IMG/VR virus record: IMGVR_UViG_3300022682_000016
Location: 1 to 64,000 of that record
Length of the DNA stretch: 64,000 nucleotides
Source of the DNA: a virus
Direction: 5' to 3' (one strand)
In this document: piece after piece, positions 1 to 64,000 of the stretch
Layout: each line of letters opens with the position of its first letter
How positions within the stretch are numbered: position 1 is the stretch's first letter
Notes under the pieces: model-generated
What the model saw: the letters and a program-made list of their open reading frames with translations, nothing else
The model's database searches: none
What the model was told of the DNA's origin: nothing
Position numbers and translations under genes: made by a program

Positions 1-205
1 AAAACAAATCTGGCACATCCAAAAAGGGATATTAAGTAAATTTGTTGCTTAACAGTGGGATACAATTTTGCTCGTATTCCTTTTAATTGAGTATCATTCG
101 TACTCTAAATGTATAATTATACTTCATAAAGGTCAAATCTCTATAATAATCATTAAAATTCTATAAAATTAAGAACTGGTTATAACCCCGGATCTATATC
201 TAAAA

Positions 206-279
206 TGGAACTGACCTTATACGATCCAGCAACTTCTGCCGTGGAAGGATGTCGCTCTCCCAGATTTGGCTACGGCCCC
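206..279 (-). pseudogene. Degenerate tRNA-Gly(TCC)-like sequence
   Basis: The minus strand reads GGGGCCGTAGCCAAATCTGGGAGAGCG...CT-TCC-AC...GGATCGTAT...TTCCA. Length and D-arm are tRNA-like, but the anticodon and T stems pair poorly. Confidence 0.5.
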
Positions 280-296
280 ATAATTTATTTTTGGTT

Positions 297-515
297 TTAT
301 AGTGCGATAATATTTCTTTTACGTCGAACAGTATTACCAGACCTAGTGGTACCTATCATAGAAGTACTGACTGAGGCATACACGCCGTCCTGCCCTTTTA
401 CTTCGTCACCTTCTCTGATAAGGTCTTTTTTATCAAGGTATCTGTATTTCTTAGTTGCTTGTTTCATTTCTTTTATGATCTCAAGCTGCCTAAGATACAT
501 TTTTCGTGTTGCCAT
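297..515 (-). CDS. Small hypothetical protein inside the tRNA array
   Basis: 72-aa ORF with a GGAG SD upstream, co-oriented with the tRNAs. Confidence 0.6.
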   Translation of the reverse strand: MATRKMYLRQLEIIKEMKQATKKYRYLDKKDLIREGDEVKGQDGVYASVSTSMIGTTRSGNTVRRKRNIIAL

Positions 516-651
516 CTTAACTCCAAAGTTGTAAGTTGTTTAAATAAAATATATTAAGATGTACTAAGGTATCAATATAGCTTATTTATAGTTGTGGAAA
601 ATGTGAAAATTCACCCCCCATATTTCCTTAACAGTATCTCAAATTTAAAAA

Positions 652-725
652 CAGGAGTGACCGGACTTGAACCGGCGACCTGATGCCTGACAAACAACTG
701 CTCTAGCCATCTGAGCTACACCCCT
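652..725 (-). tRNA. tRNA-Asp(GTC)
   Basis: AGGGGTGTAGCTCAGATGGCTAGAGCAGTTGTTTGTCAGGCATCAGGTCGCCGGTTCAAGTCCGGTCACTCCTG folds as a cloverleaf with anticodon GTC and discriminator G. Confidence 0.9.
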
Positions 726-802
726 ATTAATAACTTGTATACCGGTTTGGTCAGATAACCGGGAAGAGTTGCGTTTAACGTCTGTCACATAGACTAAATT
801 TG

Positions 803-883
803 TGCGCCAGGTTGGACTCGAACCAACCATATCCGAAGATAAGTGTTTTACAGACACCACCGGCACCCGGCCTGTTCTGACGC
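803..883 (-). tRNA. tRNA-Tyr(GTA) with atypical D-arm
   Basis: Acceptor stem GCGTCAG/CTGGCGC, anticodon arm GGTGT-CTGTAAA-ACACT, long variable arm TATCTTCGGATA, T-loop TTCGAGT. Confidence 0.85.
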
Positions 884-894
884 ATAATAAGTTT

Positions 895-925
895 AAAAAG
901 GGGCAGTTTGTTAAGCTACTCCCTT
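895..925 (-). terminator. Intrinsic terminator-like hairpin between tRNA-Arg and tRNA-Tyr
   Basis: AAGGGAGTAGCTT-AAC-AAACTGCCCC followed by TTTTT; the stem is imperfect. Confidence 0.5.
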
Positions 926-954
926 GAAAAATAATTACTAAAAACATAATAAAG

Positions 955-996
955 CTGTCAAAGACCATTTTTCCGCAGCCTAATGACTGTTACGGA
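955..996 (-). promoter_or_regulatory. CATTAGG-loop hairpin plus boxA-like element
   Basis: Hairpin CAGTC-ATTA-GGCTG followed by GGTCTTTGACAG, which resembles boxA (TGCTCTTTAACA). Confidence 0.45.
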
Positions 997-1001
997 CAAT
1001 T

Positions 1002-1077
1002 TGGCGTCCCTGGGAAGATTTAAACTCCCGACACCCTGATCCGTAGTCAGGTGCTCTGTTCGCTGAGCTACAGGGAC
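1002..1077 (-). tRNA. tRNA-Arg(ACG)
   Basis: GTCCCTG acceptor stem, CCTGA-CTACGGA-TCAGG anticodon arm and an encoded CCA. The T-loop is TTTAAAT and the D-loop lacks GG. Confidence 0.9.
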
Positions 1078-1087
1078 ATTATTTTAA

Positions 1088-1160
1088 TGTTCCGAGAAAG
1101 ATTTGAACTTTCGACCCTCTGGGTGTAAACCAGATGCGCTTACCTCTGCGCTACCGGAAC
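1088..1160 (-). tRNA. tRNA-Val(TAC)
   Basis: GTTCCGG acceptor stem, TCTGG-TTTACAC-CCAGA anticodon arm, TTCAAAT T-loop, discriminator A. Confidence 0.92.
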
Positions 1161-1169
1161 AATTATAAA

Positions 1170-1181
1170 TTTTAAAGAACA
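1170..1181 (-). promoter_or_regulatory. boxA-like antitermination element
   Basis: TGTTCTTTAAAA matches E. coli rrn boxA TGCTCTTTAACA at 10 of 12 positions and lies between the terminator and tRNA-Val. Confidence 0.55.
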
Positions 1182-1182
1182 T

Positions 1183-1211
1183 AAAAAAAGCCCCGGAACT
1201 TTCCGAGGCTT
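1183..1211 (-). terminator. Intrinsic terminator (attenuator) upstream of the tRNA array
   Basis: AAGCCTCGGA-AAGT-TCCGGGGC followed by T7. Confidence 0.85.
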
Positions 1212-1247
1212 CTTAATTCAAACAAAAACAATGACTTAAGAAACCCC
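1205..1247 (-). promoter_or_regulatory. Antiterminator hairpin, mutually exclusive with the terminator
   Basis: GGGGTTTCTTAA (1247-1236) pairs over 12 bp with TTAAGAAGCCTC (1216-1205), which includes the 5' arm of the terminator. Confidence 0.75.
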
Positions 1248-1403
1248 TTACACACAACCTCCTTCACGGTTATCAGCAAAGAGATGTGATTTTAATACTG
1301 GTGTATATGCACACATAACAATGCTAATCCTCTGGACAGATTTGTCCAACGGTTGCCATGTTTGTCTGGATATAGTATTAAAATTCTTCTGTAAGGAAAA
1401 CAT
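1248..1403 (-). CDS. Leader peptide, 51 aa (below the ORF-track size cut-off)
   Basis: SD TAGGAC then ATG; translates to MFSLQKNFNTISRQTWQPLDKSVQRISIVMCAYTPVLKSHLFADNREGGCV*. The stop codon abuts the antiterminator. Confidence 0.75.
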   Translation of the reverse strand: MFSLQKNFNTISRQTWQPLDKSVQRISIVMCAYTPVLKSHLFADNREGGCV

Positions 1404-1429
1404 AAGTCCTAACCTAATGTTAATTAAAA

Positions 1430-1570
1430 TTCTTTGAAAAAGAGTGTTTATGACCGAAGAGCAGGGAATGAATAGGCTTAAAGCCTAGGTTGGTACGGAT
1501 ACTAAAACGGTTATCGGGTTTCTGAATCTTCAATCGAGCACTACTTCTCAAAGAACACGACCTAATGGTC
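1430..1570 (-). ncRNA. Long structured 5' leader RNA with boxB/boxA-like elements
   Basis: GACC-ATTA-GGTC hairpin, then TGTTCTTTGAGA. 1430-1555 folds into a long stem (UUCUUUGAGAAG/UUUUUCAAAGAA, GAUUGAAGA/UCUUCGGUC) with internal hairpins. Confidence 0.45.
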
Positions 1571-1577
1571 AGGATTA

Positions 1578-1606
1578 AAGATAAGTTAAGAAAACAAAAT
1601 ATGCAA
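1578..1606 (-). promoter_or_regulatory. sigma70-like promoter of the leader/tRNA transcript
   Basis: TTGCAT-N17-TATCTT; the same -10 occurs at 17013 and 41110. Confidence 0.65.
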
Positions 1607-1678
1607 GTACTTTTTTAAAGAATTTTTAAATGGTTATTACTGATAGCAAAAATAAATAAATAAATAAAAAAGTTTTTA

Positions 1679-1707
1679 TTGACTATACACAAGTGAAAAC
1701 TTATTTT
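1679..1707 (+). promoter_or_regulatory. Divergent sigma70-like promoter
   Basis: TTGACT-N17-TATTTT with an A-rich upstream tract. Confidence 0.55.
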
Positions 1708-1727
1708 TTATCGTAACCTATTAGGAG

Positions 1728-1778
1728 AAGGCTTTGAAAGGAAACTCTTCTAACTTTTTATAAGTTGGATAAACCAGG
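1728..1778 (+). mobile_element. Orphan right end of IS607 element 2
   Basis: 1728-1781 matches 10174-10227 at 52 of 54 nt. Confidence 0.85.
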
Positions 1779-1784
1779 TGTATA

Positions 1785-2042
1785 ATGAAAGATTTTAATG
1801 ATACCCAATTAGCAAAATTTATTAAGAAGTACTCTTTCAAAAACTCTGATGAGTTATCTCCTGCATCAGACTTAGAGTCTGACTTAGGACTAGATTCCTT
1901 AGATAAAATAGAGTTGCTAATGGACATTGAAAATCAATATAACATCGAAACTCTTTCAGATGATGATTTATATACTATCAAGAGCATTCAAGATATTATA
2001 GATTATTTAGAAAAGAACAATGTCTCCCATAATTATCTGTAG
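1785..2042 (+). CDS. acpP: Acyl carrier protein
   Basis: Acidic 85-aa protein with the DLGLDSLD phosphopantetheine attachment motif. Confidence 0.85.
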   Translation: MKDFNDTQLAKFIKKYSFKNSDELSPASDLESDLGLDSLDKIELLMDIENQYNIETLSDDDLYTIKSIQDIIDYLEKNNVSHNYL

Positions 2043-2070
2043 GATAAACTTTAATGCCTGAAAGAATGTT

Positions 2071-2337
2071 ATGAATCCTAATCACCAAATAACTCAAAGC
2101 AATCCTAAAGATCCTAAAATATTACAGGTGGAATGCACCTTACAACCTGATGGTAAGTGTACTTTTAGGCAGCATTATAGTAATTTAAATCCTGAACAGT
2201 TAGCAAAACTGGCACTGTATATGATTACCGAACTTGGAAAAATGGCGTTTGGTAGATTAGCGCCTCTAGTAGACGGTGTGGCATATACTAGCAAATTAAT
2301 AAATAAACAGTCACCAAATAATTTCTTTAACTCGTAA
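2071..2337 (+). CDS. Hypothetical protein
   Basis: ORF in a co-directional run. Confidence 0.55.
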   Translation: MNPNHQITQSNPKDPKILQVECTLQPDGKCTFRQHYSNLNPEQLAKLALYMITELGKMAFGRLAPLVDGVAYTSKLINKQSPNNFFNS

Positions 2338-2347
2338 GGAATATTGT

Positions 2348-2746
2348 ATGAACAGTAATGAACAAATTTCAATGGAAGCTATTAAGGGATACTTAAAAAA
2401 TGCTTCTTATGATAAACTTGAAACCAAAATCATTTCCCAGCTACTTAATGAACGAAATGAACTTGCTGACACCTTACTAGAAAGCTGTGTAATTCCTGTT
2501 GGGTCTAAGATAGTAACAGAAAGTGGCCACAACATACTGTTTAAAGACAGTGAAGAATACGATGCTGTCATTTCTATTGGGCACAATACCCTACTTGAAG
2601 GGGAGTTGGAAACTCATTACTTCTTAGACGGTAAATATAATGGTGTCGATCTTCCTGGACAGGACAGAAAATTCCCGAATAAAAAAACCCCTAGCGCTCC
2701 TTACCAAGCACCTAAAGGAGAAGTGGGTGATGGGGAACCGGCATAA
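2348..2746 (+). CDS. Hypothetical protein
   Basis: ORF with an AAGGA SD. Confidence 0.65.
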   Translation: MNSNEQISMEAIKGYLKNASYDKLETKIISQLLNERNELADTLLESCVIPVGSKIVTESGHNILFKDSEEYDAVISIGHNTLLEGELETHYFLDGKYNGVDLPGQDRKFPNKKTPSAPYQAPKGEVGDGEPA

Positions 2747-2754
2747 TTTAAGAA

Positions 2755-4251
2755 ATGGTAACTTTCACCGTAAATAATATACTTACCCACGTAGATAATC
2801 CTAACCAAATATCCGCAGCTGTGGGTAAGTATTTATATATAAAAACAAACACTTTCTATAAAGGCATTGACCAACAAGTTTATGCATCTACTGGAAAAAC
2901 TGTACTCAAAACAAAATTTAAAGTAGACACACTCCAAGTATATAACCAAAGCACACAAATGTTCCCGACTGGCAGGCTTGGTTACTTAGTTGACTGGTGT
3001 AAAGAACGAGGAATACCGGTTAATGTAATTGACAATCGAATAATGCCAAAAAAGTTGTTTGATGCTAAGTATATTGGGCCACCGTCTGACGGAAGTGATG
3101 GTAAACCTCCTAGAAGTTATCAATTAAGAGCACCTGAACTTGTGAAGCAAAAAAGCAGGGGCATTTTATGGTATGCTACTGGCGCTGGAAAAACAATTAC
3201 CGGGGCTAGGATTATACAACGATTAGGAGTAAAAACATTATACATGGTACCCTCTTTAGATTTATTGGATCAAACGCATACAGCATTACAAGGACTATTA
3301 AAAAATGTATCTGTTGGTATAATTGGGGGAGGTTCTTGGGATCCTAAAGAAATTACAGTAGCTACCACAGCTACTTTATGGAGTCGCTACGAAACTAAAG
3401 AGTGCAAAGAATTATTATCCTCTATAGATCTACTAATTGTAGATGAGTGCCACCATACCCAAAGAAAAGGAAAAGGCCAGAAAACAAAAAATAAACGTGG
3501 AAAAACCTACGATGTTAATTCATGGTACATATTAGCACTACACTGTAATGCATATTACCGAATAGGGCTGACCGGAACTCCTGGAAAAGATATTGAGCAA
3601 AAACGTTCCTTATTAGAATGTGTATTAGGTCGAGTAATTGATCGAGTATCTGTAAAAGAACTTATTGACTTGGGAGTACTGACAGATGTTGAAGTACATA
3701 TTCACACAATAAAACATAACAGAGTAATTCCCGATTACCCCTCAGCACGTAGAGAAGGGGTACTATTAAATGAGGACTTCAATAGATATATTGTAAACGT
3801 AGCTATAACAGAATTAAAAGCAGGTAAATACGTCTTACTATTAACAGGATCTAAAGCACATCAAGGACCAGCTTTATCCAAGCTATTTAAAGAATACGGA
3901 TACGAGGTAGGGTTTGTGTCTGGAGACGATAAACGAAAAAAACGTGTTCAGATCAGAGAAGATTTTAGAGATGGAAAGATAAGATGTCTTATTGGAACAG
4001 TATATAAAGAAGGCGTAGATTTCCCAAAACTTGATGTTGGGATACTTTGTGATGGTGGTCAAGACGAAAAGGGTACTTGCCAATTCATGGGTCGTATTTT
4101 AAGGACTTCTGAGGGAAAAACAATTGCAAGGCTACATGATTTTATGCATAAAGACAAAAAACATCTACAAAGACACTCAAATGCCCGTCTAAACACCTAT
4201 GTAGAAGAAGAAATAGACACCATAATAACCCATGAGGGAATTATCCTATGA
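2755..4251 (+). CDS. SF2 DNA helicase (UvsW/XPB-like)
   Basis: Motifs ATGAGKT, DECHH, LTGTP, EGVDFP, QFMGRILR. Confidence 0.88.
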   Translation: MVTFTVNNILTHVDNPNQISAAVGKYLYIKTNTFYKGIDQQVYASTGKTVLKTKFKVDTLQVYNQSTQMFPTGRLGYLVDWCKERGIPVNVIDNRIMPKKLFDAKYIGPPSDGSDGKPPRSYQLRAPELVKQKSRGILWYATGAGKTITGARIIQRLGVKTLYMVPSLDLLDQTHTALQGLLKNVSVGIIGGGSWDPKEITVATTATLWSRYETKECKELLSSIDLLIVDECHHTQRKGKGQKTKNKRGKTYDVNSWYILALHCNAYYRIGLTGTPGKDIEQKRSLLECVLGRVIDRVSVKELIDLGVLTDVEVHIHTIKHNRVIPDYPSARREGVLLNEDFNRYIVNVAITELKAGKYVLLLTGSKAHQGPALSKLFKEYGYEVGFVSGDDKRKKRVQIREDFRDGKIRCLIGTVYKEGVDFPKLDVGILCDGGQDEKGTCQFMGRILRTSEGKTIARLHDFMHKDKKHLQRHSNARLNTYVEEEIDTIITHEGIIL

Positions 4252-4436
4252 GCCGAGAAGATATTATTAACTTTGAGAAATATAACAAATCCAAAAATAA
4301 TAATATTGGAGAGGCTCTAAATCAATTTACAAGACTAAAACAAAAATATAAGGATAAACCTACAATGTCTAATTTAATCTTGCTAAAACAAAAACAAAAA
4401 GTCTTAAAAAATAAGGGCATTAAAGTATCTATATAA
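4248..4436 (+). CDS. Hypothetical protein
   Basis: ATGA overlap with the helicase stop codon. Confidence 0.5.
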   Translation: MSREDIINFEKYNKSKNNNIGEALNQFTRLKQKYKDKPTMSNLILLKQKQKVLKNKGIKVSI

Positions 4437-4626
4437 ATACAAAATATGCACTAAGTGCATCATTGATCAAGTTGTATGCAATAAAATTTTTTGAAAGGAT
4501 TATTATATGGCAAATCGGGTTAGTGTCGAAATACAGGTCAATCGTTGCAAGTATTGCGGAGGCGAATTTATCACAGTCGAAAATTATGGCCAGTGTCGAA
4601 AGGGTATAATTAACATCTTAAAAGTA

Positions 4627-4655
4627 TTGCTTTTTATTAACAATTAATATACTTT
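4627..4655 (+). promoter_or_regulatory. Promoter for a probably leaderless tnpA mRNA
   Basis: TTGCTT-N17-TACTTT; the ATG begins 7 nt downstream and there is no SD. Confidence 0.5.
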
Positions 4656-4661
4656 ATAGTT

Positions 4662-5228
4662 ATGAAATTATCTGAATATGCTAAAAAACACAGTATTACT
4701 TACAAAACTGCGTTTATTCATTGGCAAAAAGGTTTTATAAAGGGAAAGCAACTACCAACAGGAACGATAGTTGTTTTTGACGAGGAGTGTCTCGAAGTTA
4801 CTGATTATTGTATTTATTGCAGAGTATCTTCTCATGATCAAAAATCTGATCTACTTCGACAAGAGGGGCGATTAAAGGATTTTTGCAGTGCAAAAGGACT
4901 TAAGATAGCAGCTATCTACTCTGAAATAGCTTCAGGACTAAATGATAATAGACCTAAGTTTAATAAAGCTTTAAAAAGTAACCTCAATATCATAGCAGAA
5001 CACAAAGATAGGGTGACAAGATTTGGTTTTAATTACTTAAGTTCATTGCTGACAATGCAAAACAGAAAACTTGTTATAATAAATGATACCGAAAACAATG
5101 ATGACATTATCCAAGATTTTATATCTGTAATCACATCTTTCTGTGCAAGGATATACGGAAAAAGAAGGAGTAAAAGAAAAACAGAAAAACTTATTAAGGA
5201 ACTTAATGAAAATAACGAGAAGCGTTAA
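4662..5228 (+). CDS. tnpA: IS607 serine recombinase TnpA
   Basis: N-terminal HTH (MKLSEYAK), catalytic YCRVSS, EHKDRVTRFGF, SFCARIYGKR. Confidence 0.95.
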   Translation: MKLSEYAKKHSITYKTAFIHWQKGFIKGKQLPTGTIVVFDEECLEVTDYCIYCRVSSHDQKSDLLRQEGRLKDFCSAKGLKIAAIYSEIASGLNDNRPKFNKALKSNLNIIAEHKDRVTRFGFNYLSSLLTMQNRKLVIINDTENNDDIIQDFISVITSFCARIYGKRRSKRKTEKLIKELNENNEKR

Positions 5229-6300
5229 ATGTCATTATAGTTGGCTCACTAATAAAAAGAAATTAGAGTTAAGTTCTATTTTAAAAGAATACTCCGAGGT
5301 TGTTAATTGGTTTATTAAAGAATACGAATCTGTTATTCCAGAAAAAACTAAGTACGAGTTAATACTTAAAGAACATATTCATAAAGCAGATACTTGGTTA
5401 TCGGCACGGTTAGTTAAAAACGCTTTTCAAGAGGGTTACACTATTGTTCAAGGAACCAAAGAGTCCTGTAAAGCACTAAACAAATCCTATTCTTCTCCTA
5501 CGCATAAATTAAATACTATGACTGTTTCATGTACTATCGCTACTATTGATAAGAATCCCAGTACTAAAGCTTTTGATTTAAATGTTACTTTGGGTTCTAT
5601 TGGGAATAAAATGAAAATTCATATTCCATTAAAAAAACACAAACAATTTATAAAATGGGACTCATTAGGAAAACTAAATTCAACTGTAACTGTTACTGAT
5701 AAATATATTCAGTTCTCATTTGAAATAGATACTGGAAAAAAGAAAACAAGCGGTGATTTATTAGGTGTTGATATTGGTATGAATAAGTTGTTGGCAACTT
5801 CTGACAATAATATTTATGGAGATCGCACAAGATCTCTTATTGATAAATTAAGAAGAAAAAAGCGTTGTAGTAAGGCATATTATAGATGCAAAGAAGAGAT
5901 AAAAGAATACCTTTGTAAAGAAGTTAAAAATATCCCTTTTAATGAGTTAAGATTATTGGTTTGTGAAAATTTAAAAGGTCTTAAAAATAAGATGAAAGTC
6001 AAACGTCGATTGACCAAAAATATTCGACGAGTTCTCACTAATTGGAACTATAGATTTGTATTGGAAAGGATCAAAGCGTTATGTGAAGAAAACCGTGTTA
6101 GCTTTCGTAGCGTCTTACCATATTACACATCTGTAACATGTTCTAGTTGTGGTCACAGTGAGAAAAGAAATCGGTTAAATCAGGAATCATTTTACTGTGT
6201 GAGTTGTGGTTACTCAGACAACGCAGATTTAAATGCAAGCAAAGTGATACTGGATCGATTTCTTACCGGAAAATATGGTTCCGGTTTCCAAACTTGTTAA
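5206..6300 (+). CDS. tnpB: TnpB RNA-guided nuclease
   Basis: RuvC motifs GVDIG / ENL / NADLNA and a CSSCG-CVSCG zinc finger. The start is likely the ATG at 5206. Confidence 0.92.
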   Translation: MKITRSVKCHYSWLTNKKKLELSSILKEYSEVVNWFIKEYESVIPEKTKYELILKEHIHKADTWLSARLVKNAFQEGYTIVQGTKESCKALNKSYSSPTHKLNTMTVSCTIATIDKNPSTKAFDLNVTLGSIGNKMKIHIPLKKHKQFIKWDSLGKLNSTVTVTDKYIQFSFEIDTGKKKTSGDLLGVDIGMNKLLATSDNNIYGDRTRSLIDKLRRKKRCSKAYYRCKEEIKEYLCKEVKNIPFNELRLLVCENLKGLKNKMKVKRRLTKNIRRVLTNWNYRFVLERIKALCEENRVSFRSVLPYYTSVTCSSCGHSEKRNRLNQESFYCVSCGYSDNADLNASKVILDRFLTGKYGSGFQTC

Positions 6301-6431
6301 AGGTACTAAAACTACCTATAATAAGTAACGGTACATTACGATTTCGCCATCGGTGTGCCTTGGCAGAGCTGTTGGCCCCAAGACAACAGTATCCGACTGC
6401 TTGGGACATCTTCTTGTAAGGTTCTAAGAGT

Positions 6432-6461
6432 TTGACATTTTTGCATTAATACGACTATATT
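6432..6461 (+). promoter_or_regulatory. sigma70-like promoter
   Basis: TTGACA-N18-TATATT. Confidence 0.5.
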
Positions 6462-6564
6462 TAAAAAAATACAGGAAAGTGCTGAGACATGATAAAAATG
6501 ACCAATCCTTACAAATTAATAATAATAGCGTATAACAAATAATTAACCATAAAGGATATATACA

Positions 6565-6726
6565 ATGGCAGTACCTTTAAAACTCAACAATGCACAAAAA
6601 GATTTATTAATGAACGACCCTGTACATTACAACGTATCTCTAAGGTATATTTCTAAAGAGGATTATTGGGAATGCGAATGTGATGGGGCAACTGCCCGTA
6701 AAGTTAAAGAAATTGTAGATAATTAG
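6565..6726 (+). CDS. Small hypothetical protein, 53 aa (not in the ORF track)
   Basis: AAAGGA SD; MAVPLKLNNAQKDLLMNDP...KVKEIVDN*. Confidence 0.55.
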   Translation: MAVPLKLNNAQKDLLMNDPVHYNVSLRYISKEDYWECECDGATARKVKEIVDN

Positions 6727-6734
6727 GAAAATAC

Positions 6735-6992
6735 ATGTCAGAAAATACTCAAAACCCATTAATGGTTATTATCGGACTTGATCCCGAAAAGCATAAAATA
6801 CCTCCTCTCCTGAATCATCACCTAAAAAAGATTGGTAAAGATATTCCTATAGTGTTCTGGTCAGAAGAAGATCTGAACAGTGACACTTGGGAAAGTATCA
6901 GAAAATATGCTAAAAAAATTGGGTTTAAGCCCACATTAAAAGACTCAATGTTACCTCCTAACAAACCTAATATAAAGATTGTGCAATCATGA
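6735..6992 (+). CDS. Hypothetical protein
   Basis: SD present; operon spacing. Confidence 0.6.
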   Translation: MSENTQNPLMVIIGLDPEKHKIPPLLNHHLKKIGKDIPIVFWSEEDLNSDTWESIRKYAKKIGFKPTLKDSMLPPNKPNIKIVQS

Positions 6993-7186
6993 GTAGCGCT
7001 GGTAAAGGATCTGCGAGACGACCATTAAGTACCTCAGAAGAAGAATTTGATAAAAAATTCACAAATATTTTCAAAACAAAGTACTGTCTCAATTGTAGAA
7101 AAGTAACAAATGTAGAGATAGTGTCTGGAGAAGTTAGGTGTCAATCCTGTTTAAGAACTGTAAGCTTTGAAAAACCCAAAAAATAA
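6989..7186 (+). CDS. Small zinc-ribbon protein
   Basis: GKGSARRP N-terminus; CLNC and CQSC motifs. Confidence 0.6.
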   Translation: MSSAGKGSARRPLSTSEEEFDKKFTNIFKTKYCLNCRKVTNVEIVSGEVRCQSCLRTVSFEKPKK

Positions 7187-7458
7187 TAACGCATCAATAT
7201 CGGAGTGATTTATGAAAATAATACCTATCGGAACTGGAAGTGCATTCTCACTTAATAATTTTCAAACAAACCTTATTATAGAAAATTCTACCGGTAAACG
7301 TTTACTCATAGATGCTGGAGGAGATGTTCGACACGCTTTGAAAAAATTGGATCTGTCATATAAAGACATTGATGCGGTATATTTATCACACCTTCATGGG
7401 GATCATGTGGGAGGTAGAAGCAGTTTAATATAAAGTTATAAATACTTATAAAAACTTA

Positions 7459-7653
7459 TTGATTTTGGAGGTTAAATTGCGTATATTAAAGGTGTCAAAA
7501 TGTGAATTTGAATTAGATGACGGAAGTGTCTTTCCGATAGACCCTCCATTAGAAAAGGAAATGTCAGTTGAAGAATTTCAAAAACACTATGACTTCGCTT
7601 CTAAGACTATCGGAGGCTGCGGAAAAATTAGGGACAACAACTCAAACTCTTAG
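7459..7653 (+). CDS. Small accessory ORF at the IS607 left end
   Basis: A GGAGG SD precedes TTG at 7477; the ORF overlaps the tnpA start. Confidence 0.45.
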   Translation: MILEVKLRILKVSKCEFELDDGSVFPIDPPLEKEMSVEEFQKHYDFASKTIGGCGKIRDNNSNS

Positions 7654-8167
7654 GAATTGGGCTAACTCCGGAAGATTAAAAAGCGTTAGAACGCCGGGAA
7701 ATCAAAGAAGAATATCCTTGTCCGAGATAGAGAGGCTACAGGGTTCTCCAAAAAGAACAAAGTTATTAATCTATGCTAGAGTATCTACGCAAAAACAGAA
7801 AGATAATCTTGATAGGCAGGTTGGACGGCTTCTGGAACATGCAATTACTATTTCTAAAGATTTTGAGTTGTACACAGACATAGGAAGTGGTCTTAATGAT
7901 AATAGAAAATCATTTAAGAAGCTTCTCGTTAGGATATCAGATCCTGATGTAATGGGGATACTCATTGAATATAAAGACAGGATAAGTAGATATGGGTTTA
8001 CTACGCTTGAGACATACTGTAATAATCTTGGTGTTTCTGTGTATGTAATGAATAAATCTGAGTCTCTTGATTTTGAACAGGAATTTTCTAAAGATATAGT
8101 GTCTCTTATAGCATCCTATTCTGCCAGACTTTGCATTAAAAATAGGAGATGGCATGGCAAGGGTTAA
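7589..8167 (+). CDS. tnpA: IS607 serine recombinase TnpA with a replaced C-terminus
   Basis: MerR-like HTH, YARVST, EYKDRISRYGF. The native tail YGRRGGKAKKKK* is displaced to 8986-9024. Confidence 0.9.
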   Translation: MTSLLRLSEAAEKLGTTTQTLRNWANSGRLKSVRTPGNQRRISLSEIERLQGSPKRTKLLIYARVSTQKQKDNLDRQVGRLLEHAITISKDFELYTDIGSGLNDNRKSFKKLLVRISDPDVMGILIEYKDRISRYGFTTLETYCNNLGVSVYVMNKSESLDFEQEFSKDIVSLIASYSARLCIKNRRWHGKG

Positions 8168-8984
8168 ACGAATTTGTCAAAACTGCGGGGGTTCTTTTTA
8201 TATAGACCACTGGAGGCTGAAGGATATGAATCGAGGTAAGTTTTGTTCTAGGGAATGCAGTGGGCGTTCTTTGAAAGAGGTTAATAAAGATTTTTTCAAA
8301 GAACCTTCTGCTAATATGGCGTGGGTAATGGGGCTTATGTTTTCTGATGGGTGTTATTATAGAAATCAATTTTCTATAAAATCTATAGACCGACAACTCC
8401 TTGAAACAGTCAAGAGTGTGATGGAAAGCACCTATACTATACGGCAAACTGAAAAGACTTCAGCTGGGAGTCTTGTCTACGTTTTAGATGTTTGCGGTTC
8501 AAAGTTAGAAGTTACGCCAGAGTACTGGGGAATGCATAGTCATAAAACATTTACTATTAAGTACCCTGAAAATCTGCCGGATAAATATGCCCCTGATTTT
8601 ATCAGGGGGCTGTTCGATGGCGATGGCCATGTTCGTGTTGCTATAGATAAACGTAGGAAAAATAGTTATAGTCGTGAATGGCATTTGTTAGGGACAAAGA
8701 GTTTGTTAATAGAAGTACAATCTAAGCTGCCTGCTCCCTGTAGCTTTACTGATTATAAAAAGATAGCAAAAATTCGTTGTTACTCTATCAGATATTTGAC
8801 TACTCTGTATGAATATTTGTACTATAAAAAAGAGATACCTTGTCTCACTCGCAAACGTCTCAAGTTTGAAGATGCAATAAAAATGTCAGAGGATGTAGAG
8901 GTAAGTTCCTTTGAGAGAGTCAATAGTGTTTTACAAAGTGTCAATAAATATACTCGAAAAAGGTATTATGCATCTTTGTCTTAA
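8154..8984 (+). CDS. LAGLIDADG homing endonuclease with an N-terminal zinc finger
   Basis: CQNC...FCSREC; WVMGLMFSDG and FIRGLFDGDG motifs; AGGAG SD. Confidence 0.88.
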   Translation: MARVKRICQNCGGSFYIDHWRLKDMNRGKFCSRECSGRSLKEVNKDFFKEPSANMAWVMGLMFSDGCYYRNQFSIKSIDRQLLETVKSVMESTYTIRQTEKTSAGSLVYVLDVCGSKLEVTPEYWGMHSHKTFTIKYPENLPDKYAPDFIRGLFDGDGHVRVAIDKRRKNSYSREWHLLGTKSLLIEVQSKLPAPCSFTDYKKIAKIRCYSIRYLTTLYEYLYYKKEIPCLTRKRLKFEDAIKMSEDVEVSSFERVNSVLQSVNKYTRKRYYASLS

Positions 8985-9020
8985 CTATGGCAGGAGAGGT
9001 GGAAAGGCTAAGAAAAAGAA

Positions 9021-10199
9021 ATGAATCGTTCTCATAAAATAAGGCTTAGTCCTAATAATAAGCAGATCACTTATTTTAAAAAGGCTTGTGGTTGTGCAAG
9101 GCTTGCTTATAATTGGGGCTTGTCTGAATGGAAGATTCAATACGAAAACAAAGAAAAGCCGTCATCTTATTCTATAAAGAAAAAGTTTAACTCTATAAAG
9201 AAGACTAATTTTCCTTTTGTATATGAAGTGACAAAGACGGCTTGCGAGTCAGCGTTTAGCAACTTAGATAAGGCGTTTAAAGGGTTTTTCAGAAGAGTTA
9301 AGATAAATAAGAAACCTGGATACCCTAAGTTTAAGAAAAAAGGAATCCATGATTCATTTACTATTGATAACTCAAAATTTTCAATTCAAGAAAACAAAAT
9401 AAAGATTCCAAAGCTCGGTTTTGTTAAGATGGCTGAGGGTCTTCGTTTTGATGGAAAGATACTTTCTGCCACTATTTCAAGAACATCTAATATGTGGTTT
9501 GTTTCTATATCTGTTGATATTCCAAATGAGGAGAGTAAAAACCAAGCCTTCTCAGCAGTAGGAATTGATCTTGGTATTAGTAAACTTGCTACATTATCAG
9601 ACGGAACGGTGTTTGAAAATATAAAGACTACCAAAAAATATGAAAGGAGATTAAGAAGAATAAACAAGTCTTTATCTCGAAAGATTGTCGGAAGCAACAA
9701 TAGGTTGAAATCAAAATTTAAATTATCAAGATTGCATTATAAGATAAAATGTGTGCGAAGCGATTTTATTCACAAGATGACACAGACGATATCTGATAAT
9801 TTTACGGATGTTTTTATTGAGGACTTGAATGTTTCTGGAATGGTTAAGAATATGAAGTTATCTAAAGCCATTTCTGATGCATCTTTTTATGAGATACGAA
9901 GGCAACTTGAATACAAGGTTAAAAATGTCCGTACTGTAAATAGATTCTTCCCAAGCACCAAATTATGTTTCGAGTGTGGTACGATACATGAAATGCCATT
10001 AAGTAAAAGAGTTTTTAAATGTGACTGTAATGGAGTCGAAATTGATAGAGATGTTCATGCGACACAAAATATACTACGGCAGGGTTTGTCGAAAGTAAAG
10101 CCTGCGAAGATGGAAGCTCTGGCTGTTAGAAATAACAGTGAAACTACCGTCACTGAAGCAGGAAATCCACGTAAAGGTTTTGAAAGGAAACCCTTCTAA
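9021..10199 (+). CDS. tnpB: TnpB RNA-guided nuclease
   Basis: OrfB HTH (CGCARLAYNW), GYPKFK, RuvC motifs GIDLG / IEDL / DRDVHA and a zinc finger. Confidence 0.95.
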   Translation: MNRSHKIRLSPNNKQITYFKKACGCARLAYNWGLSEWKIQYENKEKPSSYSIKKKFNSIKKTNFPFVYEVTKTACESAFSNLDKAFKGFFRRVKINKKPGYPKFKKKGIHDSFTIDNSKFSIQENKIKIPKLGFVKMAEGLRFDGKILSATISRTSNMWFVSISVDIPNEESKNQAFSAVGIDLGISKLATLSDGTVFENIKTTKKYERRLRRINKSLSRKIVGSNNRLKSKFKLSRLHYKIKCVRSDFIHKMTQTISDNFTDVFIEDLNVSGMVKNMKLSKAISDASFYEIRRQLEYKVKNVRTVNRFFPSTKLCFECGTIHEMPLSKRVFKCDCNGVEIDRDVHATQNILRQGLSKVKPAKMEALAVRNNSETTVTEAGNPRKGFERKPF

Positions 10200-10848
10200 C
10201 TTTTTATAAGTTGGATAAACCAGGTGTTGAATATTTAGCATTCTGCTCCTATTTCGACCCTTCCAAAGGACCTAAATCCATAAAACTTATAGGACATCAA
10301 CGAATATTGAGAGATGCTTGGGACAATGCTCTAAAGGCGGGATTACGATCTATCCAAGGAAAAGTTGTTGGGATGGAAGATTATTTCGATGTAAAGCCTT
10401 TGAGTGATAATAGTAGCTTCTACTGGGAAGATATCCAATTCAGTATTGTACAAAGTGTACATATTATGGATGGCTACTCTATCGTACCTTCCTACGGATT
10501 AATGATCAAAGACACGAACAACGATAAGAAGGTTTATATAACATCTGACAGTCAATTCAATCCTAATCAGATTAAAGATTTTTATGACCAAGCAGATATT
10601 ATTATTCAAGATTGCGAGACGGCCCCGTTTCAATCAGGTGTTCATGCCCACTACACCGAACTAGCCACACTCTCAGATAATATTCGGTCAAAAATGATTC
10701 TTATCCATTATCAAGACAACATTATAAATGAGTGGGATAGTTCACAGAAAAAAGCAAAAGGGGATGGATTTATTGGCTTCGCAAAACCAGGCATCGATGT
10801 CTTGACCCAAACAACTGACTCAGAAATAAAATAAAAAAGGAGTATACT

Positions 10849-11076
10849 GTGCAATTTTTAGTAGTAAATGCAAAGAAAAGGAAGACTGGGGATTTTATTA
10901 ACGACATACCCGTACTCATTGATGGGGTAGAAAATGGGGCCACTGGAAGTCTTATAAAAATGGATGGTGGAACTGTTGATTTATCAGTATCCGCAAATGG
11001 TGCTGAAGAAACAACTGTTGATGTGGAAGATACTACCCAAACAAACCCTTTACAAGTAAATATCTTAATTGATTAG
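10849..11076 (+). CDS. Hypothetical protein
   Basis: AGGAG SD with a GTG start. Confidence 0.6.
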   Translation: MQFLVVNAKKRKTGDFINDIPVLIDGVENGATGSLIKMDGGTVDLSVSANGAEETTVDVEDTTQTNPLQVNILID

Positions 11077-11087
11077 GACTCTTGTTT

Positions 11088-12458
11088 ATGAAACATAAAA
11101 AGAAAATACTATTGGCCTCCGCACTCTTAGCAGGTATACTCCTATGTCGATGCTGCGCCCCTAAATATAACCAACCACTATTATCTGTGGACAAGGAACC
11201 TGTAGCAACTATAGAATCAGTTGTACAGGATACTCAGATGCTATTCGCAACTACCTTCTCAGGAGGTGGGACTCGTGCCATGGCTATGGGATACTTTGTA
11301 TGCAAAGAACTCAATAAGGTTATCTATAAAGACTCCAGCACCCTTATGAAAGAGATTGATATAACATCTGGTGTTTCCGGAGGTTCCTTTGTATCCGCAG
11401 CTCTACCTATTTACCGTAACGATTGGGACTCATTCTACACCAAAGGAGTTATTAGAGATATTCAGGGAGATTTGGTAAAACGAATGCTACTTCCATGGAA
11501 CTGGCCAAAACTATTATCACCCTATTATACTAGAACAGATCTTGCTTCTGAATATTACCACAAACATATTTTCAAAAAACACACATTTGGATCAATATTG
11601 CCATATCCAATACTATACATAAACAGCACCCTCCTTGCGCAGGGAACACATTTTGTTTATAATGATGACTATTTTAGATATATAAATTCTAATATAAAAA
11701 GTTATCCTATTGGTTATGCTTGTGCAGCCTCTTCAGCATTTCCTGTCGGATTTCCAGCAATGACATTAAAAAATTATGGAAAAACCGCTACCCAAGACTC
11801 ATTACTAAAGGACAGGAAATACAAAAGAGCTTTTAGGAATAAAGAACGGGACATGGATCTTTTCGTTTATTGGAGACTTAGAAAGTTCTTAAATGATAAA
11901 AGTAATGAATGGATACATAATCAAGATGGAGGAATTGCGGGTAATACCGGTATAAAACGTATCTTGGATGAATGTAAAACAAACGGCATAATTAACAGGG
12001 CTATAAACAATGTTAAAAATCCTTTAAAAAGGATAGTCCTCTTAACTATGGATGCAGGTACACAAAAAGTTGACCAGAACGGCTCAAAACAGTCACCTCC
12101 TAACAGCTTGGATGTTGTTTTGTATACCACAACAACTTCTATGGATATATTATCTGGTGAACGTTTTGAAGAGGTTAAAGACTATTTAGGACAAATATGG
12201 CAAGTTGCTCAGCAAAGCCAATCAGGCATGGCTTTTGAAGATAGGGCATTGTCCAAACTAGAAAAACCGTACCTGATAGAAATAAATGCCCGTAATATTA
12301 AAGATCCCAAATTAGCAACTGATTTTAACAAATTACCAACATCTTTTCACCTAGACTCTGATCAGTTAATGGTTATAGAGTCTGCTGTAAACCATCTTTT
12401 AAACAACAACTCCGAATATCAAAGACTTTTAGAAAGTATATTAAATGACAACAATTAA
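11088..12458 (+). CDS. Patatin-like phospholipase, probably exported or a lipoprotein
   Basis: SGGGTRA oxyanion loop, GVSGG nucleophile elbow, ASSAFP, DGG; basic-hydrophobic-Cys N-terminus. Confidence 0.85.
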   Translation: MKHKKKILLASALLAGILLCRCCAPKYNQPLLSVDKEPVATIESVVQDTQMLFATTFSGGGTRAMAMGYFVCKELNKVIYKDSSTLMKEIDITSGVSGGSFVSAALPIYRNDWDSFYTKGVIRDIQGDLVKRMLLPWNWPKLLSPYYTRTDLASEYYHKHIFKKHTFGSILPYPILYINSTLLAQGTHFVYNDDYFRYINSNIKSYPIGYACAASSAFPVGFPAMTLKNYGKTATQDSLLKDRKYKRAFRNKERDMDLFVYWRLRKFLNDKSNEWIHNQDGGIAGNTGIKRILDECKTNGIINRAINNVKNPLKRIVLLTMDAGTQKVDQNGSKQSPPNSLDVVLYTTTTSMDILSGERFEEVKDYLGQIWQVAQQSQSGMAFEDRALSKLEKPYLIEINARNIKDPKLATDFNKLPTSFHLDSDQLMVIESAVNHLLNNNSEYQRLLESILNDNN

Positions 12459-12534
12459 TATTTTGACAACAGTAACTGTGGCAGAGGCCATAATTATTCT
12501 ATTTTTATTATTTCGTTTAAGGAGAACAAACCGC

Positions 12535-12813
12535 ATGACAAACAACACAAAAAAACTTTTCGTAGGTAATCTTCCCTACTCAGTAACTAATTGGCAAGAA
12601 CTTAAAGATGATCTCTCCCGAGACGTAGGAACAGTTCTCCGAGTAAACATTATTCATGATCGGGAAACTGGTAAGTCTAAAGGATTTGCGTTTATTGTAG
12701 TGCCAGAAGACCAAGCAGAACTATTCTTATCCGGACCGGCAATTGAATATCGTGGCCGTGAGCTTAAAGTTCGTGAAGCTATTGAAAGAACAGCTCCAGC
12801 CAATGCAAAGTAA
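12535..12813 (+). CDS. RRM-domain RNA-binding protein
   Basis: RNP2 KLFVGNL and RNP1 KGFAFI; AAGGAG SD before the ATG at 12535. Confidence 0.88.
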   Translation: MTNNTKKLFVGNLPYSVTNWQELKDDLSRDVGTVLRVNIIHDRETGKSKGFAFIVVPEDQAELFLSGPAIEYRGRELKVREAIERTAPANAK

Positions 12814-12844
12814 CATTTCTAACTCTAAATAAGGAACAATCATT

Positions 12845-13420
12845 ATGGGCGAATTTGATGACGCAACTTTAAAGTTGGTTACAAAAGTTGTTAAATCCAC
12901 AGTGCAGGAAGACAAAAAGTCTGAAGACTCTGTAGTAGAAACAGTGTTAGAATCCGAAGTCCAACCTGGAGCGTTTAGTGCTTATAGCAAAGATTTAGAA
13001 AACTTTGTATTCTCTAATCGATGCTGGGAAAGTTTCAAAACTGGAAAACAGGTAGGTATTTGGAGATTTAAATTATCTGACCCTGCTGACGGGTCATTAA
13101 TTGCAGAAATAGGTGAGTGTATTATAAAAAATATAGCAGTAAAAATTGGTAAAGAAGATGTTAAAGTCGTTACCATAACCATTACTCACCGATTCACAAA
13201 CTCCCAAAAAGCTTTGGAATGTGCAGTTTCTACACATGTCCTGACAACACTTACTAGAGATACTGAAATTTTCTCAAATATTGAAGATGAATCCGGAGAA
13301 GATGTCTCTGAAGATAATTTTACAGTAAAATATTCAAAAACTACTGCACAAGACTCTGAAAAAGATGGAAATGCCGTTATAGAAGAAGAACCTGTATTGG
13401 GGGAAGAAACAGTCCTGTAA
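12845..13420 (+). CDS. Hypothetical protein
   Basis: AAGGA SD; acidic C-terminal tail. Confidence 0.7.
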   Translation: MGEFDDATLKLVTKVVKSTVQEDKKSEDSVVETVLESEVQPGAFSAYSKDLENFVFSNRCWESFKTGKQVGIWRFKLSDPADGSLIAEIGECIIKNIAVKIGKEDVKVVTITITHRFTNSQKALECAVSTHVLTTLTRDTEIFSNIEDESGEDVSEDNFTVKYSKTTAQDSEKDGNAVIEEEPVLGEETVL

Positions 13421-13517
13421 AAAAAGAACCCCCCAGTTTAGAAAGCTAGGGGGCAAGAAAAGCTGGGTGAGCCAATGGTTGCTGAGCATTTTTCACCCAC
13501 AAAGATAGGACTTTGTT
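13419..13517 (-). ncRNA. Candidate ~100-nt small RNA
   Basis: Has its own promoter, two hairpins and a terminator (GCCCCCTAG/CTGGGGGGT then TCTTTTTTT). Confidence 0.6.
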
Positions 13518-13523
13518 AGTAAT

Positions 13524-13552
13524 AATCTAACTAATATAGTTTGTTGTGTCAA
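13524..13552 (-). promoter_or_regulatory. sigma70-like promoter of the small RNA
   Basis: TTGACA-N17-TAGATT. Confidence 0.6.
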
Positions 13553-13586
13553 CCATTTAGTAAAAAAAAAATTAAGGGGATTTATT

Positions 13587-13955
13587 ATGGAAAATTATTC
13601 AGAACTTTTAGCACTTATTATTGGTATCGTCATCTATCTTGGAAAGCAGTGGTTAGCTAAAAAGAATGCTGACCTGGATAAGAAAGCTGAAAAAGTTCAA
13701 AACGTCATTATAGATGCAATTGTCAAAGCCAAATCTATCCAAACAGAAGGAATCCCAAAAGATGAGCTTAAAAGGCAAGCTGTTCAACTAATAAGCAAAG
13801 AGATCGTTACCAACAAAAAAATATCAGAAGCTACTAAAAAACTTGGAATAGCTACAAATCCGGAAATGATTGAAGAATATGTCGAAACTGGGCTACACGC
13901 AGCCAAATTAGGATTGAAAAATGTCCTAAAAGAAAACTTCAAAAGATCTCTCTAA
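13587..13955 (+). CDS. Holin-like membrane protein (LL-H-type architecture)
   Basis: Single N-terminal transmembrane helix followed by a basic helical region. Confidence 0.45.
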   Translation: MENYSELLALIIGIVIYLGKQWLAKKNADLDKKAEKVQNVIIDAIVKAKSIQTEGIPKDELKRQAVQLISKEIVTNKKISEATKKLGIATNPEMIEEYVETGLHAAKLGLKNVLKENFKRSL

Positions 13956-14038
13956 TCAATATTAAGTAGATAGGTACGAACACAACCACAATAAAACGTG
14001 GTTGTGATTCTATTAAACGATTTGTTATATTATTTGCC

Positions 14039-16192
14039 ATGCTAGCTGAGCAACAATTTGGTTTACTCCTAGACTCAATACCTAAAAAATCTGGAAACGG
14101 ATACATATTAGTAGCATCCACAACGTATGGATCTACTATACGTCTACACACATATAGTGATTTCTCTCTAAAATTATCAAAAGAAATTGTTTATGAGTAC
14201 TCCTACATTGAAAAAGAAATTCCAGAAACTAATGGGGCAACATTTAACATACTGAAAAGTGTTCCGAAACGGGTAGCCACAATTACTGAAAGAGGTCTTA
14301 ATGGAAGGGAGCTTACTGAAAGACTCTATAAATGGTATGAAACTAGAGGACTAACCTCCTTACTAAAAAATGTTCAATACTCAACAGATCTTCTCGAAAA
14401 TGCTGGTACTAAATATTTAACAAATAATGACCGATTTAAAAAGTATGATGGTCAAGATGATGTTTGGGATAGAATAGATGTGTTAGCAACAGAACTGTCA
14501 CAGTACTATAAAGACTGCCCAGAAAGAGCTACTGAGTTCTTACCCACCTATAATGCTAAATACGATACTCAAGACCATATAAATGCTTATTCAGATAATA
14601 ATGATGAGCAATTTACTGACCATATGACTAGCTCTAATCGATATTACCAAACAAAACTGTCCCACATAACTGTAGGTGGTAAAGTAAAAGATTCAAGAAT
14701 AACTTCCCTAATTCGTAAAAAATCAGATGTTTTGGATGAAAATGGAAATCCTATAAATATTAACAATTTCCCAAAGAGTGGTATAAATAGTAATGTAGAT
14801 TCCGTATTTGCCTATACTTGTTATCGGGAAAGGCATATTTCTGAGTTCTACATATACTTTGCCTTAGCTACCTATTTAAAACGGTCAAGAAGATTTCCAA
14901 ATGGAAAATTTAACTACGTCTATGATTTCTTATCAAAATTTATGGGAAAGATACGCCTAAAGTGGGGTATTAAAGCAGTACTTATTCACATGTCCAGAAT
15001 AGGTATGATAAAAATTGAAGGAAATCCGAAAAAATCGAAAAATATTAAAAAAGATGCTATTATAAGCATCTTATCTCAATCCCATTATGTAAAAAAATGG
15101 GAAACTGTTTGGAATACAAAACAAATACGTTATGGACGTAATAAAGAGTTGAGAGTACGGTACCGGGGAAAATGGGTTGAAGGAAAATCTATACAGCTAT
15201 CTAATAAGTTAGGTACACCAATAGTTAATTTAGCAGCCAAATCTCCAAATGCAGCTAAAGTATTGTTGACTCATAGACCGTATACAGATCTCCATTTCCC
15301 AAAAACTGCTAAGTTGGATACTGGATTCATTAATTTGTTATTGGCAAAATCAGCTGACCAAAAAGCATTTCTTTATGAGATGATACTATCCTCCTGGAAC
15401 TATTCAGTTTCTCGTCAAAGGATCAGTAATAATCTTCATTTAGTTGAGAGTACTCAATATCAATATGAGAGGATGAATAAACATTTCTTAAAAAGGTATA
15501 ACCATACAGAAATACCAAAAGACATGTTTAATAAGTTTGACGAAGCTACAAAAGTTCTTATAGAAGAAGAAATTAGAAAAAAAGGTAAGTTTAAACGTTT
15601 ACCAAATGGAACGATTTTTAGACAGGAAGGAAATACTTACGCATCTTCAAGAATTACTTGGAGGTCTTCCCGAAAAGCGGCAAGGCTGAGATTGAGTCCC
15701 AAACAAATAAAGACCTGGTTGGCTACTCGACCATTCTTTACTAGCAGTATGTCAAATAATAACAAAACTATTAGCAAATCACCAAAATTTCTAACAGTTA
15801 ATGACGAACTGCTAACTAATGGACAATTTCAGCAGCTTACAAGCACATTTGTCACTACTAAGAAAGATGTCACTTCCCGTAAGTATTTCGCACTGTCTAA
15901 AAGAGGCATAAACGCTGTATCTACTAACCAAAACCACTGGGGATGGTTCCAACCATTAATGTCCTATGCAAGCAACGGAGACGTGCTCCTGCCAGGCGTG
16001 GTAGAACCTCTCAATCCTTGGACATTCAAAAAAGACTTCAATGTTCATGTTAGACGAAACTACTCTCCAAACACAGTTTCAGAAATTTCTAAAAAAGTTA
16101 CTTCTGAAGTTAGAAGAGTTAAAAAATCTATGGAAGAATACTACAAGTCTAATCAGTGTATTGGTACAGGTACAGGTCTTAAATTTCTCTGA
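14039..16192 (+). CDS. Large basic hypothetical protein, possibly a replication initiator
   Basis: 717-aa K/R-rich ORF followed by an AT-rich non-coding tract and then the DnaC/DnaB block. Confidence 0.6.
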   Translation: MLAEQQFGLLLDSIPKKSGNGYILVASTTYGSTIRLHTYSDFSLKLSKEIVYEYSYIEKEIPETNGATFNILKSVPKRVATITERGLNGRELTERLYKWYETRGLTSLLKNVQYSTDLLENAGTKYLTNNDRFKKYDGQDDVWDRIDVLATELSQYYKDCPERATEFLPTYNAKYDTQDHINAYSDNNDEQFTDHMTSSNRYYQTKLSHITVGGKVKDSRITSLIRKKSDVLDENGNPININNFPKSGINSNVDSVFAYTCYRERHISEFYIYFALATYLKRSRRFPNGKFNYVYDFLSKFMGKIRLKWGIKAVLIHMSRIGMIKIEGNPKKSKNIKKDAIISILSQSHYVKKWETVWNTKQIRYGRNKELRVRYRGKWVEGKSIQLSNKLGTPIVNLAAKSPNAAKVLLTHRPYTDLHFPKTAKLDTGFINLLLAKSADQKAFLYEMILSSWNYSVSRQRISNNLHLVESTQYQYERMNKHFLKRYNHTEIPKDMFNKFDEATKVLIEEEIRKKGKFKRLPNGTIFRQEGNTYASSRITWRSSRKAARLRLSPKQIKTWLATRPFFTSSMSNNNKTISKSPKFLTVNDELLTNGQFQQLTSTFVTTKKDVTSRKYFALSKRGINAVSTNQNHWGWFQPLMSYASNGDVLLPGVVEPLNPWTFKKDFNVHVRRNYSPNTVSEISKKVTSEVRRVKKSMEEYYKSNQCIGTGTGLKFL

Positions 16193-16440
16193 GCGCAAGC
16201 GAAGAATATTATATAGTAAGAATGTTAATTCTTTTCTTTTTTATAAGAGAAGTTATGATAGGTTTATTTAAAAAGAATCATTAAGTATATTATTCTTAAG
16301 TAAGGTTTAAGTAATAACGTATAATTTAAGTAAGGTTACAATAGTAAATCAGATACTTCATCAGGACTTAAAAGCTGATTTTAGCTGATACTACTTGTCA
16401 GTATCTACTAAGCAGTGTCTACTAAGTTGTAAGTAGACAG
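16193..16440. other. AT-rich non-coding tract, candidate replication origin
   Basis: Very AT-rich, with TAAGTAAGGTT x2, AGCTGAT x2 and a GTCTACT/AGTAGAC inverted repeat. Confidence 0.3.
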
Positions 16441-16525
16441 GTGCTTTTCAAAGAATATCCGAACAGGATGTTTTTACGCGGTCGGTGGTGTACGTGGAAG
16501 TCTGGAATGGAATGACTTTTGCAAT

Positions 16526-16894
16526 ATGAGCCTTCCAGTCCCCTCCATCGAAAAGCAGCACGAAATTGTCCGGGAATACCAAACCATTGTTGACCGGATT
16601 AAGCTTAACGAGACACTCAATAAAAAGCTGGAAGAAACCGCCCAGGCGATTTATAAACATTGGTTCGTAGATTTCGAATTCCCCATCTCCAAAGAGTACG
16701 CCAACCAAATCGGCAAGCAGGAACTTGAAGGAAAGCCCTATAAATCCAATGGCGGTAAGATGGTTTGGAATGATGAGTTGGAACAGGATGTCCCGGAAGG
16801 GTGGATACAAAAGGCTCTATCTGGAATTGTAAACACCCAAAAGGCTTGTCTTTGGAGGCAAACCTCTGCGAAGCAGAAAAACACCTATTGGTAA
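16526..16894 (+). CDS. Fragment of a type I restriction-modification specificity subunit (HsdS conserved region)
   Basis: LPVPSIEKQHEIV...LNKKLEETAQAIYKHWFVDFEFP...PYKSNGGKM..VPEGW; GC-richer than the flanks. Confidence 0.8.
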   Translation: MSLPVPSIEKQHEIVREYQTIVDRIKLNETLNKKLEETAQAIYKHWFVDFEFPISKEYANQIGKQELEGKPYKSNGGKMVWNDELEQDVPEGWIQKALSGIVNTQKACLWRQTSAKQKNTYW

Positions 16895-16988
16895 TATTTA
16901 TCAATAAAAGTTACAACGATATGCTAATACTTATCATCCTAGTATTGTCATTATGTAAACAACACTATATTTTGTAGGTAAAAATGAG

Positions 16989-17018
16989 TTGACTTTTTAA
17001 CACAAATTAACATATCTT
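16989..17018 (+). promoter_or_regulatory. sigma70-like promoter of the replication operon
   Basis: TTGACT-N18-TATCTT. Confidence 0.5.
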
Positions 17019-17045
17019 TAACATTAAGAAAAGCTAGGAGGACTT

Positions 17046-17306
17046 ATGGGTTTTATTTTTATTTTAGTCGGTGTCTTATCAATTATTTTTGGGTTCTTAT
17101 TAGGAACCTTACTACACCACCTAACCACTGCAAAATCTCTTAAAATAGTTTTAGAAGAGCAAAGAGATCTTATCAGTAAATATTCCAAACTTGAAAAAGA
17201 TGTTCGGAATACTTTAGAGAGTGATCCTCTCTACCAGTCAAAAAAGATCTTAGGTGATGTGTATCTAACTAACCAAACTGAAAAACCATCCACTATTTGT
17301 AACTAA
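17046..17306 (+). CDS. Small membrane protein
   Basis: N-terminal transmembrane helix; AGGAGG SD. Confidence 0.65.
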   Translation: MGFIFILVGVLSIIFGFLLGTLLHHLTTAKSLKIVLEEQRDLISKYSKLEKDVRNTLESDPLYQSKKILGDVYLTNQTEKPSTICN

Positions 17307-17313
17307 CAATTTA

Positions 17314-18102
17314 ATGACTTACAAAGAGTTAGATTATATTGTTAATAAATTTCCGTCTGTGGTACCCAATACCAAGGTAGGTGATCGGTACATCCCAGAC
17401 TCTGGAGCGCCTCATCCTTTGTGGGTGTGTCTCCATAAGAATATCCGTATGGGTAGACAGTGGTCTCAACTTAGTGGTGCTGAGAAAGGTCAGATAAGAC
17501 GGGCAGCTGATAAATTATCTGAGGTGCATATCCCATATACTTTTTATGCAAACTATCTTAGTCGCATGGGCAAAACATGGTTTATAAAAAACCCCTTAGC
17601 AGTTACTAAATACAATCCTAAAAAATCAGGGAGTCTAAGTATTCTTGGAGAGTACATCTCCTTAATCATATATCTAATAAAAGTTTTTAAAGAATGTCCA
17701 AATGCTATTCGACTAAATGATAAAGTATACAGTCTACTCCCCAATGCGTATTCTCAAGGACCGTTAAAGTATGTTCATACAGTTATGTTAATAAAAGAGT
17801 GTCTTTTAACTCACAGCATAAATGAGGTGTTAACATTTTTACAAAATAGTTCTGACATTACAGACTTCTGGAATAAGCTGGGATCTTCTGCTGAAAGTAC
17901 CCAAAAGAATCGAGATTTCCAAATAGATTTGTCTAGTGGAAAATGTCCAGAAAACAATATAAAAATTTTACAAAGAGAGCTTAGGATACGTTTAGGAAAA
18001 GAAGATGGGGTGACAAACTCCTCACTTGATAAGTATTTTAAAAGTAGTAATAGGCTGAACGCACAAGGATTAAAAGTAATTTCCGGTGAACGAAAACTCT
18101 AA
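17314..18102 (+). CDS. Hypothetical protein
   Basis: 262-aa ORF upstream of the DnaC-like gene. Confidence 0.7.
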   Translation: MTYKELDYIVNKFPSVVPNTKVGDRYIPDSGAPHPLWVCLHKNIRMGRQWSQLSGAEKGQIRRAADKLSEVHIPYTFYANYLSRMGKTWFIKNPLAVTKYNPKKSGSLSILGEYISLIIYLIKVFKECPNAIRLNDKVYSLLPNAYSQGPLKYVHTVMLIKECLLTHSINEVLTFLQNSSDITDFWNKLGSSAESTQKNRDFQIDLSSGKCPENNIKILQRELRIRLGKEDGVTNSSLDKYFKSSNRLNAQGLKVISGERKL

Positions 18103-18940
18103 TAACCAAAACAGCTTACTAGAATATTATTACAAAATACCCAATTTTATGAAATGGGTAAACCATAATCAATTCTCAGAAATCACTGAGAAGAATGTTG
18201 GTCGATACTATTCATTATTTCAACATGACCTTATCTGCACTAACAAAAAATGTGCTGATTGCGTAGGCACTGTCCCGTTATGGAAAAATGAATCTGATAT
18301 AGTAAATGGTAGAATACAGCAGATTAAATGTTCTTACAGAGAACAGCAGCTTAAAGAGTTGGCTGCTAAAAATACAGCCTCTAAAGCAAAAATACCCCCC
18401 TTGTTTAAAGACGCTACTTACAATAAACTTCCCGAACTTCACAAAGATTCTATAAACATACTAGATAACTATGTCAAACACTTTGATCATATACAGCCCA
18501 GAGGTTTGTATCTGTATTCCGAAAAACATGGTATTGGTAGAACTACTGTGTTATGGATACTTCTGCAAAATCTTTTACGTGAGGGTAAGCTTGTAAATGG
18601 TTTTATAATACATACAACGTCTGTATTTCTAGATCAGCTTCAAAAAGACATTTACACACCTAAGCATTTATTTACTGACCATGCCCTTAATTGTGGTATT
18701 CTTATGTTAGATGATTTTGGTCAGGAAAAATCAAATGTAGGTATTATGACAAAGGTGGCCGGTATTTTAGAAGAGCGTGCATGGAGCAATCTTCCAATAA
18801 TATTAACTTCAACAATTCCTATGGAAGAATATGTTTGGGAAAAACCGCATGAAAAAAGTTTATACTCAAAAATAAAGAAAGCCACACAAACAGTTTTATT
18901 GTATTCTGACGAACCTGATAATGAGGCAATAGAAGACTAG
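18086..18940 (+). CDS. DnaC/IstB-like helicase loader
   Basis: Cys cluster, IPPLFKDATY, GLYLY..HGIGRTT (variant Walker A), LMLDDFGQE, LPIILTS; adjacent to dnaB. Confidence 0.75.
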   Translation: MNENSNNQNSLLEYYYKIPNFMKWVNHNQFSEITEKNVGRYYSLFQHDLICTNKKCADCVGTVPLWKNESDIVNGRIQQIKCSYREQQLKELAAKNTASKAKIPPLFKDATYNKLPELHKDSINILDNYVKHFDHIQPRGLYLYSEKHGIGRTTVLWILLQNLLREGKLVNGFIIHTTSVFLDQLQKDIYTPKHLFTDHALNCGILMLDDFGQEKSNVGIMTKVAGILEERAWSNLPIILTSTIPMEEYVWEKPHEKSLYSKIKKATQTVLLYSDEPDNEAIED

Positions 18941-20311
18941 ATGGATAATAACATTATTGATCTGCAACAATATTCATACCCTCAAGGTGAAGAAGCGGTC
19001 CTAACTACACTGCTAAGAAATCAACATGTCGATTCTATCACTAACCAATGCCAAGAACATTTTTTCTTTAACAATCTTCATAAGCGAGCATTTATAAAAG
19101 CTAAAGAATATGCATATGATATTGGCAAAGGTTGTGTAAACTATTTAGCTGTTCGTAATATGTTACAGGCGGATGGGACTGGAACTAATGCTATTTCTTA
19201 TTTAGATAGTATTATGAATAAAGATTCTCAAGAGTTGCCTGCATTAGACTATTCATTAGAAAGACTAAAAACATTAAGTACTAGAAGAAACTTATTAAGT
19301 GCCTTACAAGAGAAAATGGTACAGGCTCAGGACATGTCTAAAGATATTACTGAATTAGTATCAGACACAGAAAACACCGTGGCAAGTATTGGTCTTGGTA
19401 CTAATAATCTTACAGTAATATCTGGAAAAGATTTAGTTACAAAAAGATATGAAGGAATACATGAAAGATACTATACAAAACCTGTATTTACCGGTTGGGA
19501 TGGGTTTGATGAATATTTATCAGTAGGTTTTGCTCCAGGTAAGCTATCTATCATTGCTGGTCGTACATCTATGGGCAAGAGTTTCTTCAAATCAAACCTA
19601 ATTATAAATATGTGTAATAATGGTGTGGGCGTTGTAAATGTCTGTCCAGAACAGGGGCTACTGTCTGAACACAACCGGATAGACGCCATTATGACCGGGG
19701 TACATTTAAAGAAAATTACCCGCATAAATGAATTAGAAATTGGTGACCCAACATTTGCAATGTTAAAGAAGAATGTGGAAAAAATTGCTCATACATGGAA
19801 CTATGCAGCTGTCCCTGATAGGGACATAAGTGTTGCTGGTATCCGAGCATCTATTAGACAAGCAAGAAGACTCGGAAAGAATCCACAAATTGTGTTTATA
19901 GATTTGTTTGACAGGTTATCAGATGTTAATGTAGGTAAGGATCGGGTAGCTAATATGTCCAGAAAGCTGGGTCAGATTGAACAAATAGCTGACCAAGAAA
20001 ATGTTCACATGTGTCTACTAGTACAAGTAAACAGAGGCCCAGAAAAAAGACCTGATAAAAGACCCTCCTTAAGTGAACTTAGAGAGTGTGGACACTTTGA
20101 ACAAGATGCAGATTTAGTATTCCTCCTATATCGTGAAGGCTATTATTCAAAAGATCCTGATGTTGTTGATAATACTTTAGATGTTCAAATTGCAAAACAA
20201 CGTGATGGCATAATGGGCATCATTTACCAATTCTTTATTTTAGACACTCACACACTACAAATAGCACCTTCAGGAGTCAGAGTGGAAACTCCAAATACTG
20301 GAAGTGATTAA
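18941..20311 (+). CDS. dnaB: Replicative DNA helicase DnaB
   Basis: AGRTSMGKS, QVNR..EKR.DKRP.LSELRECG.FEQDAD, IAKQRDG. Confidence 0.92.
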   Translation: MDNNIIDLQQYSYPQGEEAVLTTLLRNQHVDSITNQCQEHFFFNNLHKRAFIKAKEYAYDIGKGCVNYLAVRNMLQADGTGTNAISYLDSIMNKDSQELPALDYSLERLKTLSTRRNLLSALQEKMVQAQDMSKDITELVSDTENTVASIGLGTNNLTVISGKDLVTKRYEGIHERYYTKPVFTGWDGFDEYLSVGFAPGKLSIIAGRTSMGKSFFKSNLIINMCNNGVGVVNVCPEQGLLSEHNRIDAIMTGVHLKKITRINELEIGDPTFAMLKKNVEKIAHTWNYAAVPDRDISVAGIRASIRQARRLGKNPQIVFIDLFDRLSDVNVGKDRVANMSRKLGQIEQIADQENVHMCLLVQVNRGPEKRPDKRPSLSELRECGHFEQDADLVFLLYREGYYSKDPDVVDNTLDVQIAKQRDGIMGIIYQFFILDTHTLQIAPSGVRVETPNTGSD

Positions 20312-20320
20312 GGAGAACTT

Positions 20321-20593
20321 ATGGCACTGTATAAGACAAAATTCTCAAACAAACTTTCCTTCGGACCTAAGAAAATGATGTTGGAGCTTGTACGTTGGAA
20401 ATTAAAAGAAGATGTAGAACCGGTCTATTCGGTAGATGAAAATTACGCTTCCAGAGACAATGGGGGTAAAAGAATTGTAACAGTTTCTTTGGGTGAAAAT
20501 GAAATAGCATCTGCACCTAATCAAGAAGAACTGTTCAAAAAAATACTATTATGGGTAGAGAATCCTATTCGTAAAAAGAGTATTATACGTTAA
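20321..20593 (+). CDS. Hypothetical protein
   Basis: AAGGAG SD. Confidence 0.65.
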   Translation: MALYKTKFSNKLSFGPKKMMLELVRWKLKEDVEPVYSVDENYASRDNGGKRIVTVSLGENEIASAPNQEELFKKILLWVENPIRKKSIIR

Positions 20594-20616
20594 AATCATG
20601 TTTTTTTATTTTTTTA

Positions 20617-20645
20617 TTGCTTTTATGATAGACATAAGTTATAAT
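20617..20645 (+). promoter_or_regulatory. sigma70-like promoter
   Basis: TTGCTT-N17-TATAAT. Confidence 0.6.
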
Positions 20646-20681
20646 TTAACACGAAAGTAAAACCCAACATTTGAGGCGCTT

Positions 20682-22910
20682 ATGAAGATTAGTGGAAATG
20701 TTCACACTCCTACTACAGAAATTTTAGATTTAGAAGATGGGCCTTTTGAAATAGTATCTGATTCCGAACTTAGAGCTTGTCGCACCCCAAACGTAAAATT
20801 AAAATATACAGAATTACCACCAAAATCCACCTTAGAAGAATGTGTAGAGACGTGTAAGTTTCCACACATGAAATTTCCCTTTAAGTATTTTAATCCTCTG
20901 CAATCAGCGTATTTTCCAGAATCTTGTAAGACTGATAATGTGGTTGTTTGCGGTGCTACTTCCGCTGGGAAAACAACTATTGCGGAAATGACAATTGCGC
21001 ATACACTGGAAGAGATGCGTAGAACAGAACCCAACGCTATTGCTGCTTATATATCCCCCTTAAAAGCATTGGCCTCTGAAAAAGAAACTGATTGGAAAGA
21101 TCCTGAGCACGCCTTTTATAAATACAACATTAGTATACTAACCGGTGATTATATATTAACAGATGCTCGGAAAAAGGAATTGGCAGAAGCGGATATTGTG
21201 TGTATGTCCTCAGAAATGATGGGTAGTCGTATTCGCAGAAACAAGACAGAAAAGAATGCTTGGATAAACAATATTCGGGCAATTATAATTGATGAAGCCC
21301 ACCTTCTTACAGTTGGTGACCGAGGCCCTAATTTAGAAGTGGCTATTATGAAATTTACCAAAGTTAATCCTAACTGTAGAGTAATTTTCTTATCAGCCAC
21401 TATGCCCAATGTTGATGATCTAGGTAATTGGTTAACAAAGCTTAATAACAAAAAAACTACTATTGTAAAAAGTGATTATAGACCAGTAAGTCTTGTATGG
21501 AATTTTCATCCGTTTGAATCTAGTTTCTCTTATACCAATACTGAGGAAAACAAAATAAAACTTGGGTTACAAATTATTAATTCATACTACAATGATAAAT
21601 TTATCGCATTTGTACATAGTAAAAATACTGGACGTAAACTATTAAAAATATGTAAAGATGCAGGTATTGCCGTAGAATTTTATAGTGCAGATGTTTCAAA
21701 AGATAAACGAGCAGCTTTAGAAAAATCATTTAAAAGTAAAGATCCTGGATCTATTAGAGTTCTAATATCCACATCCAGTTTGGCTTGGGGTATTAATATG
21801 CCCGCTAGACGAGTGCTTATAGTAGGGTTACATAGAGGGTTAAACCTAGTAGAGTCTTTAGATATTATCCAAATGGGTGGCCGGGCCGGTCGTGTTGGGC
21901 TAGATTCCGCAGGTGATGTCCACGTTTTAGTTAATGAAAACAAACTTATTCAAGAACGAAATTTTTGTAAGCAGATGAAACCTGTCACATCTCAAATAGC
22001 TACGGTACCTTCATTGGCGTTCCACATAGTATCTGAAATAGCTGAAGGGACTGTATATGATTATAAAACAGCTTACAATTGGTATCAACGTTCATTGGCC
22101 CACCATCAAAATTTGTTTTTAATATCTAAACTGGATTGGTCTAGTGCTGAAAACCTGATAGAAGACGTATTAAATCGGCTAGTGGGGTGCGGTGCTGTTA
22201 GAAAAGATTTAACTACTGGAGATCTTAAAGTATCAGCAATTGGAAGAGTAGCTTCATGGTTTTATTTCAATCCGTTTGATGTGTCTGATTGGGCAAATAA
22301 TTTTAAAAAGATTTTAGCATATAATAAACCAACTTTGGCTGATATTGCTTGGGCACTTGGAAATACCGCAACAGCAAAAGAGGACTACGGACTTAAGCGC
22401 CTACCAGATACTATAAAAAAGATTGAATATGATTTAACAGATAACCAGGTCTCTATGTCAGACTCTGTTCGTAAACATGTATTAAGTATTTATTATTTGC
22501 TTAGTGGAAAAGATGCAGAAATTGTTGAGCTTAGAAATACAATGTCTGTTTACCGTATGGATGGTGCTCGGATAGGGCAAGCCTTACCTTTATTAGGTAA
22601 TATTGGACGTTACTTTAAGGGACTCCCCTCTGAAGACTTGTTATTAGAAATACCTTACAGATTGCAGTACGGAATGGGTAATCGTGGTATGGAACTTTTA
22701 GTTCTTCCCGGAGTTGGTGTTAAAACTGCTAAACAGTTAATGTATAACCGAAAAATTTATAGCTGTAAAGAATTGGTAGCTGCTCAAGAAATGGGTCACA
22801 AAGTCTTTACTGATAATAAGTGGGAAAAACTTGCTCCAGTGGCTAAAGAGATTTCTAGAATTGGTCATATCCAATATTTAAAAAATCAGAGTAAATACAA
22901 GAAAGGTTAA
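20682..22910 (+). CDS. Ski2-like (Hel308-type) helicase
   Basis: ATSAGKT, YISPLKALASEK, DEAH, SATMPN, LAWGINMPA, QMGGRAGR and a C-terminal HhH (LPGVG). Confidence 0.9.
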   Translation: MKISGNVHTPTTEILDLEDGPFEIVSDSELRACRTPNVKLKYTELPPKSTLEECVETCKFPHMKFPFKYFNPLQSAYFPESCKTDNVVVCGATSAGKTTIAEMTIAHTLEEMRRTEPNAIAAYISPLKALASEKETDWKDPEHAFYKYNISILTGDYILTDARKKELAEADIVCMSSEMMGSRIRRNKTEKNAWINNIRAIIIDEAHLLTVGDRGPNLEVAIMKFTKVNPNCRVIFLSATMPNVDDLGNWLTKLNNKKTTIVKSDYRPVSLVWNFHPFESSFSYTNTEENKIKLGLQIINSYYNDKFIAFVHSKNTGRKLLKICKDAGIAVEFYSADVSKDKRAALEKSFKSKDPGSIRVLISTSSLAWGINMPARRVLIVGLHRGLNLVESLDIIQMGGRAGRVGLDSAGDVHVLVNENKLIQERNFCKQMKPVTSQIATVPSLAFHIVSEIAEGTVYDYKTAYNWYQRSLAHHQNLFLISKLDWSSAENLIEDVLNRLVGCGAVRKDLTTGDLKVSAIGRVASWFYFNPFDVSDWANNFKKILAYNKPTLADIAWALGNTATAKEDYGLKRLPDTIKKIEYDLTDNQVSMSDSVRKHVLSIYYLLSGKDAEIVELRNTMSVYRMDGARIGQALPLLGNIGRYFKGLPSEDLLLEIPYRLQYGMGNRGMELLVLPGVGVKTAKQLMYNRKIYSCKELVAAQEMGHKVFTDNKWEKLAPVAKEISRIGHIQYLKNQSKYKKG

Positions 22911-22913
22911 TTT

Positions 22914-23903
22914 TTGGAAGCCATGAAGATTGGCCAAAACTTCCTAAAGGAAGACGATTCAGAATATAGGTATAGACACGACTATTTTTCGTTCTATAAT
23001 AATATTTTTAATGGTCGTCTTAAACCTAAGAAATATCCTAATTATATTGCATTTTGCCCATTTCATAAAGATACAAAAACACCTAATTTATTGATAAATA
23101 TTATATCCGGAAGATTTAAGTGTTATGCTTGCGGTGCTTTTGGAGATGCTTGGGATTTTATCATTGTTAAAAATTCTGACGGTTCTCGATCCTTTAATTT
23201 TCCTCAAGAGCTTACAGACCCCAAATCTATTCGTAAAATGGTGCATCATGAAGCTAAACAGGGGTTATCAGATCTGGATATGATGGTAGAGGAAAAGCGT
23301 GCAATTATGGCTCATGAGTATCTGTTTGAACAGCCATTAGCTTTACAGCATCTTCACAGAGACCGGGGGCTTACTGATACTACTATCCGAAAATACAAAA
23401 TAGGTTTCATGAGGGGAAGTACCACATTCCCAATTTATGATATTATGGGACATTTCGCATCTTTAAAATTTCATAAACAGTCCATAACGGAAGGAAGCGC
23501 TAATCAACTATTTCCTTGGGAGTCTGTTTGGAAGACGAAATCTCCTTATGTGATATTATCTGAGGGAGAGTTTGATACCCTAATATTACTACAAAACGGA
23601 TTTAATGCTGTTACTCAAACATGGGGAGCTAATTCATGGGATTCCTCATTTACACGATTCTTAAGAAACAAAATTGTCTATATAGCTTATGATAATGACT
23701 CAGCAGGTCGTAAAGGTGCGGAGGCCATAGGCAATAAGTTATGGGCTGAAGGTATTAGCGTACAATTTATACAATGGCCCATGTATATGGGGACTGGTGA
23801 AGATCATATAGACTTTTTTGTAAAACACAAAAAAACCGCAAAAGATTATGATCGCCTATTAAAGACCTCTAAAAGTATTTTGAGCTTTAAGGATCCTAAA
23901 TGA
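22914..23903 (+). CDS. DNA primase (CHC2 zinc finger + TOPRIM)
   Basis: CPFH..CYACG, EGEFD, YDNDSAG. Confidence 0.9.
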   Translation: MEAMKIGQNFLKEDDSEYRYRHDYFSFYNNIFNGRLKPKKYPNYIAFCPFHKDTKTPNLLINIISGRFKCYACGAFGDAWDFIIVKNSDGSRSFNFPQELTDPKSIRKMVHHEAKQGLSDLDMMVEEKRAIMAHEYLFEQPLALQHLHRDRGLTDTTIRKYKIGFMRGSTTFPIYDIMGHFASLKFHKQSITEGSANQLFPWESVWKTKSPYVILSEGEFDTLILLQNGFNAVTQTWGANSWDSSFTRFLRNKIVYIAYDNDSAGRKGAEAIGNKLWAEGISVQFIQWPMYMGTGEDHIDFFVKHKKTAKDYDRLLKTSKSILSFKDPK

Positions 23904-24661
23904 ATATTGGAAATAACTATATACCTCCTAAAGATCGTACTCCCCAAAAAGTACACCTTAATGATCTAACCCCTAGTGAACGTAAAAATGCTATGAATAA
24001 CTTTGATAAAGAATGGCAATCTCATTGGCAAAATGAACAGATGACTGGTCAAGGGATAACTTTTCCAAAAATATCGTCTAAGTATGGTAATGGGGCCTTG
24101 TGCAAAAATGATGACAGTCCTGATCCAGAGCCGCCTGCTGAACTATTTAACTTTGATCTTATTCTAAATTCTAGGAAGTTTCGAGTTTTATGTGATACGT
24201 TGATAAGGATAAAGAAGGAAGAAGACTTAGCTGATTTTTCCGAAATACAGGTTCAGACAGCTTTAGAGTTATGCGCATCTTACCGACTAACCTGCTTTAC
24301 AGCTTATATAGCAGCTCACAGAGAACATAGAAAATGGAAAACGTATCACGAATTGTGGCTTGCCGAAAAGCGTTCAGAGGCTAGGACCCAATTAAGAGCT
24401 GAACGTATAGCTGATAAGGCAACTAAGTTAAGAAAAGACTTGGGCCAAATAACTATGCAGGAAATAGAAGATTACATAATCACTAAATATCAAGCAGAAT
24501 ATAAACGTAATTTAGAATTAATTGCTGAATGGAAAGATAATGAACAAGTATTTTTAGAACTTAGAGATACCCTCAAAGATAGGGGAATGCATCTTCAAAG
24601 TATCTTAAAAAGAGTAACTGATCATTTGGAACCGCCCAAGATGGGTGACGCTACTATATGA
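23900..24661 (+). CDS. Coiled-coil protein, possibly a recombination mediator (UvsY-like position)
   Basis: Helical charged protein located before the SSB-like gene and recA. Confidence 0.4.
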   Translation: MNIGNNYIPPKDRTPQKVHLNDLTPSERKNAMNNFDKEWQSHWQNEQMTGQGITFPKISSKYGNGALCKNDDSPDPEPPAELFNFDLILNSRKFRVLCDTLIRIKKEEDLADFSEIQVQTALELCASYRLTCFTAYIAAHREHRKWKTYHELWLAEKRSEARTQLRAERIADKATKLRKDLGQITMQEIEDYIITKYQAEYKRNLELIAEWKDNEQVFLELRDTLKDRGMHLQSILKRVTDHLEPPKMGDATI

Positions 24662-24745
24662 TATTTAAACAATTATGTAAGGCTTTTAAAAGGCCGTAAA
24701 TAATTACATTTTATTCTTAATTTTAAACAAAAGGAGTGTCCTTTT

Positions 24746-25927
24746 ATGCAAGTAGGACAAAAACAAGTACCATCCGGATTCACCAACCAAAAAAGAATGC
24801 GTCCAAGCTCTATGAAATTTGGTGAAACTTTTGTATTTAGAGCTGTGGACGGTCCTGTACAACGCTCTTTTCACATGTGGCCAACAAAGATTGAGGACAA
24901 GGACACTGGGGTTATGAAAAACTCATGGAGATCTGTTCACGTCAATCGAGACGAAACAAACATCCTTGATAAACTATCCACTCTGGATCTTCGTCTTAAA
25001 AAGAACCACCTCGAAAAAAGGGGTTTGGATAAATCCAAGGCACGGTCAACAGTTTCTAAAAAGAACCGGTATGACTATGCTATTATCCCTCGTGGCCATG
25101 TAGAAGGCCCTCGTGAAATTTGGGTATTGGAAGCTAATTACACTATCTACAACGCCATTAAAGAAATCAGTAACAGTCTACATCCAACGATACCTGGGAT
25201 GCTTCAATATGGTCTTATGTATATGTACGACTTATGCATTAAAAAGACCAAAGAAGAGCAGACGGGTTATCCTAAGTATACTGTATCTGTGTTAAATTGT
25301 ACTACCGAAGGAAAAATATCTTCGGATTATTTGGATACTCAAAACCATCCAATTGAGAATCCTTTACAATTTTTCAGCCCTGAAGATGCAGACCTTATTG
25401 AAAACACTGACTGGGATCTCAGTAAGATCGATCTTCCTGTAACACCTGAAAAATTATCGGAAATACTTACAAAAGCCCCTATCGACTTTGGTAGAACAGA
25501 CAAAAATAATCCTAATATTTGTTTGTTCTTCAATGATAATGAAGATTTACAAACCATCCAGGAATACGCTAAAAATGAGGGTCTCCCCCACGCTATTCCA
25601 CAAGGGACTGCTAATACTGGTATGTCAAATCAGGGCGCTATCTCAGCACCTCAAAACCAGAATCAAAACGCTATTAGTGCTCCTGTAGACACTCAAGCAG
25701 AAGTGACAAATGTATCTGGCGGTCCAGTGGCTGAAGAAGTCCCTCCTACACGTCCAGACAATGTTCAAACATCTGTACAAACAACTCCTGCGGAGGTTCA
25801 TCCCAGACAACAGCCTGCTAACGGATCAGTTCCTAACCAGAATCCGCCCCAACAGGGAAATACGGGTACATCTCAGAACAACAATGCCTCTGGTGGAACA
25901 GAGCTTAAAGAAGCCAATCTTTGGTAA
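24746..25927 (+). CDS. Putative single-stranded DNA-binding protein
   Basis: gp32-like features (YDLCIKK...YPKYTV), a long disordered tail ending in W, a strong SD, and position before recA. Confidence 0.55.
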   Translation: MQVGQKQVPSGFTNQKRMRPSSMKFGETFVFRAVDGPVQRSFHMWPTKIEDKDTGVMKNSWRSVHVNRDETNILDKLSTLDLRLKKNHLEKRGLDKSKARSTVSKKNRYDYAIIPRGHVEGPREIWVLEANYTIYNAIKEISNSLHPTIPGMLQYGLMYMYDLCIKKTKEEQTGYPKYTVSVLNCTTEGKISSDYLDTQNHPIENPLQFFSPEDADLIENTDWDLSKIDLPVTPEKLSEILTKAPIDFGRTDKNNPNICLFFNDNEDLQTIQEYAKNEGLPHAIPQGTANTGMSNQGAISAPQNQNQNAISAPVDTQAEVTNVSGGPVAEEVPPTRPDNVQTSVQTTPAEVHPRQQPANGSVPNQNPPQQGNTGTSQNNNASGGTELKEANLW

Positions 25928-25949
25928 AACACGCACACTCCTTTATATT

Positions 25950-25983
25950 GGGATTGGGGAGTTAATCTCCCCATCCCTTTTTT
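25950..25983 (+). terminator. Intrinsic terminator
   Basis: GGGATTGGGGAG-TTAA-TCTCCCCATCCC followed by T6. Confidence 0.75.
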
Positions 25984-25998
25984 AGAAAGGTCTCTGTA

Positions 25999-27120
25999 AT
26001 GGCTGAGAAAAAGAAAAATACAAAAAAGACTTCCAATACTAAAAAACCAGAAGAGTTATTACTGGCTAAGAAATTGGCTGCACAAGCCGGTATTATGAAA
26101 AAGTATGGTAGTTCAGAAATGTGTCCTGAAGGAGGTAGAGTAGCCTCCCAATTAAAAGCTATTGAGTCATATCCAACAGGACTGAGCATATTTGATAACG
26201 AAGTTCTGGGTATTGGCGGACTTCCTAAAGGACGTATCATAGAAGTGTATGGTATCAAAAGTTCAGGTAAGTCAGCACTAACCATGCATCTTGGTGCTGG
26301 AGTCCAGAGACAAGATCTGTCAGCAATTGTTAAACTTTATGACTTAGAAGACGCATGGACAGATACTTGGGGTGCTTCTATGGGTTTGGATTTGTATAGG
26401 ACGTTCCTTCCAGAGACTAAAGGTGCTGAAAATATGGCTGAACAAATACATGCTGATTTAGCCAGCGAGTTTCCTCCAGATGTTATAATCATAGATTCTA
26501 TAGCAGTTACACAGCCCACAAAGGTTCAGGAAAAAGAAATTAAAGACAGATCCATGAAAGACAATCTTGGCCGGTCAGACTTCCTAACAAAATTCTTTGA
26601 CGGATTGGTAGATGGATTCTATTATCCAAGCGCTGGAAAAGACGGTAAGCTTCCAAAAGGTTCTAAGTTTATGAAGCTTAAATATACACCTACTACAATA
26701 CTATGTGTTAATCATGCAAAACAACGGACAAAAGTAGCTGGTGGACGCACAATTACTGAATGGTATTCTGTAGGTGGAGTATCTTTAGATTTCCACGCAT
26801 CTATCCAGTTAATGGTTAGGAGAGCTGGTTTTGAAAAGACCGGTACAGTTATTACACATCAAAAAGTCAGTGTTTCTGCTGATAAAAATAAAGTAGCTCC
26901 CCCAAAAAAAAGTTGTGAGGTGCTGTTGTCCTTTAAAGGCGGTATGGAACAGGTAGGTATTATAAACTACTACGCTATGGCTGAGGATAAGGGTTTAGCC
27001 ACAAAGAACGGTGCTTGGATATCTTCTCACCTATTACCGGATGGGAAAATACAAGGTATTGAAAACTTTAATAAGTTTGTAGAAGAAAACGAAGATCTAA
27101 AAGATATCTTCACAAAATAG
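25999..27120 (+). CDS. recA: RecA/UvsX recombinase
   Basis: LGIGGLPKGRIIEVYG..SSGKS, IIDSIA, KNKVAPP. Confidence 0.92.
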   Translation: MAEKKKNTKKTSNTKKPEELLLAKKLAAQAGIMKKYGSSEMCPEGGRVASQLKAIESYPTGLSIFDNEVLGIGGLPKGRIIEVYGIKSSGKSALTMHLGAGVQRQDLSAIVKLYDLEDAWTDTWGASMGLDLYRTFLPETKGAENMAEQIHADLASEFPPDVIIIDSIAVTQPTKVQEKEIKDRSMKDNLGRSDFLTKFFDGLVDGFYYPSAGKDGKLPKGSKFMKLKYTPTTILCVNHAKQRTKVAGGRTITEWYSVGGVSLDFHASIQLMVRRAGFEKTGTVITHQKVSVSADKNKVAPPKKSCEVLLSFKGGMEQVGIINYYAMAEDKGLATKNGAWISSHLLPDGKIQGIENFNKFVEENEDLKDIFTK

Positions 27121-27129
27121 GTAATTTAT

Positions 27130-28560
27130 ATGAACCAAAGTATTACTAAAAAATTCAGACCTAAAAAGTTTTCTCAAGTAGTTGGTCAACGAGCAAGCAC
27201 GTCTCGTATCGTAGCAGCAATTGAGAAAGGTGTACTCCCTCCAGCATATCTATTCCCAGGTGTTCGTGGCTGCGGTAAGACAACCACTGCTCGCCTAGTA
27301 GCCATGTCTTTGAATTGTTCTAATAGAGAGGGTGTAGAGCCTTGCGGAACCTGTGTGGATTGTCAGGATATTATTAATGATCGATCCAATTATCTAATAG
27401 AATTGGATGGGGCCAGTAAAGGTGGAATTGATAATGTCCGATCACTGCAAGACTCTTTACGATATATAGTTCCTGACGGCCACTATAAGATCGTTGTTAT
27501 TGATGAGGCTCATGGGTTATCTACTCAAGCTTGGAACGCTACCTTAAAGATAATTGAGGAACCGCCTAAAAATGTGTTATTTATATTCTGCACCACAGAA
27601 ATTCAAAAAGTCATTGGTACTGTAAAAAGCAGATGTGTGTCTATCCAATTTCCCGGTGTAAACGACGATGTTATAAAAAATAATATTAAGGAAATATGTG
27701 CTTCAGAAAATGTGGATATAGAAGACAAAGCTATTGATCTTATTGCTAAAGAAGCTTTTGGAAGCATTCGTGATGCCCAGTCTATTTTAGAAGGCTTTAT
27801 CAGAATGGGCAGTATTACTGCTGAAACTGTAAAGACTGTCTACCAAACAATTGACCCCACAACTGTTATAACATACTTTAATAACATCTTGTCTAAGGAT
27901 ATTAAACAAGCATCGAACATGGCTAAGGGTTGGATGAGAATGGGAGTAGGTCCAGAGAATATTATTACAGCTTTATTGGAACATGTTAGAAACATGATAA
28001 TGGATTTTAAAGTAGAAGATAAAACTGTAAAAGGACTCTTAAAATCACAAAGGCAAAAGATTGGGGATGCCCAAGTAGTCTCTTGGATAAGCTTTTTCTA
28101 CGACCAACTTAAGTTTGTTAGAGAATATCCTATGGAGTACAGCTTAGTTTTGGATCTAATCACTATTAGACTTATAGATTCCTTAAGTAAAAAGAGTACA
28201 ACAAAAAGTACTCGTACAAGCTCTAAAAATGAATCTCCCAAAACCGAACTGAAAGAATCAGAAACTCCAAATTCCCCAAATATCCCAAGTCATGAAGAAG
28301 TTTCTGTAGAAGTTATTAATGATATCCCATTAGATAAAGAAAAGGTATTTAGCCTACAACGTGCCTGTGAAGGCATCATTATAGAAACATTACCCAATTT
28401 TAAACGCATGACTCTTAGGAACGGTAAAGGAACTGTGTTTGATATTGTATCAACTCCAGATTATGTTAAGAGTAACTATTATATTCTAGGATCTGATTTA
28501 GACAATGTTATAAATAATTACCCTGAAGGAATGAACACTTTTATAAAAATAAACACTTAA
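27130..28560 (+). CDS. dnaX: DNA polymerase III gamma/tau-like clamp loader
   Basis: KFRPKKFSQVVGQ, GVRGCGKTT, zinc cluster, IDEAH, EEPP, SRC. Confidence 0.92.
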   Translation: MNQSITKKFRPKKFSQVVGQRASTSRIVAAIEKGVLPPAYLFPGVRGCGKTTTARLVAMSLNCSNREGVEPCGTCVDCQDIINDRSNYLIELDGASKGGIDNVRSLQDSLRYIVPDGHYKIVVIDEAHGLSTQAWNATLKIIEEPPKNVLFIFCTTEIQKVIGTVKSRCVSIQFPGVNDDVIKNNIKEICASENVDIEDKAIDLIAKEAFGSIRDAQSILEGFIRMGSITAETVKTVYQTIDPTTVITYFNNILSKDIKQASNMAKGWMRMGVGPENIITALLEHVRNMIMDFKVEDKTVKGLLKSQRQKIGDAQVVSWISFFYDQLKFVREYPMEYSLVLDLITIRLIDSLSKKSTTKSTRTSSKNESPKTELKESETPNSPNIPSHEEVSVEVINDIPLDKEKVFSLQRACEGIIIETLPNFKRMTLRNGKGTVFDIVSTPDYVKSNYYILGSDLDNVINNYPEGMNTFIKINT

Positions 28561-28573
28561 GGAGAATTTAACC

Positions 28574-29737
28574 ATGGTCCGGATAAACGTACAAAAATCT
28601 GACTTGTCAGAAGCAGCTGTACTACTTTCTCAAGTAGCAAACCTAAAGTCTCTAGGCGCCCCTCCTTCAGAAAGTTCTAGTGTGTATCTAACACCAACTA
28701 CAATGATGTTGATGAATAACAATGAGGCTAACAGCATTGTTATTGAAAACATCCCTATTGAAGTTGTAGACGGTGATATTAACAACCATATTGACACTGC
28801 ATACATGATTAATACAAAAAAGTTTGCAAGTATTATCAAAGGCTCCAAATCAATAATTAATATCTTAGTTACTGAAGATAAAATTGCTATTGGAGAAGGT
28901 AGTCGAAGATTTGATTTATCTATCTTCTGCACAGCCAGAAAAGAACTTCCTGAAATTCAGTTCTTTGATTATTCAGTAGACATTTCTAAAGTAGTTAAAA
29001 ACCTTTCAGATGCAGACACGATCACGGCAAAATCATCCAACATTACAGAGTTGTCAGGAACATTGTTTACCGGAAACCATATGTATGCCAGTGATCGTAT
29101 CTCAGCACTTTTTGTTGAGAATGGGGGGCTATTTGAAGGTGCTCCAGAAGATCTTACCGATTTAGTAATATCTACAGATCTTTTCAGTACCTGTTTATCT
29201 AAAACTAAGGAAAAAGAAGCTTTGGTAGGTTTCACAAATGATCAGGAAAGAGTAGTTCTCCAATTCGGTAACGTCACAATTGCAAAGCGGTTAATAGCCT
29301 CAAAGTTTCCTAAAGAACAGATGGAAGTCGCAGTTAAAAATGTTAAAAAGGGTATAGAGAGTAATTCCTTATCAGCCACAATAAACATAAAAGACTTTAT
29401 GAATAAACTTAAAGAGATTCGGGAAATTGTGGAATCTGATGAATATTTTATTAAGATTCATAAAGAAAATTATATTGCTATTGAGAATAGTAATATAAAA
29501 AGTGGGGCGGATGGGCAAGTCATTATAGATGCCCAAGTAGTAATGGGTAATGAATTTGGGGAATTTATTGGTGGAAAGTTTGCGTTTGATCATTTAGATC
29601 TCTTTAGCAAATTGTTCTCATCAGAAAAAGAGGTTGTCTTATTCTCAGCACCTGGAAAAGTTGGTGGGGATATTATTCCACAATATTTAGCTGCTGAAGC
29701 AGGTGGAAAAATATTTTTCTGTACTCCTAGATCATAA
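28574..29737 (+). CDS. dnaN: Beta sliding clamp-like protein
   Basis: 387 aa, adjacent to dnaX, with ASDR and RLIASKFP resembling the DnaN ATD.HR and RLI.G.FP motifs. Confidence 0.65.
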   Translation: MVRINVQKSDLSEAAVLLSQVANLKSLGAPPSESSSVYLTPTTMMLMNNNEANSIVIENIPIEVVDGDINNHIDTAYMINTKKFASIIKGSKSIINILVTEDKIAIGEGSRRFDLSIFCTARKELPEIQFFDYSVDISKVVKNLSDADTITAKSSNITELSGTLFTGNHMYASDRISALFVENGGLFEGAPEDLTDLVISTDLFSTCLSKTKEKEALVGFTNDQERVVLQFGNVTIAKRLIASKFPKEQMEVAVKNVKKGIESNSLSATINIKDFMNKLKEIREIVESDEYFIKIHKENYIAIENSNIKSGADGQVIIDAQVVMGNEFGEFIGGKFAFDHLDLFSKLFSSEKEVVLFSAPGKVGGDIIPQYLAAEAGGKIFFCTPRS

Positions 29738-29767
29738 TTGATTAAGAAAGCTCTTTAATTTTATATA

Positions 29768-29833
29768 AAGGGTTGGGCAGATCAGTACTTAAGATATGTT
29801 GGGTTTCTTAATACATCTGCCCAATTCCTTTTT
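29768..29833 (+). terminator. Long hairpin with a U-tract between the clamp and polymerase genes
   Basis: TTGGGCAGAT/ATCTGCCCAA and TTAAGA/TCTTAA stems followed by TTTTT. Confidence 0.5.
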
Positions 29834-29867
29834 CAACTCACATTAATATACCCCACAGGAGAATTTA

Positions 29868-32405
29868 ATGGGTCATAATAACAAGCCTTTAGTAAATCCT
29901 AAAGGATGCACTTTATGTTCATTAAGAGACCGGCAACCAAATACTAAAATTGTTCCTGGGTATGGTAATCACAATGCGGATATAATGTTTGTATGCGAGG
30001 CTCCTGGAAGTTTAGAGGCCCAAATGGGTCTCCCCTTCGTAGGAAGATCTGGTGAAGTCTTAGACGAACTTTTAAATAATGTAGGCCTATCCAGAGAAAA
30101 TGTTTACATATCAAATGTTTGTAAATGTTGGCCTTGGGCAATATCAGTCAATAAACGTACAGGTGCGGAATCTTTTACTAACAGAACGCCCACAAATGAT
30201 GAGCTAAAGATTTGTTCCAGATACTTAAAGGAAGAGATAGCCCTTGTTAAACCAAAGATTATTATACCTTTGGGAAGTTCTGCCTTAACAGCTTTGGAAG
30301 GTAAAAAATCTAAAATATCTAATAGAGCCGGAATACCATCTATTTATAGCACTGGTGGGGAAAAAGTTACTAATCTTTATAAAAACAGTCTAAGAACCTA
30401 TATGATTCCTACCTACCATCCCTCATTCATTCTTCGTAATGGAGGTGTAAAATCTAGTGTTAGTAGTGAGATAACAGTAATAGCTTCCGAAGTAATTAGA
30501 CACCTTAAAAAAGCAAAAGAGTTATCTGAAAATAAGGAACTATTTGTTGAACACCAATACCGAGTAGTAGATACTAGAGAAAAGTTGGAAAAAGTTATAA
30601 GTATTATAAAATCCAGAAAAGTCATGTCCTTTGATATTGAAACTACTGGCTTAGAAATCAATGCTAAAATACTTGGTATTGGTATCGGTTTAGGTGTTGG
30701 AATCGCTTGTTATGTGCCTTTTCTAGTGCGGCCATTTATGGGAGATAGTTTAGTGTCTTTTTGGGATGATAAGGGTATCACAAAGGATGAAGTAGTAGAA
30801 CGCCTAAAAGATTTGTTTGGCGATACATCTATCCAAATGTCGGCTCATAATGCCAAATTTGATATGAGAGGTTTAGAAAAAGACTTGGGCATAGTCGTTA
30901 AGGGTCTTTTTTGGGATTCTATGTGCAGTGCTTATCTTATAAATGAAAATTCACCAAATGCTTTAGATATTCTTAAGAATCAATACATTGATTTATTAGG
31001 GTATTCAGATGCTTTTAAACGAGAAACGGATAATGGTAAGAATGCTTCAAAAGCATCTTTAAAAACTATTTCCAATTACTGTTGTGGAGACTGTGACGCA
31101 ACTTATAGATTAACAAAAGAGCATATTGAATTATTTAAAACAAAACCGAACTTAATGAATCTCATGATAAATTTCTATGTACCCATAATGGAGTTTATTA
31201 AAGATTTTGAATATGTAGGTGTCGAGTATAATGTAGAAAAAGCTAAAAGTATGCGGGAAGAGTATGAAAAAAAGTCTCAAAAGATGCTTGAAGATATTTA
31301 TAAACATGTTGGATGTAGGTTTAATCCCAGCTCTAATGATGAGTTACCAAAAGTACTGTTTAATATCTTAGGCTTAAAACATAGTAAGAAAACTGAATCG
31401 GGCAAACAGTCCACAGACTCTGCAGTACTTGAGGATTTATCTAAAGAGCATATTGTACCCAAATTGATTATAGATTATAGGCATTTTGAAAAGATGCGCT
31501 CAACATATATGGACAGCTTTATAAGAGTTGCTGACGAAAATAACCGACTGCATCTAGCTACAAGTCCTATTGGAACTATTACTGGAAGGCCTTCGAGTAA
31601 GGGTTTAATGAACATACCAAAAGAGTTAAAGATTAAGAGTCTGTTTCAACCAAGAAAAGGGTGCGCATTTGTTCAAGGCGATTTATCCCAAGCAGAGGTT
31701 AGGTGTTTTGCCCATTATGCAAATGAGGAGATACTGAGAGATGCGTATGAAAAAGGTACGGTAGATGTTCACTGCTTATTAGCTTCTGAAGCTAACAATA
31801 TCCCCTATGAAGAATTTATTCAAAGATACAATAATGGGGATAAAGACGTTGCTTTTATGAGGCAGGCAGCCAAATCGTTAGTTTTTGGAATCCTTTACGG
31901 AAGAGGTGCAAAATCTATCGCACTTCAGCTAGGAATAGAGGTCAATGAAGCAGAAGCATTTATGAAAAAGTTTTTTGACCGGTTTACTAATTGTGACGCT
32001 TGGATAAAGAATACTCATGAACTGGTACACAAAACTGGAGAAGTTATGAATATTTTCGGGCGTGTTCGACACATCCCCGGAATATTCTCCAACGACTCTA
32101 ACATAGTGGCCCGATCTGAAAGGCAGTCTGTAAACTCTATTATTCAGTCTACTGCTTCTGATATTACAATGTATTCACTTATAGAAATGCATGAATTCCT
32201 TAAAAAAGAGGACTTTGATGCCAATATCGTATTAACTGTTTATGACAGTATTATTGTTGAAACACCTCATGAACATGTAGATTTTATAAGTAATAAGCTT
32301 GTAGAAGTTATGGAAAGAAAGCGTCACCCAGATTTTAGTATCCGTATGAAGGCAGATGTTGATTTATACTCTGCTTGGGGTGTTCCATACAAAAACTCCG
32401 CTTAG
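29868..32405 (+). CDS. Family A DNA polymerase with N-terminal family-4 uracil-DNA glycosylase and 3'-5' exonuclease domains
   Basis: UDG: CTLC, EAPG, PFVGRSG, YHPS. Exonuclease: DIETTG, HNAKFD. Polymerase: DLSQAEVR, RQAAKSLVFGILYG, VYDS. Confidence 0.93.
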   Translation: MGHNNKPLVNPKGCTLCSLRDRQPNTKIVPGYGNHNADIMFVCEAPGSLEAQMGLPFVGRSGEVLDELLNNVGLSRENVYISNVCKCWPWAISVNKRTGAESFTNRTPTNDELKICSRYLKEEIALVKPKIIIPLGSSALTALEGKKSKISNRAGIPSIYSTGGEKVTNLYKNSLRTYMIPTYHPSFILRNGGVKSSVSSEITVIASEVIRHLKKAKELSENKELFVEHQYRVVDTREKLEKVISIIKSRKVMSFDIETTGLEINAKILGIGIGLGVGIACYVPFLVRPFMGDSLVSFWDDKGITKDEVVERLKDLFGDTSIQMSAHNAKFDMRGLEKDLGIVVKGLFWDSMCSAYLINENSPNALDILKNQYIDLLGYSDAFKRETDNGKNASKASLKTISNYCCGDCDATYRLTKEHIELFKTKPNLMNLMINFYVPIMEFIKDFEYVGVEYNVEKAKSMREEYEKKSQKMLEDIYKHVGCRFNPSSNDELPKVLFNILGLKHSKKTESGKQSTDSAVLEDLSKEHIVPKLIIDYRHFEKMRSTYMDSFIRVADENNRLHLATSPIGTITGRPSSKGLMNIPKELKIKSLFQPRKGCAFVQGDLSQAEVRCFAHYANEEILRDAYEKGTVDVHCLLASEANNIPYEEFIQRYNNGDKDVAFMRQAAKSLVFGILYGRGAKSIALQLGIEVNEAEAFMKKFFDRFTNCDAWIKNTHELVHKTGEVMNIFGRVRHIPGIFSNDSNIVARSERQSVNSIIQSTASDITMYSLIEMHEFLKKEDFDANIVLTVYDSIIVETPHEHVDFISNKLVEVMERKRHPDFSIRMKADVDLYSAWGVPYKNSA

Positions 32406-32452
32406 GAATGTTATATTGACAAGAATGTTTTTATTTTTTTATTTTTGTTTAC

Positions 32453-32665
32453 ATGGCTAAAGAAGATCTCATTAAACTAGAAGGTAAGGTTATTGAAACC
32501 AAACCAAACATGTTTGTTATCGAATTAGATAACGGGCATAAAGTCTTAGGAACGCTGTCTGGAAAGATGCGCATGAACTTTATAAAAATAGTTCCTGGCG
32601 ATACGGTTTGTGTAGAAGTGTCTCCATATGATCTTACCCGTGGTCGCATAACTTACCGAAAATAA
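32453..32665 (+). CDS. infA: Translation initiation factor IF-1
   Basis: [13 protein letters not shown]...[32 protein letters not shown]. Confidence 0.97.
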
Positions 32666-32690
32666 TTCTTCAACAAAGGATGAACTGACA

Positions 32691-33830
32691 ATGGCTGAAG
32701 AATCCAAAAAAGCACTGGTGGCTAGACTAGTTGCTATAGGAGACCCGCATCTGCGCAGAACTGACCCATTAGGGGTTGTGGGTCCGGATGGTCGTAATAC
32801 CCGTCTTAAAGACAAATTGTCCGCATTAAAAGGTATCATAGATTATTCCATAGCTAATAACGCTACTCACATAATCTTTTTAGGTGATATTTTCGATTCT
32901 ATTAACCCCCCGGACTGGTTAAAGAGATTGTTTTGGGAAACAGTTCTACCAGCCTACAAAAAGGGAATAAAGATACGAATAATTATCGGTAACCATGACC
33001 GAACAGAAAGTGATAATTACAACTTTGCTTCTGACAATGTTATCTTACCTGAGAATATCCTTATCATACCTCATGAATCAATGGTTGAAAATATTCCTTT
33101 ATCTGATAGAGACCAGCCTTTTACAATAAAATATATTCCATATAAGAATAAAGGCGAAATAGAAGAAGATCTTAAATCACCTACAGATGCTACATTCGGA
33201 CACTTTGAAATAGCCGGTGCGCAATTGGCACCAGACAATACAAAGATTCGTCACGGTATCGATGCTAAGGCTGTTCAGAGTAGACTTACTTGGTTAGGTC
33301 ACATTCATAAATTTCAAGAGTTTAGACCGGGATTCGCATTTATAGGTTCAACAGTTAAATGTGATTTTGGAGAAGTAAATAATCAAAAAGTTTTTGGGAA
33401 GTTGGATGTATTTTCTAATGGACAGATGAAACTCCAATATAATGAAATACCTCAAAGACCTATGTATCAATACGAAATCCATGAAGATGATCCAGATAAT
33501 CTTTATATATCTGAACGAATACCTAAAGAGCTTACAGAAGAAGGTATTCTAATAAAATTTATATTTGTTGGGTCTCCTCAATGGATAAAATCTATAAACA
33601 AGGCAAAGTTTACTAAGCGGTTTAAAAACGCTGTACGAGTAGTCACCAGTGACCGTAGATTAGATGTTGATCGGGTTGATACTGGTTTGGAGCACTCCTC
33701 AACAAAGATGGAAGACCGAGTACATATGTATGTTAAAGAGAAGAAAAAAGGAAAAGAATACCTTACCTCTGGTCTTGAAATTGTTAAAATTGCCCAAGAA
33801 TTAGCTGAGGAGTCCGAAAATGAGGCTTAA
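32691..33830 (+). CDS. sbcD: SbcD/Mre11 nuclease
   Basis: GDPH, LGDIFD, GNHD, GHIH metallophosphoesterase motifs. Confidence 0.9.
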   Translation: MAEESKKALVARLVAIGDPHLRRTDPLGVVGPDGRNTRLKDKLSALKGIIDYSIANNATHIIFLGDIFDSINPPDWLKRLFWETVLPAYKKGIKIRIIIGNHDRTESDNYNFASDNVILPENILIIPHESMVENIPLSDRDQPFTIKYIPYKNKGEIEEDLKSPTDATFGHFEIAGAQLAPDNTKIRHGIDAKAVQSRLTWLGHIHKFQEFRPGFAFIGSTVKCDFGEVNNQKVFGKLDVFSNGQMKLQYNEIPQRPMYQYEIHEDDPDNLYISERIPKELTEEGILIKFIFVGSPQWIKSINKAKFTKRFKNAVRVVTSDRRLDVDRVDTGLEHSSTKMEDRVHMYVKEKKKGKEYLTSGLEIVKIAQELAEESENEA

Positions 33831-36003
33831 AAATTTAGTCATAAATAACTTATACAGTTTTGGGGAAGGGGTTCTCTTCACATTTGTTTATAATGAAGAA
33901 AACTCAAAGACTCTTATTGTTGGTCAAAACAATGACGAATCAGGTGCAGACAGTAATGGTGCTGGAAAATCAAACACACTTAACGTTATTTTCTGGACCA
34001 TAATTGGGGAAGTTTTCCAAAAAGAAAATGCTGATGACATTATACGTCGAGGAAAAAAGTCAGGGTCTGCAAAGTTAACCCTATTGGATGATAATGGTAA
34101 GGAATTGGTCATTGAGCGTGGACGTGGGAAAGGTACTAAAAAATTTCTGAAGTTGTCCTATAATGGAGATAACAGAACATGTGATACAGACACCGCAACT
34201 CAGGCAGAACTTTTTAAACTTCTAAACATATCCCCAACATTAAAGGTATCTGAAGTCATCAACGACTTTGTAAATACTTGTTATTTCAGTTCCGACACTG
34301 TGAAAGGATTCATGGCTAAGGAAGTAAAATCTAAGCAAAGATTTGAAATTATTGAGCGGTACCTTGGTCTGAAAAGATACTCCTATGCTTCTGAAGATGC
34401 TAAGAAAAAAAAGTCAGAAATACTTGCTAAGATAAATCCAATATTGGAAGATATTGCCCATAAACAAGAGTTCCTGACTAACAATCCTACAGCTGACTTG
34501 GAACAGCAAATTATTGAAAAAGAGTCAGAAAAATCTAAACTAACCTCTGAGCTTGATTCGGTAACTAAGATGTTGGACAGTGTTCGGCAAAGGACGGAAC
34601 TTGAAACATTACTAGCTTCTAAGAACACCTTATTAGATACTACACGTTCCGGATTTGTCAGCCAGCTTCAAAATATGAAGAATGAAGTGGCCACATACGA
34701 TGCTAATATTCAACAAGCTAATGAAGCTGTCGAAACGTACAATAAAGAAAAAGAGGTTCTGGATAAAGCCGTAATAGCTATTACAGATGTAAAAATCAAT
34801 CAGCAAGCAATAAATACTGAAATTTCTAATATAAACTCTGAAGTTATGAAGCTCAATTCCACTATTGGTGGATTAAATAACAATATACATAACATTAAAG
34901 GACAGCTTGCCAATCATTATACCTGTCCAAAATGTAAATCAGCATTAATGTTAACTAACGATAAATTAGAAAATGTGGATGTTGATGCGTTGGCAAAGCA
35001 GTTAGTGGATTTAGAGAATAAAAGACTACAAATTTCAAACACTATTAAAGAACATCAGGAAAAGGTCCAGAACCTTACCCAACAGTCTAATGATCTTAAT
35101 AACCAAATACAAAAAGTTTCTCACCAAGAAGCCGCATTTAAAAATTTACCCACACCTGACCAGTTAAAAACTGTTATTGATAATAACAATTTTAATAAAG
35201 ACGAGGCTGTTACGAAGTATAACAATACAGTAACCCATGCAGAAACTACAGTTGGTGCCTTAAAAAAGGAAATTGAGGATCTCACTGTAAAAGTAGATGC
35301 TTTAGGTAAGTCTGAAATGGGTGTCCCGGCAGTGACTGCCCAATCAGAAAAATTAAAGGGGGATATAAATACTATTCTTACAGATACTGGAAGGCTTACT
35401 GAACGTATTACCCACATTAATAAAACCTCTGAGGAGATTGAAAAGCTACAAAAGAACGTCTCCAAAAATAAAGCACTTGCAGACATGTATGGTTTCTGGG
35501 AAATTGGCTTTAGACAGATAAAGATGAATATCATAGATGAGTTCTTACCAGATTTTGAAGCTAAGGTGAATGACTATTTAGAACGTCTCAAAGTTAATAT
35601 GAGTGTAGAGTTCGGAACACAGAAACGAAAAGCAAATGTCAGCAAAAAGGACATTGCTGAGGGCCGAGAGTTTAAAGAGGAATTTAATGTCACTGTTTAT
35701 CGTGGAGAAGAACTGCTGCCCTTCGGACTGTTATCTAAGGGACAACGTAGTCGAGTAGGATCTTGTGTAGGTATGGCACTTAGAGAAATGACAAAGGAAC
35801 GAGGAAACAATCTATTCGACTTTTTCTTCTTAGATGAAATTGCAGATGCTTTAGATGAGAGTGGTCTTAGAGAATTGGTATCACTACTTGATGAAGTTCC
35901 TGGACAGAAATTGGTTATAAGTCATAATGAAGGGCTTAAAAACCTTATAGAAGATACTCTGACTGTCGAAATGACTAACGGTATCTCTACTGTTCAAAAC
36001 TAA
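33820..36003 (+). CDS. sbcC: SbcC/Rad50 ATPase
   Basis: NGAGKS, coiled coil with a CPKC zinc hook, LSKGQ, FLDE, ISH. Confidence 0.92.
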   Translation: MRLKNLVINNLYSFGEGVLFTFVYNEENSKTLIVGQNNDESGADSNGAGKSNTLNVIFWTIIGEVFQKENADDIIRRGKKSGSAKLTLLDDNGKELVIERGRGKGTKKFLKLSYNGDNRTCDTDTATQAELFKLLNISPTLKVSEVINDFVNTCYFSSDTVKGFMAKEVKSKQRFEIIERYLGLKRYSYASEDAKKKKSEILAKINPILEDIAHKQEFLTNNPTADLEQQIIEKESEKSKLTSELDSVTKMLDSVRQRTELETLLASKNTLLDTTRSGFVSQLQNMKNEVATYDANIQQANEAVETYNKEKEVLDKAVIAITDVKINQQAINTEISNINSEVMKLNSTIGGLNNNIHNIKGQLANHYTCPKCKSALMLTNDKLENVDVDALAKQLVDLENKRLQISNTIKEHQEKVQNLTQQSNDLNNQIQKVSHQEAAFKNLPTPDQLKTVIDNNNFNKDEAVTKYNNTVTHAETTVGALKKEIEDLTVKVDALGKSEMGVPAVTAQSEKLKGDINTILTDTGRLTERITHINKTSEEIEKLQKNVSKNKALADMYGFWEIGFRQIKMNIIDEFLPDFEAKVNDYLERLKVNMSVEFGTQKRKANVSKKDIAEGREFKEEFNVTVYRGEELLPFGLLSKGQRSRVGSCVGMALREMTKERGNNLFDFFFLDEIADALDESGLRELVSLLDEVPGQKLVISHNEGLKNLIEDTLTVEMTNGISTVQN

Positions 36004-36023
36004 GCTATTTTTGGGATTAAAAA

Positions 36024-36377
36024 ATGACCAATACCCGTTTAAGTACTCAGCAAATAACCGATATACTTATGTTGGTCAGTTCCCAAAATGGTGATGAAGT
36101 GATATCTTATATTAATAAAATACTAAGCAAGGCCAGTACCGGTTTAGACACCTGCGCCAGACCATTAGCTATTCGTAGTAAAGATGATCAAAAACATGAG
36201 TGTTTTGCTGTAGGCTATTTAGAAAAGATACACGAATTTATCTGTGAAACCGATAAACGCTGTTCAAAAGAAGACACTATTAAAAAAACTATTGAATATA
36301 TAAATAAGCTGATCATTGAGATAGGCGCTTTCTTTACGGTACTTAAAGGCGGGTTTAGTGAACATTCACGAAGATAA
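36024..36377 (+). CDS. Hypothetical protein
   Basis: ORF within the operon. Confidence 0.55.
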   Translation: MTNTRLSTQQITDILMLVSSQNGDEVISYINKILSKASTGLDTCARPLAIRSKDDQKHECFAVGYLEKIHEFICETDKRCSKEDTIKKTIEYINKLIIEIGAFFTVLKGGFSEHSRR

Positions 36378-36690
36378 AAACGCTACTAGGTACACAATCC
36401 TCTTTGATAAGAAGTTGTATACAGCTATCAGGTCACAAGCTACTATTGAAAATCTAAAAGGGTACCAATATATAAATAAGGTATTAGCAGAAGCTTTGGG
36501 CAGGGATGTTCCAGAGTATATGATGCCCAAACATAATCGTAATAAAAAAGAAACCAAAACAAAGATCCATGATAAAGAACCTGTACAAAAGACAGATGAA
36601 AAGACGGATGATCGGAAAGAAGCAGAAATAGACCAAAATGAAAGATTACAAAAGAACTATTTAGTACTTGGTGAAGAACAAATATTATGA
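36358..36690 (+). CDS. Ribbon-helix-helix-like DNA-binding protein
   Basis: RYTILFDKKLYTAIR...YINKVLAEAL; resembles 38822-39118. Confidence 0.5.
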   Translation: MNIHEDKNATRYTILFDKKLYTAIRSQATIENLKGYQYINKVLAEALGRDVPEYMMPKHNRNKKETKTKIHDKEPVQKTDEKTDDRKEAEIDQNERLQKNYLVLGEEQIL

Positions 36691-37346
36691 AAACATTAAA
36701 AACATTTTTACAAGAGTCTGTTAGTCAACCGGGAGTATACCCTTGGTACCTGAAAGACATTACCCCAGATAAAGCATATAATTCAGTATCAACTCAATTA
36801 TTATCTAATTACAACAACTATTTAACCACATTAGAAACGCAATTCAAAAAAACAAAAGATGAGTCCTTAGCCGAGTTAGAAAAAACAAAAAATATTATCC
36901 AAAAAATACAGAGCTATAATCTAAAAGAATTGAAAGAAGAGTTATCAATTGATGTAAAGACTAACAAGAATATCTTAAAAAACATTATTAAAGAAAATTC
37001 AGAATATATTAATTACATTAAAACCCTGTTACAAACCACAAAGCTAACAGAATCAAAAAACACTTTCATAACAGAACTAAATATTTATTACAAAAACTCT
37101 GTACCAAACATAATTTCTACATATAATCAAAGTTTAAAACTATACAAAAAACAATATGCAGCATTAATAGATCCTGAAAATCTCCCAGAACCGGTTATAA
37201 AAGAACGGGTAGGTGCTAAATTAAATCTTCTTAAAAGACGCTTAGGGGAACTGGAAGAATCTATTGAGTATAGCAACGAAATGCTTATCAAAATAAATAC
37301 GCAACGTGATAATATCCTAGAAGCTACTAAAATTTTATCCAAATAG
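36687..37346 (+). CDS. Coiled-coil hypothetical protein
   Basis: ATGA overlap; K/E/L-rich heptads. Confidence 0.6.
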   Translation: MKTLKTFLQESVSQPGVYPWYLKDITPDKAYNSVSTQLLSNYNNYLTTLETQFKKTKDESLAELEKTKNIIQKIQSYNLKELKEELSIDVKTNKNILKNIIKENSEYINYIKTLLQTTKLTESKNTFITELNIYYKNSVPNIISTYNQSLKLYKKQYAALIDPENLPEPVIKERVGAKLNLLKRRLGELEESIEYSNEMLIKINTQRDNILEATKILSK

Positions 37347-37399
37347 TGGTTTCTAGGATTTATATCTAATTTAAAAAAATTCTTAAAAACAATATATTA

Positions 37400-37428
37400 T
37401 TGATTTTTTAGTGTTTTTTTGTTATTTT
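37400..37428 (+). promoter_or_regulatory. sigma70-like promoter
   Basis: TTGATT-N17-TATTTT. Confidence 0.4.
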
Positions 37429-37451
37429 GAATAAATAGAGGGTGATAACGC

Positions 37452-38018
37452 ATGGCATCAGACATAAAAATACATCATGATCTAAACTTTAGTAATGCCA
37501 GAAATCTTATATGGTATACAGGAGTATATCTATGCCTACCTCGTATTTTTATGAGTATTGTCAGGAAAAAACTTGTGCATCACCCATTAGTTGAGTCTGT
37601 TTTAATCCCCTTGCAAGTCGTAACAGACCCGGTATCTAAAAGATCTATAAATATAAATATTACTGATCGGTACTTTTTTATAGGAACAAAAAAAGAACTA
37701 AATTCAGAAACGGACATTGGGTTAGGTGGGTACGCACATTCAATTACATTACTAAGAAATAGGGAAAAATCGGACACCCCTTCAAAAATAAATATTGAGT
37801 CAATTCAACATGTGATAAACACTCATATTCGGCAGCGGTATTCTAATATCCAAGAAGATGTGACTGTGCATATAACAGGAGGAACGTTTAAGGATTGGTA
37901 TGGAGTTGTAGAAAAGAAAATTATATCTAATCCAGATACTGTTCATGTACGTTTTAATAGTGATGAGTATAGTTACAGCACTGATATGCCAACAGCCCTC
38001 TGCAAGACAACCTACTGA
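37452..38018 (+). CDS. NusG/RfaH-family transcription factor
   Basis: NGN-like WY, VLIP, RYFFI, PSKI; KOW motif VHITGGTFKDWYGVV. Confidence 0.7.
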   Translation: MASDIKIHHDLNFSNARNLIWYTGVYLCLPRIFMSIVRKKLVHHPLVESVLIPLQVVTDPVSKRSININITDRYFFIGTKKELNSETDIGLGGYAHSITLLRNREKSDTPSKINIESIQHVINTHIRQRYSNIQEDVTVHITGGTFKDWYGVVEKKIISNPDTVHVRFNSDEYSYSTDMPTALCKTTY

Positions 38019-38695
38019 TGGAAATAGAGAACTCCCAATATCAGTATGTAGTTACAAATACTACAGACATCGAATTTAATGAAAAACTGATAGATGACTG
38101 TGACCATAATTCAATATTGCACAATATTTATAATGATCAGCTTGGTCAACGTATCCCCGATATTGAAAATGTTCGTCGTAATATCGAAACTCACCTCACT
38201 AAAGAAGAGCTTTTAGATTTCTCATTGTTTAGACAAACAAAACCAACCCAAAATCAAGGTAGTTCTCAGGGTAAAAGAAGACACAGTAATGAAATACATA
38301 AAGTATTTTTATACAATAATTTTGGTAAGGCTGTAAGTTCAGGGGCAATCACTAAGAAACGAAAACGCTTATTAAAAGTATTGGCCTGTGTAGGTGAGCT
38401 GTTACGATTCAAGCGCCAATATAACATGGACCAGACACTGAAAGATATACTCACTAAAAAACAATATATAGTTCTTATGATGTATGAACGTAGAATACTT
38501 CTCAAAGATATTGTTGAACGTTTAAAACTGGCCAAATGGAAAGAAGGTAGGCCGACTAATAGAACTGTCACTGTTAGGTTCTACTCAGCTTTAGATAAAT
38601 TAAAGAAGTCAAATAATCCAAACATAGCTAAATATCTGGTCTTATTAAAAGCTGTTCTCAAATTCTCAAGAAAATACCCCAAATCTAAACATTAA
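38018..38695 (+). CDS. Putative HTH regulator (sigma region 4-like)
   Basis: ILTKKQYIVLMMY...LKDIVERL...TV...YSALDKLK. Confidence 0.45.
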   Translation: MEIENSQYQYVVTNTTDIEFNEKLIDDCDHNSILHNIYNDQLGQRIPDIENVRRNIETHLTKEELLDFSLFRQTKPTQNQGSSQGKRRHSNEIHKVFLYNNFGKAVSSGAITKKRKRLLKVLACVGELLRFKRQYNMDQTLKDILTKKQYIVLMMYERRILLKDIVERLKLAKWKEGRPTNRTVTVRFYSALDKLKKSNNPNIAKYLVLLKAVLKFSRKYPKSKH

Positions 38696-38821
38696 ATTTT
38701 TTTATTTTTTTGTTGATTAACACATTAGTAATTATTTATTTAATAGTGTAAAAGTTTTTTTATAGAAAGCATACCCCAACCTCTGTGCTTATATTTAGTG
38801 ACAACTTAACTAAGGACTATT

Positions 38822-39118
38822 ATGGCACGCAAGGATGGAACACCTCCAAATGTTAAAAGATTTACGGTTCAATTAGATGAGACTATGTATCGAGCAATTA
38901 AAAGTGTCTCTAATTATATTATACGAACTGACACGGGTATAAATTGTAAAACTTATGAATTAATTAATAAAATTCTAATTGTTGGGCTTGATAATTGGAC
39001 TAAAGATAAAAATCTTTTAGAAGCTATCAAAGGTACAGAGGCTAATATTCAAGTGACTAAAAATCTGAAAATGTCTAAATTCAAGCACGCTAAAGCAATG
39101 GCAGCATTAATTCCATAG
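38822..39118 (+). CDS. Ribbon-helix-helix-like DNA-binding protein
   Basis: KRFTVQLDETMYRAIK...YELINKIL. Confidence 0.5.
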   Translation: MARKDGTPPNVKRFTVQLDETMYRAIKSVSNYIIRTDTGINCKTYELINKILIVGLDNWTKDKNLLEAIKGTEANIQVTKNLKMSKFKHAKAMAALIP

Positions 39119-39273
39119 TGACACAAAACACAAATGATTTAAATCTTCTTGAACTTTACTGTACCTGTGAGGCTTATTTAGGAATAGTCTCTGCTGGTTA
39201 TGTAAAAGCTGTCCAATGCTATTGTGGTGAAGTAAATACAATAACACCGCCTTATCCGACTAATACAGATTAG
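39118..39273 (+). CDS. Small Com-like zinc-finger protein, 51 aa (not in the ORF track)
   Basis: GTG start overlaps the preceding TAG; LYCTCEAYLG...VQCYCGEVN. Confidence 0.55.
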   Translation: MTQNTNDLNLLELYCTCEAYLGIVSAGYVKAVQCYCGEVNTITPPYPTNTD

Positions 39274-39282
39274 GGCTAAAAC

Positions 39283-40164
39283 ATGTTTTTTAGTAACTTA
39301 TTAAAATTATCAGGGACTAGGGATGAATTAGTATCCAAATTATCTGATCAAATTAACAATATAAAATCACTGAATAGTGACTTAGAAAAGCAGCTGATAG
39401 AAGAACTTAAAAATAGTTATCTTAAAAATAAGGCGCATACAATACAATTTGAATTGGCTCAGTATATACGTCTTAGAAGAAAACTTAACTTGATCAACAT
39501 GCTTCCCCCAGAATTAGGGTTATACTCAGAAGCTTTGGAAAACGCAGTTAAAGCTAAGTTATTAAAAGTTGGACGACTAAAAACCGATTCGGTAAAAGAT
39601 ATTGAAGCTGAGTACTACACTATTTTAGAGACTAAATGCCCAAAAAATGACCTCGCAGATATAAAATTAACTAACAATATGTTAGCCAATATTGGACACA
39701 TCCTAACAACATCGGAAACTGTTATAGAAATATCCAATAAATGGGTAGACTACGTGTATAAAAAAATATTTGTAGGACTACCTCATTACGACTTTATTGT
39801 AAAATGGTATCGGAAAACTTTTCGTAAAGATGCTTGGAATTTGGAAGTAGCTACCTACGTTAAATATTTAGCTCGCATAATGAAAGAGTCTGATCAGTTT
39901 TATGAGATAGTTAAAAAACCTATTAAGAGAGCCTGTAAGAGATACCGGGAAATTATTGGGGAGGTTCCTGGAATTGTAATTACAGACGTTGTCCCCAATA
40001 ATGTGGATATATTTGATTTTATGTCCAGCATTTGGTTACTGGAAAATTACCATCCCAAAGACAACTTATTAATAACCAAAATAAAGAACACGTTATCCCA
40101 TAATAAAGAAGATATCAGAAAACGAGAAGATGAAATAACTAGACTGGAACGGATCGAGGAATAA
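39283..40164 (+). CDS. Hypothetical protein
   Basis: 293-aa ORF. Confidence 0.7.
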   Translation: MFFSNLLKLSGTRDELVSKLSDQINNIKSLNSDLEKQLIEELKNSYLKNKAHTIQFELAQYIRLRRKLNLINMLPPELGLYSEALENAVKAKLLKVGRLKTDSVKDIEAEYYTILETKCPKNDLADIKLTNNMLANIGHILTTSETVIEISNKWVDYVYKKIFVGLPHYDFIVKWYRKTFRKDAWNLEVATYVKYLARIMKESDQFYEIVKKPIKRACKRYREIIGEVPGIVITDVVPNNVDIFDFMSSIWLLENYHPKDNLLITKIKNTLSHNKEDIRKREDEITRLERIEE

Positions 40165-41060
40165 TGGCTAATCAGCTTTACCTATTAGATGGTCATGCAA
40201 TTATCTATAAATATTTCCATGGTTTTATTGATAACCCTCTTATTACAAGTAAGGGTTTAAATACCAGTGCTACTTGGGGAATGGCAAAAATAGTCACCAC
40301 AATTCTTAAAAACTACCCAGTAACACATATTGCAGTTATTTTTGATCCCCCCTACAAAAACTGGAGAAAACAGTATTATTCCGAATATAAAGCTAATCGA
40401 GAGCATAAAGACGATGTTTCCCCACAATTGGACATGGCTTATCACATGCTAAAAACATGGGGCATCTTCACAGCTGCCTATAAACCTTTGGAAGCAGATG
40501 ATGTTATCGGAATATTAGCTAAGAAGGGCTATGAGGCCGGATATGACGTTGTAATTGTCTCAAAAGACAAAGACATGGCTCAAATGGTTAAAGATGGTCA
40601 GAACGGCTCTATTCGACTCCTAGACCTTGGTAAAACTGTAGGTAAGGATACAGCTACCTTTATTGATTCTGAAGGTGTAAAAGAAAAGTTTGGTGTGTAT
40701 CCTGATAAAATACCTGAATTTTTGGCCATTCAAGGAGATAAATCTGATAATGTACCTGGAGTACCGGGAATCGGACCAAAAATAGCTGCTAAATACTTAT
40801 CAGAATATGGCTCTATTGGTAATATTTACCAAAATCTGGATAAGCTGACAAAATCTAAAAAATCCAATTTTGAAAGTGCTAGAGAGACTATAAAAAGAGA
40901 TTTAAAATTAGTCACCTTAGCATTAAAATACCAAATACCAGTCACACTGGACCAACTCAAAAAGCCTGCAACTGTCAATGGAGCCTTATTAGATCTCCTT
41001 GAAGAAGAGTACGAGTTCTACTCAATTATCAAGGAATTGGCTGCACCTGACACGATATAA
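40164..41060 (+). CDS. 5'-3' exonuclease / flap endonuclease (stand-alone Pol I N-terminal domain)
   Basis: LLDG, YKANR, EADDVIG, SKDKD, GDKSDNVPGVPGIGPK. Confidence 0.93.
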   Translation: MANQLYLLDGHAIIYKYFHGFIDNPLITSKGLNTSATWGMAKIVTTILKNYPVTHIAVIFDPPYKNWRKQYYSEYKANREHKDDVSPQLDMAYHMLKTWGIFTAAYKPLEADDVIGILAKKGYEAGYDVVIVSKDKDMAQMVKDGQNGSIRLLDLGKTVGKDTATFIDSEGVKEKFGVYPDKIPEFLAIQGDKSDNVPGVPGIGPKIAAKYLSEYGSIGNIYQNLDKLTKSKKSNFESARETIKRDLKLVTLALKYQIPVTLDQLKKPATVNGALLDLLEEEYEFYSIIKELAAPDTI

Positions 41061-41086
41061 AAAGTTTACATTTATCTAATTATTAG

Positions 41087-41115
41087 TTGACATTTCACAA
41101 AAATTAAGTTATCTT
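41087..41115 (+). promoter_or_regulatory. sigma70-like promoter
   Basis: TTGACA-N17-TATCTT. Confidence 0.65.
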
Positions 41116-41154
41116 TATATATAGATACAAACATAATCCCTTTAGGAGGTTTTT

Positions 41155-42264
41155 ATGAATAAGTCAGCTGTTTTTGTCATCGTCCTGTTAAACATTCTTA
41201 ATGTCTGTGCCTTAGACATTAACATCTTTGGAGAACCGGAAAACCCGTGGGTACAGTGGTGTGGTGATTGGTCTTGGCGTACCAGCTTCCTTGGGCCAGA
41301 CTCTTTTGCAGATTCATTATCTGAAGATTTGAGTATCTATGCTAATAAAAGAGATGCTTACAGAACAGATGGTTATTCCGGAAACACATTTTCTACTCAG
41401 GTTTGGTTTAAATTAATGCCAGATATAGCTGACACTATGACAGCTAAAAACTACCCTATTTATAAAGAGATTTATTACACAAATACGTCTCCTATCGAAC
41501 TTTGGCTTACAGACAGTGCTACTAAATTAAAATTATCAACTGTTAGTATACATACTAAAACTTCTGAATCATTTGAATCCTTAATAGATGATGAATGGCA
41601 TTATGTCTCGGTTAATTCCTATGCAGGTGATCCTGAAATTGCTGAGGTTTTTCAAGGTCCGTGGGGTCCAGAAACAAGCTATTATAGCTATGACACAACA
41701 AAATTCTACGTTGATGGTCAGTTCATAAGTTCAAGTACTATCTGGAGGAGTGTAGAAAACTTATACCATTCACATACCTATCTATTAGGTGTTGGATGTA
41801 GTGATACAACTGATAAAATTTTAAAGCCGGATTCTGCTTGGAATCCTGATAAAGGTTGGGTCGATGCTAGTCATTACTTCCCACGTTCAGAGTTTCCTGG
41901 TCGTATAGGTGCTTTGGAACTTGCCAGTGATGCTCGTTCTGAGCAATACATTATTAACCATTGGAACACCTACAAACCAACATCCTCAACTATGAAAACC
42001 ACTGTAGCTATGCCTTCGGTAAATGCTCCTTTACTGTCAGTGTTCCCAAACCCTGCTATCAGTAATCCTACTTTTAGAGTAGACACAAATATTCCTAATG
42101 CTAAGGTAAATATTTACAACATCTCAGGTAAGCTGATAGAATCATTAACGGTAAATAGCGGAAAACCTATCATATGGAGAAAGAACGTCTCATCAGGAAC
42201 CTATTTCTGTCAGATGCTTAGTAGTTCTAAGTCGTCTACGGTTAAACTTCTTATCCAACGGTAA
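41155..42264 (+). CDS. Secreted protein with a LamG-like region and a T9SS type A C-terminal sorting domain
   Basis: Signal peptide; DDEWHYV and FYVDG; C-terminal VFPNP, IYNISGKLI, SSGTYF, KLLI. Confidence 0.75.
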   Translation: MNKSAVFVIVLLNILNVCALDINIFGEPENPWVQWCGDWSWRTSFLGPDSFADSLSEDLSIYANKRDAYRTDGYSGNTFSTQVWFKLMPDIADTMTAKNYPIYKEIYYTNTSPIELWLTDSATKLKLSTVSIHTKTSESFESLIDDEWHYVSVNSYAGDPEIAEVFQGPWGPETSYYSYDTTKFYVDGQFISSSTIWRSVENLYHSHTYLLGVGCSDTTDKILKPDSAWNPDKGWVDASHYFPRSEFPGRIGALELASDARSEQYIINHWNTYKPTSSTMKTTVAMPSVNAPLLSVFPNPAISNPTFRVDTNIPNAKVNIYNISGKLIESLTVNSGKPIIWRKNVSSGTYFCQMLSSSKSSTVKLLIQR

Positions 42265-42306
42265 TAGTCAATTTTTACCACCCTATATTTTTTAAAGGAG
42301 AATTTT

Positions 42307-42801
42307 ATGAAGCGTACAATTATCTCACTGGTCTTGTTTATGTTCTCAATTCCAATGGCTGCTAAGATTACTGGGACAGGTGGATTTTGGTTAGGGATGT
42401 CAAAAAAACAAGTCGAAAATGTTAGTATAAGATACGATAACCCTGAACGGAAAGAAAACAGCTATGTTATAGAAAATGTTACTATGCCCGGTGTAGCGTT
42501 ACCTACAACAATTTATATAAATTTTAATGAGTATATGAAAGTAAATAACATTAAAGTTGCACTTTTTGGTACCATGAATCAAATGTCATATACACTTGAA
42601 TCTAAATATGGAGAATATACTGGTAGTTATAAAAAATTGGTAATGTTTTGTGGTGCAACAACTGTTAGATATTGGCATATTAATGGGCGAATATTAAAAC
42701 TTTCAGATAGCGGAGGAAATAATATTTATATTGAATATTTAGATCATAAAGAGGCTAACCGGTTATTAAGAGAACTTAACAAACATAAAAGTGCTTTTTA
42801 A
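42307..42801 (+). CDS. Secreted or periplasmic hypothetical protein
   Basis: Signal peptide MKRTIISLVLFMFSIPMAA. Confidence 0.65.
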   Translation: MKRTIISLVLFMFSIPMAAKITGTGGFWLGMSKKQVENVSIRYDNPERKENSYVIENVTMPGVALPTTIYINFNEYMKVNNIKVALFGTMNQMSYTLESKYGEYTGSYKKLVMFCGATTVRYWHINGRILKLSDSGGNNIYIEYLDHKEANRLLRELNKHKSAF

Positions 42802-42813
42802 ATAATAAACTAT

Positions 42814-43422
42814 TTAAGGTGTATTAAATCCTGTCAAAGCAAAGAAAGAACCGTCTTTAACAGCCATTAATGGTGATCTGAATGGATCCATAATCGGTTT
42901 CTTATCCTCATCTAGTGGAGGTGTATATAAACACCCTAAAACAACTCCCTCAATGATTCCATTAGAATCCAGTGGCGGGTAATATGCATAACCATTATTA
43001 AGATTCACCTTAACAATTGCTGAGCTTAGGTAAAATTCCACCTCCACCCGTCTTTTTGTTGGTCTGGGTAGACATATATGTGGATGGTCTTGATAGTCCA
43101 ATAATGCCGGTTCTGAGCGTCTTCTAAGGCACAGATAACCAAATGCACCGACTGTTGAGAAGTCCAACTTTACCCATGTTCGGTCATCAACTGCTAATCG
43201 ATTACCATACCCATCATAAGCAACTCCTGAATTGACCAAGACATATCCATTATTAGTTTGTCCAAGAATCTCAAAATTCCCATCTGTTACAGAATTTTTA
43301 GGTGCTGTAAATCCATTATAGGAACTGCTGCAAGAAGAACTTGAAAAGCTACTACTACTACAAGAAGAGCTTGAACAACTGGAAAATGATGAGCTTGATG
43401 AACTACTGCTACTTGAAGACAT
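42814..43422 (-). CDS. Tail-associated protein with an N-terminal poly-Ser tract; paralog of 51119-51676
   Basis: GVAYDGYGNRL, GYLCL, DYQDHP and RSPLMAVKDGS match motifs of 51119-51676. Confidence 0.75.
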   Translation of the reverse strand: MSSSSSSSSSSSFSSCSSSSCSSSSFSSSSCSSSYNGFTAPKNSVTDGNFEILGQTNNGYVLVNSGVAYDGYGNRLAVDDRTWVKLDFSTVGAFGYLCLRRRSEPALLDYQDHPHICLPRPTKRRVEVEFYLSSAIVKVNLNNGYAYYPPLDSNGIIEGVVLGCLYTPPLDEDKKPIMDPFRSPLMAVKDGSFFALTGFNTP

Positions 43423-43441
43423 TGTTTATTTCCTTAACTAT

Positions 43442-46400
43442 TTATCGTCTATCTACAATTCCGGGATATTTCATAAGACCTGTAAAGTGATTCCCAATAG
43501 CATTACGAGTAAGCTCCTCATAAGCTGTCATATCGTCCTGAGATAAAGCATATCCTCTATTAAATACAAATCTAGGAACACCTTTAAAAGGATCGTGTAA
43601 GAAGTCTTCTATCTTTGAATCTGGTATGAATACCACACCTTCTTCAACAGCTGCCTCTGTAACAGTTCTTTCAAGAGCTGTAAAACTTGACCCAGAGACT
43701 GAGGAAGAAGAGCAGCTTGAAAAGCTGGAGGATGATGAGCTTAAAGAAGATGAACAACTACTACTAGATGATGGAGATTCACTAGAAGAACAACTACTGC
43801 TTGAGCAACTGGATTCACTCATTGATGAGCTGGAACAGCTACTAAATGAGGAGGAACTTGATTCACTTGAGGATGAGCTGGAACAACTTAAACCACTACT
43901 TTCAGAAGATGATGATTCACTGCTTGAAGAAGAACTGCTTGAGGAAGATGGGAAAATCCAGTTAGTGTTGCTCCCACCATCAACACTTGTTCCGTCTGAA
44001 GCATCAACTGCGCTACCAAAAGAAGCGTTACTGTTAGAAACATCCACATAGGTTACCGATGGACTTGATTCATCAATATCTAAATTCCAAGAACCTGATC
44101 CTAATGTTTGTAGAGTTAATAAGTTTCCTGAAGCACCATCCCAAGAAATAACATTAAAATTGAATGTTCCCGAGTTTGAAAAGGATACTGTATCACCTTC
44201 TCTAAGAGTCATTAATCCAAAGGTAGAGAATGCAGATGTGAATGATATCGATAATTCTCCACCAGTTAAGGATTGTATATTTGGAAACACCGAGTTATCA
44301 AAATCGTAACTACCATTAGCTGCAATTATAAATGTACCTGTAATACCTACAGACACAGTATCAAATGTAGCACCGCCTCTAAAGTAAACATTTGAACCGG
44401 CTGTTAAGGTACAGTTGTCGAGATCCCAATTAGTAGCGTCTAAATATGCATTGGCCGTTGAGGTGATATTAGCAGTAGATGATAAGGTAGTTGCTTTTAA
44501 ACCACCATTAGAAACATCCTCATCAACATTGAAGGTATATGAACTTCCTCCTGTTATTGATACAACACCTAAATTAGTATCTCTATCAGCTTTTATAGTA
44601 ATGCTTGAAGTTAATGGGAATCTCCAAGTACCTCCAGTAGTTACAGTCGTTGGTCGTATTGTAGAACTTTCCTTAATAACTATTGTACCGGAAGATATAT
44701 TTACAGAACCTCCAACAATACTTGAAGCATCCTCCACAGTAAGGGTTCGACCATTAATGTTAAGTGTTTGAGAATAACTCGAAAATGTTATAGAGTTACA
44801 ATTAGCATCTGAGTGTATTGGGCAATCTCTAGTAGAATTACTATCAAAAATTACATCGTCAGATATTGTAGGAACACCTGCACCCCCAGAACCGCCAGAA
44901 ACTACTGACCAATTAAGTGGATCATTCCATGTTGGGTATGTTCCATCAGAAACGTAATACAAAGCACCAGTTGGACTCTGTGATGAAGATGATGAGGAAC
45001 TTGGACTAGTAGATGTACTACTACTTGAACAAGAACTGTTACTTTCTGATGAGGATGAACTGCTTGAACTCACACTTTCAGAAGATGATGAACTACTGGA
45101 TGAATTACTACTTGAACTTGAACAAGAACTTGAACTAAAAGAACTGCTAGATGAACAAGAACTGGTGCTTTCAGAAGATGATGAACTACTGGATGAATTA
45201 CTACTACTACTTGAACAAGAACCCACACTTTCAGAAGATGATGAACTACTGGATGAACTTATTGACGATATACTAGAAGAAGATGATGAGGATGAAGAAG
45301 ATCCTACGAAATCCCAGTTAGTGTTACCAGTACCATCAACGTTTGTTCCATCGGATGCATCCACCTCATTTGTAGCAGTAGAATCTTGTACTGCTACATA
45401 AGATACAGTCATACCGGCAGGGTTATCATAAAACCATTCAGACCCTGGTGTCGTGCTATTTAGAGTTACTAAATTGCCTGAGGTACCATCAATGTCACCA
45501 GCTGTGTAAGCATCAATCTGAACAGTCTCTCCAGCAGTCACGTCTATAGCTTTTCCAGGTTCAATTAACCATCTATTGAAATGGGCAGTGTCAGCTATTA
45601 CAGCTGTTCCTGTATGATTGAAAATTACGTCATAAAGAGTATTTCCTGCTGATGTTAATGTAGGGGCTGAACCTGTAAACGTTATTTGAGATGTGCCTGG
45701 ATCTACGGTAGTTGTCCCAGTGTTAACCATGGTAAAAGCAGTAGAAATATTCCATATAGATGTCTGAAAGTTAATATTAGCTGTACCATTATTTAGTTGA
45801 ATATATCTAGATGTAGTTATTGTAGAACTTCCATAATTAGAAGTCTTTGTTGACAATGCTTGTCCTGCATAATCATTAATAGAATATCCAGTAGTAATAT
45901 TATAATTACCAGTATTGAATTCAGTAACACAGGATGCATTGTTTATCTGATTATTAATGGTTAAATACCATATTGGAGCTGTGCCCTCACCAATATCATC
46001 AACTAAGGTATATGTTACTGTACCAGCTATTGCTGAACCCACATATATAATAACCCCAGTAGTAGTATTTGGAACATCAATATTTACAGATCCTGCTGAA
46101 GTTGTATAAAAATTAATTGTTTTATATCCAGTGTGACTTAATAATCCATTATTACTAACAAATGGGGTTCCCGTACCAGTAAGAATTAATGTCGTGGCAT
46201 TACCTGCCATATTTAATTCACCCGTAGCAGATGCAATTGTACAAACACCACCTATGTACAATGATGCAGTGCCTGTTACGGTTGTAGTTTTTCCTGCATA
46301 ACCACAAGTTACATTATTAAACTTATTGGAATTATTAGTAGCTTTATCTATATCTAAATTACCAGTACCTTGAAGATCCAAGTTACAACCAGTAACTGCT

Positions 46401-49400
46401 AATGAACTTATTGTATTACCAATATGAAAGTCTCCATCGCCCGTCATCGTGATGGATCCGTCTAACGTTATTATGTCAGTTCCATCGATTGTTATATCGC
46501 TTACCGTTGTAATTATTTGTCCGTTTTGGTCAAAGTCACCTGAATCTACTTCTAAAGTGTTTGCTGAAAATGCGTCTTGTAAGGTTATTCCTCCACCAGT
46601 ATTATTTACTAAAGCAGTGTATAGAGATTGACCGAACATTGTTATGTCTTGATTAGTGGTTCCATCAAAAGTAACTGACGATGATCCAGAAGTAAGCGTG
46701 GTGATAGAACCTATTGTCAAATCTCCTTCTACAGTCCATGTCGATGTCTGAAGGTTTATATCTAACGCAGTACCTGTCGATGCACCTAAAGTAGCAACAA
46801 CAGTATCAACGGTAGAGGAGCCAAAGTTCACTTCTAATTCACCGCCAGCACCTTCGTTGTATATATCTATTTCTGAGGATGCTGTTAGGTTATAATTGTT
46901 TGTATTTACAGTAACTTTATGGCTATAGGCTGATATTCTAATATCAGGAGCTGTGATATTACCTGCTAGACTGTATGTGGGACCTCCTGACCCAAACCAT
47001 TGTCTTAGATACAGCCCATTAGTAGATGTCCCAGAAAATGTACATGCAGGTACACTTATTGTATCCCCACCTGACCCAAAATAACTAAGTATTAATCTTT
47101 TACCCCCATTAATAGTGGCCGAAGGATCAATAGTCACTGTCGTAGTAGAGATAGTCCTTACAATTAGATCCGTAGTTATTGTAAGTGTTCCAGATCCTAC
47201 CGTAAGATCAACAGACACCCCCAAATTGTTACTTCCAGTATTTGTGGTAGTCTTTCCAGAGGCAGAACAGGTTATAGAGGCAAACCGTAAGCCAGCATCG
47301 TCTATGTCAAGATTTCCAGTTCCTTGTAAATCAAGATCACAAGCTGTTAAATCAGAAGCTGCATCTGTTCCCGTTCCTATATGGAAATCACCATCAGCAT
47401 CTAAAGTTAGAGCCGCATCTAGTGTAAGAACTCCTGTACCGTCATAGCTAAAGGAACCGGATACGTCTAATGTCTGGCCATTCTGATCAAAAGCTCCAGA
47501 ATAGTTTGCGTCTGCTGTTAGTGATAAACAAACAGCTGATGTCGATAAGGTGCAATTTTCTGCACCACTATTAGTATCGAAATATACTGAGTCAGATGCT
47601 GTTGGGACACCTGCACCACCAGAACCCCCAGAAGTAGTTGCCCAATTGTTAGCATTGTCCCAATCGTTATCAGTATCATCATTTACCCAGTATCTTTCTA
47701 ATGTATCAGAAGATGAGGATGATGAGAAAGAAGATGTAGATTCACTAGAACTTGAACAAGAACTAAAACTGGAGCTAGAACTAGAACTTGAACAAGAACT
47801 AAAACTGGAGCTACTACTAGAGCTAGAACTAGAAGAGGCTCCGGGACCAAAATCCCAATTAAGGTTTGACCCCGAATTAGTACTAGTTCCGTCTGTAGCA
47901 TCAATGGTAACACCACCAAATGCATCTGATAACTGAACATCTACATATGAAACCGCCATATCACCACCCCCACCTGGGGAGTTGGTGACTATAAGATTCC
48001 AATGAGTAGCTCCCGAAGCTCTAAGAACTATTATATCACTAGAAGCACCTATCCAATCCAATACATCTGCTTCTACAGTAATACCAGATGTAAATGTCAC
48101 AGTAGCGAAAGGTCTAATATAAAAAGTATCACTAATCACAACATCACCAGTAATGTTCATATCCGGAGTGCTATCGTCACCGAGACTAAGCTTATATATT
48201 GTCTCACCATTAAAATCAATGTCACATGTGGTAGCAGTATCAAATAACCAAGTAACAACCGAATCAGAAATAGAAGCACCTGTCACAGTAAAATCATTTC
48301 TAATTGTTATTGTACCTCCATTAGCTGTTGTAAATGTGCCACTAGACAATGTAGACGCACCTGACAATCTGAGATCTGCACCTGATAGGCTAAAAGCCGC
48401 TCCTGAAAGATTAAGTGTATCCTCAAATGCAACAAATTCCTCCATAAAAAATGTACCGCCATTAAGTACGGCAGCCCCACTAACATATAATGGAGCATTA
48501 CGATTAGAAAAAGTTCCTGAAGTAAGTGTTAAATTATCGCATCTATAATTAGTTGCGGAAGAATATCCATATACGGTAGAGCTACCTGCATCTATTTCTA
48601 TATTACCTATACTAACAATAAATCCATCAGGGAGATCAAATACTTGAATTCCGGATACAGGACCAAATACTATTAAACCAGAAGCATTCTTTGTAAAGTA
48701 TGCGCCTGCTATTGTAAAGGCTGAGTCAGCACCTATGAAATTTATTGTTTGGGCACCTTGAACAAATGACCCGCCATCAAAATCAACATCACCTTTACAA
48801 GTAATTGTGCCTGTACCTCCAGTAAAAGTACCTCCTGTAATGCGAAAACCTTCTGATGTCTTACCGTCAAAAATCCATGCTGCATTTCCTTGAGTTACAG
48901 ATCCACCAGAAAGTAGAAATTTATATGTACTACCCCAAGTTATTGTAGAAGTTCCCCCAGTTCCTGATGAAGAGTTAAAAGATCCATTTGAACCTAACTC
49001 ACTATATTGTGTATCATGAGTAGTTGTAAAGTCGTATCCGTCCGTAACCCATGCTATGGTAGACCCAGAAGGTCCACATGTTAACGAGTCAAGTGTTACA
49101 TTTTCACTTTGTGTAAGAGTAAATGTACCTGTACCACTGGCTGAATTTGACATTCTAACATGATTAGATAAACCAGAAACAAACCCTAAAATAGTGCCAC
49201 TACCAGCTGCTGAGTTTTGAATTACTACATCCAAAGAACTATTTGTAATGTCCGAACCTGTTACAAAGTCTATTATGGTACCTTTAGATCCGGATCCTAC
49301 AAAAGTAAGATTAACAATGTTAGTGTTATTAAAAGTACCACCATTAAGTACAAATGAATTAGAGAAATTAGTATTTGTAAACACTTCACAAGTGTAGCCA

Positions 49401-51106
49401 GAGTCTGCTATTTTAATGTCATAAAATGTACCACTAACAGAAAGTAGTGCTGAACGTTTAGCATATAAAGTTCCTGTTTCAGGAGTTACTGTACAACTAA
49501 TATCCAAAGCACTTCCTGCGCTGGTATTGTTTCCAGTAAGAGTACCGCTACCCATAATAAGAGTAAAACCAGCTTCTGATAAAGTAATATCACTCTCAAC
49601 TGTCAAATTATTATCATTAAGGTCCAGACTATTAGATGCACCAGCAGTATCATTTAAAGTATTACATACTCCATTAGAACTTAACGTACATGCTGGTGAA
49701 TTATCGTCAAAATACACATCGTTACTAGTTGTAGGAACACCTGCTCCTCCAGGACCGCCACTGTATGTTGACCAGTTATCCGATGTATTCCAGTCACTAT
49801 CTGTATCACCTACAAAATATCGATCATTAGGATCTGGAGAAGCAGAACTCGATGAAGAACATGAACTACTAAAACTTGAACTAGAAGAACATGAACTACT
49901 AAAACTTGAACTAGAAGAACATGAACTGAAGGAACTTGAACTATTACTACTACTAGAGGATGAGGAAGTTATAAATGTCCAGTTAGTATTATTTAGACTA
50001 TTTGTACCATTAATATCAGTAATATCATCACCAGAACTTGCGTCACTATCTTTAACGTCAACATAATACACATTGGTAGAACCAACACCATCACCTACAT
50101 CTAAACTCCATTGATCTCCATCAGAATCTGATCTCAATGTTATTGGATTCCCATCGACACCTACCCAAGAAATGGCGTCAAATGTGAACGTATCTGTATT
50201 ATTAAATTTACAAGAATTTCCAGGATTTAATGTAAACGTACCATCTACTCTAAACGATTCGTTAAACGTGACATCGCCCGTAGAGTCAGATGCTAATTCG
50301 AGGTCAAATATTACCTCCCCATCACCAAAATCAATAGTAGTCGCATTTGAACCGTTATCTATAATCCACGTTTCATTTGTGTGGGTAATTGTTGAATCAC
50401 TACTATTATCTATAGTCCTAGCTGTTATAGAACCATTACCTCCCTGAAAGGTTAGGGTAGTAGATGCTCCCATAGTAAATGTATACACTACACTTAAATT
50501 GTATGTAAATGAATTATTAAACTGAAATTCGCCAGAAACTATTGTAAAATAGTTACATAAAATATCACTACCAATATTGTATGGATCACTACCTCCCGAT
50601 CGGTTAACATCTATATTACCTAAGTTAGTACCACTAGCATCTGATATAGAATAAGCCCCATTAACTGAGTCTAATATTAATTTTCCAGATCCGCTAGTAA
50701 AAGTTGCATTTTCACCAATAGATACATTTCCCTTACATGTTGCTTGAGCGTTTCCCTGTATATACGTGACATCTACGCTATTACCAATACTTAGTAGAGA
50801 GTTATATGTTATTGTTGAAGTACCTCCAGTTCCCGAATTAGAATCAAATGTACCTGCTGTTTGGGCAAAGAAACCTGCTAATGTCAAATTATAGCCATCA
50901 GTAGATATTGTGGCAGATGCATTTTGTATATACAGGGCATTAACAGACACATCCACATCAAAGGTACAATCGTTTGTTTGATCGAAGTAAACATTGTCGC
51001 TAACACCCGGTATACTGGCACCTCCACTACCTCCTGAAGATGTGGACCAATTACCAGTATCGTTCCATGTATTATCAACAGCACCTATAAAATATCTATC
51101 AGCCAT
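43442..51106 (-). CDS. Giant (2554 aa) modular tail fibre/adhesin-like protein with Ser-rich linkers
   Basis: Four modules beginning (R/L)Y...W....NWS..SGG.GGA..P...D.V.FD, each followed by a Ser/Cys tract. Confidence 0.75.
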   Translation of the reverse strand: MADRYFIGAVDNTWNDTGNWSTSSGGSGGASIPGVSDNVYFDQTNDCTFDVDVSVNALYIQNASATISTDGYNLTLAGFFAQTAGTFDSNSGTGGTSTITYNSLLSIGNSVDVTYIQGNAQATCKGNVSIGENATFTSGSGKLILDSVNGAYSISDASGTNLGNIDVNRSGGSDPYNIGSDILCNYFTIVSGEFQFNNSFTYNLSVVYTFTMGASTTLTFQGGNGSITARTIDNSSDSTITHTNETWIIDNGSNATTIDFGDGEVIFDLELASDSTGDVTFNESFRVDGTFTLNPGNSCKFNNTDTFTFDAISWVGVDGNPITLRSDSDGDQWSLDVGDGVGSTNVYYVDVKDSDASSGDDITDINGTNSLNNTNWTFITSSSSSSSNSSSSFSSCSSSSSFSSSCSSSSSFSSSCSSSSSASPDPNDRYFVGDTDSDWNTSDNWSTYSGGPGGAGVPTTSNDVYFDDNSPACTLSSNGVCNTLNDTAGASNSLDLNDNNLTVESDITLSEAGFTLIMGSGTLTGNNTSAGSALDISCTVTPETGTLYAKRSALLSVSGTFYDIKIADSGYTCEVFTNTNFSNSFVLNGGTFNNTNIVNLTFVGSGSKGTIIDFVTGSDITNSSLDVVIQNSAAGSGTILGFVSGLSNHVRMSNSASGTGTFTLTQSENVTLDSLTCGPSGSTIAWVTDGYDFTTTHDTQYSELGSNGSFNSSSGTGGTSTITWGSTYKFLLSGGSVTQGNAAWIFDGKTSEGFRITGGTFTGGTGTITCKGDVDFDGGSFVQGAQTINFIGADSAFTIAGAYFTKNASGLIVFGPVSGIQVFDLPDGFIVSIGNIEIDAGSSTVYGYSSATNYRCDNLTLTSGTFSNRNAPLYVSGAAVLNGGTFFMEEFVAFEDTLNLSGAAFSLSGADLRLSGASTLSSGTFTTANGGTITIRNDFTVTGASISDSVVTWLFDTATTCDIDFNGETIYKLSLGDDSTPDMNITGDVVISDTFYIRPFATVTFTSGITVEADVLDWIGASSDIIVLRASGATHWNLIVTNSPGGGGDMAVSYVDVQLSDAFGGVTIDATDGTSTNSGSNLNWDFGPGASSSSSSSSSSSFSSCSSSSSSSSFSSCSSSSESTSSFSSSSSSDTLERYWVNDDTDNDWDNANNWATTSGGSGGAGVPTASDSVYFDTNSGAENCTLSTSAVCLSLTADANYSGAFDQNGQTLDVSGSFSYDGTGVLTLDAALTLDADGDFHIGTGTDAASDLTACDLDLQGTGNLDIDDAGLRFASITCSASGKTTTNTGSNNLGVSVDLTVGSGTLTITTDLIVRTISTTTVTIDPSATINGGKRLILSYFGSGGDTISVPACTFSGTSTNGLYLRQWFGSGGPTYSLAGNITAPDIRISAYSHKVTVNTNNYNLTASSEIDIYNEGAGGELEVNFGSSTVDTVVATLGASTGTALDINLQTSTWTVEGDLTIGSITTLTSGSSSVTFDGTTNQDITMFGQSLYTALVNNTGGGITLQDAFSANTLEVDSGDFDQNGQIITTVSDITIDGTDIITLDGSITMTGDGDFHIGNTISSLAVTGCNLDLQGTGNLDIDKATNNSNKFNNVTCGYAGKTTTVTGTASLYIGGVCTIASATGELNMAGNATTLILTGTGTPFVSNNGLLSHTGYKTINFYTTSAGSVNIDVPNTTTGVIIYVGSAIAGTVTYTLVDDIGEGTAPIWYLTINNQINNASCVTEFNTGNYNITTGYSINDYAGQALSTKTSNYGSSTITTSRYIQLNNGTANINFQTSIWNISTAFTMVNTGTTTVDPGTSQITFTGSAPTLTSAGNTLYDVIFNHTGTAVIADTAHFNRWLIEPGKAIDVTAGETVQIDAYTAGDIDGTSGNLVTLNSTTPGSEWFYDNPAGMTVSYVAVQDSTATNEVDASDGTNVDGTGNTNWDFVGSSSSSSSSSSISSISSSSSSSSSESVGSCSSSSSNSSSSSSSSESTSSCSSSSSFSSSSCSSSSSNSSSSSSSSESVSSSSSSSSESNSSCSSSSTSTSPSSSSSSSQSPTGALYYVSDGTYPTWNDPLNWSVVSGGSGGAGVPTISDDVIFDSNSTRDCPIHSDANCNSITFSSYSQTLNINGRTLTVEDASSIVGGSVNISSGTIVIKESSTIRPTTVTTGGTWRFPLTSSITIKADRDTNLGVVSITGGSSYTFNVDEDVSNGGLKATTLSSTANITSTANAYLDATNWDLDNCTLTAGSNVYFRGGATFDTVSVGITGTFIIAANGSYDFDNSVFPNIQSLTGGELSISFTSAFSTFGLMTLREGDTVSFSNSGTFNFNVISWDGASGNLLTLQTLGSGSWNLDIDESSPSVTYVDVSNSNASFGSAVDASDGTSVDGGSNTNWIFPSSSSSSSSSSESSSSESSGLSCSSSSSSESSSSSFSSCSSSSMSESSCSSSSCSSSESPSSSSSCSSSLSSSSSSFSSCSSSSVSGSSFTALERTVTEAAVEEGVVFIPDSKIEDFLHDPFKGVPRFVFNRGYALSQDDMTAYEELTRNAIGNHFTGLMKYPGIVDRR
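44978..45302 (-). repeat. Ser-linker low-complexity repeat, the longest of four in the giant gene
   Basis: CTTTCAGAAGATGATGAACTACTGGATGAA occurs three times. Similar tracts lie at about 43690-43950, 47705-47840 and 49840-49970. Confidence 0.8.
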
Positions 51107-51118
51107 AATTTACTACTC

Positions 51119-51676
51119 CTAAGAACCGTCTCTCATTTTTAGGTACGGTGAACGATTCTCTGTTTGATCAACTTCGTAACTAACACCCGATATTGTTAAT
51201 TTAGCAATAACTAATCCATCCCCACCACTGGGGTATATCTTCCCAGCAGAGTTTGTAGATATTGAAAGGTCTACAAAAAACTCAAGTCCAATAGCAGTTT
51301 CTACAGCTAAACGCTCACCTGTATAAGGATGTATCCTGTAATCAATATTTTTAGGATAAGCCTTAACACATAAGTATCCTGAAGTATAACCTGTACCAGA
51401 AGCGGGGAATGATAATTTATATGCAGAAGATGCTGGATGATACAACCTCCTCCCCTGCTGATCAAAACCAACACCTTGAGATATTGTTATAGACTGACCA
51501 GTAATGTTACCGACAACCATGCCAAAAGCAAACCCCGGATTCTCTATAAAATCTTTTGTCCTGTCAGCAAGTTCGGTATTAAAGTACTGTGCTAAAGCAT
51601 TTAGCATATCCGCAGTAACATCATAACCATGATGAAAATTTATTGTTGATATTTGTCTAGTATTTTCTAAAACCAT
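51119..51676 (-). CDS. Tail/baseplate-associated protein
   Basis: F..GY...PG...GVGFDQQGRR pattern; located in the structural operon. Confidence 0.6.
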   Translation of the reverse strand: MVLENTRQISTINFHHGYDVTADMLNALAQYFNTELADRTKDFIENPGFAFGMVVGNITGQSITISQGVGFDQQGRRLYHPASSAYKLSFPASGTGYTSGYLCVKAYPKNIDYRIHPYTGERLAVETAIGLEFFVDLSISTNSAGKIYPSGGDGLVIAKLTISGVSYEVDQTENRSPYLKMRDGS

Positions 51677-51678
51677 AA

Positions 51679-54600
51679 TTACACCCTTTTGAGAAATTTA
51701 TGGTATAAATGTCCAAATCTATACGGCTTGTCTTCTGGTTGATATTTAAAGACGTCTACCAAACCATTATACCTTCTAATATTCTTTATAGCATCACTCA
51801 AAACACCTAAGTTGAAATCAGAGTATTCATCCTGTGTTGAATCTCCAGAAATATCAACAAAATTACCGGTAGAAGCCATTGGCAACATGACTTCAGTCTT
51901 ATATAAGTAGTCATTCTCTATTTGTGAAAACAGTCCGTTACCTATACGATTACAGCCTTCTAAATCATAAACACTGTCACTGTCACTAACAGCCCTCCCT
52001 AACAATATGTAATCATATTGATATTGGTAAGTAACAATAACGTCTCCTATTGTAGATACACTGTCAGAAGCATTAAGGTTTATAATATCTAATGAATTAG
52101 TATCCCGTTCAGCAAAATTATTAAGAGTTCCAGATGCTGTAGACACAAATTTAGGGGCAATACCATCCGAGTCTTCATCCTCAGTCATATAGGATGGGTA
52201 TTCAGAAGGTGCTGTGGCAGGCGTTGTCTGAACACCTGTGTGATAAACTCTTATAATAGATCCTGATGTAGGAACTCTTGAAAGTTTTACATATTTATCC
52301 CCAGAATAACTTATAGAGGATATGGTGGCTGTCACAGTCTCATCAGACAATAATCTAATAGTTTCTCCAACAGAAAAACTTTTAAGCTGCATAGAAACAT
52401 TTAAAGTTTTATTAGTTACAGATGATAGTTCACCAACAGCTTTTGAAGTTTCACCATATAACTTAACACCAAATGTAAATTCAGCTGGCGGTGCAGAAGA
52501 TAGTATTAATGAAACATTTGATGAGTACTTAATGTCCTCTTGATAAATTCGCTCATGAACTGTTTTTATATAACTGATAGGTTCTTGAGAAGACTCTTTT
52601 ACTAACAATCTCCCATATCGAGTAGTACCATCAATGTAGTAGTATTTTATAGAGTCTGGGCTAACAGTATGAAAACCTTGAGCATGTTTCTCCCAACTAA
52701 TTTTAGGTTTTAGAGTAGAGTTTGTATGCCCCTTAATACTTATAAGAGATCTATTACTATAACTTTCAGCAGTTAGCATGAAGCCGGTCTCTAATATGTT
52801 CTCAGGATCTTCTCCCATATTAAGTCTGGAAACTTCATACTTATAAATATCTTGAATAATGTCTGTAACATCAATAGAAGCCCAAGCAGGTGAATCTATA
52901 CTTATTTTAGGAATATAAAACTCTTTCAAAAATACAGCATCTGAAGAAGTTTTAGCACCGTCCGTACCCCAATCTTTAGTAACCCAATCTTCTGGTATGT
53001 TGGTATATTCTTCAGTTAAGGCATCCCAAGAATATCCTCCAGAGATACTTTCCTGATCCCTATAGTTCCAACAAACTTTGGAAGTATCATACTTCTTTCT
53101 TATTCGGTATAACCGAAGATAACCAGCTTCTGAAGAATGGTTAATAAATATCTTTAAAACTGCTCTCTTTGTCCACTCCATCTTAGAAGTGGTAAGATTT
53201 ATTTTAAATAATATTCTCTTTTCACCAGATAATGAGATCTCAGTAGCGGCCCCATCGTAGTAACTTACCCCTTCCGAAGAATCATCTCTAGCAATTATAA
53301 GGTCATCACTCTCCATATCGTCCCAAGCATCTTTTTGTGTAGCACTGCTCGGAACAGTTCCTCCAGAAGGTGGGAAAGTTACGGTAGGGTCAATTGCAGA
53401 GATAGTGGCACTGAAATTGGCATTGTCTGTACCTGTAATTTCGTAACTGGCAGCGTCTTTAAGCTGGAAAGATTTTGAGTACATCTTTACTAAAGAGTCT
53501 TCCCAACCAATCCATGGACTGTGCATACGAAGAAGAATTCCATCATGTCCACTAATATATGGGATTAGACCTGTTCCCGGACTTCCTCCAGAGTTGTTTA
53601 CAGTAACAATAGAGTTTGCTACAGAGTTCCAACTAAACAAATCAATAACATTATTAGCTGTAGTAGCTCCTCCAGAACCTAATCGAACATTGAATAGATA
53701 GGAATACGGATTTTCAGGAGAACTTCCTAAAACTTGTAAATCTCCACTAGCGTATGGGCTGTTTGAGGTATACCAGATAGTTGCCCAAAATCTATCATCA
53801 TTAAGTAAGAACTCTAAACCATTATCTGGAGTAGCTAAAGAACTACTTGGATTAACATATCCTGCATAAGGGTCGCCTGTGGATGGCATGACATACAACT
53901 TATGCTCTCTATCAGACTTAAACCAATGTTGTTTATAGTACTCTAAAATAGTTTGAGTAGTAATACCCAAAGTGTTTTGACATGCTTGAGTAATTCCAGC
54001 CATCTTACCAACATTATCCTGATTAGTAAAACTGCTTTTTAGCATGTCTTTATATTTAACAAATCCCTGACTAGTTTCCTGAGCCTTTAAAGGCTGTAGT
54101 CCTAAAAGATTTCCGAAGGAATACCAAAGATCTGCCAAAGATATATCTTTTTGGTCAGACACTACCGGTTTAAAACCTTTTGTATAGATTTGAGAATAAT
54201 CTATAAACTTATCAGCAACTACTTGAAAGTATTTTTCATAAAGAGTTAAAAACTGACTGGCATATGCCATTAGAAAAGTATGGATAAGGTAGGCGTTTAC
54301 ATGAACAGTATCTCCAGTAGCACCAGTACTTTCTTGTATAGATGTTAGTTTGGAATGTTTTTTATCCATTAAGAAACTGATTTCTCGTTTAGAATAAAGT
54401 GCTGACGAGTCCGCAGGTTCTGTGTGAGCTACGGACCCATCAACAAAAACATTAAAACCGTCTAACATTCGACAAGTTGTTTGCCATAAATGCTCAACAT
54501 TTGAGGAAAAATGTGCAGCTTCTGTGCGATCATAAATACGAGTACCTGGAAGACCTGAGAGTAGGAACTGAAAAAACTTATTTGAATAAGTATCTCTAGG

Positions 54601-54999
54601 CTCAAAACCTAATGAAGTCACCACCTTTGCAGCTAAAGGTACTGTATAGTTTGAAGTGTTTGTAACAACACCTAAAGCATCTAATCTAACAAACCTTATT
54701 CTGTAATAGTACACTGATGAAACGTCTACATCGCTATCTGTGTACTCATCCGTAGTGGCCCATTTTTGGGAAGCTACCAAGGTCCAAGTATCCAAATCAG
54801 TACTTCTATAAACCTGAGCATACAGGTCAGATGCACTGTCACTAGTATTTCTATGTTTTGCCCAATGAATATATACCTGACCATCACTGGTAGGCACAAC
54901 TGTAAAACTTTGAGGCACTATTATAGAAACTACTAAATCTGCCTCGAATAGGTAGTCTGGAAGATTTGGAGTAGCTGTTTCATATGTAAAATGAGCCAT
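51679..54999 (-). CDS. Baseplate wedge-like protein with FN3-like and DNRLRE-like domains
   Basis: VYRST...YYYRIR (FN3-like); RILFKINL..RAVLKI..LYRI...WN (DNRLRE-like). Confidence 0.55.
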   Translation of the reverse strand: MAHFTYETATPNLPDYLFEADLVVSIIVPQSFTVVPTSDGQVYIHWAKHRNTSDSASDLYAQVYRSTDLDTWTLVASQKWATTDEYTDSDVDVSSVYYYRIRFVRLDALGVVTNTSNYTVPLAAKVVTSLGFEPRDTYSNKFFQFLLSGLPGTRIYDRTEAAHFSSNVEHLWQTTCRMLDGFNVFVDGSVAHTEPADSSALYSKREISFLMDKKHSKLTSIQESTGATGDTVHVNAYLIHTFLMAYASQFLTLYEKYFQVVADKFIDYSQIYTKGFKPVVSDQKDISLADLWYSFGNLLGLQPLKAQETSQGFVKYKDMLKSSFTNQDNVGKMAGITQACQNTLGITTQTILEYYKQHWFKSDREHKLYVMPSTGDPYAGYVNPSSSLATPDNGLEFLLNDDRFWATIWYTSNSPYASGDLQVLGSSPENPYSYLFNVRLGSGGATTANNVIDLFSWNSVANSIVTVNNSGGSPGTGLIPYISGHDGILLRMHSPWIGWEDSLVKMYSKSFQLKDAASYEITGTDNANFSATISAIDPTVTFPPSGGTVPSSATQKDAWDDMESDDLIIARDDSSEGVSYYDGAATEISLSGEKRILFKINLTTSKMEWTKRAVLKIFINHSSEAGYLRLYRIRKKYDTSKVCWNYRDQESISGGYSWDALTEEYTNIPEDWVTKDWGTDGAKTSSDAVFLKEFYIPKISIDSPAWASIDVTDIIQDIYKYEVSRLNMGEDPENILETGFMLTAESYSNRSLISIKGHTNSTLKPKISWEKHAQGFHTVSPDSIKYYYIDGTTRYGRLLVKESSQEPISYIKTVHERIYQEDIKYSSNVSLILSSAPPAEFTFGVKLYGETSKAVGELSSVTNKTLNVSMQLKSFSVGETIRLLSDETVTATISSISYSGDKYVKLSRVPTSGSIIRVYHTGVQTTPATAPSEYPSYMTEDEDSDGIAPKFVSTASGTLNNFAERDTNSLDIINLNASDSVSTIGDVIVTYQYQYDYILLGRAVSDSDSVYDLEGCNRIGNGLFSQIENDYLYKTEVMLPMASTGNFVDISGDSTQDEYSDFNLGVLSDAIKNIRRYNGLVDVFKYQPEDKPYRFGHLYHKFLKRV

Positions 55000-55008
55000 T
55001 ATGATTCC

Positions 55009-55326
55009 TTATACAAAATAAGCTGTCAAAATAGACCGCATACGATTTTTTTCGTCTTCCGATAAATCACTCTTATTAGCCATCTCAACCAAAACATCTT
55101 TAACCATTTTAAGAACGGCAACACGTCTATGAACAGTTAACTCTTCAGTTGTAATAGCTGCATCAATAAGAGTAGCAATATGTTCTCCAGAGCCACCCTT
55201 TCTAAATGCGTTAAAAGCATTTAATAAGAAATTATCATGGATATTAAAATCTTTAGGGTTTATAGAACTATTGTCATTAGACGAGATAATCTTGTCCAGA
55301 CACTTCTTTATGTCACCAGCTTTCAT
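55009..55326 (-). CDS. Hypothetical protein
   Basis: AAGGA SD. Confidence 0.65.
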   Translation of the reverse strand: MKAGDIKKCLDKIISSNDNSSINPKDFNIHDNFLLNAFNAFRKGGSGEHIATLIDAAITTEELTVHRRVAVLKMVKDVLVEMANKSDLSEDEKNRMRSILTAYFV

Positions 55327-55342
55327 ATTATTCCTTTAATGT

Positions 55343-55687
55343 TTATTCCTTATTAGGAATTGTTTCGGCCTCTTTAACTTTTTCATATAGCTTCATAAGC
55401 AATCGCCCATAGGTGACAGTTGCTAATCCAGCAGAGCTATCCAAACAAGACATACAAATAGCATGCTCGCTTTCTTTAAGAATAAGTTCCGTATCAGAAA
55501 ATGTAATAGACTCTCCAGGACCTTGTGGAGTATCAACAATCGATTTAGTAGCATTCTCCTCTAATTTATCCATAATAGGAGATCGCTCCCGAACATCCTG
55601 CATTGTAAGCCCTCTTTGTGGGTTACCTTGGTTAAGAGTATCGTAAAGGTTTTTAACCTCATCCTTTGTCAGTTTCACTTTTTTCAT
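55343..55687 (-). CDS. Hypothetical protein, possibly a fibre chaperone
   Basis: AAAGGA SD; follows the fibre gene. Confidence 0.55.
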   Translation of the reverse strand: MKKVKLTKDEVKNLYDTLNQGNPQRGLTMQDVRERSPIMDKLEENATKSIVDTPQGPGESITFSDTELILKESEHAICMSCLDSSAGLATVTYGRLLMKLYEKVKEAETIPNKE

Positions 55688-55732
55688 AGTTCATCCTTTT
55701 TGTTAAGTAATGTATTAGTTATAGGATTTACA

Positions 55733-58018
55733 TTATGTCATAGCATTCCAAAGTGTAGATCCATCTTGATTTATATATAAGTATCCATTAGAGGGGCACC
55801 ACACCATTGCACCTATGGGAGCAGCTGTTGTTGGTGGTGATGATACCACAGGTATCTTCCAATAGGAATCAGAATTAGAGTTAAACGTACCAAAAACACA
55901 CGTTCTGTTTGCACTAGTAAAGCCCACATTAGAAGTAGCGAAATCGTGTGCAAACACTACATAATCATTATGGATAAGTGCTACTCTATCCCCTGTTAAA
56001 TCAATTCTTTCGTTAATATTATCGTTTACATATGCATATATATGAGTATCTTTACATACAACTCTACCAATAGTAGCACCAGCTGGATTTTTAGTGTATA
56101 AATCTATTTGTCTATCTACCATATTAAAATAAGTGTCAGAACTGACACTAATGTTTGAAGAGGTATTAGTAAGTGATAACGTCTGGAATCCATTAATATA
56201 TCCCCGTAACTCATTAGCGTACACCCCAAAAAAATTATTTATATCTTTGTATATTACAGTAAATAAGGAAGATACTCTAAATCTTAAATGGCCACTTAAA
56301 TATGCGGATATATATGAAGTTGTGGATTCTACGTAATTTCCTGAAGTACTTATGTCATACCCAACTTTAACATAACTACTTTTCATGTCAATAGCTAACT
56401 TTGAGTCAGTATAAGCACTTAGTTGATTATCAGCATTAGTAGCTTCCCAATACGTATTTGCGGAAGTATGTGTTCGTATATATGAGGACGTAGCTAATAT
56501 TCTTGGATAAGTAGAGGAATCAAAAGCTAAATAGGTACCACTTGTTAAAGCATAGAGTTTTAATTTTGAATCTACCACAACAAAAGTACTTAGAGAGTTA
56601 GATCCAAAATAAGTAGTGTCAATGTCATAACCTATACGTTGGTCAGTACTATTTACTTTAAATCTTTGTAAAGTTGACGCGGATCCTGTTTTAGAATACA
56701 TTGAAATTTCGTCACCAGTATTAATGGTTAAAAATGTGTATGCAGAGGTTAATAATTGAATAGTGGCAGAAGTTGTTTTTATATAAGGATAAGTTGACGT
56801 ATCAACACCTATATAAACATTGGCATTCGTTAAATTAATTCTAGTTTTACCAGCAAGAGATACTGTTGTTGAAATACCTAAATTCATATCTATGGCATGT
56901 TTAGTACCCGAATTAAGAATATCGGGGCCAATAGCAGCTTGTGATGCTGAAGATAATACAGTTGTATTTGATCCTACTTGAATCCTAGCACCTACAGAAC
57001 CTTTAACATCTAAATTATATGATGGCGTATTAGCTGCACTTGAATATGTCCAATTACCAATACCTGCAATTCTATTACCACTACCATCTACAAAACCATG
57101 AATAACAGTTTTCTCTTTTATAGAATTGGCAGCTGGAATAGTGGTTCCTGGGACATTATCAAAACTTCTTACATGTATATTGTCTGTGTCATAATTAACA
57201 GCAATCTTAAACTCTGTCCAAACCCCATTAAGAGCTATCTCACCACCATCAGATCCAAAGTCGTTAGATCTGGATATATTATAAGCATCGTCAGTAAGTT
57301 TTATAACCCAAGAATTATCGGATGTTTTATAAGCCGGTACTTTATTCCAAACAATGTATTCTGAACCATCAGCACTTGAGTAAAAAACATTAAACCTAGC
57401 TACAAGTTTAAGGTTTTGACCAGAGTCTGCATACGCAGGAACAACTGAAACTTCTTCCACAAGTTCTGATATAGTATCTGGAAGACTTGTTAATTTTAAA
57501 TACATTGTTGATTCATCGGAAGAACCGCCAAACTCTTCTGAAAGAACAGTGCCACCTGCAAATGCTAAGTTATCTGAAATAGACTCAGTACTACCCAAAG
57601 AAGCTTTAACCAATTGTTTTAAGTTTGGATCACTGATGTCCGTTCTATCAACAATAACAGCTGCTCTTTGAAAACTTCCCAAAGAACTGTCAGATGATGG
57701 TCTTGCTACAACACTATATAAAGTAGTTCCTAAATTACCAGAAGTTGTGCCATCTAAATTAAGACGTTCAAAATCGTATTCGCCCGGTCTTAGAGTAGCA
57801 TCTGCAATAGTTGCTGACACTTGAGCACCGTCTTCATCAACTACCCGTGTAGCTTTCGTAACAGTACCATATTGAAAAACAGCATTATCACCACCAGCAG
57901 TAGGGTCTGGTTTTATCTCAATACGACCTTCATATAGCAGAAGTTCTAAATCATTCTTAGGTAGATAGTTATCCGAATCTTGGACAACTACTGTATAATT
58001 TCTGTATAGGGTAGGCAT
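55733..58018 (-). CDS. Tail fibre-like protein
   Basis: Repetitive beta-rich S/T/Y segments; C-terminal P....GAMVW....GYLYI...W. Confidence 0.6.
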   Translation of the reverse strand: MPTLYRNYTVVVQDSDNYLPKNDLELLLYEGRIEIKPDPTAGGDNAVFQYGTVTKATRVVDEDGAQVSATIADATLRPGEYDFERLNLDGTTSGNLGTTLYSVVARPSSDSSLGSFQRAAVIVDRTDISDPNLKQLVKASLGSTESISDNLAFAGGTVLSEEFGGSSDESTMYLKLTSLPDTISELVEEVSVVPAYADSGQNLKLVARFNVFYSSADGSEYIVWNKVPAYKTSDNSWVIKLTDDAYNISRSNDFGSDGGEIALNGVWTEFKIAVNYDTDNIHVRSFDNVPGTTIPAANSIKEKTVIHGFVDGSGNRIAGIGNWTYSSAANTPSYNLDVKGSVGARIQVGSNTTVLSSASQAAIGPDILNSGTKHAIDMNLGISTTVSLAGKTRINLTNANVYIGVDTSTYPYIKTTSATIQLLTSAYTFLTINTGDEISMYSKTGSASTLQRFKVNSTDQRIGYDIDTTYFGSNSLSTFVVVDSKLKLYALTSGTYLAFDSSTYPRILATSSYIRTHTSANTYWEATNADNQLSAYTDSKLAIDMKSSYVKVGYDISTSGNYVESTTSYISAYLSGHLRFRVSSLFTVIYKDINNFFGVYANELRGYINGFQTLSLTNTSSNISVSSDTYFNMVDRQIDLYTKNPAGATIGRVVCKDTHIYAYVNDNINERIDLTGDRVALIHNDYVVFAHDFATSNVGFTSANRTCVFGTFNSNSDSYWKIPVVSSPPTTAAPIGAMVWCPSNGYLYINQDGSTLWNAMT

Positions 58019-58034
58019 AGCAACTACTCCTTAA

Positions 58035-59630
58035 TTAAATTCCGCCAGAAGAGGCTGTAAAGTTTGAAAGATTGGCTGCGCTGTATTCAAATAAAACATC
58101 ATATAACGAAGCGTATTGATTACTTAGAATAGTGGAGGGGTCACTTAAGTCTCCAGTAACAGTATTTACAACAAAAAAGGTATCTCTATCATAAGAAATT
58201 ACACCGTCTGTGCGTAGAATTATCTCAGCAATGTCAGAATGAGTAATATCCTCACCAATCTGTTTTCTAGCATATTGACGACCAAATGTTGTGGTACCTC
58301 CATTAAAATATGTAGATATGTTTTCAGAAACATTTTCTTGAACATCTGAAGCTGCGTATCCAAAAGCTGTTTGAATCTCGACAATAACTCTAATAGGAAT
58401 ATCTGCGGCTTTTCTAACAAGAACTGAAGGACCGATCATCTTTTCTTCAGTATCATCAAAAACACTTTGAAGCTTATATGGATTCCTATCATAGTTATAA
58501 AGAACTTTTAATTTACGCTGATAACTTGAAGTGTTTAAAGCCATCTTTATCCTAATCTTATCATTGGCTTTAGGAGATCCAGAAAATGTATTAGTATCCT
58601 GAACAATTGATACAACTGTATTGGTTCCATCAGGAACTACTTGTTCTTCAGTGCCTCCAAGTGTGTATATAAATATTGTCGGAGTTATTGTTGAAATCAT
58701 AGGTTGGTTCTTAGGTATGAAATCAAACTGTTCCTCATCAGCATTATTAGCCTCTCCGGGCCAATACATAGTCTCTTCTATAAGCTCTGTATCATTTGAT
58801 GAAAATTGTGTAAAGACGTCACACACCGATCCGATATAAACTGATTCATCATCAATATCCTCATCCAAAGCTATAGAATCATCTACATAAGATTCAGCTT
58901 CAGCAATTCTCTCAAAAGCAGCTTTGGATCCATTCACTCTTTGTGTCCACACATCCTGAGCACGGTTTATTAAATCTAAATCAGATTCTATGTCTGTACC
59001 TCCATTAATGGCTTGTTGATTAGAACAATATGAAAAGTTTGTTGGTTTAGGGGTAACAGTTGTTATTGATCCGGCAACTGCATTGGTACTGTATCCTGTG
59101 GACCCTGCTTGGATAGGTATTTTTACATAATACAGACCCAAACTTGAATTAAATGTTGGGACGACATCAGATACCGAACTTGTTGGGTAATAGCTAAGTC
59201 CAGATTTACTGATAAATTCTGTGCCGTTATTCCAAGATACCGGAGCGGCATCTGTTAAGAATACGGTAACATTTCCGGAAGAGGCAGTTCCTGAATTTCT
59301 AGTAATTCCCCAATCACTAACATAAGCGTCTAATCGAGCAGATAGTAAATCATCAACATCATCAATAGAATAGGGTGTCCCATCCTGTTTGAACCCTAAA
59401 ATAGATGCTAAAGAAGTCTTAAATGCTGTATCATTAATTACTGATATAAATTTTGTAAGGTTACGGGTACGGTCTTCTAACTCCAATAACACTTCATAAC
59501 GATAAAACTCATTTGAAGGAGCATCTACAACAACGTCATACTCTGTATCACCGGCAACTAACCTGACATCTGATCTAAGATCCAGAATGGAGTCTACTAT
59601 TTCTTGTTTTATACTGGCTAGGCTTCTCAT
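58035..59630 (-). CDS. Baseplate J / gp6-like protein
   Basis: GITRNSGTASSGNV, GSTGYSTNAVAGSIT, INGGTDIESD.L..R, IGEDI. Confidence 0.85.
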   Translation of the reverse strand: MRSLASIKQEIVDSILDLRSDVRLVAGDTEYDVVVDAPSNEFYRYEVLLELEDRTRNLTKFISVINDTAFKTSLASILGFKQDGTPYSIDDVDDLLSARLDAYVSDWGITRNSGTASSGNVTVFLTDAAPVSWNNGTEFISKSGLSYYPTSSVSDVVPTFNSSLGLYYVKIPIQAGSTGYSTNAVAGSITTVTPKPTNFSYCSNQQAINGGTDIESDLDLINRAQDVWTQRVNGSKAAFERIAEAESYVDDSIALDEDIDDESVYIGSVCDVFTQFSSNDTELIEETMYWPGEANNADEEQFDFIPKNQPMISTITPTIFIYTLGGTEEQVVPDGTNTVVSIVQDTNTFSGSPKANDKIRIKMALNTSSYQRKLKVLYNYDRNPYKLQSVFDDTEEKMIGPSVLVRKAADIPIRVIVEIQTAFGYAASDVQENVSENISTYFNGGTTTFGRQYARKQIGEDITHSDIAEIILRTDGVISYDRDTFFVVNTVTGDLSDPSTILSNQYASLYDVLFEYSAANLSNFTASSGGI

Positions 59631-59641
59631 TTAAAAATCTC

Positions 59642-60121
59642 CTACACTACCGAGATTGGGACATCGGTAGTAGACTGTGTTCGTATAGACATTTGAACCT
59701 TACTCTTGGTTGGATCACTAGGATCTTCTGTAACAACTAATTTACCCATAGTATTTATTAAGTCGTTACCTTCAAGATTCTGTTTTTCAGCCTGTTCATC
59801 TATTAGTAGTTTTTTTGCTAATATGGCCATACTAATATCCATAAATAAACTACCTCGTCGTACTAATATATCCTTCTCCCCAATTAAAGAGTATATATTA
59901 GTACCTAGTCCATTCGGTTGTTTTTCCGTAAATACATTCTTAAGTGTTGTCTGAACCACAGCATCTTGATCCCTAATAACTTTTAATTTACCATTACCAT
60001 CTAGATCCCAATCACAATAACGCCAATCTTCTGGATTAGATGTAGAATCCCCAAAAAGTATTTCTAAAGGATTCTGTCCTTCGTAGTTTACTAACTGAAA
60101 ATATTTTTTAGGTGATGCCAT
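59642..60121 (-). CDS. Baseplate wedge gp25/GpW-like protein
   Basis: Located before baseplate J; D..L...G.L..I..Q...GT.I..LIG pattern. Confidence 0.6.
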   Translation of the reverse strand: MASPKKYFQLVNYEGQNPLEILFGDSTSNPEDWRYCDWDLDGNGKLKVIRDQDAVVQTTLKNVFTEKQPNGLGTNIYSLIGEKDILVRRGSLFMDISMAILAKKLLIDEQAEKQNLEGNDLINTMGKLVVTEDPSDPTKSKVQMSIRTQSTTDVPISVV

Positions 60122-60130
60122 GTCTATGCC

Positions 60131-60748
60131 TTAGTTATAATTAATTGTTCCAGCAGCTGATCCAGTAAATGATGCTGTACCAACAACACCGGCAGCGGCG
60201 GGTACTGTAATAGTTCCAGATAAACCTGTTACAATATAAGGTTCCAAAATAGACCAAGAATCTTCAAAGCTGGTCGGTTTTGTATTTAACATATCTGTCT
60301 GACATAACGGACCTTGAGCAGCCATTGCCGGAAAAGTAACTACACCAGCACCACTTAAGGTTCCTATAGATGATGGATCCCATCCCGTTATGGTTGCTAC
60401 CGGTGCAGCTAACCATGTAGCTAACACTGAAAAGAAAAGTGGTATCCCGGCACCGGGTACTGTAGATCCTGTAGAAATAGAACTCAATAAAGAAGTTTTT
60501 AACACAGATGCGCTAAGGTATGTAATATCAACCGTACAGGATCCAGAATATGGTGAAGGAGGTGTTGGAGGTGTGATAACACCAGTAACTGTGCAGACTA
60601 TAGTCGCATTAGTATCTGTATCAGAAACATAGCTATAAATACTATTAGCCACAGCCTCATAGGCTGAGTCCTGCCATTGAGACGTTCCTAAAGAAGCCCA
60701 ATCAATGCTAGATAGTTCATTAACTATAGAATCTTTTAAATTACCCAT
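60131..60748 (-). CDS. Hypothetical structural protein
   Basis: Lies between the spike and gp25-like genes; EAVANSIYSYV motif. Confidence 0.6.
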   Translation of the reverse strand: MGNLKDSIVNELSSIDWASLGTSQWQDSAYEAVANSIYSYVSDTDTNATIVCTVTGVITPPTPPSPYSGSCTVDITYLSASVLKTSLLSSISTGSTVPGAGIPLFFSVLATWLAAPVATITGWDPSSIGTLSGAGVVTFPAMAAQGPLCQTDMLNTKPTSFEDSWSILEPYIVTGLSGTITVPAAAGVVGTASFTGSAAGTINYN

Positions 60749-60759
60749 TATTTGTTATA

Positions 60760-62334
60760 CTAACATCTCACTTTTGTGTTACCAACAGCCAAGGGCGCTC
60801 CGGTAAATAAACAATTAGGTAAATTTGCACATAATTGTTTATTGGGATTATCTCCTAATTCAACAGAAGCCCCAGATATAGACACTGTCCCACCTGCGGT
60901 CACATTAGCATCTCCATCAACTATAACATTAATATTACCAGTAAGTTTAAGATCTAAATTAGATTTAGAATCTAATTCTACAGAACCTTCCGGAGAAACT
61001 TTTAATTTAAAATTGTAATCAGAACTTGAACCTCCACCAGCTTTTATATACGTCTCAACAGTACCATCTGGAGAAACTTTATTGTCATAAGTAGCTGTTC
61101 CTGCAGAGGTGTCCTCATTTATTCTGAGTCTTGCAGTTCCGTCTGATAAATATTCTCTATGTACCCAGTTTTTAGTATTTACAGAACCGTCTGAAAGAAG
61201 CATCGTGGTCTTTATCTTAAAGTCATCGTTACCACCAACAAATGTAAGATTGTCTCCCACAATACGTCTATTAACGTGTCTGGGTATGAATTCTTTTAAA
61301 TCACCAGAATCAGTAATAGTATTTACATATCCATAAGTAGTTTCTGTTGGGCCTATAATTGTTTGGGCACGATCCTGCTTTACAGAGTAAGTTGTTCCAG
61401 ACTCTGTCTGCCCATCTGAATTTTCTGAATATTTACGAATAACTACTGGTACAAATTTCCATTTGTCAAATCTTGGGAGTAATCCCCTACTAACAGTTCT
61501 GTTAGGATCTTTATCTCCTGCAATTTTAAATTGCTTTACCCGCTGTTGGTATTGAACAAGATTTAATGCTTGGGGAGCAAACGGTTCTTCCTGGTTAGCT
61601 AAATTTGACTCGTCACTTTGGACATCATCATAATAAGAGTCCTGTTCAGAAATAGTTGTGAGGTCTGATACATCATTTTGACCACTATCTATACGACCCA
61701 TAGTTGTTAAAAATTCATGTTCCGGATTTCGTGATAATGATACTATTCGACCAAACTTATCAAAAAAGGTTTCTCCACCGGGGTACTGAATAATCCTACC
61801 CGTGTCTTCATTTAATGTACTTTCAGATTGTGAAGATTTATCATATTGATTATCTGCAAAGGGGTAGTCACCTAATGCTCCTGGTGAGTTTGCCATTGCA
61901 CTTCTTATAATACGTTCACCGCTATCTAACAAGTGAGATTTACTAAACAACTGCTTATTATATGTGTCAATAGTACACCCATCCAATATAACTGGGATTT
62001 GAACATTTAATCTATTCATCCAAGCAATAACTACTCTATCACCCCAATTTAGGCATCGTTGACTCTGAGCAGCAAAACCAAAATCTGTTATATGATATAC
62101 CGAATCTAAACCAATACCTCGATCAAGTTCTACAGTGTATGTACCATCCCAAATATTTTGCCCCTTATTGCCTTCAGGACCATTAACTTCAGCTGCACCT
62201 AAATCTTCTGTTAGTCCATCTACAGCAATAAAGTTCCTACCTCTAATAGTGCCTTCTTCTAAAGTTATGTTATTAGGCATTATAACATTGCTAAAAGCTT
62301 CTGAAGCACTAAACATTTGGAGAAGCCTCCTCAA
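60760..62334 (-). CDS. Baseplate central spike (GpV/gp5-like)
   Basis: N-terminal OB-like WGDRVVIAW, C-terminal beta-helix repeats and a CLFTGAP tip. Confidence 0.65.
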   Translation of the reverse strand: MRRLLQMFSASEAFSNVIMPNNITLEEGTIRGRNFIAVDGLTEDLGAAEVNGPEGNKGQNIWDGTYTVELDRGIGLDSVYHITDFGFAAQSQRCLNWGDRVVIAWMNRLNVQIPVILDGCTIDTYNKQLFSKSHLLDSGERIIRSAMANSPGALGDYPFADNQYDKSSQSESTLNEDTGRIIQYPGGETFFDKFGRIVSLSRNPEHEFLTTMGRIDSGQNDVSDLTTISEQDSYYDDVQSDESNLANQEEPFAPQALNLVQYQQRVKQFKIAGDKDPNRTVSRGLLPRFDKWKFVPVVIRKYSENSDGQTESGTTYSVKQDRAQTIIGPTETTYGYVNTITDSGDLKEFIPRHVNRRIVGDNLTFVGGNDDFKIKTTMLLSDGSVNTKNWVHREYLSDGTARLRINEDTSAGTATYDNKVSPDGTVETYIKAGGGSSSDYNFKLKVSPEGSVELDSKSNLDLKLTGNINVIVDGDANVTAGGTVSISGASVELGDNPNKQLCANLPNCLFTGAPLAVGNTKVRC

Positions 62335-64000
62335 GAATATCGTTGCTTTTTATCTCACCCTGACTATTTACAGGATTTATGGTATTAAAAGAAGCAATCC
62401 CATTTTCAAACCCGAAAGCACTTGGTTCTGCAAATATGGCTGTCCATGGCATTTCTAATGTTTTATGCATCGGATGCCCATAGGAAAGATTTAATGTAGT
62501 GCTATGAATACTTCCCTGTGACCATGAATTAGTAATACCCATAATCATGTAGGACTTCATTCGTAACGGATTTATAAATGTGCGGCCAACTTGTAGTTCA
62601 GGTCTGTGATTTAGTTGAATTGTCCCACTGTCTGCTTGAGAATTTACACGTTCCCTAACAGCTGCTGACTGATAAGATAATACCCTAGCTCCAACTACAT
62701 TATTAGGCCACCGCACATTATAGATGTTTTGGGTTTGGTATCTTCTAACACCTAATTTTGCCAATGTATCAAAATCTGCCACAGATACGCCGTGCATAGC
62801 TGCTGTTGAGAATAAGAGATTATCACTAGATTTTTCTAAATATGGAAATACAGCATCTGTAGCAGTTATAGTTACTAACGGAGCCTCATCAATAGAAGTA
62901 TTAAAACTTATAAAATCATCATGCGTTAATATATAATTTTTACCATGAAATAGTACCGTATTCCAAACATAATCCGGTCCATCAGATAATGAATCAAGGT
63001 TAATAACTTCTTTCGGTTCTACAGTAGCATTTTTAAAATCTTTTAAAGGATCTATTGACGAGTTTATGGTTTCTTTACCAACAATAACTTCAGCACCAGG
63101 TATTAGATGATAGGTGTTTCTTCCATTTCTAGTAACAGGTTTAAATACTGCTGTATTATTTGGATAGTTATTTAATTTTTTTAATTCTTCCACACTCGTT
63201 TTTCTAACACCATTATTATTGGCAAATCCATACAAAGTTGGAATTGGGGGACCACTTACAAAAGCAGTTATGTTTCTAGGGGGTGTTTTATCATTCTTTG
63301 GCGGTTGCCTATGTCGTATAGCTGTAGCAGTACTCCTACCACCATATTTTTCTAAGTTAGGGAAAGCGTTGTATTTTGGAAGTTCTATGATCATATTTCC
63401 ATTAGCATCGAAATATTTATAAGCAAACATCTTTGCTACTATATCTGAAATAATCTCATCTGCTGATTTTAGAGAATCCTTATAAAGGGATAGTCCCTTT
63501 GATAAAAGTTTATGTATAAAAATATTATCAAATTCCCTTATAAGAGGATCTACAAAAATCTTCTTTTGCCCTCTGTCAGACTTTGTTGAAGATTTGTCAT
63601 ACATATAACTTCTAGTCTCTAACCCATATGGTTTAATAAAGTTTTCGGGATTCATATTTTCTACAGAGTCTATATACTGAAACGAATCTATGTCAAAGTC
63701 TCCACCAGCATATTGAGTAGATCCCCTTCTGCTTGAAATACCGTTATAGGTGTACACTTTAGAAGTATCAAATCTAAAAGCCTCGACACCTACAGTATCT
63801 CCAAATTTTTCTAATGTCCAAAGTTCTTGTGCAGTCCTTACTATCTCAAGTATTATATCCACTACACTTTTAAATTTTTCAGCACCAAATATATTTTGAA
63901 ATGCAGCATTTTTTGCAGATTGTAAGTTAGCCTCAGTTGAATACACAAATTCTCTTAGAGGAGATGCTGCCTCTTGACTAGAAAATCTATTCCAACCACT
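62309..64000 (-). CDS. Baseplate hub-like protein with a LysM-like segment (5' end lies beyond the window)
   Basis: RPELQVGR, YMIMGITNSW, STTLNLSYG; LysM-like TLYGFA..TSVEELKKLN. The frame stays open to the window edge. Confidence 0.6.
   Translation of the reverse strand, partial: SGWNRFSSQEAASPLREFVYSTEANLQSAKNAAFQNIFGAEKFKSVVDIILEIVRTAQELWTLEKFGDTVGVEAFRFDTSKVYTYNGISSRRGSTQYAGGDFDIDSFQYIDSVENMNPENFIKPYGLETRSYMYDKSSTKSDRGQKKIFVDPLIREFDNIFIHKLLSKGLSLYKDSLKSADEIISDIVAKMFAYKYFDANGNMIIELPKYNAFPNLEKYGGRSTATAIRHRQPPKNDKTPPRNITAFVSGPPIPTLYGFANNNGVRKTSVEELKKLNNYPNNTAVFKPVTRNGRNTYHLIPGAEVIVGKETINSSIDPLKDFKNATVEPKEVINLDSLSDGPDYVWNTVLFHGKNYILTHDDFISFNTSIDEAPLVTITATDAVFPYLEKSSDNLLFSTAAMHGVSVADFDTLAKLGVRRYQTQNIYNVRWPNNVVGARVLSYQSAAVRERVNSQADSGTIQLNHRPELQVGRTFINPLRMKSYMIMGITNSWSQGSIHSTTLNLSYGHPMHKTLEMPWTAIFAEPSAFGFENGIASFNTINPVNSQGEIKSNDILEEASPNV

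What the first reader, a model, noticed from the sequence alone, without database searches (positions are those of the whole stretch)
1170..1606. All-20-amino-acid leader peptide with an attenuator gating the phage tRNA array: a candidate general translation-stress sensor
Seen, on the minus strand in order: a promoter (TTGCAT-N17-TATCTT), a structured leader, an SD, and a 51-codon ORF (1403-1248). The ORF contains all 20 amino acids and 39 different sense codons: all four Val codons, four Ser, three Arg, three Leu, and both codons for Gln, Lys, Asn and Asp. Its stop codon is followed directly by GGGGTTTCTTAA, which pairs over 12 bp with TTAAGAAGCCTC. That second segment is the 5' arm of a strong terminator (GCCTCGGA-AAGT-TCCGGGGC-T7) ending about 22 nt before tRNA-Val. 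Known: in trp/his-type attenuation, a ribosome at the leader stop masks the antiterminator strand so the terminator forms, while upstream stalling allows read-through. Those leaders are enriched for one or a few amino acids. Inference: this leader samples nearly the whole tRNA pool. Loss of almost any tRNA (host anticodon nucleases of the PrrC, PARIS or retron type, other toxins, or starvation) would stall the ribosome and switch on the phage's replacement tRNAs. I see no upstream strand that sequesters the antiterminator, so failed translation should default to ON. I do not know of this circuit being described for phage tRNA arrays, but I cannot search the literature.
Basis: partly seen in the sequence, partly recalled or inferred. 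Interest (0 to 1): 0.92.

Follow-up and report, generated by a model that had tools for sequence, protein, structure and literature searches.

The report
Possible ribosome-read switch before phage tRNAs
On a phage genome fragment, a small and unusually codon-diverse reading frame ends exactly at a stop/go pair of RNA hairpins 22 bases before four tRNA genes; this fits a ribosome-read transcription switch, but no evidence here shows that it is translated, conserved or linked to tRNA loss.

Summary
These are the weak promoter match, the 51-codon ORF (20 amino acids, 39 codons), the 12-bp antiterminator starting right after the stop codon, and a strong terminator 22 nt before tRNA-Val.

Statistics give moderate support. 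Thirty-nine codons ties the record's maximum (about 1% of matched random frames). The antiterminator beats 99.6% of shuffles. The full attenuator geometry arises in 0.1-1% of whole-leader shuffles. No promoter fits between terminator and tRNA.

- The ORF interior is among the most structured RNA in the record (z -4.4).
- The start region can pair with the stop region.
- At equilibrium the terminator always wins.
- Codons for Val, Arg, Tyr and Asp are not enriched.
- The peptide has no homologue in 1.8 billion proteins.

No relative carrying this region could be fetched, so conservation is untested.

My odds:
- ribosome-read kinetic attenuator: 0.35, of which the pan-tRNA anti-defence reading is about 0.12;
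- autonomous structured RNA or small gene with a leaky terminator: 0.3;
- factor-dependent antitermination, as in 933W: 0.2.

This scan has noted similar leader-plus-terminator units before phage tRNA arrays on other DNA. I did not verify those notes.

The parts
1578..1606 (-). Sigma-70-like promoter candidate TTGCAT-N17-TATCTT, preceded by an A/T-rich tract. The predicted transcript start is near 1571.
   Evidence: Read. It has 8 of 12 consensus matches and is therefore not listed by the scan. It is inferred, not shown.
1558..1571 (-). Five-bp hairpin with an AUUA loop at the predicted 5' end. It carries the first CATTAGG copy.
1430..1556 (-). 127-nt long-stem RNA element. It encloses a 43-codon TTG ORF (1551-1420) whose start codon lies inside the 13-bp basal stem.
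   Evidence: Folding 1428-1560 gives -33.4 kcal/mol, z = -4.0. The ORF43 start region folds more stably (-10.0 kcal/mol) than the start regions of all 59 long genes.
1404..1419 (-). Translation initiation region of the 51-codon ORF: the second CATTAGG copy, AGG (1415-1413) 9 nt before the ATG, and AGGA (1410-1407) 3 nt before it.
   Evidence: The local fold from -25 to +25 is -3.5 kcal/mol, as open as real genes (mean -4.7).
1248..1403 (-). 51-codon ORF with 20 amino acids and 39 codons. Its interior forms a long imperfect hairpin plus a second hairpin. The SD-like octamer AAGGAGGT lies at 1264-1257.
   Evidence: The interior fold has z = -4.4. The coding score lies between genes and spurious ORFs. 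No homologue was found.
1233..1252 (-). Segment 2: the last codon, the stop codon and the antiterminator 5' arm (1247-1236). It can pair either with the start region (1408-1403 and 1398-1390) or with segment 3.
1205..1216 (-). Segment 3: the antiterminator 3' arm, TTAAGAAGCCTC. It overlaps 5 of the 8 bases of the core terminator 5' arm.
1183..1209 (-). Intrinsic terminator: an 8-bp G+C-rich stem with loop AAGT, extendable to 12-13 bp, followed by T7.
   Evidence: It is the best of only 4 strict terminator matches in 90 kb.
651..1161 (-). Four tRNA genes: Val-TAC, Arg-ACG, Tyr-GTA and Asp-GTC. None encodes CCA.
896..985 (-). Second module inside the array. It comprises the third CATTAGG copy in a 5-bp hairpin with an AUUA loop, an ATG 10 nt later (968), and a bulged 7-bp hairpin plus T5 (924-896) 12 nt before tRNA-Tyr.
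   Evidence: The hairpin was read by eye and not scored.

Best explanation
The roughly 390-nt stretch between a weak sigma-70-like promoter and tRNA-Val is the leader of a leftward tRNA operon. That leader ends in the record's strongest intrinsic terminator. I think it most likely acts as a kinetic attenuator read by the ribosome.

Proposed sequence of events:
1. A ribosome loads on the nascent transcript at AGG-N9-ATG and translates the 51-codon ORF.
2. If the ribosome is on the last two or three codons or the stop codon when RNA polymerase makes the terminator's 3' arm (about 60-70 nt downstream), it covers the 12 nt after the stop. The antiterminator cannot form, the terminator folds, and transcription ends 22 nt before the tRNAs.
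3. If the ribosome is absent, late, or stalled anywhere in codons 1-48, the local antiterminator hairpin forms first. It holds 5 of the 8 core bases of the terminator's 5' arm, and polymerase runs on into the tRNA genes.

What is shown: the sequence elements, their mutually exclusive pairings, their improbability in shuffled controls, and the lack of a separate promoter match.

What is inferred: that the ORF is translated, that the antiterminator delays terminator folding long enough to matter, and that read-through changes with translation.

The further claim is weaker. It holds that the ORF's even codon content makes it a sensor of the whole tRNA pool, used against host anticodon nucleases. 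I give that about one third of this hypothesis's probability.
For: - All elements sit at the stated coordinates.
- The terminator is the best of only 4 strict matches in 90 kb and lies 22 nt before tRNA-Val, with no promoter-like site between them. The only TATAAT there ends 1 nt before the tRNA.
- The antiterminator hairpin folds at -17.1 kcal/mol. It is matched or beaten by 0.4% of dinucleotide shuffles of the 46 nt upstream of its 3' arm.
- The full geometry is rare in whole-leader shuffles. A sequestering hairpin plus an ATG ORF of at least 20 codons ending -3 to +9 nt before the arm occurs in 1.1%, and in 0.13% with an AGG SD as well.
- A scan of ribosome positions gives a clean switch at codons 49-50 in the transcript that lacks the terminator's 3' arm.
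- The distance from the stop codon to the U tract is about 65 nt. From my own knowledge, this is close to the spacing in the trp leader.
- The ORF's local start region is as unstructured as those of real genes. AGG or ATTAGG 8-10 nt before the start also occurs at several real genes of this phage.
- Codon diversity is at the record's maximum.
- The minus-strand helix has two G-U pairs that would be C-A mismatches on the plus strand (sequence).
Against: - There is no comparative support. The peptide has no homologue among 1.84 billion representative proteins. Metagenomic relatives (helicase 56-72% identical) have no tRNAs and no similar leader in the stretches held.
- The ORF interior alone folds with z = -4.4, and the 1213-1412 window ranks 15th of 3,606 windows in the record. 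This is atypical for leader peptides and expected for a structured RNA.
- The coding score is ambiguous. Only 6% of gene windows score lower, and 21% of spurious small ORFs score higher.
- Once the terminator's 3' arm is present, the terminator wins at every ribosome position (P = 0.98). Only 3 nt (GGA) of the core 5' arm stay free as a toehold, so strand displacement could still be quick.
- Codons for the four gated tRNAs are not enriched.
- Given the peptide, 39 codons is unremarkable against base composition (P = 0.11).
- The promoter match is weak (8 of 12).
- The neighbouring 43-codon ORF has the same CATTAGG-N9-start layout but a buried start. That layout alone therefore does not prove translation.
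Confidence: 0.35

Rival explanations
1. The promoter, the structured 390 nt and the terminator form a self-contained unit. It would be a stable non-coding RNA, possibly two domains of about 130 and 250 nt, or a small early gene. Its terminator is simply leaky, so the tRNAs behind it are made constitutively at a reduced level or released by RNase P. On this reading the ORF, its codon diversity and the position of its stop are coincidences. The 'antiterminator' is just one helix of the RNA.
For: - The region folds far better than shuffles: z = -5.3 for 1178-1585, -4.0 for the 5' domain, -3.9 for 1212-1427 and -4.4 for the ORF interior.
- It is comparable to the tRNA windows in the record-wide scan.
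- Both small ORFs have their start and end regions clamped together by long-range helices.
- The peptide is an orphan, and its coding score is not gene-like.
- A 39-codon window also occurs at one clearly spurious locus.
- Published phages also carry strong hairpins with U runs just before tRNA genes, with no known regulation. Examples are TsarBomba and Ah1, and 933W, whose terminators are annotated.
- From my own knowledge, T4 makes small stable RNAs from its tRNA cluster.
Against: - The joint geometry (a hairpin that sequesters the terminator arm plus an ATG ORF with an SD site ending at that arm) is rare in shuffles (0.13-1.1%).
- No Rfam family matches above threshold.
- Placing the strongest terminator of the record directly in front of genes that have no promoter of their own is an odd way to express them constitutively.
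Confidence: 0.3
2. The terminator is a timing gate overcome by a phage or host factor rather than by ribosome position. The factor could act processively, as N or Q do, or through a boxA/Nus complex or a cis-acting RNA. It could also be an RNA-binding protein that stabilises the antiterminator. The tRNAs and the genes behind them would then be switched on at a set stage of infection.
For: - A direct precedent is annotated in phage 933W: late promoter pR', a qut site, two rho-independent terminators 'upstream of the tRNA genes', then ileZ, argN and argO.
- The unit heads the leftward arm of a divergent control region. The rightward arm holds replication genes, and the minus strand elsewhere holds head, baseplate and lysis genes.
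- CATTAGG occurs three times within 600 nt of this operon, against about 0.04 expected. Two copies sit in matching 5-bp hairpins with AUUA loops, as repeated protein-binding sites would.
- A UGCUCUU heptamer resembling rrn boxA lies at about 1455-1449 (the resemblance is from my own knowledge).
Against: - Searches with Pfam PF06530 and PF03589 (Q-type antiterminators) and PF04542 (sigma-70 region 2) found nothing on the record. The record is only about 49% complete, so this is weak.
- Processive antitermination needs no antiterminator hairpin, yet that hairpin is significant.
- Each CATTAGG copy also lies 9-10 nt before a start codon, so the motif may be a ribosome-binding site instead.
Confidence: 0.2

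Closest known systems
Leader-peptide transcription attenuators of amino-acid operons (trp, his, leu, thr, ilv, phe leaders)
   Same: All have a short ORF with SD and start codon, a stop codon placed just before the strand that forms the antiterminator, and a mutually exclusive antiterminator and intrinsic terminator. The distance from stop codon to U tract is about 65 nt, and the regulated genes follow immediately.
   Different: - The ORF is longer (51 codons, against 14-32 in the classical leaders, from my own knowledge).
- It has no run of regulatory codons and no enrichment for the amino acids of the gated tRNAs.
- Its interior is strongly structured.
- Without translation the predicted default is read-through, not super-attenuation.
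- The regulated genes are phage tRNAs.
- Rfam His_leader (27.9 bits against 49) and Phe_leader (24.2 against 55) are below threshold, and the matches rest on the terminator alone.
General stall-sensing upstream ORFs: the whiB7 uORF attenuator of mycobacteria (PMC10274678) and toiL of E. coli topAI-yjhQ (PMC12121999)
   Same: The logic is the same: ribosome stalling anywhere in an upstream ORF, from many causes, relieves premature termination. For whiB7, the abstract reports activation by knock-down of amino-acid biosynthesis genes, tRNAs and tRNA synthetases. For toiL, the title reports sensing of several classes of ribosome-targeting antibiotics.
   Different: There is no sequence relationship. 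The whiB7 uORF is alanine-enriched rather than even. Those systems control a stress regulator or a toxin-antitoxin pair in bacteria, not tRNA genes of a phage. The function is shown there and only inferred here.
Lambdoid late control pR'-qut-tR' with tRNA genes behind the terminators (phage 933W, NC_000924)
   Same: Both have a promoter, a short terminated leader transcript, and rho-independent terminators directly upstream of a phage tRNA cluster.
   Different: Read-through in 933W is by Q protein acting at the promoter. No Q, N or sigma gene was found on this fragment. 933W also has a putative separate tRNA promoter (pT), whereas none fits here. This leader also carries an ORF coupled to an antiterminator hairpin.
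T-box riboswitches (tRNA-sensing leaders of Firmicutes)
   Same: Both are structured leaders of several hundred nucleotides ending in an antiterminator/terminator pair. A link to tRNA status is shown for T-boxes and only conjectured here.
   Different: There is no Rfam T-box match even at E <= 10.

Membership tests
Leader-peptide (ribosome-mediated) transcription attenuator | Short ORF in the leader with a usable ribosome-binding site and start codon | tested here: met
   There is an ATG at 1403, AGG 9 nt upstream and AGGA 3 nt upstream. The local fold is as open as those of real genes. This holds at sequence level only. Translation itself cannot be tested with these tools.
Leader-peptide (ribosome-mediated) transcription attenuator | Intrinsic terminator between the leader ORF and the regulated genes, with no promoter after it | tested here: met
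   The terminator lies at 1209-1183 and is the best in the record. There is a 22-nt gap to tRNA-Val with no promoter-like match on the minus strand.
Leader-peptide (ribosome-mediated) transcription attenuator | Antiterminator helix mutually exclusive with the terminator | tested here: met
   The 12-bp helix 1247-1236 / 1216-1205 folds at -17.1 kcal/mol, is matched or beaten by 0.4% of shuffles, and overlaps 5 of 8 core bases of the terminator arm.
Leader-peptide (ribosome-mediated) transcription attenuator | Ribosome position in the ORF selects between the two folds | tested here: met
   This holds in silico only. Antiterminator probability is 0.8-1.0 for A-site codons 1-48 and 0 for codon 50 to the stop, in the transcript lacking the terminator's 3' arm. 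At full equilibrium the terminator always wins.
Leader-peptide (ribosome-mediated) transcription attenuator | Regulatory codons cognate to the regulated product, usually in tandem | tested here: not met
   Val, Arg, Tyr and Asp make up 10 of 51 codons against a 20.8% background (P = 0.64). There are no tandem runs.
Leader-peptide (ribosome-mediated) transcription attenuator | An anti-antiterminator (1:2) helix that restores termination when the leader is not translated | tested here: inconclusive
   A helix between the start region and the stop region exists in the full-length minimum-energy fold. It yields to the antiterminator once segment 3 is present.
Leader-peptide (ribosome-mediated) transcription attenuator | Conservation of the ORF, stop position and helices in relatives, with covariation | not testable with these tools
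Rfam leader families (His_leader RF00514, Phe_leader RF01859) | Score at or above the family's gathering threshold | tested here: not met
   Scores are 27.9 bits against 49 and 24.2 bits against 55. The alignments are carried by the terminator hairpin.
Processive antitermination unit (lambda / 933W pR'-tR' type) | An antiterminator protein gene (Q or N type) in the genome | tested here: inconclusive
   PF06530 and PF03589 give no match, but the record is a linear fragment estimated at 49% complete.
Processive antitermination unit (lambda / 933W pR'-tR' type) | Terminator(s) between a promoter and the tRNA or late genes | tested here: met
   here. The same layout is annotated in 933W.
T-box riboswitch | Match to the T-box covariance model, including the conserved T-box sequence in the antiterminator | tested here: not met
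   No hit at E <= 10.

The most novel reading that the evidence does not exclude
The 51-codon leader is a pan-codon test message. Because it holds every amino acid and samples most tRNA species, loss of almost any host tRNA would delay the ribosome, let the antiterminator form and switch on the phage's own tRNAs. Such loss could come from anticodon nucleases, other translation-directed defences, or starvation. This would be a translation-stress sensor wired to replacement tRNAs. Three of the four gated tRNAs (Tyr, Asp, Arg) belong to species that known anticodon nucleases cut. That point rests on my own knowledge of colicins E5 and D, and on the abstract of PMC11555353 for retron effectors and phage tRNAs.
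Probability: 0.12. Interest if true: 0.85.

Novelty: new variant of a known kind. Interest (0 to 1): 0.5.

Why it matters
Phage tRNA genes are now seen as countermeasures to host defences that destroy tRNAs (PMC10264068, PMC11464382, PMC11555353, listed). How their expression is controlled is hardly known.

If a leader ORF and antiterminator gate a phage tRNA operon, tRNA supply would be tied directly to how well ribosomes are decoding. That extends a classic bacterial mechanism to a new class of regulated genes and to phage-host conflict. The design is simple to test with reporters.

If the unit is instead a stable structured RNA or a timing gate, it is an ordinary part of phage transcription. 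Even then, the recurring placement of strong terminators right before phage tRNA genes deserves an explanation. It is seen here and in 933W, TsarBomba and Ah1.

Tried and rejected
- **Relatives carrying the leader.** None were found by:
  - blastn of 600-2100 against phages, which matched tRNAs only;
  - tblastn of the helicase against phages, at most 28% identity;
  - IMG/VR scans with the helicase, the helicase alignment, ORF72, the ACP-like protein, a tRNA-Val 31-mer and a Val-Arg junction pattern;
  - GTDB genomes.
- **Metagenome relatives.** L014-L025 (helicase 49-72% identical) hold no tRNA and nothing similar to 1-2800 apart from two small rightward genes. Their divergent control regions look different.
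- **Decayed tRNA idea.** Low-threshold ARAGORN calls in the leader (Ser at 1253-1177, Asn at 984-909, an 'intron' Thr) are poor structures and were rejected.
- **Separate tRNA promoter.** The TATAAT at 1167-1162 ends 1 nt before the tRNA and has no -35 element, so it was rejected.
- **SD-like octamer as a ribosome parking site.** AAGGAGGT at 1264-1257 occurs 6 times in the record, mostly not at genes, so it is not significant.
- **Codon matching to the four tRNAs.** Absent.
- **Control set of terminators.** Only 4 strict terminators exist in the record, too few for a comparison.
- **Mini-survey of published phages.** Results were mixed. 933W, TsarBomba and Ah1 have hairpin-plus-U-run elements before tRNA genes. 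S-SCSM1 does not, and CcrSC is unclear.
Full report
**Setting**

The window is the first 64 kb of a 90,312-bp linear virus record with 36% G+C. CheckV rates the record about 49% complete.

- Plus-strand genes from 1785 onward encode an acyl-carrier-like protein, helicases, DnaB, primase, RecA, a clamp loader and PolA. IS607-type elements lie among them.
- The minus strand from 42.8 kb to the far end encodes the baseplate, lysin and major head proteins.
- The finding lies in the 620-bp divergent region between the two arms, at the head of a leftward unit. That unit runs leader, terminator, four tRNA genes, a 72-codon ORF, then the contig end.
- Only four tRNAs are found on the record. More may lie on the missing half.

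- The promoter match is weak, at 8 of 12.
- The 51-codon ORF has 20 amino acids and 39 codons.
- The 12-bp helix begins immediately after the stop codon. The terminator ends 22 nt before tRNA-Val.
- With strict criteria only four terminators exist in 90 kb, and this is the best of them.
- No promoter-like site lies between it and the tRNA. The only TATAAT ends one base before the tRNA.
- Whatever else is true, transcripts reaching these tRNAs from the upstream promoter must pass this terminator.

**Is it more than chance?**

Codon diversity:
- Thirty-nine codons is the record's maximum over 31,517 stop-free 51-codon windows. One clearly spurious antisense locus ties it.
- No window inside long genes reaches 39 (mean 28.9).
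- Random open frames of the same composition reach 39 in 0.95% of cases, hold all 20 amino acids in 4.6%, and do both in 0.16%.
- Given the peptide, the synonymous codon choice is unusual against the phage's codon usage (P = 0.017) but not against base composition (P = 0.11).
- The signal is therefore mostly evenness of amino acids in a sequence without codon bias. A random untranslated frame would look the same about once in a hundred, and the statistic was chosen after the ORF was seen.

Geometry:
- The RNA geometry is the stronger evidence. Among dinucleotide shuffles of the 46 nt upstream of the antiterminator's 3' arm, 0.4% give a hairpin at least as stable as the native one that also sequesters the terminator arm.
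- Shuffling the whole 356-nt leader gives a sequestering hairpin plus an ATG ORF of at least 20 codons ending beside it in 1.1% of trials. Requiring an AGG at SD distance lowers this to 0.13%.

**How the folds behave**

- Folding the growing transcript shows the start region (1408-1403, 1398-1390) pairing with the stop region (1252-1244, 1238-1233) as soon as the latter is made.
- When segment 3 appears, the antiterminator takes over (10-12 bp).
- When the terminator's 3' arm appears, the minimum-energy fold returns to the start-stop helix plus the terminator.
- I masked 30 nt for a ribosome at each codon. Before the 3' arm exists, the antiterminator has probability 0.8-1.0 with no ribosome or with the A site at codons 1-48, 0.4 at codon 49 and 0 from codon 50 to the stop. 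With the 3' arm present, the terminator has probability 0.98 at all but two ribosome positions (0.95 at codon 47, 0.86 at codon 48).
The predicted default without translation is still ON.

**Is the ORF translated?**

For translation:
- The start is ATG.
- AGG lies 9 nt upstream, a pattern also seen at several real genes of this SD-using phage.
- The local start region is as open as those of real genes (-3.5 against a mean of -4.7 kcal/mol).

Against translation:
- The coding score falls between genes and spurious ORFs.
- There is no homologue among 1.84 billion representative proteins.
- The ORF interior alone folds with z = -4.4. The 1213-1412 window ranks 15th of 3,606 windows in a record-wide scan, level with the tRNAs.
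- The 5' 127-nt long-stem element is also significant (z = -4.0). It encloses a 43-codon TTG ORF whose start is buried more deeply than that of any real gene.

These structures fit an RNA with a function of its own at least as well as a leader peptide.

**Does the pan-tRNA idea fit?**

- The ORF samples most tRNA species, but 22 sense codons are absent.
- The four gated tRNAs (Val, Arg, Tyr, Asp) have no excess of cognate codons in the leader (10 of 51 against 20.8%).
- A stall at, say, a lysine codon would switch on tRNAs that cannot relieve it, unless further tRNAs lie on the missing half of the genome.
- Three of the four gated species are known nuclease targets. This is my own knowledge, and it is context, not evidence.

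**Comparison with what is known**

- No Rfam family reaches threshold. The His and Phe leader hits are carried by the terminator hairpin.
- Two literature searches turned up no leader-peptide attenuator described for phage tRNA genes.
- General stall-sensing upstream ORFs are known: whiB7 (PMC10274678) and toiL (PMC12121999).
- Terminators placed before phage tRNA genes are also known. The 933W record annotates pR', qut, two rho-independent terminators 'upstream of the tRNA genes', a putative tRNA promoter, and then ileZ, argN and argO. Read-through there is by Q.
- In a small look at published phages, Bacillus phage TsarBomba has a 24-codon ORF with an SD site that runs into a 14-bp terminator-like stem shortly before the first of its 20 tRNAs. 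Aeromonas phage Ah1 has a strong hairpin and U run just before tRNA-Leu. S-SCSM1 has neither.
- In TsarBomba the ORF overlaps the terminator's 5' arm, which would give the opposite sign of control. The layouts are therefore not one uniform device.
- Notes from this scan describe several 'leader-peptide attenuators before phage tRNA arrays' on other genomes, some said to be conserved. I could not check them and do not count them as support. They did prompt the codon-matching test, which is negative here, and led me to the whiB7 paper.

**Verdict**

I rate a ribosome-read kinetic attenuator as the single most likely mechanism (0.35). Within that, the anti-defence pan-tRNA sensor is a minority reading (about 0.12 overall).

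Two rivals stay close:
- a self-contained structured RNA or small gene with a leaky terminator (0.3);
- a factor-dependent antitermination gate of the 933W kind (0.2). The threefold CATTAGG motif in matching small hairpins speaks for this one.

Noticed in passing
window 1567-1561, 1419-1413, 985-979 (minus strand): CATTAGG occurs three times within 600 nt of the tRNA operon, against about 0.04 expected there and 14 copies in the whole record. Each copy lies 9-10 nt before a start codon (TTG 1551, ATG 1403, ATG 968). Two copies sit in 5-bp hairpins with an AUUA loop. The motif could be a ribosome-binding site or a protein-binding site.
   Followed up: partly
window 896-968 (minus strand): A bulged 7-bp hairpin plus T5 (924-896) lies 12 nt before tRNA-Tyr. 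An ATG ORF precedes it and stays open for 107 codons through tRNA-Tyr and tRNA-Asp, stopping right after tRNA-Asp (645). This may be a second gate inside the array, or chance.
   Followed up: partly
window 1430-1556 (minus strand): A 127-nt long-stem RNA element lies at the 5' end of the leader (-33.4 kcal/mol, z = -4.0). It contains a UGCUCUU heptamer resembling rrn boxA in its 3' arm. No Rfam match.
   Followed up: partly
window 1728-1781; 10174-10227; G000 83531-83561: A 54-nt stretch between the leader promoter and the ACP-like gene is 96% identical to the end of the second serine-recombinase/TnpB (IS607-type) element. A 31-nt core recurs at 83.5 kb on the other strand. The tRNA module therefore borders a mobile-element end.
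   Followed up: partly
window 1785-2042 (+): An 85-residue protein with a phosphopantetheine-attachment (acyl carrier) domain (PF00550, E = 2e-10) is the first gene of the rightward arm.
   Followed up: no
window 13420-13552 (minus strand): A small RNA candidate with a TTGACA-N17-TAGATT promoter and its own terminator. Its 5' end holds AAGUCCUA, complementary to UAGGACUU between the SD site and the start of the 51-codon ORF. Eight bases alone is not significant.
   Followed up: partly
L179 4260-4360 (Bacillus phage TsarBomba, KT224359): A 24-codon ORF with an SD site runs into the 5' arm of a 14-bp terminator-like stem whose U-rich tail ends shortly before the first of 20 tRNA genes. The stop codon lies in the loop. 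This layout would make translation favour read-through.
   Followed up: partly
L180 2255-2322 (Aeromonas phage Ah1, MG250483): A strong G+C-rich hairpin followed by a U run lies directly before tRNA-Leu(caa). Just upstream is an unannotated tRNA-like stretch with a GGTTCGAATCC T-arm.
   Followed up: no
G000 80009-82528 (minus strand; L174 2009-4528): An 839-residue protein whose N-terminal 100 residues match a PHROG annotated as RNA ligase (E = 9e-11). This could be relevant to RNA or tRNA repair.
   Followed up: no
window 1257-1264 (minus strand): A perfect SD-like octamer, AAGGAGGT, lies 7 nt before the ORF's stop codon and pairs with a CACAUCUCUU stretch in the second internal hairpin. There are six copies in the record, mostly not at genes, so it is a curiosity only.
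   Followed up: yes
G000 87.4-90.3 kb: Several 200-nt windows near the far end of the record are among the most structured in the scan (z -2.9 to -3.6, both strands). No Rfam family reaches its threshold there.
   Followed up: partly

Follow-up and report, generated by a model that had tools for sequence, protein, structure and literature searches.

A candidate free-standing LAGLIDADG homing endonuclease gene in the tnpA gene of IS607-family transposons

Anatomy of the insert and of its host element

In the window (the whole 64,000-nt stretch of viral DNA analyzed here, positions 1 to 64,000 of IMG/VR record IMGVR_UViG_3300022682_000016), the 3' end of a transposase gene is split by a gene for another nuclease. 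This raises the question of how such a gene can reside in a transposase gene, and whether it is mobile in its own right, a resident part of the transposon or a relic. All features given below lie on the + strand. The host is an IS607-type element of ~2810 bp (7416 to 10225, ends approximate) with AGGT at both junctions and a subterminal inverted repeat at 7444-7458 and 10197-10211 (I8; 93% complementary). It interrupts an Apyc1-like gene of the metallo-beta-lactamase fold, whose N-terminal part (7212 to 7415; Pfam Lactamase_B and Anti-Pycsar_Apyc1 profile positions 4-70) ends in ...HLHGDHVGG and whose C-terminal part (10226 to 10834; Anti-Pycsar_Apyc1 profile positions 81-226) resumes in frame at GTT 10226. 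The same contig also holds a broken solo tnpB. The tnpA core (7589 to 8131; Pfam Resolvase, HTH_17 and MerR) encodes a serine recombinase with an N-terminal MerR-type HTH up to ...SYSARL. Its ORF was listed from TTG 7568, and ATG 7589 is the likely start, giving the 192-aa product on record, P0138. This product aligns with the solved TnpA catalytic domains of ISC1926, IS1535 and MJ0014. The tnpB gene (9021 to 10199; Pfam OrfB_IS605, HTH_OrfB_IS605 and Cas12f1-like_TNB) encodes 392 aa with the RuvC-like motifs GIDLG, IEDLN and DRDVHA. By these sequence features the host is assigned to the IS607 family of insertion sequences, with an HTH-serine recombinase TnpA and a TnpB.

The window sequence and its ORFs define an 854-nt insert at 8132-8985, consisting of a 22-nt leader with a ribosome-binding site (AGGAG, 8144 to 8148, 5 nt before the endonuclease ATG), a 276-codon ORF (8154 to 8984) and 1 nt. 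The earlier note had placed an insert here with 1-nt slack, and both the sequence and the insert-free TnpA relatives agree: a T stands on both sides, so that the boundary can slide by 1 nt, in-silico deletion of the 854 nt restores the tnpA frame, and the flanks rejoin to the uninterrupted tail of relatives. The upstream tnpA piece, ...SYSARL, ends with a CTT codon at 8131 and runs on into CIKNRRWHGKG and a stop at 8165-8167; this replacement tail (8132 to 8167 with its stop) is the endonuclease leader and first ORF codons read in a different frame. The displaced native tail YGRRGGKAKKKK is encoded from 8986 to 9024 (TAT GGC AGG AGA GGT GGA AAG GCT AAG AAA AAG AAA TGA), as the sequence, the ORFs and the insert-free relatives agree, and its stop still overlaps the tnpB ATG at 9021 (ATGA), as had been noticed before. 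Two DNA sequencing runs, and no RNA run, were found to contain a small share of the sequence; their contigs yielded short pieces of relatives and no joints, and one match began exactly at 8986 with 5 unmatched letters before it, too few to build on.

The insert ORF matched Pfam LAGLIDADG_3 with 33.6 bits (cut-off 22.5) and has two LAGLIDADG motifs, VMGLMFSDG (D65) and IRGLFDGDG (D157), each with an acidic residue at motif position 8, preceded by an N-terminal Cys4 module (C8, C11, C31 and C35). Across 10 homologues with identity down to 32%, the four Cys were invariant, as were D65, G66 and D155-G158, which include both motif Asp residues; the window copy retains every residue that is invariant in its clade. 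An AlphaFold2 model (mean pLDDT 83.3, pTM 0.74) predicted two tandem alpha-beta-beta-alpha-beta-beta-alpha domains packed via the motif helices, and the best Foldseek matches, all with probability 1.00, were I-Tsp061I (E = 1.6e-9), I-AniI, bI3 maturase and I-OnuI. From its motifs and predicted fold, the ORF product is taken to be a LAGLIDADG enzyme of the monomeric double-motif type that carries a four-cysteine module at its N-terminus. The predicted fold and both catalytic Asp residues are shared with I-Tsp061I, I-AniI, I-DmoI-derived E-DreI, I-OnuI and PI-PfuI, while the sequence identity to these enzymes of archaeal introns, group I introns and inteins is only 8-17%. Two parts set the window enzyme apart from them, the extra Cys4 module and a small beta domain at the C-terminus, and its gene is not embedded in an intron or intein.

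We searched positions 7000-10600 against Rfam and found no meaningful family match and no group I or II intron, even at E <= 10; likewise, a group I/II intron search at E <= 1 found no ribozyme at five related loci described below (L006, L010, L011, L070 and L084). Pfam detected no Hint domain in the insert region. A group I/II intron-encoded endonuclease was rejected, as there is no ribozyme core and the insert leaves no space for one, with only 22 nt and 1 nt outside an ORF that fills 831 of the 854 nt (97%). An in-frame intein was rejected as well, since 854 is not divisible by 3, the tnpA frame meets a stop 12 codons into the insert, and the ORF, out of frame with tnpA, has its own ribosome-binding site and ATG. 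We also rejected an archaeal bulge-helix-bulge intron, because the rejoined flanks form a plain stem with a 7-nt loop and do so in this copy only. The earlier proposal of an intron-less LAGLIDADG insert lacking a group I/II core thus stands, and the best reading of the sequence is a free-standing, intron-less and intein-less LAGLIDADG homing endonuclease gene, the homing itself being the presumed part. TnpB is apparently intact beside it, in keeping with the earlier suggestion that a protein-guided and an RNA-guided nuclease share one element.

Empty alleles and recurrence of the site

The search for insert-free IS607 relatives that the earlier note had proposed was successful. TnpA relatives up to 95% identical to that of the window read through the site without interruption (...SYSARLYGRRGGRAKKKK), and P0008 (95% identity), P0137, P0009, P0010 and others have an unbroken ...SLIASYSARLYGRRGGRAKKKK; the empty alleles of the window lineage are known only as proteins. 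The window against P0008 and P0137 is therefore a presence/absence polymorphism at one precise site, at protein level. At DNA level, the occupied locus L084 and the empty locus L089 form a pair with 98% TnpA identity, and further occupied/empty pairs are L006 with L050 and L070 with L051, the last of which has a 4-nt deletion at its empty site. When we placed the sequences in a TnpA tree of 162 rows, each of the four complete endonuclease-bearing tnpA genes had an endonuclease-free nearest neighbour (95, 81, 85 and 98% identity), and four endonuclease gains or losses were required. Occupancy was low, with a gene of this clade at the site in only 3 of 80 IMG/VR tnpA loci (L066, which is the L006 contig, L070 and L084). 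A few copies show signs of decay: the 3' end of P0128 is broken, and the C-terminal part is missing from the gene at L070.

The earlier note had also called for a search for other insertion sites of this endonuclease family, and we found the same tnpA codon position occupied in further lineages. Alignment-based scans identified homologous endonuclease genes, with 40-57% identity, in four more loci whose 5' junction is visible (L006, L011, L084 and L070), again at the L|Y|G codons, and in a fifth, L010, of which only the 3' junction is seen. At L006, tnpA runs to ...SFSARLY before the endonuclease and resumes as GPHGGRKAKKE.., followed by the tnpB start. At L011 it runs to ...SFSSRIY, and the endonuclease continues in frame into GARGGRKRK.., overlapping the tnpB start. 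The 3' junction of L010 reads YGRRGGRKAKKELEE.., then tnpB. At L084, ...CYSARYY precedes the endonuclease and YGARGGRKKKN.. follows it, with TTAC on both sides, and at L070 the endonuclease follows ...CFSARL. The junctions are offset by 3 nt between lineages (L|Y versus Y|G). A 4-nt target duplication was rejected as a rule, since only L084 has TTAC on both sides and the situation is unclear in the window, L006 and L011.

The enzyme has few relatives: a search of 1.84 billion representatives with the endonuclease gave only ~15 clusters above 200 bits. Among those for which only the protein is available, many run in frame into a C-terminal tail of the TnpA type, YG(R/K/A)R(S/G)... followed by basic residues (P0005, P0006, P0007, P0141, P0143, P0144, P0146, P0150, P0151 and P0152). 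One clade copy has acquired a TnpA-type MerR HTH, and L007/P0140, the nearest outgroup, is a phage gene that stands by itself and does not lie in a tnpA. Cultured phages and plasmids held only distant LAGLIDADG relatives (<36% identity, none covering 80% of the query); viral contigs gave no match in single-protein searches with the endonuclease or with TnpA, and genome contigs gave none to the endonuclease alignment.

Occupation of one codon position in at least four other IS607 lineages makes this look like a small endonuclease clade that parasitises IS607 transposons, with one conserved tnpA site as its home, as judged from sequence. The endonuclease divergence (40-57% pairwise identity) is, however, similar in size to that of TnpA (38-45%), and the endonuclease GC content tracks that of each host element; a single old insertion that co-diverged with its host and was precisely lost several times would thus explain the pattern too, in place of frequent recent homing. 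The gene would then be an old resident, co-opted into a three-gene IS607 variant (tnpA, LAGLIDADG gene, tnpB), and the endonuclease-free sisters would have lost it by recombination with empty copies. Its protein may serve the element as a DNA-binding or nicking accessory or as a translational coupler for tnpB. The many copies that run in frame into the tnpA tail, restoring the stop/start overlap with tnpB, and the copy with the acquired HTH would suit such a role. Against this stand the sporadic distribution with endonuclease-free neighbours at 95-98% TnpA identity, the low occupancy, the decayed copies, the outgroup outside tnpA and the retained catalytic Asp residues, which fit an active nuclease, and we consider co-option quite improbable. 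The endonucleases of L006 and L010 appear to be under purifying selection (dN = 0.22, with synonymous sites saturated).

The TnpA tail and the flank hairpin

The home site comprises the Leu-Tyr-Gly codons of ...S(F/Y)SAR(L/I/Y)YG(R/A)RGG..., just before the four-residue turn (GMRS/GRRG in solved TnpA structures) that splits TnpA helix E. It is among the most conserved stretches of TnpA, and such high conservation is typical of homing sites. According to the earlier note, the insert supplies TnpA with a substitute tail. The new tail CIKNRRWHGKG is indeed present, but the case for a functional replacement is weakened: the tails at five loci (CIKNRRWHGKG, PKRGRKSAAYHENMSGLRKELSD, KGER, KKDLTKPNR and TRFSKKDGKTCQENDATLL; 4-23 residues) are mutually unrelated, they result from reading on into the purine-rich leader that holds the endonuclease ribosome-binding site, and the nearly invariant YGRRGG motif gives way to them. 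A mitochondrial mORF of the fungal type was rejected on the same grounds, as these tails hold no homologous copy of the displaced C-terminus and are unrelated to YGRRGG....

The loss of this motif bears on whether the window copy is a dead passenger, with an endonuclease that no longer cuts, a shortened and inactive TnpA and a composite decaying as a relic in a phage genome. IS1535 TnpA from which helix E is deleted is impaired in forming the paired-end complex (PMC6188088), and this speaks for such decay together with the replaced YGRRGG tail, a related case in which a GIY-YIG-like gene has removed ~22 tnpA codons, and the broken solo tnpB on the same contig. On the other hand, all three ORFs of the element (tnpA, endonuclease and tnpB) are full length and the endonuclease holds every clade-invariant residue. 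In the window tnpA subfamily the native tail beyond the turn has only ~8 residues, so that little was lost. Overall, we regard a dead passenger as unlikely, though a real contender.

We also folded the rejoined flanks. In the window, a 5' arm at 8115 to 8126 (CCTATTCTGCCA) and a 3' arm at 8988 to 8999 (TGGCAGGAGAGG) pair into an imperfect stem of 12 bp whose 7-nt loop contains the junction (-16.4 kcal/mol, z = -3.4 versus shuffles). The hairpin described earlier, with the insertion point in its loop, is thus real in this copy, its arm coordinates differing slightly from the start given then (8113). The further suggestion of hairpin-loop targeting or an RNA-processing route found no support, since no comparable structure was found at L006, L011 and L084, where the rejoined flanks gave z = -0.6, +1.8 and +1.1, and the same fold had a mean z of -0.8 at 66 empty sites. 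We therefore rejected a hairpin or palindrome as a general target feature. The window hairpin is explained by its codons, as TCT GCC (Ser-Ala) is the reverse complement of GGC AGA/G (Gly-Arg). This origin in codon choice, the weak folds elsewhere, the lack of a ribozyme match and the ORF content of the insert also argue against removal of the insert after transcription or during translation, by an unrecognised intron, hairpin-guided RNA processing or ribosomal bypass. Such removal would restore full-length TnpA with the stable window hairpin as the recognition structure; we give it hardly any credence, and we know of no precedent for an 854-nt bypass. Of the earlier interpretation as a whole, the nested intron-less LAGLIDADG gene in the tnpA 3' end is supported, the substitute tail is weakened and the hairpin targeting is unsupported.

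Probable intron-less homing into a transposon

The most probable explanation, in which we have good confidence, is that this is a free-standing LAGLIDADG homing gene of a small clade that has one conserved site in IS607-family tnpA as its home, with cleavage and mobility as its presumed properties. It draws on the observed anatomy, on the fold and its catalytic residues, on alleles that lack the gene and on occupation of the same site in other lineages. The enzyme would recognise ~20 bp across the uninterrupted site in endonuclease-free IS607 copies. LAGLIDADG cleavage leaves 4-nt 3' overhangs, and the cut here would probably do the same. Break repair from an occupied copy would then copy the endonuclease gene into the empty tnpA, and occupied copies would be immune by virtue of the split recognition site. 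With an ATG 11 nt ahead of the new tnpA stop, the endonuclease gene probably relies on the tnpA transcript for its expression, and tnpB would keep its own start and ribosome-binding region. Gene conversion could carry the gene from one IS607 copy to another, and transposon and phage could carry it between genomes. The activity of the altered TnpA is uncertain, since it has lost the conserved YGRRGG-basic tail and gained an arbitrary read-through tail.

In a bolder version, the whole clade would live as an obligate hyperparasite on IS607-family transposons and would have become entangled with them in function. Many of its members, having lost their own stop codon, may be translated into the TnpA tail, which in long-tail families would include the C-terminal half of helix E, and one member appears to have captured a TnpA-type HTH. 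This could allow the endonuclease to bind to TnpA assemblies or to the ends of the IS, and could keep the start of tnpB coupled. If so, a single element would be mobile in three ways, by transposition, by RNA-guided homing and by protein-guided homing from one IS copy to another. We hold this entanglement to be a long shot.

Homing endonucleases normally occupy essential, conserved host genes and are rendered harmless via an intron or intein. The clade described here appears to use another selfish element as its host gene, and can do without splicing thanks to its position at the very 3' end of tnpA, at a structural turn. Homing without an intron is familiar from T4-like phages, whose free-standing seg and mob genes practice 'intronless homing' and in which mobE in nrdA of Aeh1 and mobA in gene 60 split their host genes (PMC2988022). 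Like these, the window gene brings translation signals of its own, lacks an intron or intein, lies in or beside a conserved gene of a phage-borne element, presumably spreads by double-strand-break repair and leaves its host gene in pieces. The T4-like enzymes are, however, of the GIY-YIG or HNH type and usually cleave some way off from where their own gene is inserted, whereas the window enzyme is of the LAGLIDADG type and its host gene is a transposase gene. Occupation of the same codon position across divergent hosts suggests that cut site and insertion site coincide in this clade, as they do with intron and intein enzymes.

Fungal mitochondrial mORFs are LAGLIDADG or GIY-YIG genes in the 3' part of atp6, atp9, cox2 and nad3 with a replacement C-terminus (PMC3630166). 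In both systems a protein-coding gene has an intron-less endonuclease gene at its 3' end, with its native C-terminal piece displaced downstream, and some endonuclease ORFs are in frame with the host gene piece. The mORFs, in contrast, carry a homologous copy of the host C-terminus and reside in an organelle gene; the tails of the window clade are short and unrelated to the native tail and to each other, and the host is a selfish element of phages and bacteria. IStrons combine a group I intron with TnpA/TnpB in IS605/IS607 transposons (bioRxiv 10.1101/2023.11.20.567912), and share with the window element an IS607-type transposon, a second selfish module and two nucleases in one element. They splice at the RNA level, with the intron surrounding the transposon genes, whereas the window element has a protein-only homing gene inside tnpA and no ribozyme. 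A full-text literature search found no description of an association between a LAGLIDADG gene and IS607 tnpA, and the homologous endonuclease genes at the same tnpA codons in further IS607 loci are new here.

The locus offers a clear example from nature of one parasite living on another, all of it within a phage anti-defence gene. It offers a testable system for how much of the IS607 TnpA helix-E tail is required, for the coexistence of a protein-guided and an RNA-guided nuclease in one element, and for whether endonuclease-driven gene conversion homogenises IS copies. The clade also provides about a dozen natural monomeric LAGLIDADG enzymes whose likely targets can be read from empty tnpA alleles, which makes them useful in meganuclease engineering.

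The insertion in tnpA and its product

The IS607-type element in the window contains tnpA, a 276-codon ORF matching LAGLIDADG_3, and tnpB. We found that the tnpA frame reads ...SLIASYSARL up to 8131 and then runs into CIKNRRWHGKG with a stop at 8165-8167. The original frame is picked up at 8986 as YGRRGGKAKKKK* and ends in a stop that overlaps the tnpB start codon (ATG, 9021). The intervening 854-nt insert consists of a 22-nt leader (AGGAG 5 nt 5' of the ATG), the ORF at 8154-8984 and one further base. In a 5.8-billion-protein collection the closest TnpA relatives, P0008 (95% identity) and P0137, end uninterrupted in ...SLIASYSARLYGRRGGRAKKKK; P0009, P0010 and all more distant TnpA relatives inspected likewise had no break at this site. 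The insert is real and precise, and with uninterrupted relatives and a resuming native frame, the split of tnpA described in the earlier note was confirmed.

Ten homologues down to 32% identity kept the N-terminal cysteines (C8, C11, C31 and C35) and both LAGLIDADG motifs with the acidic residues D65 (VMGLMFSDG) and D157 (IRGLFDGDG) invariant. AlphaFold2 modeled two tandem alpha/beta LAGLIDADG domains (mean pLDDT 83.3, pTM 0.74), preceded by a short, low-confidence zinc-ribbon-like element and followed by a small beta-rich region. Foldseek against the PDB matched, at probability 1.00, the monomeric LAGLIDADG enzymes I-Tsp061I, I-AniI, bI3 maturase, E-DreI and I-OnuI variants, as well as intein endonuclease domains. 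An intein was ruled out since the ORF lies in a different frame from tnpA and has its own start. Rfam gave no intron family at E <= 10 for the window region or at E <= 1 for five related loci. A comparison of the endonuclease genes of two related loci, L006 and L010, gave a dN of 0.22 with saturated synonymous sites, indicating purifying selection. We consider the ORF a putative free-standing homing endonuclease gene, in agreement with the earlier proposal of a nested, splicing-free LAGLIDADG gene.

A recurrent site in IS607-family tnpA genes

The endonuclease had few homologues, which formed seven clusters at 90% identity. When 1.84 billion representatives were searched with a profile, ~15 clusters exceeded 200 bits before scores dropped to the general LAGLIDADG_3 background. 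A search for other insertion sites of the family, suggested in the earlier note, located homologues at the same tnpA position in further IS607 lineages. Outgroup L007 aside, this held for all endonuclease loci with obtainable DNA (L006, L011, L010, L084 and L070). In L006, ...SFSARLY is followed by leader and endonuclease gene, then by GPHGGRKAKKE... and the tnpB start, while in L011 the gene follows ...SFSSRIY and its frame continues into GARGGRKRKENSDAESA*, overlapping the tnpB ATG. The L010 contig holds the 3' junction only, YGRRGGRKAKKELEE... and then tnpB. In L084 the gene lies between ...CYSARYY and YGARGGRKKKN...ESNGI*, with TTAC on both sides, and in L070 it follows ...CFSARL. Insertion was thus between the Leu and Tyr codons in the window, in L070 and on the 3' side of L010, between the Tyr and Gly codons in L006 and L011, and ambiguous over four bases in L084. 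A TnpA-type tail, YG(R/K/A)R(S/G)... plus basic residues, also ends P0005, P0006, P0007, P0141, P0143, P0144, P0146, P0150, P0151 and P0152, which are known as proteins only. In the nearest outgroup, L007/P0140, the gene stands free of any tnpA in a high-GC phage, and relatives beyond this outgroup are ordinary LAGLIDADG genes of phages and plasmids.

When TnpA was aligned to solved structures, SARLYGRRGG fell opposite ...AGKIYGMRSH of ISC1926 TnpA. A turn of four residues interrupts helix E of TnpA (GMRS in ISC1926, GRRG in IS1535), and deletion of this helix impairs paired-end complex assembly (PMC6188088). By this alignment, therefore, the endonuclease gene directly precedes the helix-E turn, among the most conserved TnpA stretches. 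These comparisons suggest that a small clade of LAGLIDADG genes has specialised on the helix-E turn site in tnpA of the IS607 family, which extends the finding beyond a single nested gene.

The lost piece, YGRRGG, is nearly invariant among TnpA; in the window subfamily about eight basic residues lie beyond the turn, so little protein is lost. The new tails at five loci (CIKNRRWHGKG, PKRGRKSAAYHENMSGLRKELSD, KGER, KKDLTKPNR and TRFSKKDGKTCQENDATLL) share only a K/R/G bias, which arises because the tnpA frame runs through the endonuclease gene's ribosome-binding leader, a purine-rich stretch. Likewise, the tnpB ribosome-binding region makes the native tail purine-rich. A new basic tail does exist, as had been claimed; since the tails are unrelated and leader-derived, however, it is probably a by-product rather than a transported replacement.

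The insertion had also been attributed to hairpin-loop targeting. The rejoined window flanks do pair into an imperfect 12-bp stem whose 7-nt loop contains the junction (-16.4 kcal/mol, z = -3.4), because the Ser-Ala codons TCT GCC and Gly-Arg codons GGC AGG are near reverse complements. The hairpin vanished with other codon choices at other occupied sites (z = -0.6 in L006, +1.8 in L011 and +1.1 in L084) and was weak at 66 empty sites (mean z = -0.8, minimum -3.1). It is therefore not a conserved target property, and hairpin-loop targeting was not supported. At most, the window lineage has a partial dyad that, as DNA, would suit a pseudo-symmetric LAGLIDADG enzyme.

Individual members showed further features. 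The TTAC repeat of L084 (4040-4043 and 4921-4924) flanks an 881-nt insert relative to the empty site of L089; its length matches the 4-nt overhang of LAGLIDADG enzymes, and it was clear in L084 only. The L010 gene contains an extra cysteine-rich N-terminal module (96-300; ...WLCKCDCG...SCGC...) unseen in other members. The L070 gene (4084-5238) has an N-terminal extension bearing a MerR-type HTH, and this extension is similar to the DNA-binding domain of TnpA in the window's subfamily. The gene is fused to the tnpA tail and its usual C-terminal region is missing.

Empty alleles and the proposed homing cycle

Insert-free IS607 relatives, which the earlier note had proposed to look for, were found. 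The four complete tnpA genes that bear an endonuclease each had an endonuclease-free nearest neighbor in a TnpA tree of 162 rows: P0008 for the window (95% identity), L050 for L006 (81%), L051 for L070 (85%) and L089 for L084 (98%). The occupied and empty sites of L084 and L089 could be compared base by base. The tree required four gains or losses of the endonuclease gene. Clade genes occupied the site in only three of 80 IS607-type tnpA loci from IMG/VR: L070, L084 and L066, the last being the contig of L006. About sixty loci had an uninterrupted ...CYSAR(Y/F)YG(A/R)RGGRKKK....

We propose that the endonuclease, expressed by coupling to tnpA translation, would cut the uninterrupted tnpA site, that break repair would copy its gene into the cut, and that occupied copies would be immune to cleavage. 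What the analysis showed directly is the anatomy, the LAGLIDADG fold and its catalytic residues, the existence of empty alleles, repeated use of one site, and purifying selection. The tempo of spread is its main uncertainty. Endonuclease and TnpA divergences were similar in size and endonuclease GC content tracked each host element; long residence with occasional loss and re-invasion fits as well as frequent horizontal homing. Decayed-looking copies, namely the L070 gene without its C-terminal part and P0128 with its broken 3' end, fit the usual life cycle of homing endonuclease genes. P0128, an endonuclease relative in the 86%-identity cluster of P0002, continues past the break through the tnpA tail and the start of tnpB in a shifted frame, and appears to be a decaying copy.

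In L051 the tnpA frame is lost exactly at the endonuclease site (~4050-4060), where ...CFSARL is followed by GKRGGRPKGSKNKKK... in another frame. This is consistent with a 4-nt deletion (TACG), although a 1-nt deletion is possible instead, and it could have been left by cleavage followed by imprecise repair.

Known systems and genomic setting

Free-standing phage endonucleases show intron-less homing of the kind proposed here, some likewise splitting host genes (PMC2988022), and fungal mitochondrial mORFs likewise occupy the 3' end of a coding gene, to which they bring a homologous C-terminus (PMC3630166). Unlike mORFs, the tnpA inserts transport no homologous C-terminus. The IS607 case differs in enzyme family, in that the host gene is the transposase gene of another selfish element, in that divergent hosts are occupied at a single codon position, and in how often the host tail is captured in frame. 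Searches of full-text literature on IS607 together with LAGLIDADG yielded only general reviews and IStron work, in which the association was not described.

A further IS607-type tnpA, that of L042 (3489-7025; L038 and L039 are the same phage at 99.9% identity), is interrupted behind ...ENELVED, which lies 12 codons before the LAGLIDADG site. Its insert is a gene with NUMOD3 repeats and a GIY-YIG-like N-terminus; at the C-terminal end the reading frame of this gene stays open into the tnpA tail, ...KKKEAEQE*, at the tnpB start. A LAGLIDADG gene directly follows tnpB in L042 and is absent from L039. Endonuclease genes from more than one family thus seem to be drawn to tnpA 3' ends.

The window covers the first 64 kb of an IMG/VR virus contig that measures 90.3 kb and has a completeness of ~49% (CheckV). 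Its IS607-type element (roughly 7416-10225, AGGT at both junctions) has a 15-nt subterminal inverted repeat (7444-7458 and 10197-10211), and tnpA, with a probable ATG start at 7589, has a 192-aa product on record (P0138) with a MerR-type HTH and a resolvase catalytic domain. The element splits an Apyc1-like (anti-Pycsar) metallo-beta-lactamase-fold gene (7212-7415 and 10226-10834) directly after HLHGDHVGG, and the reading frame is picked up again beyond it. Since no intron-like RNA was found at this interruption, the gene is probably inactivated. Beyond the window, the contig carries a second tnpB (83570-84717, minus strand; L004/L005), which is 56% identical and whose reading frame is broken and contains stops. 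It is a decayed tnpB, read as solo because it has no adjoining tnpA. Directly upstream of the tnpA start, and overlapping it, lies a ~60-codon ORF of similar sequence (...DG..I.FD.P...E...EF...) in the elements of the window (7459-7653), L006 (3255-3437) and L070 (3335-3565). It had no Pfam match in these three; it may be an extra gene or reflect conservation at the left end of this IS607 subfamily.
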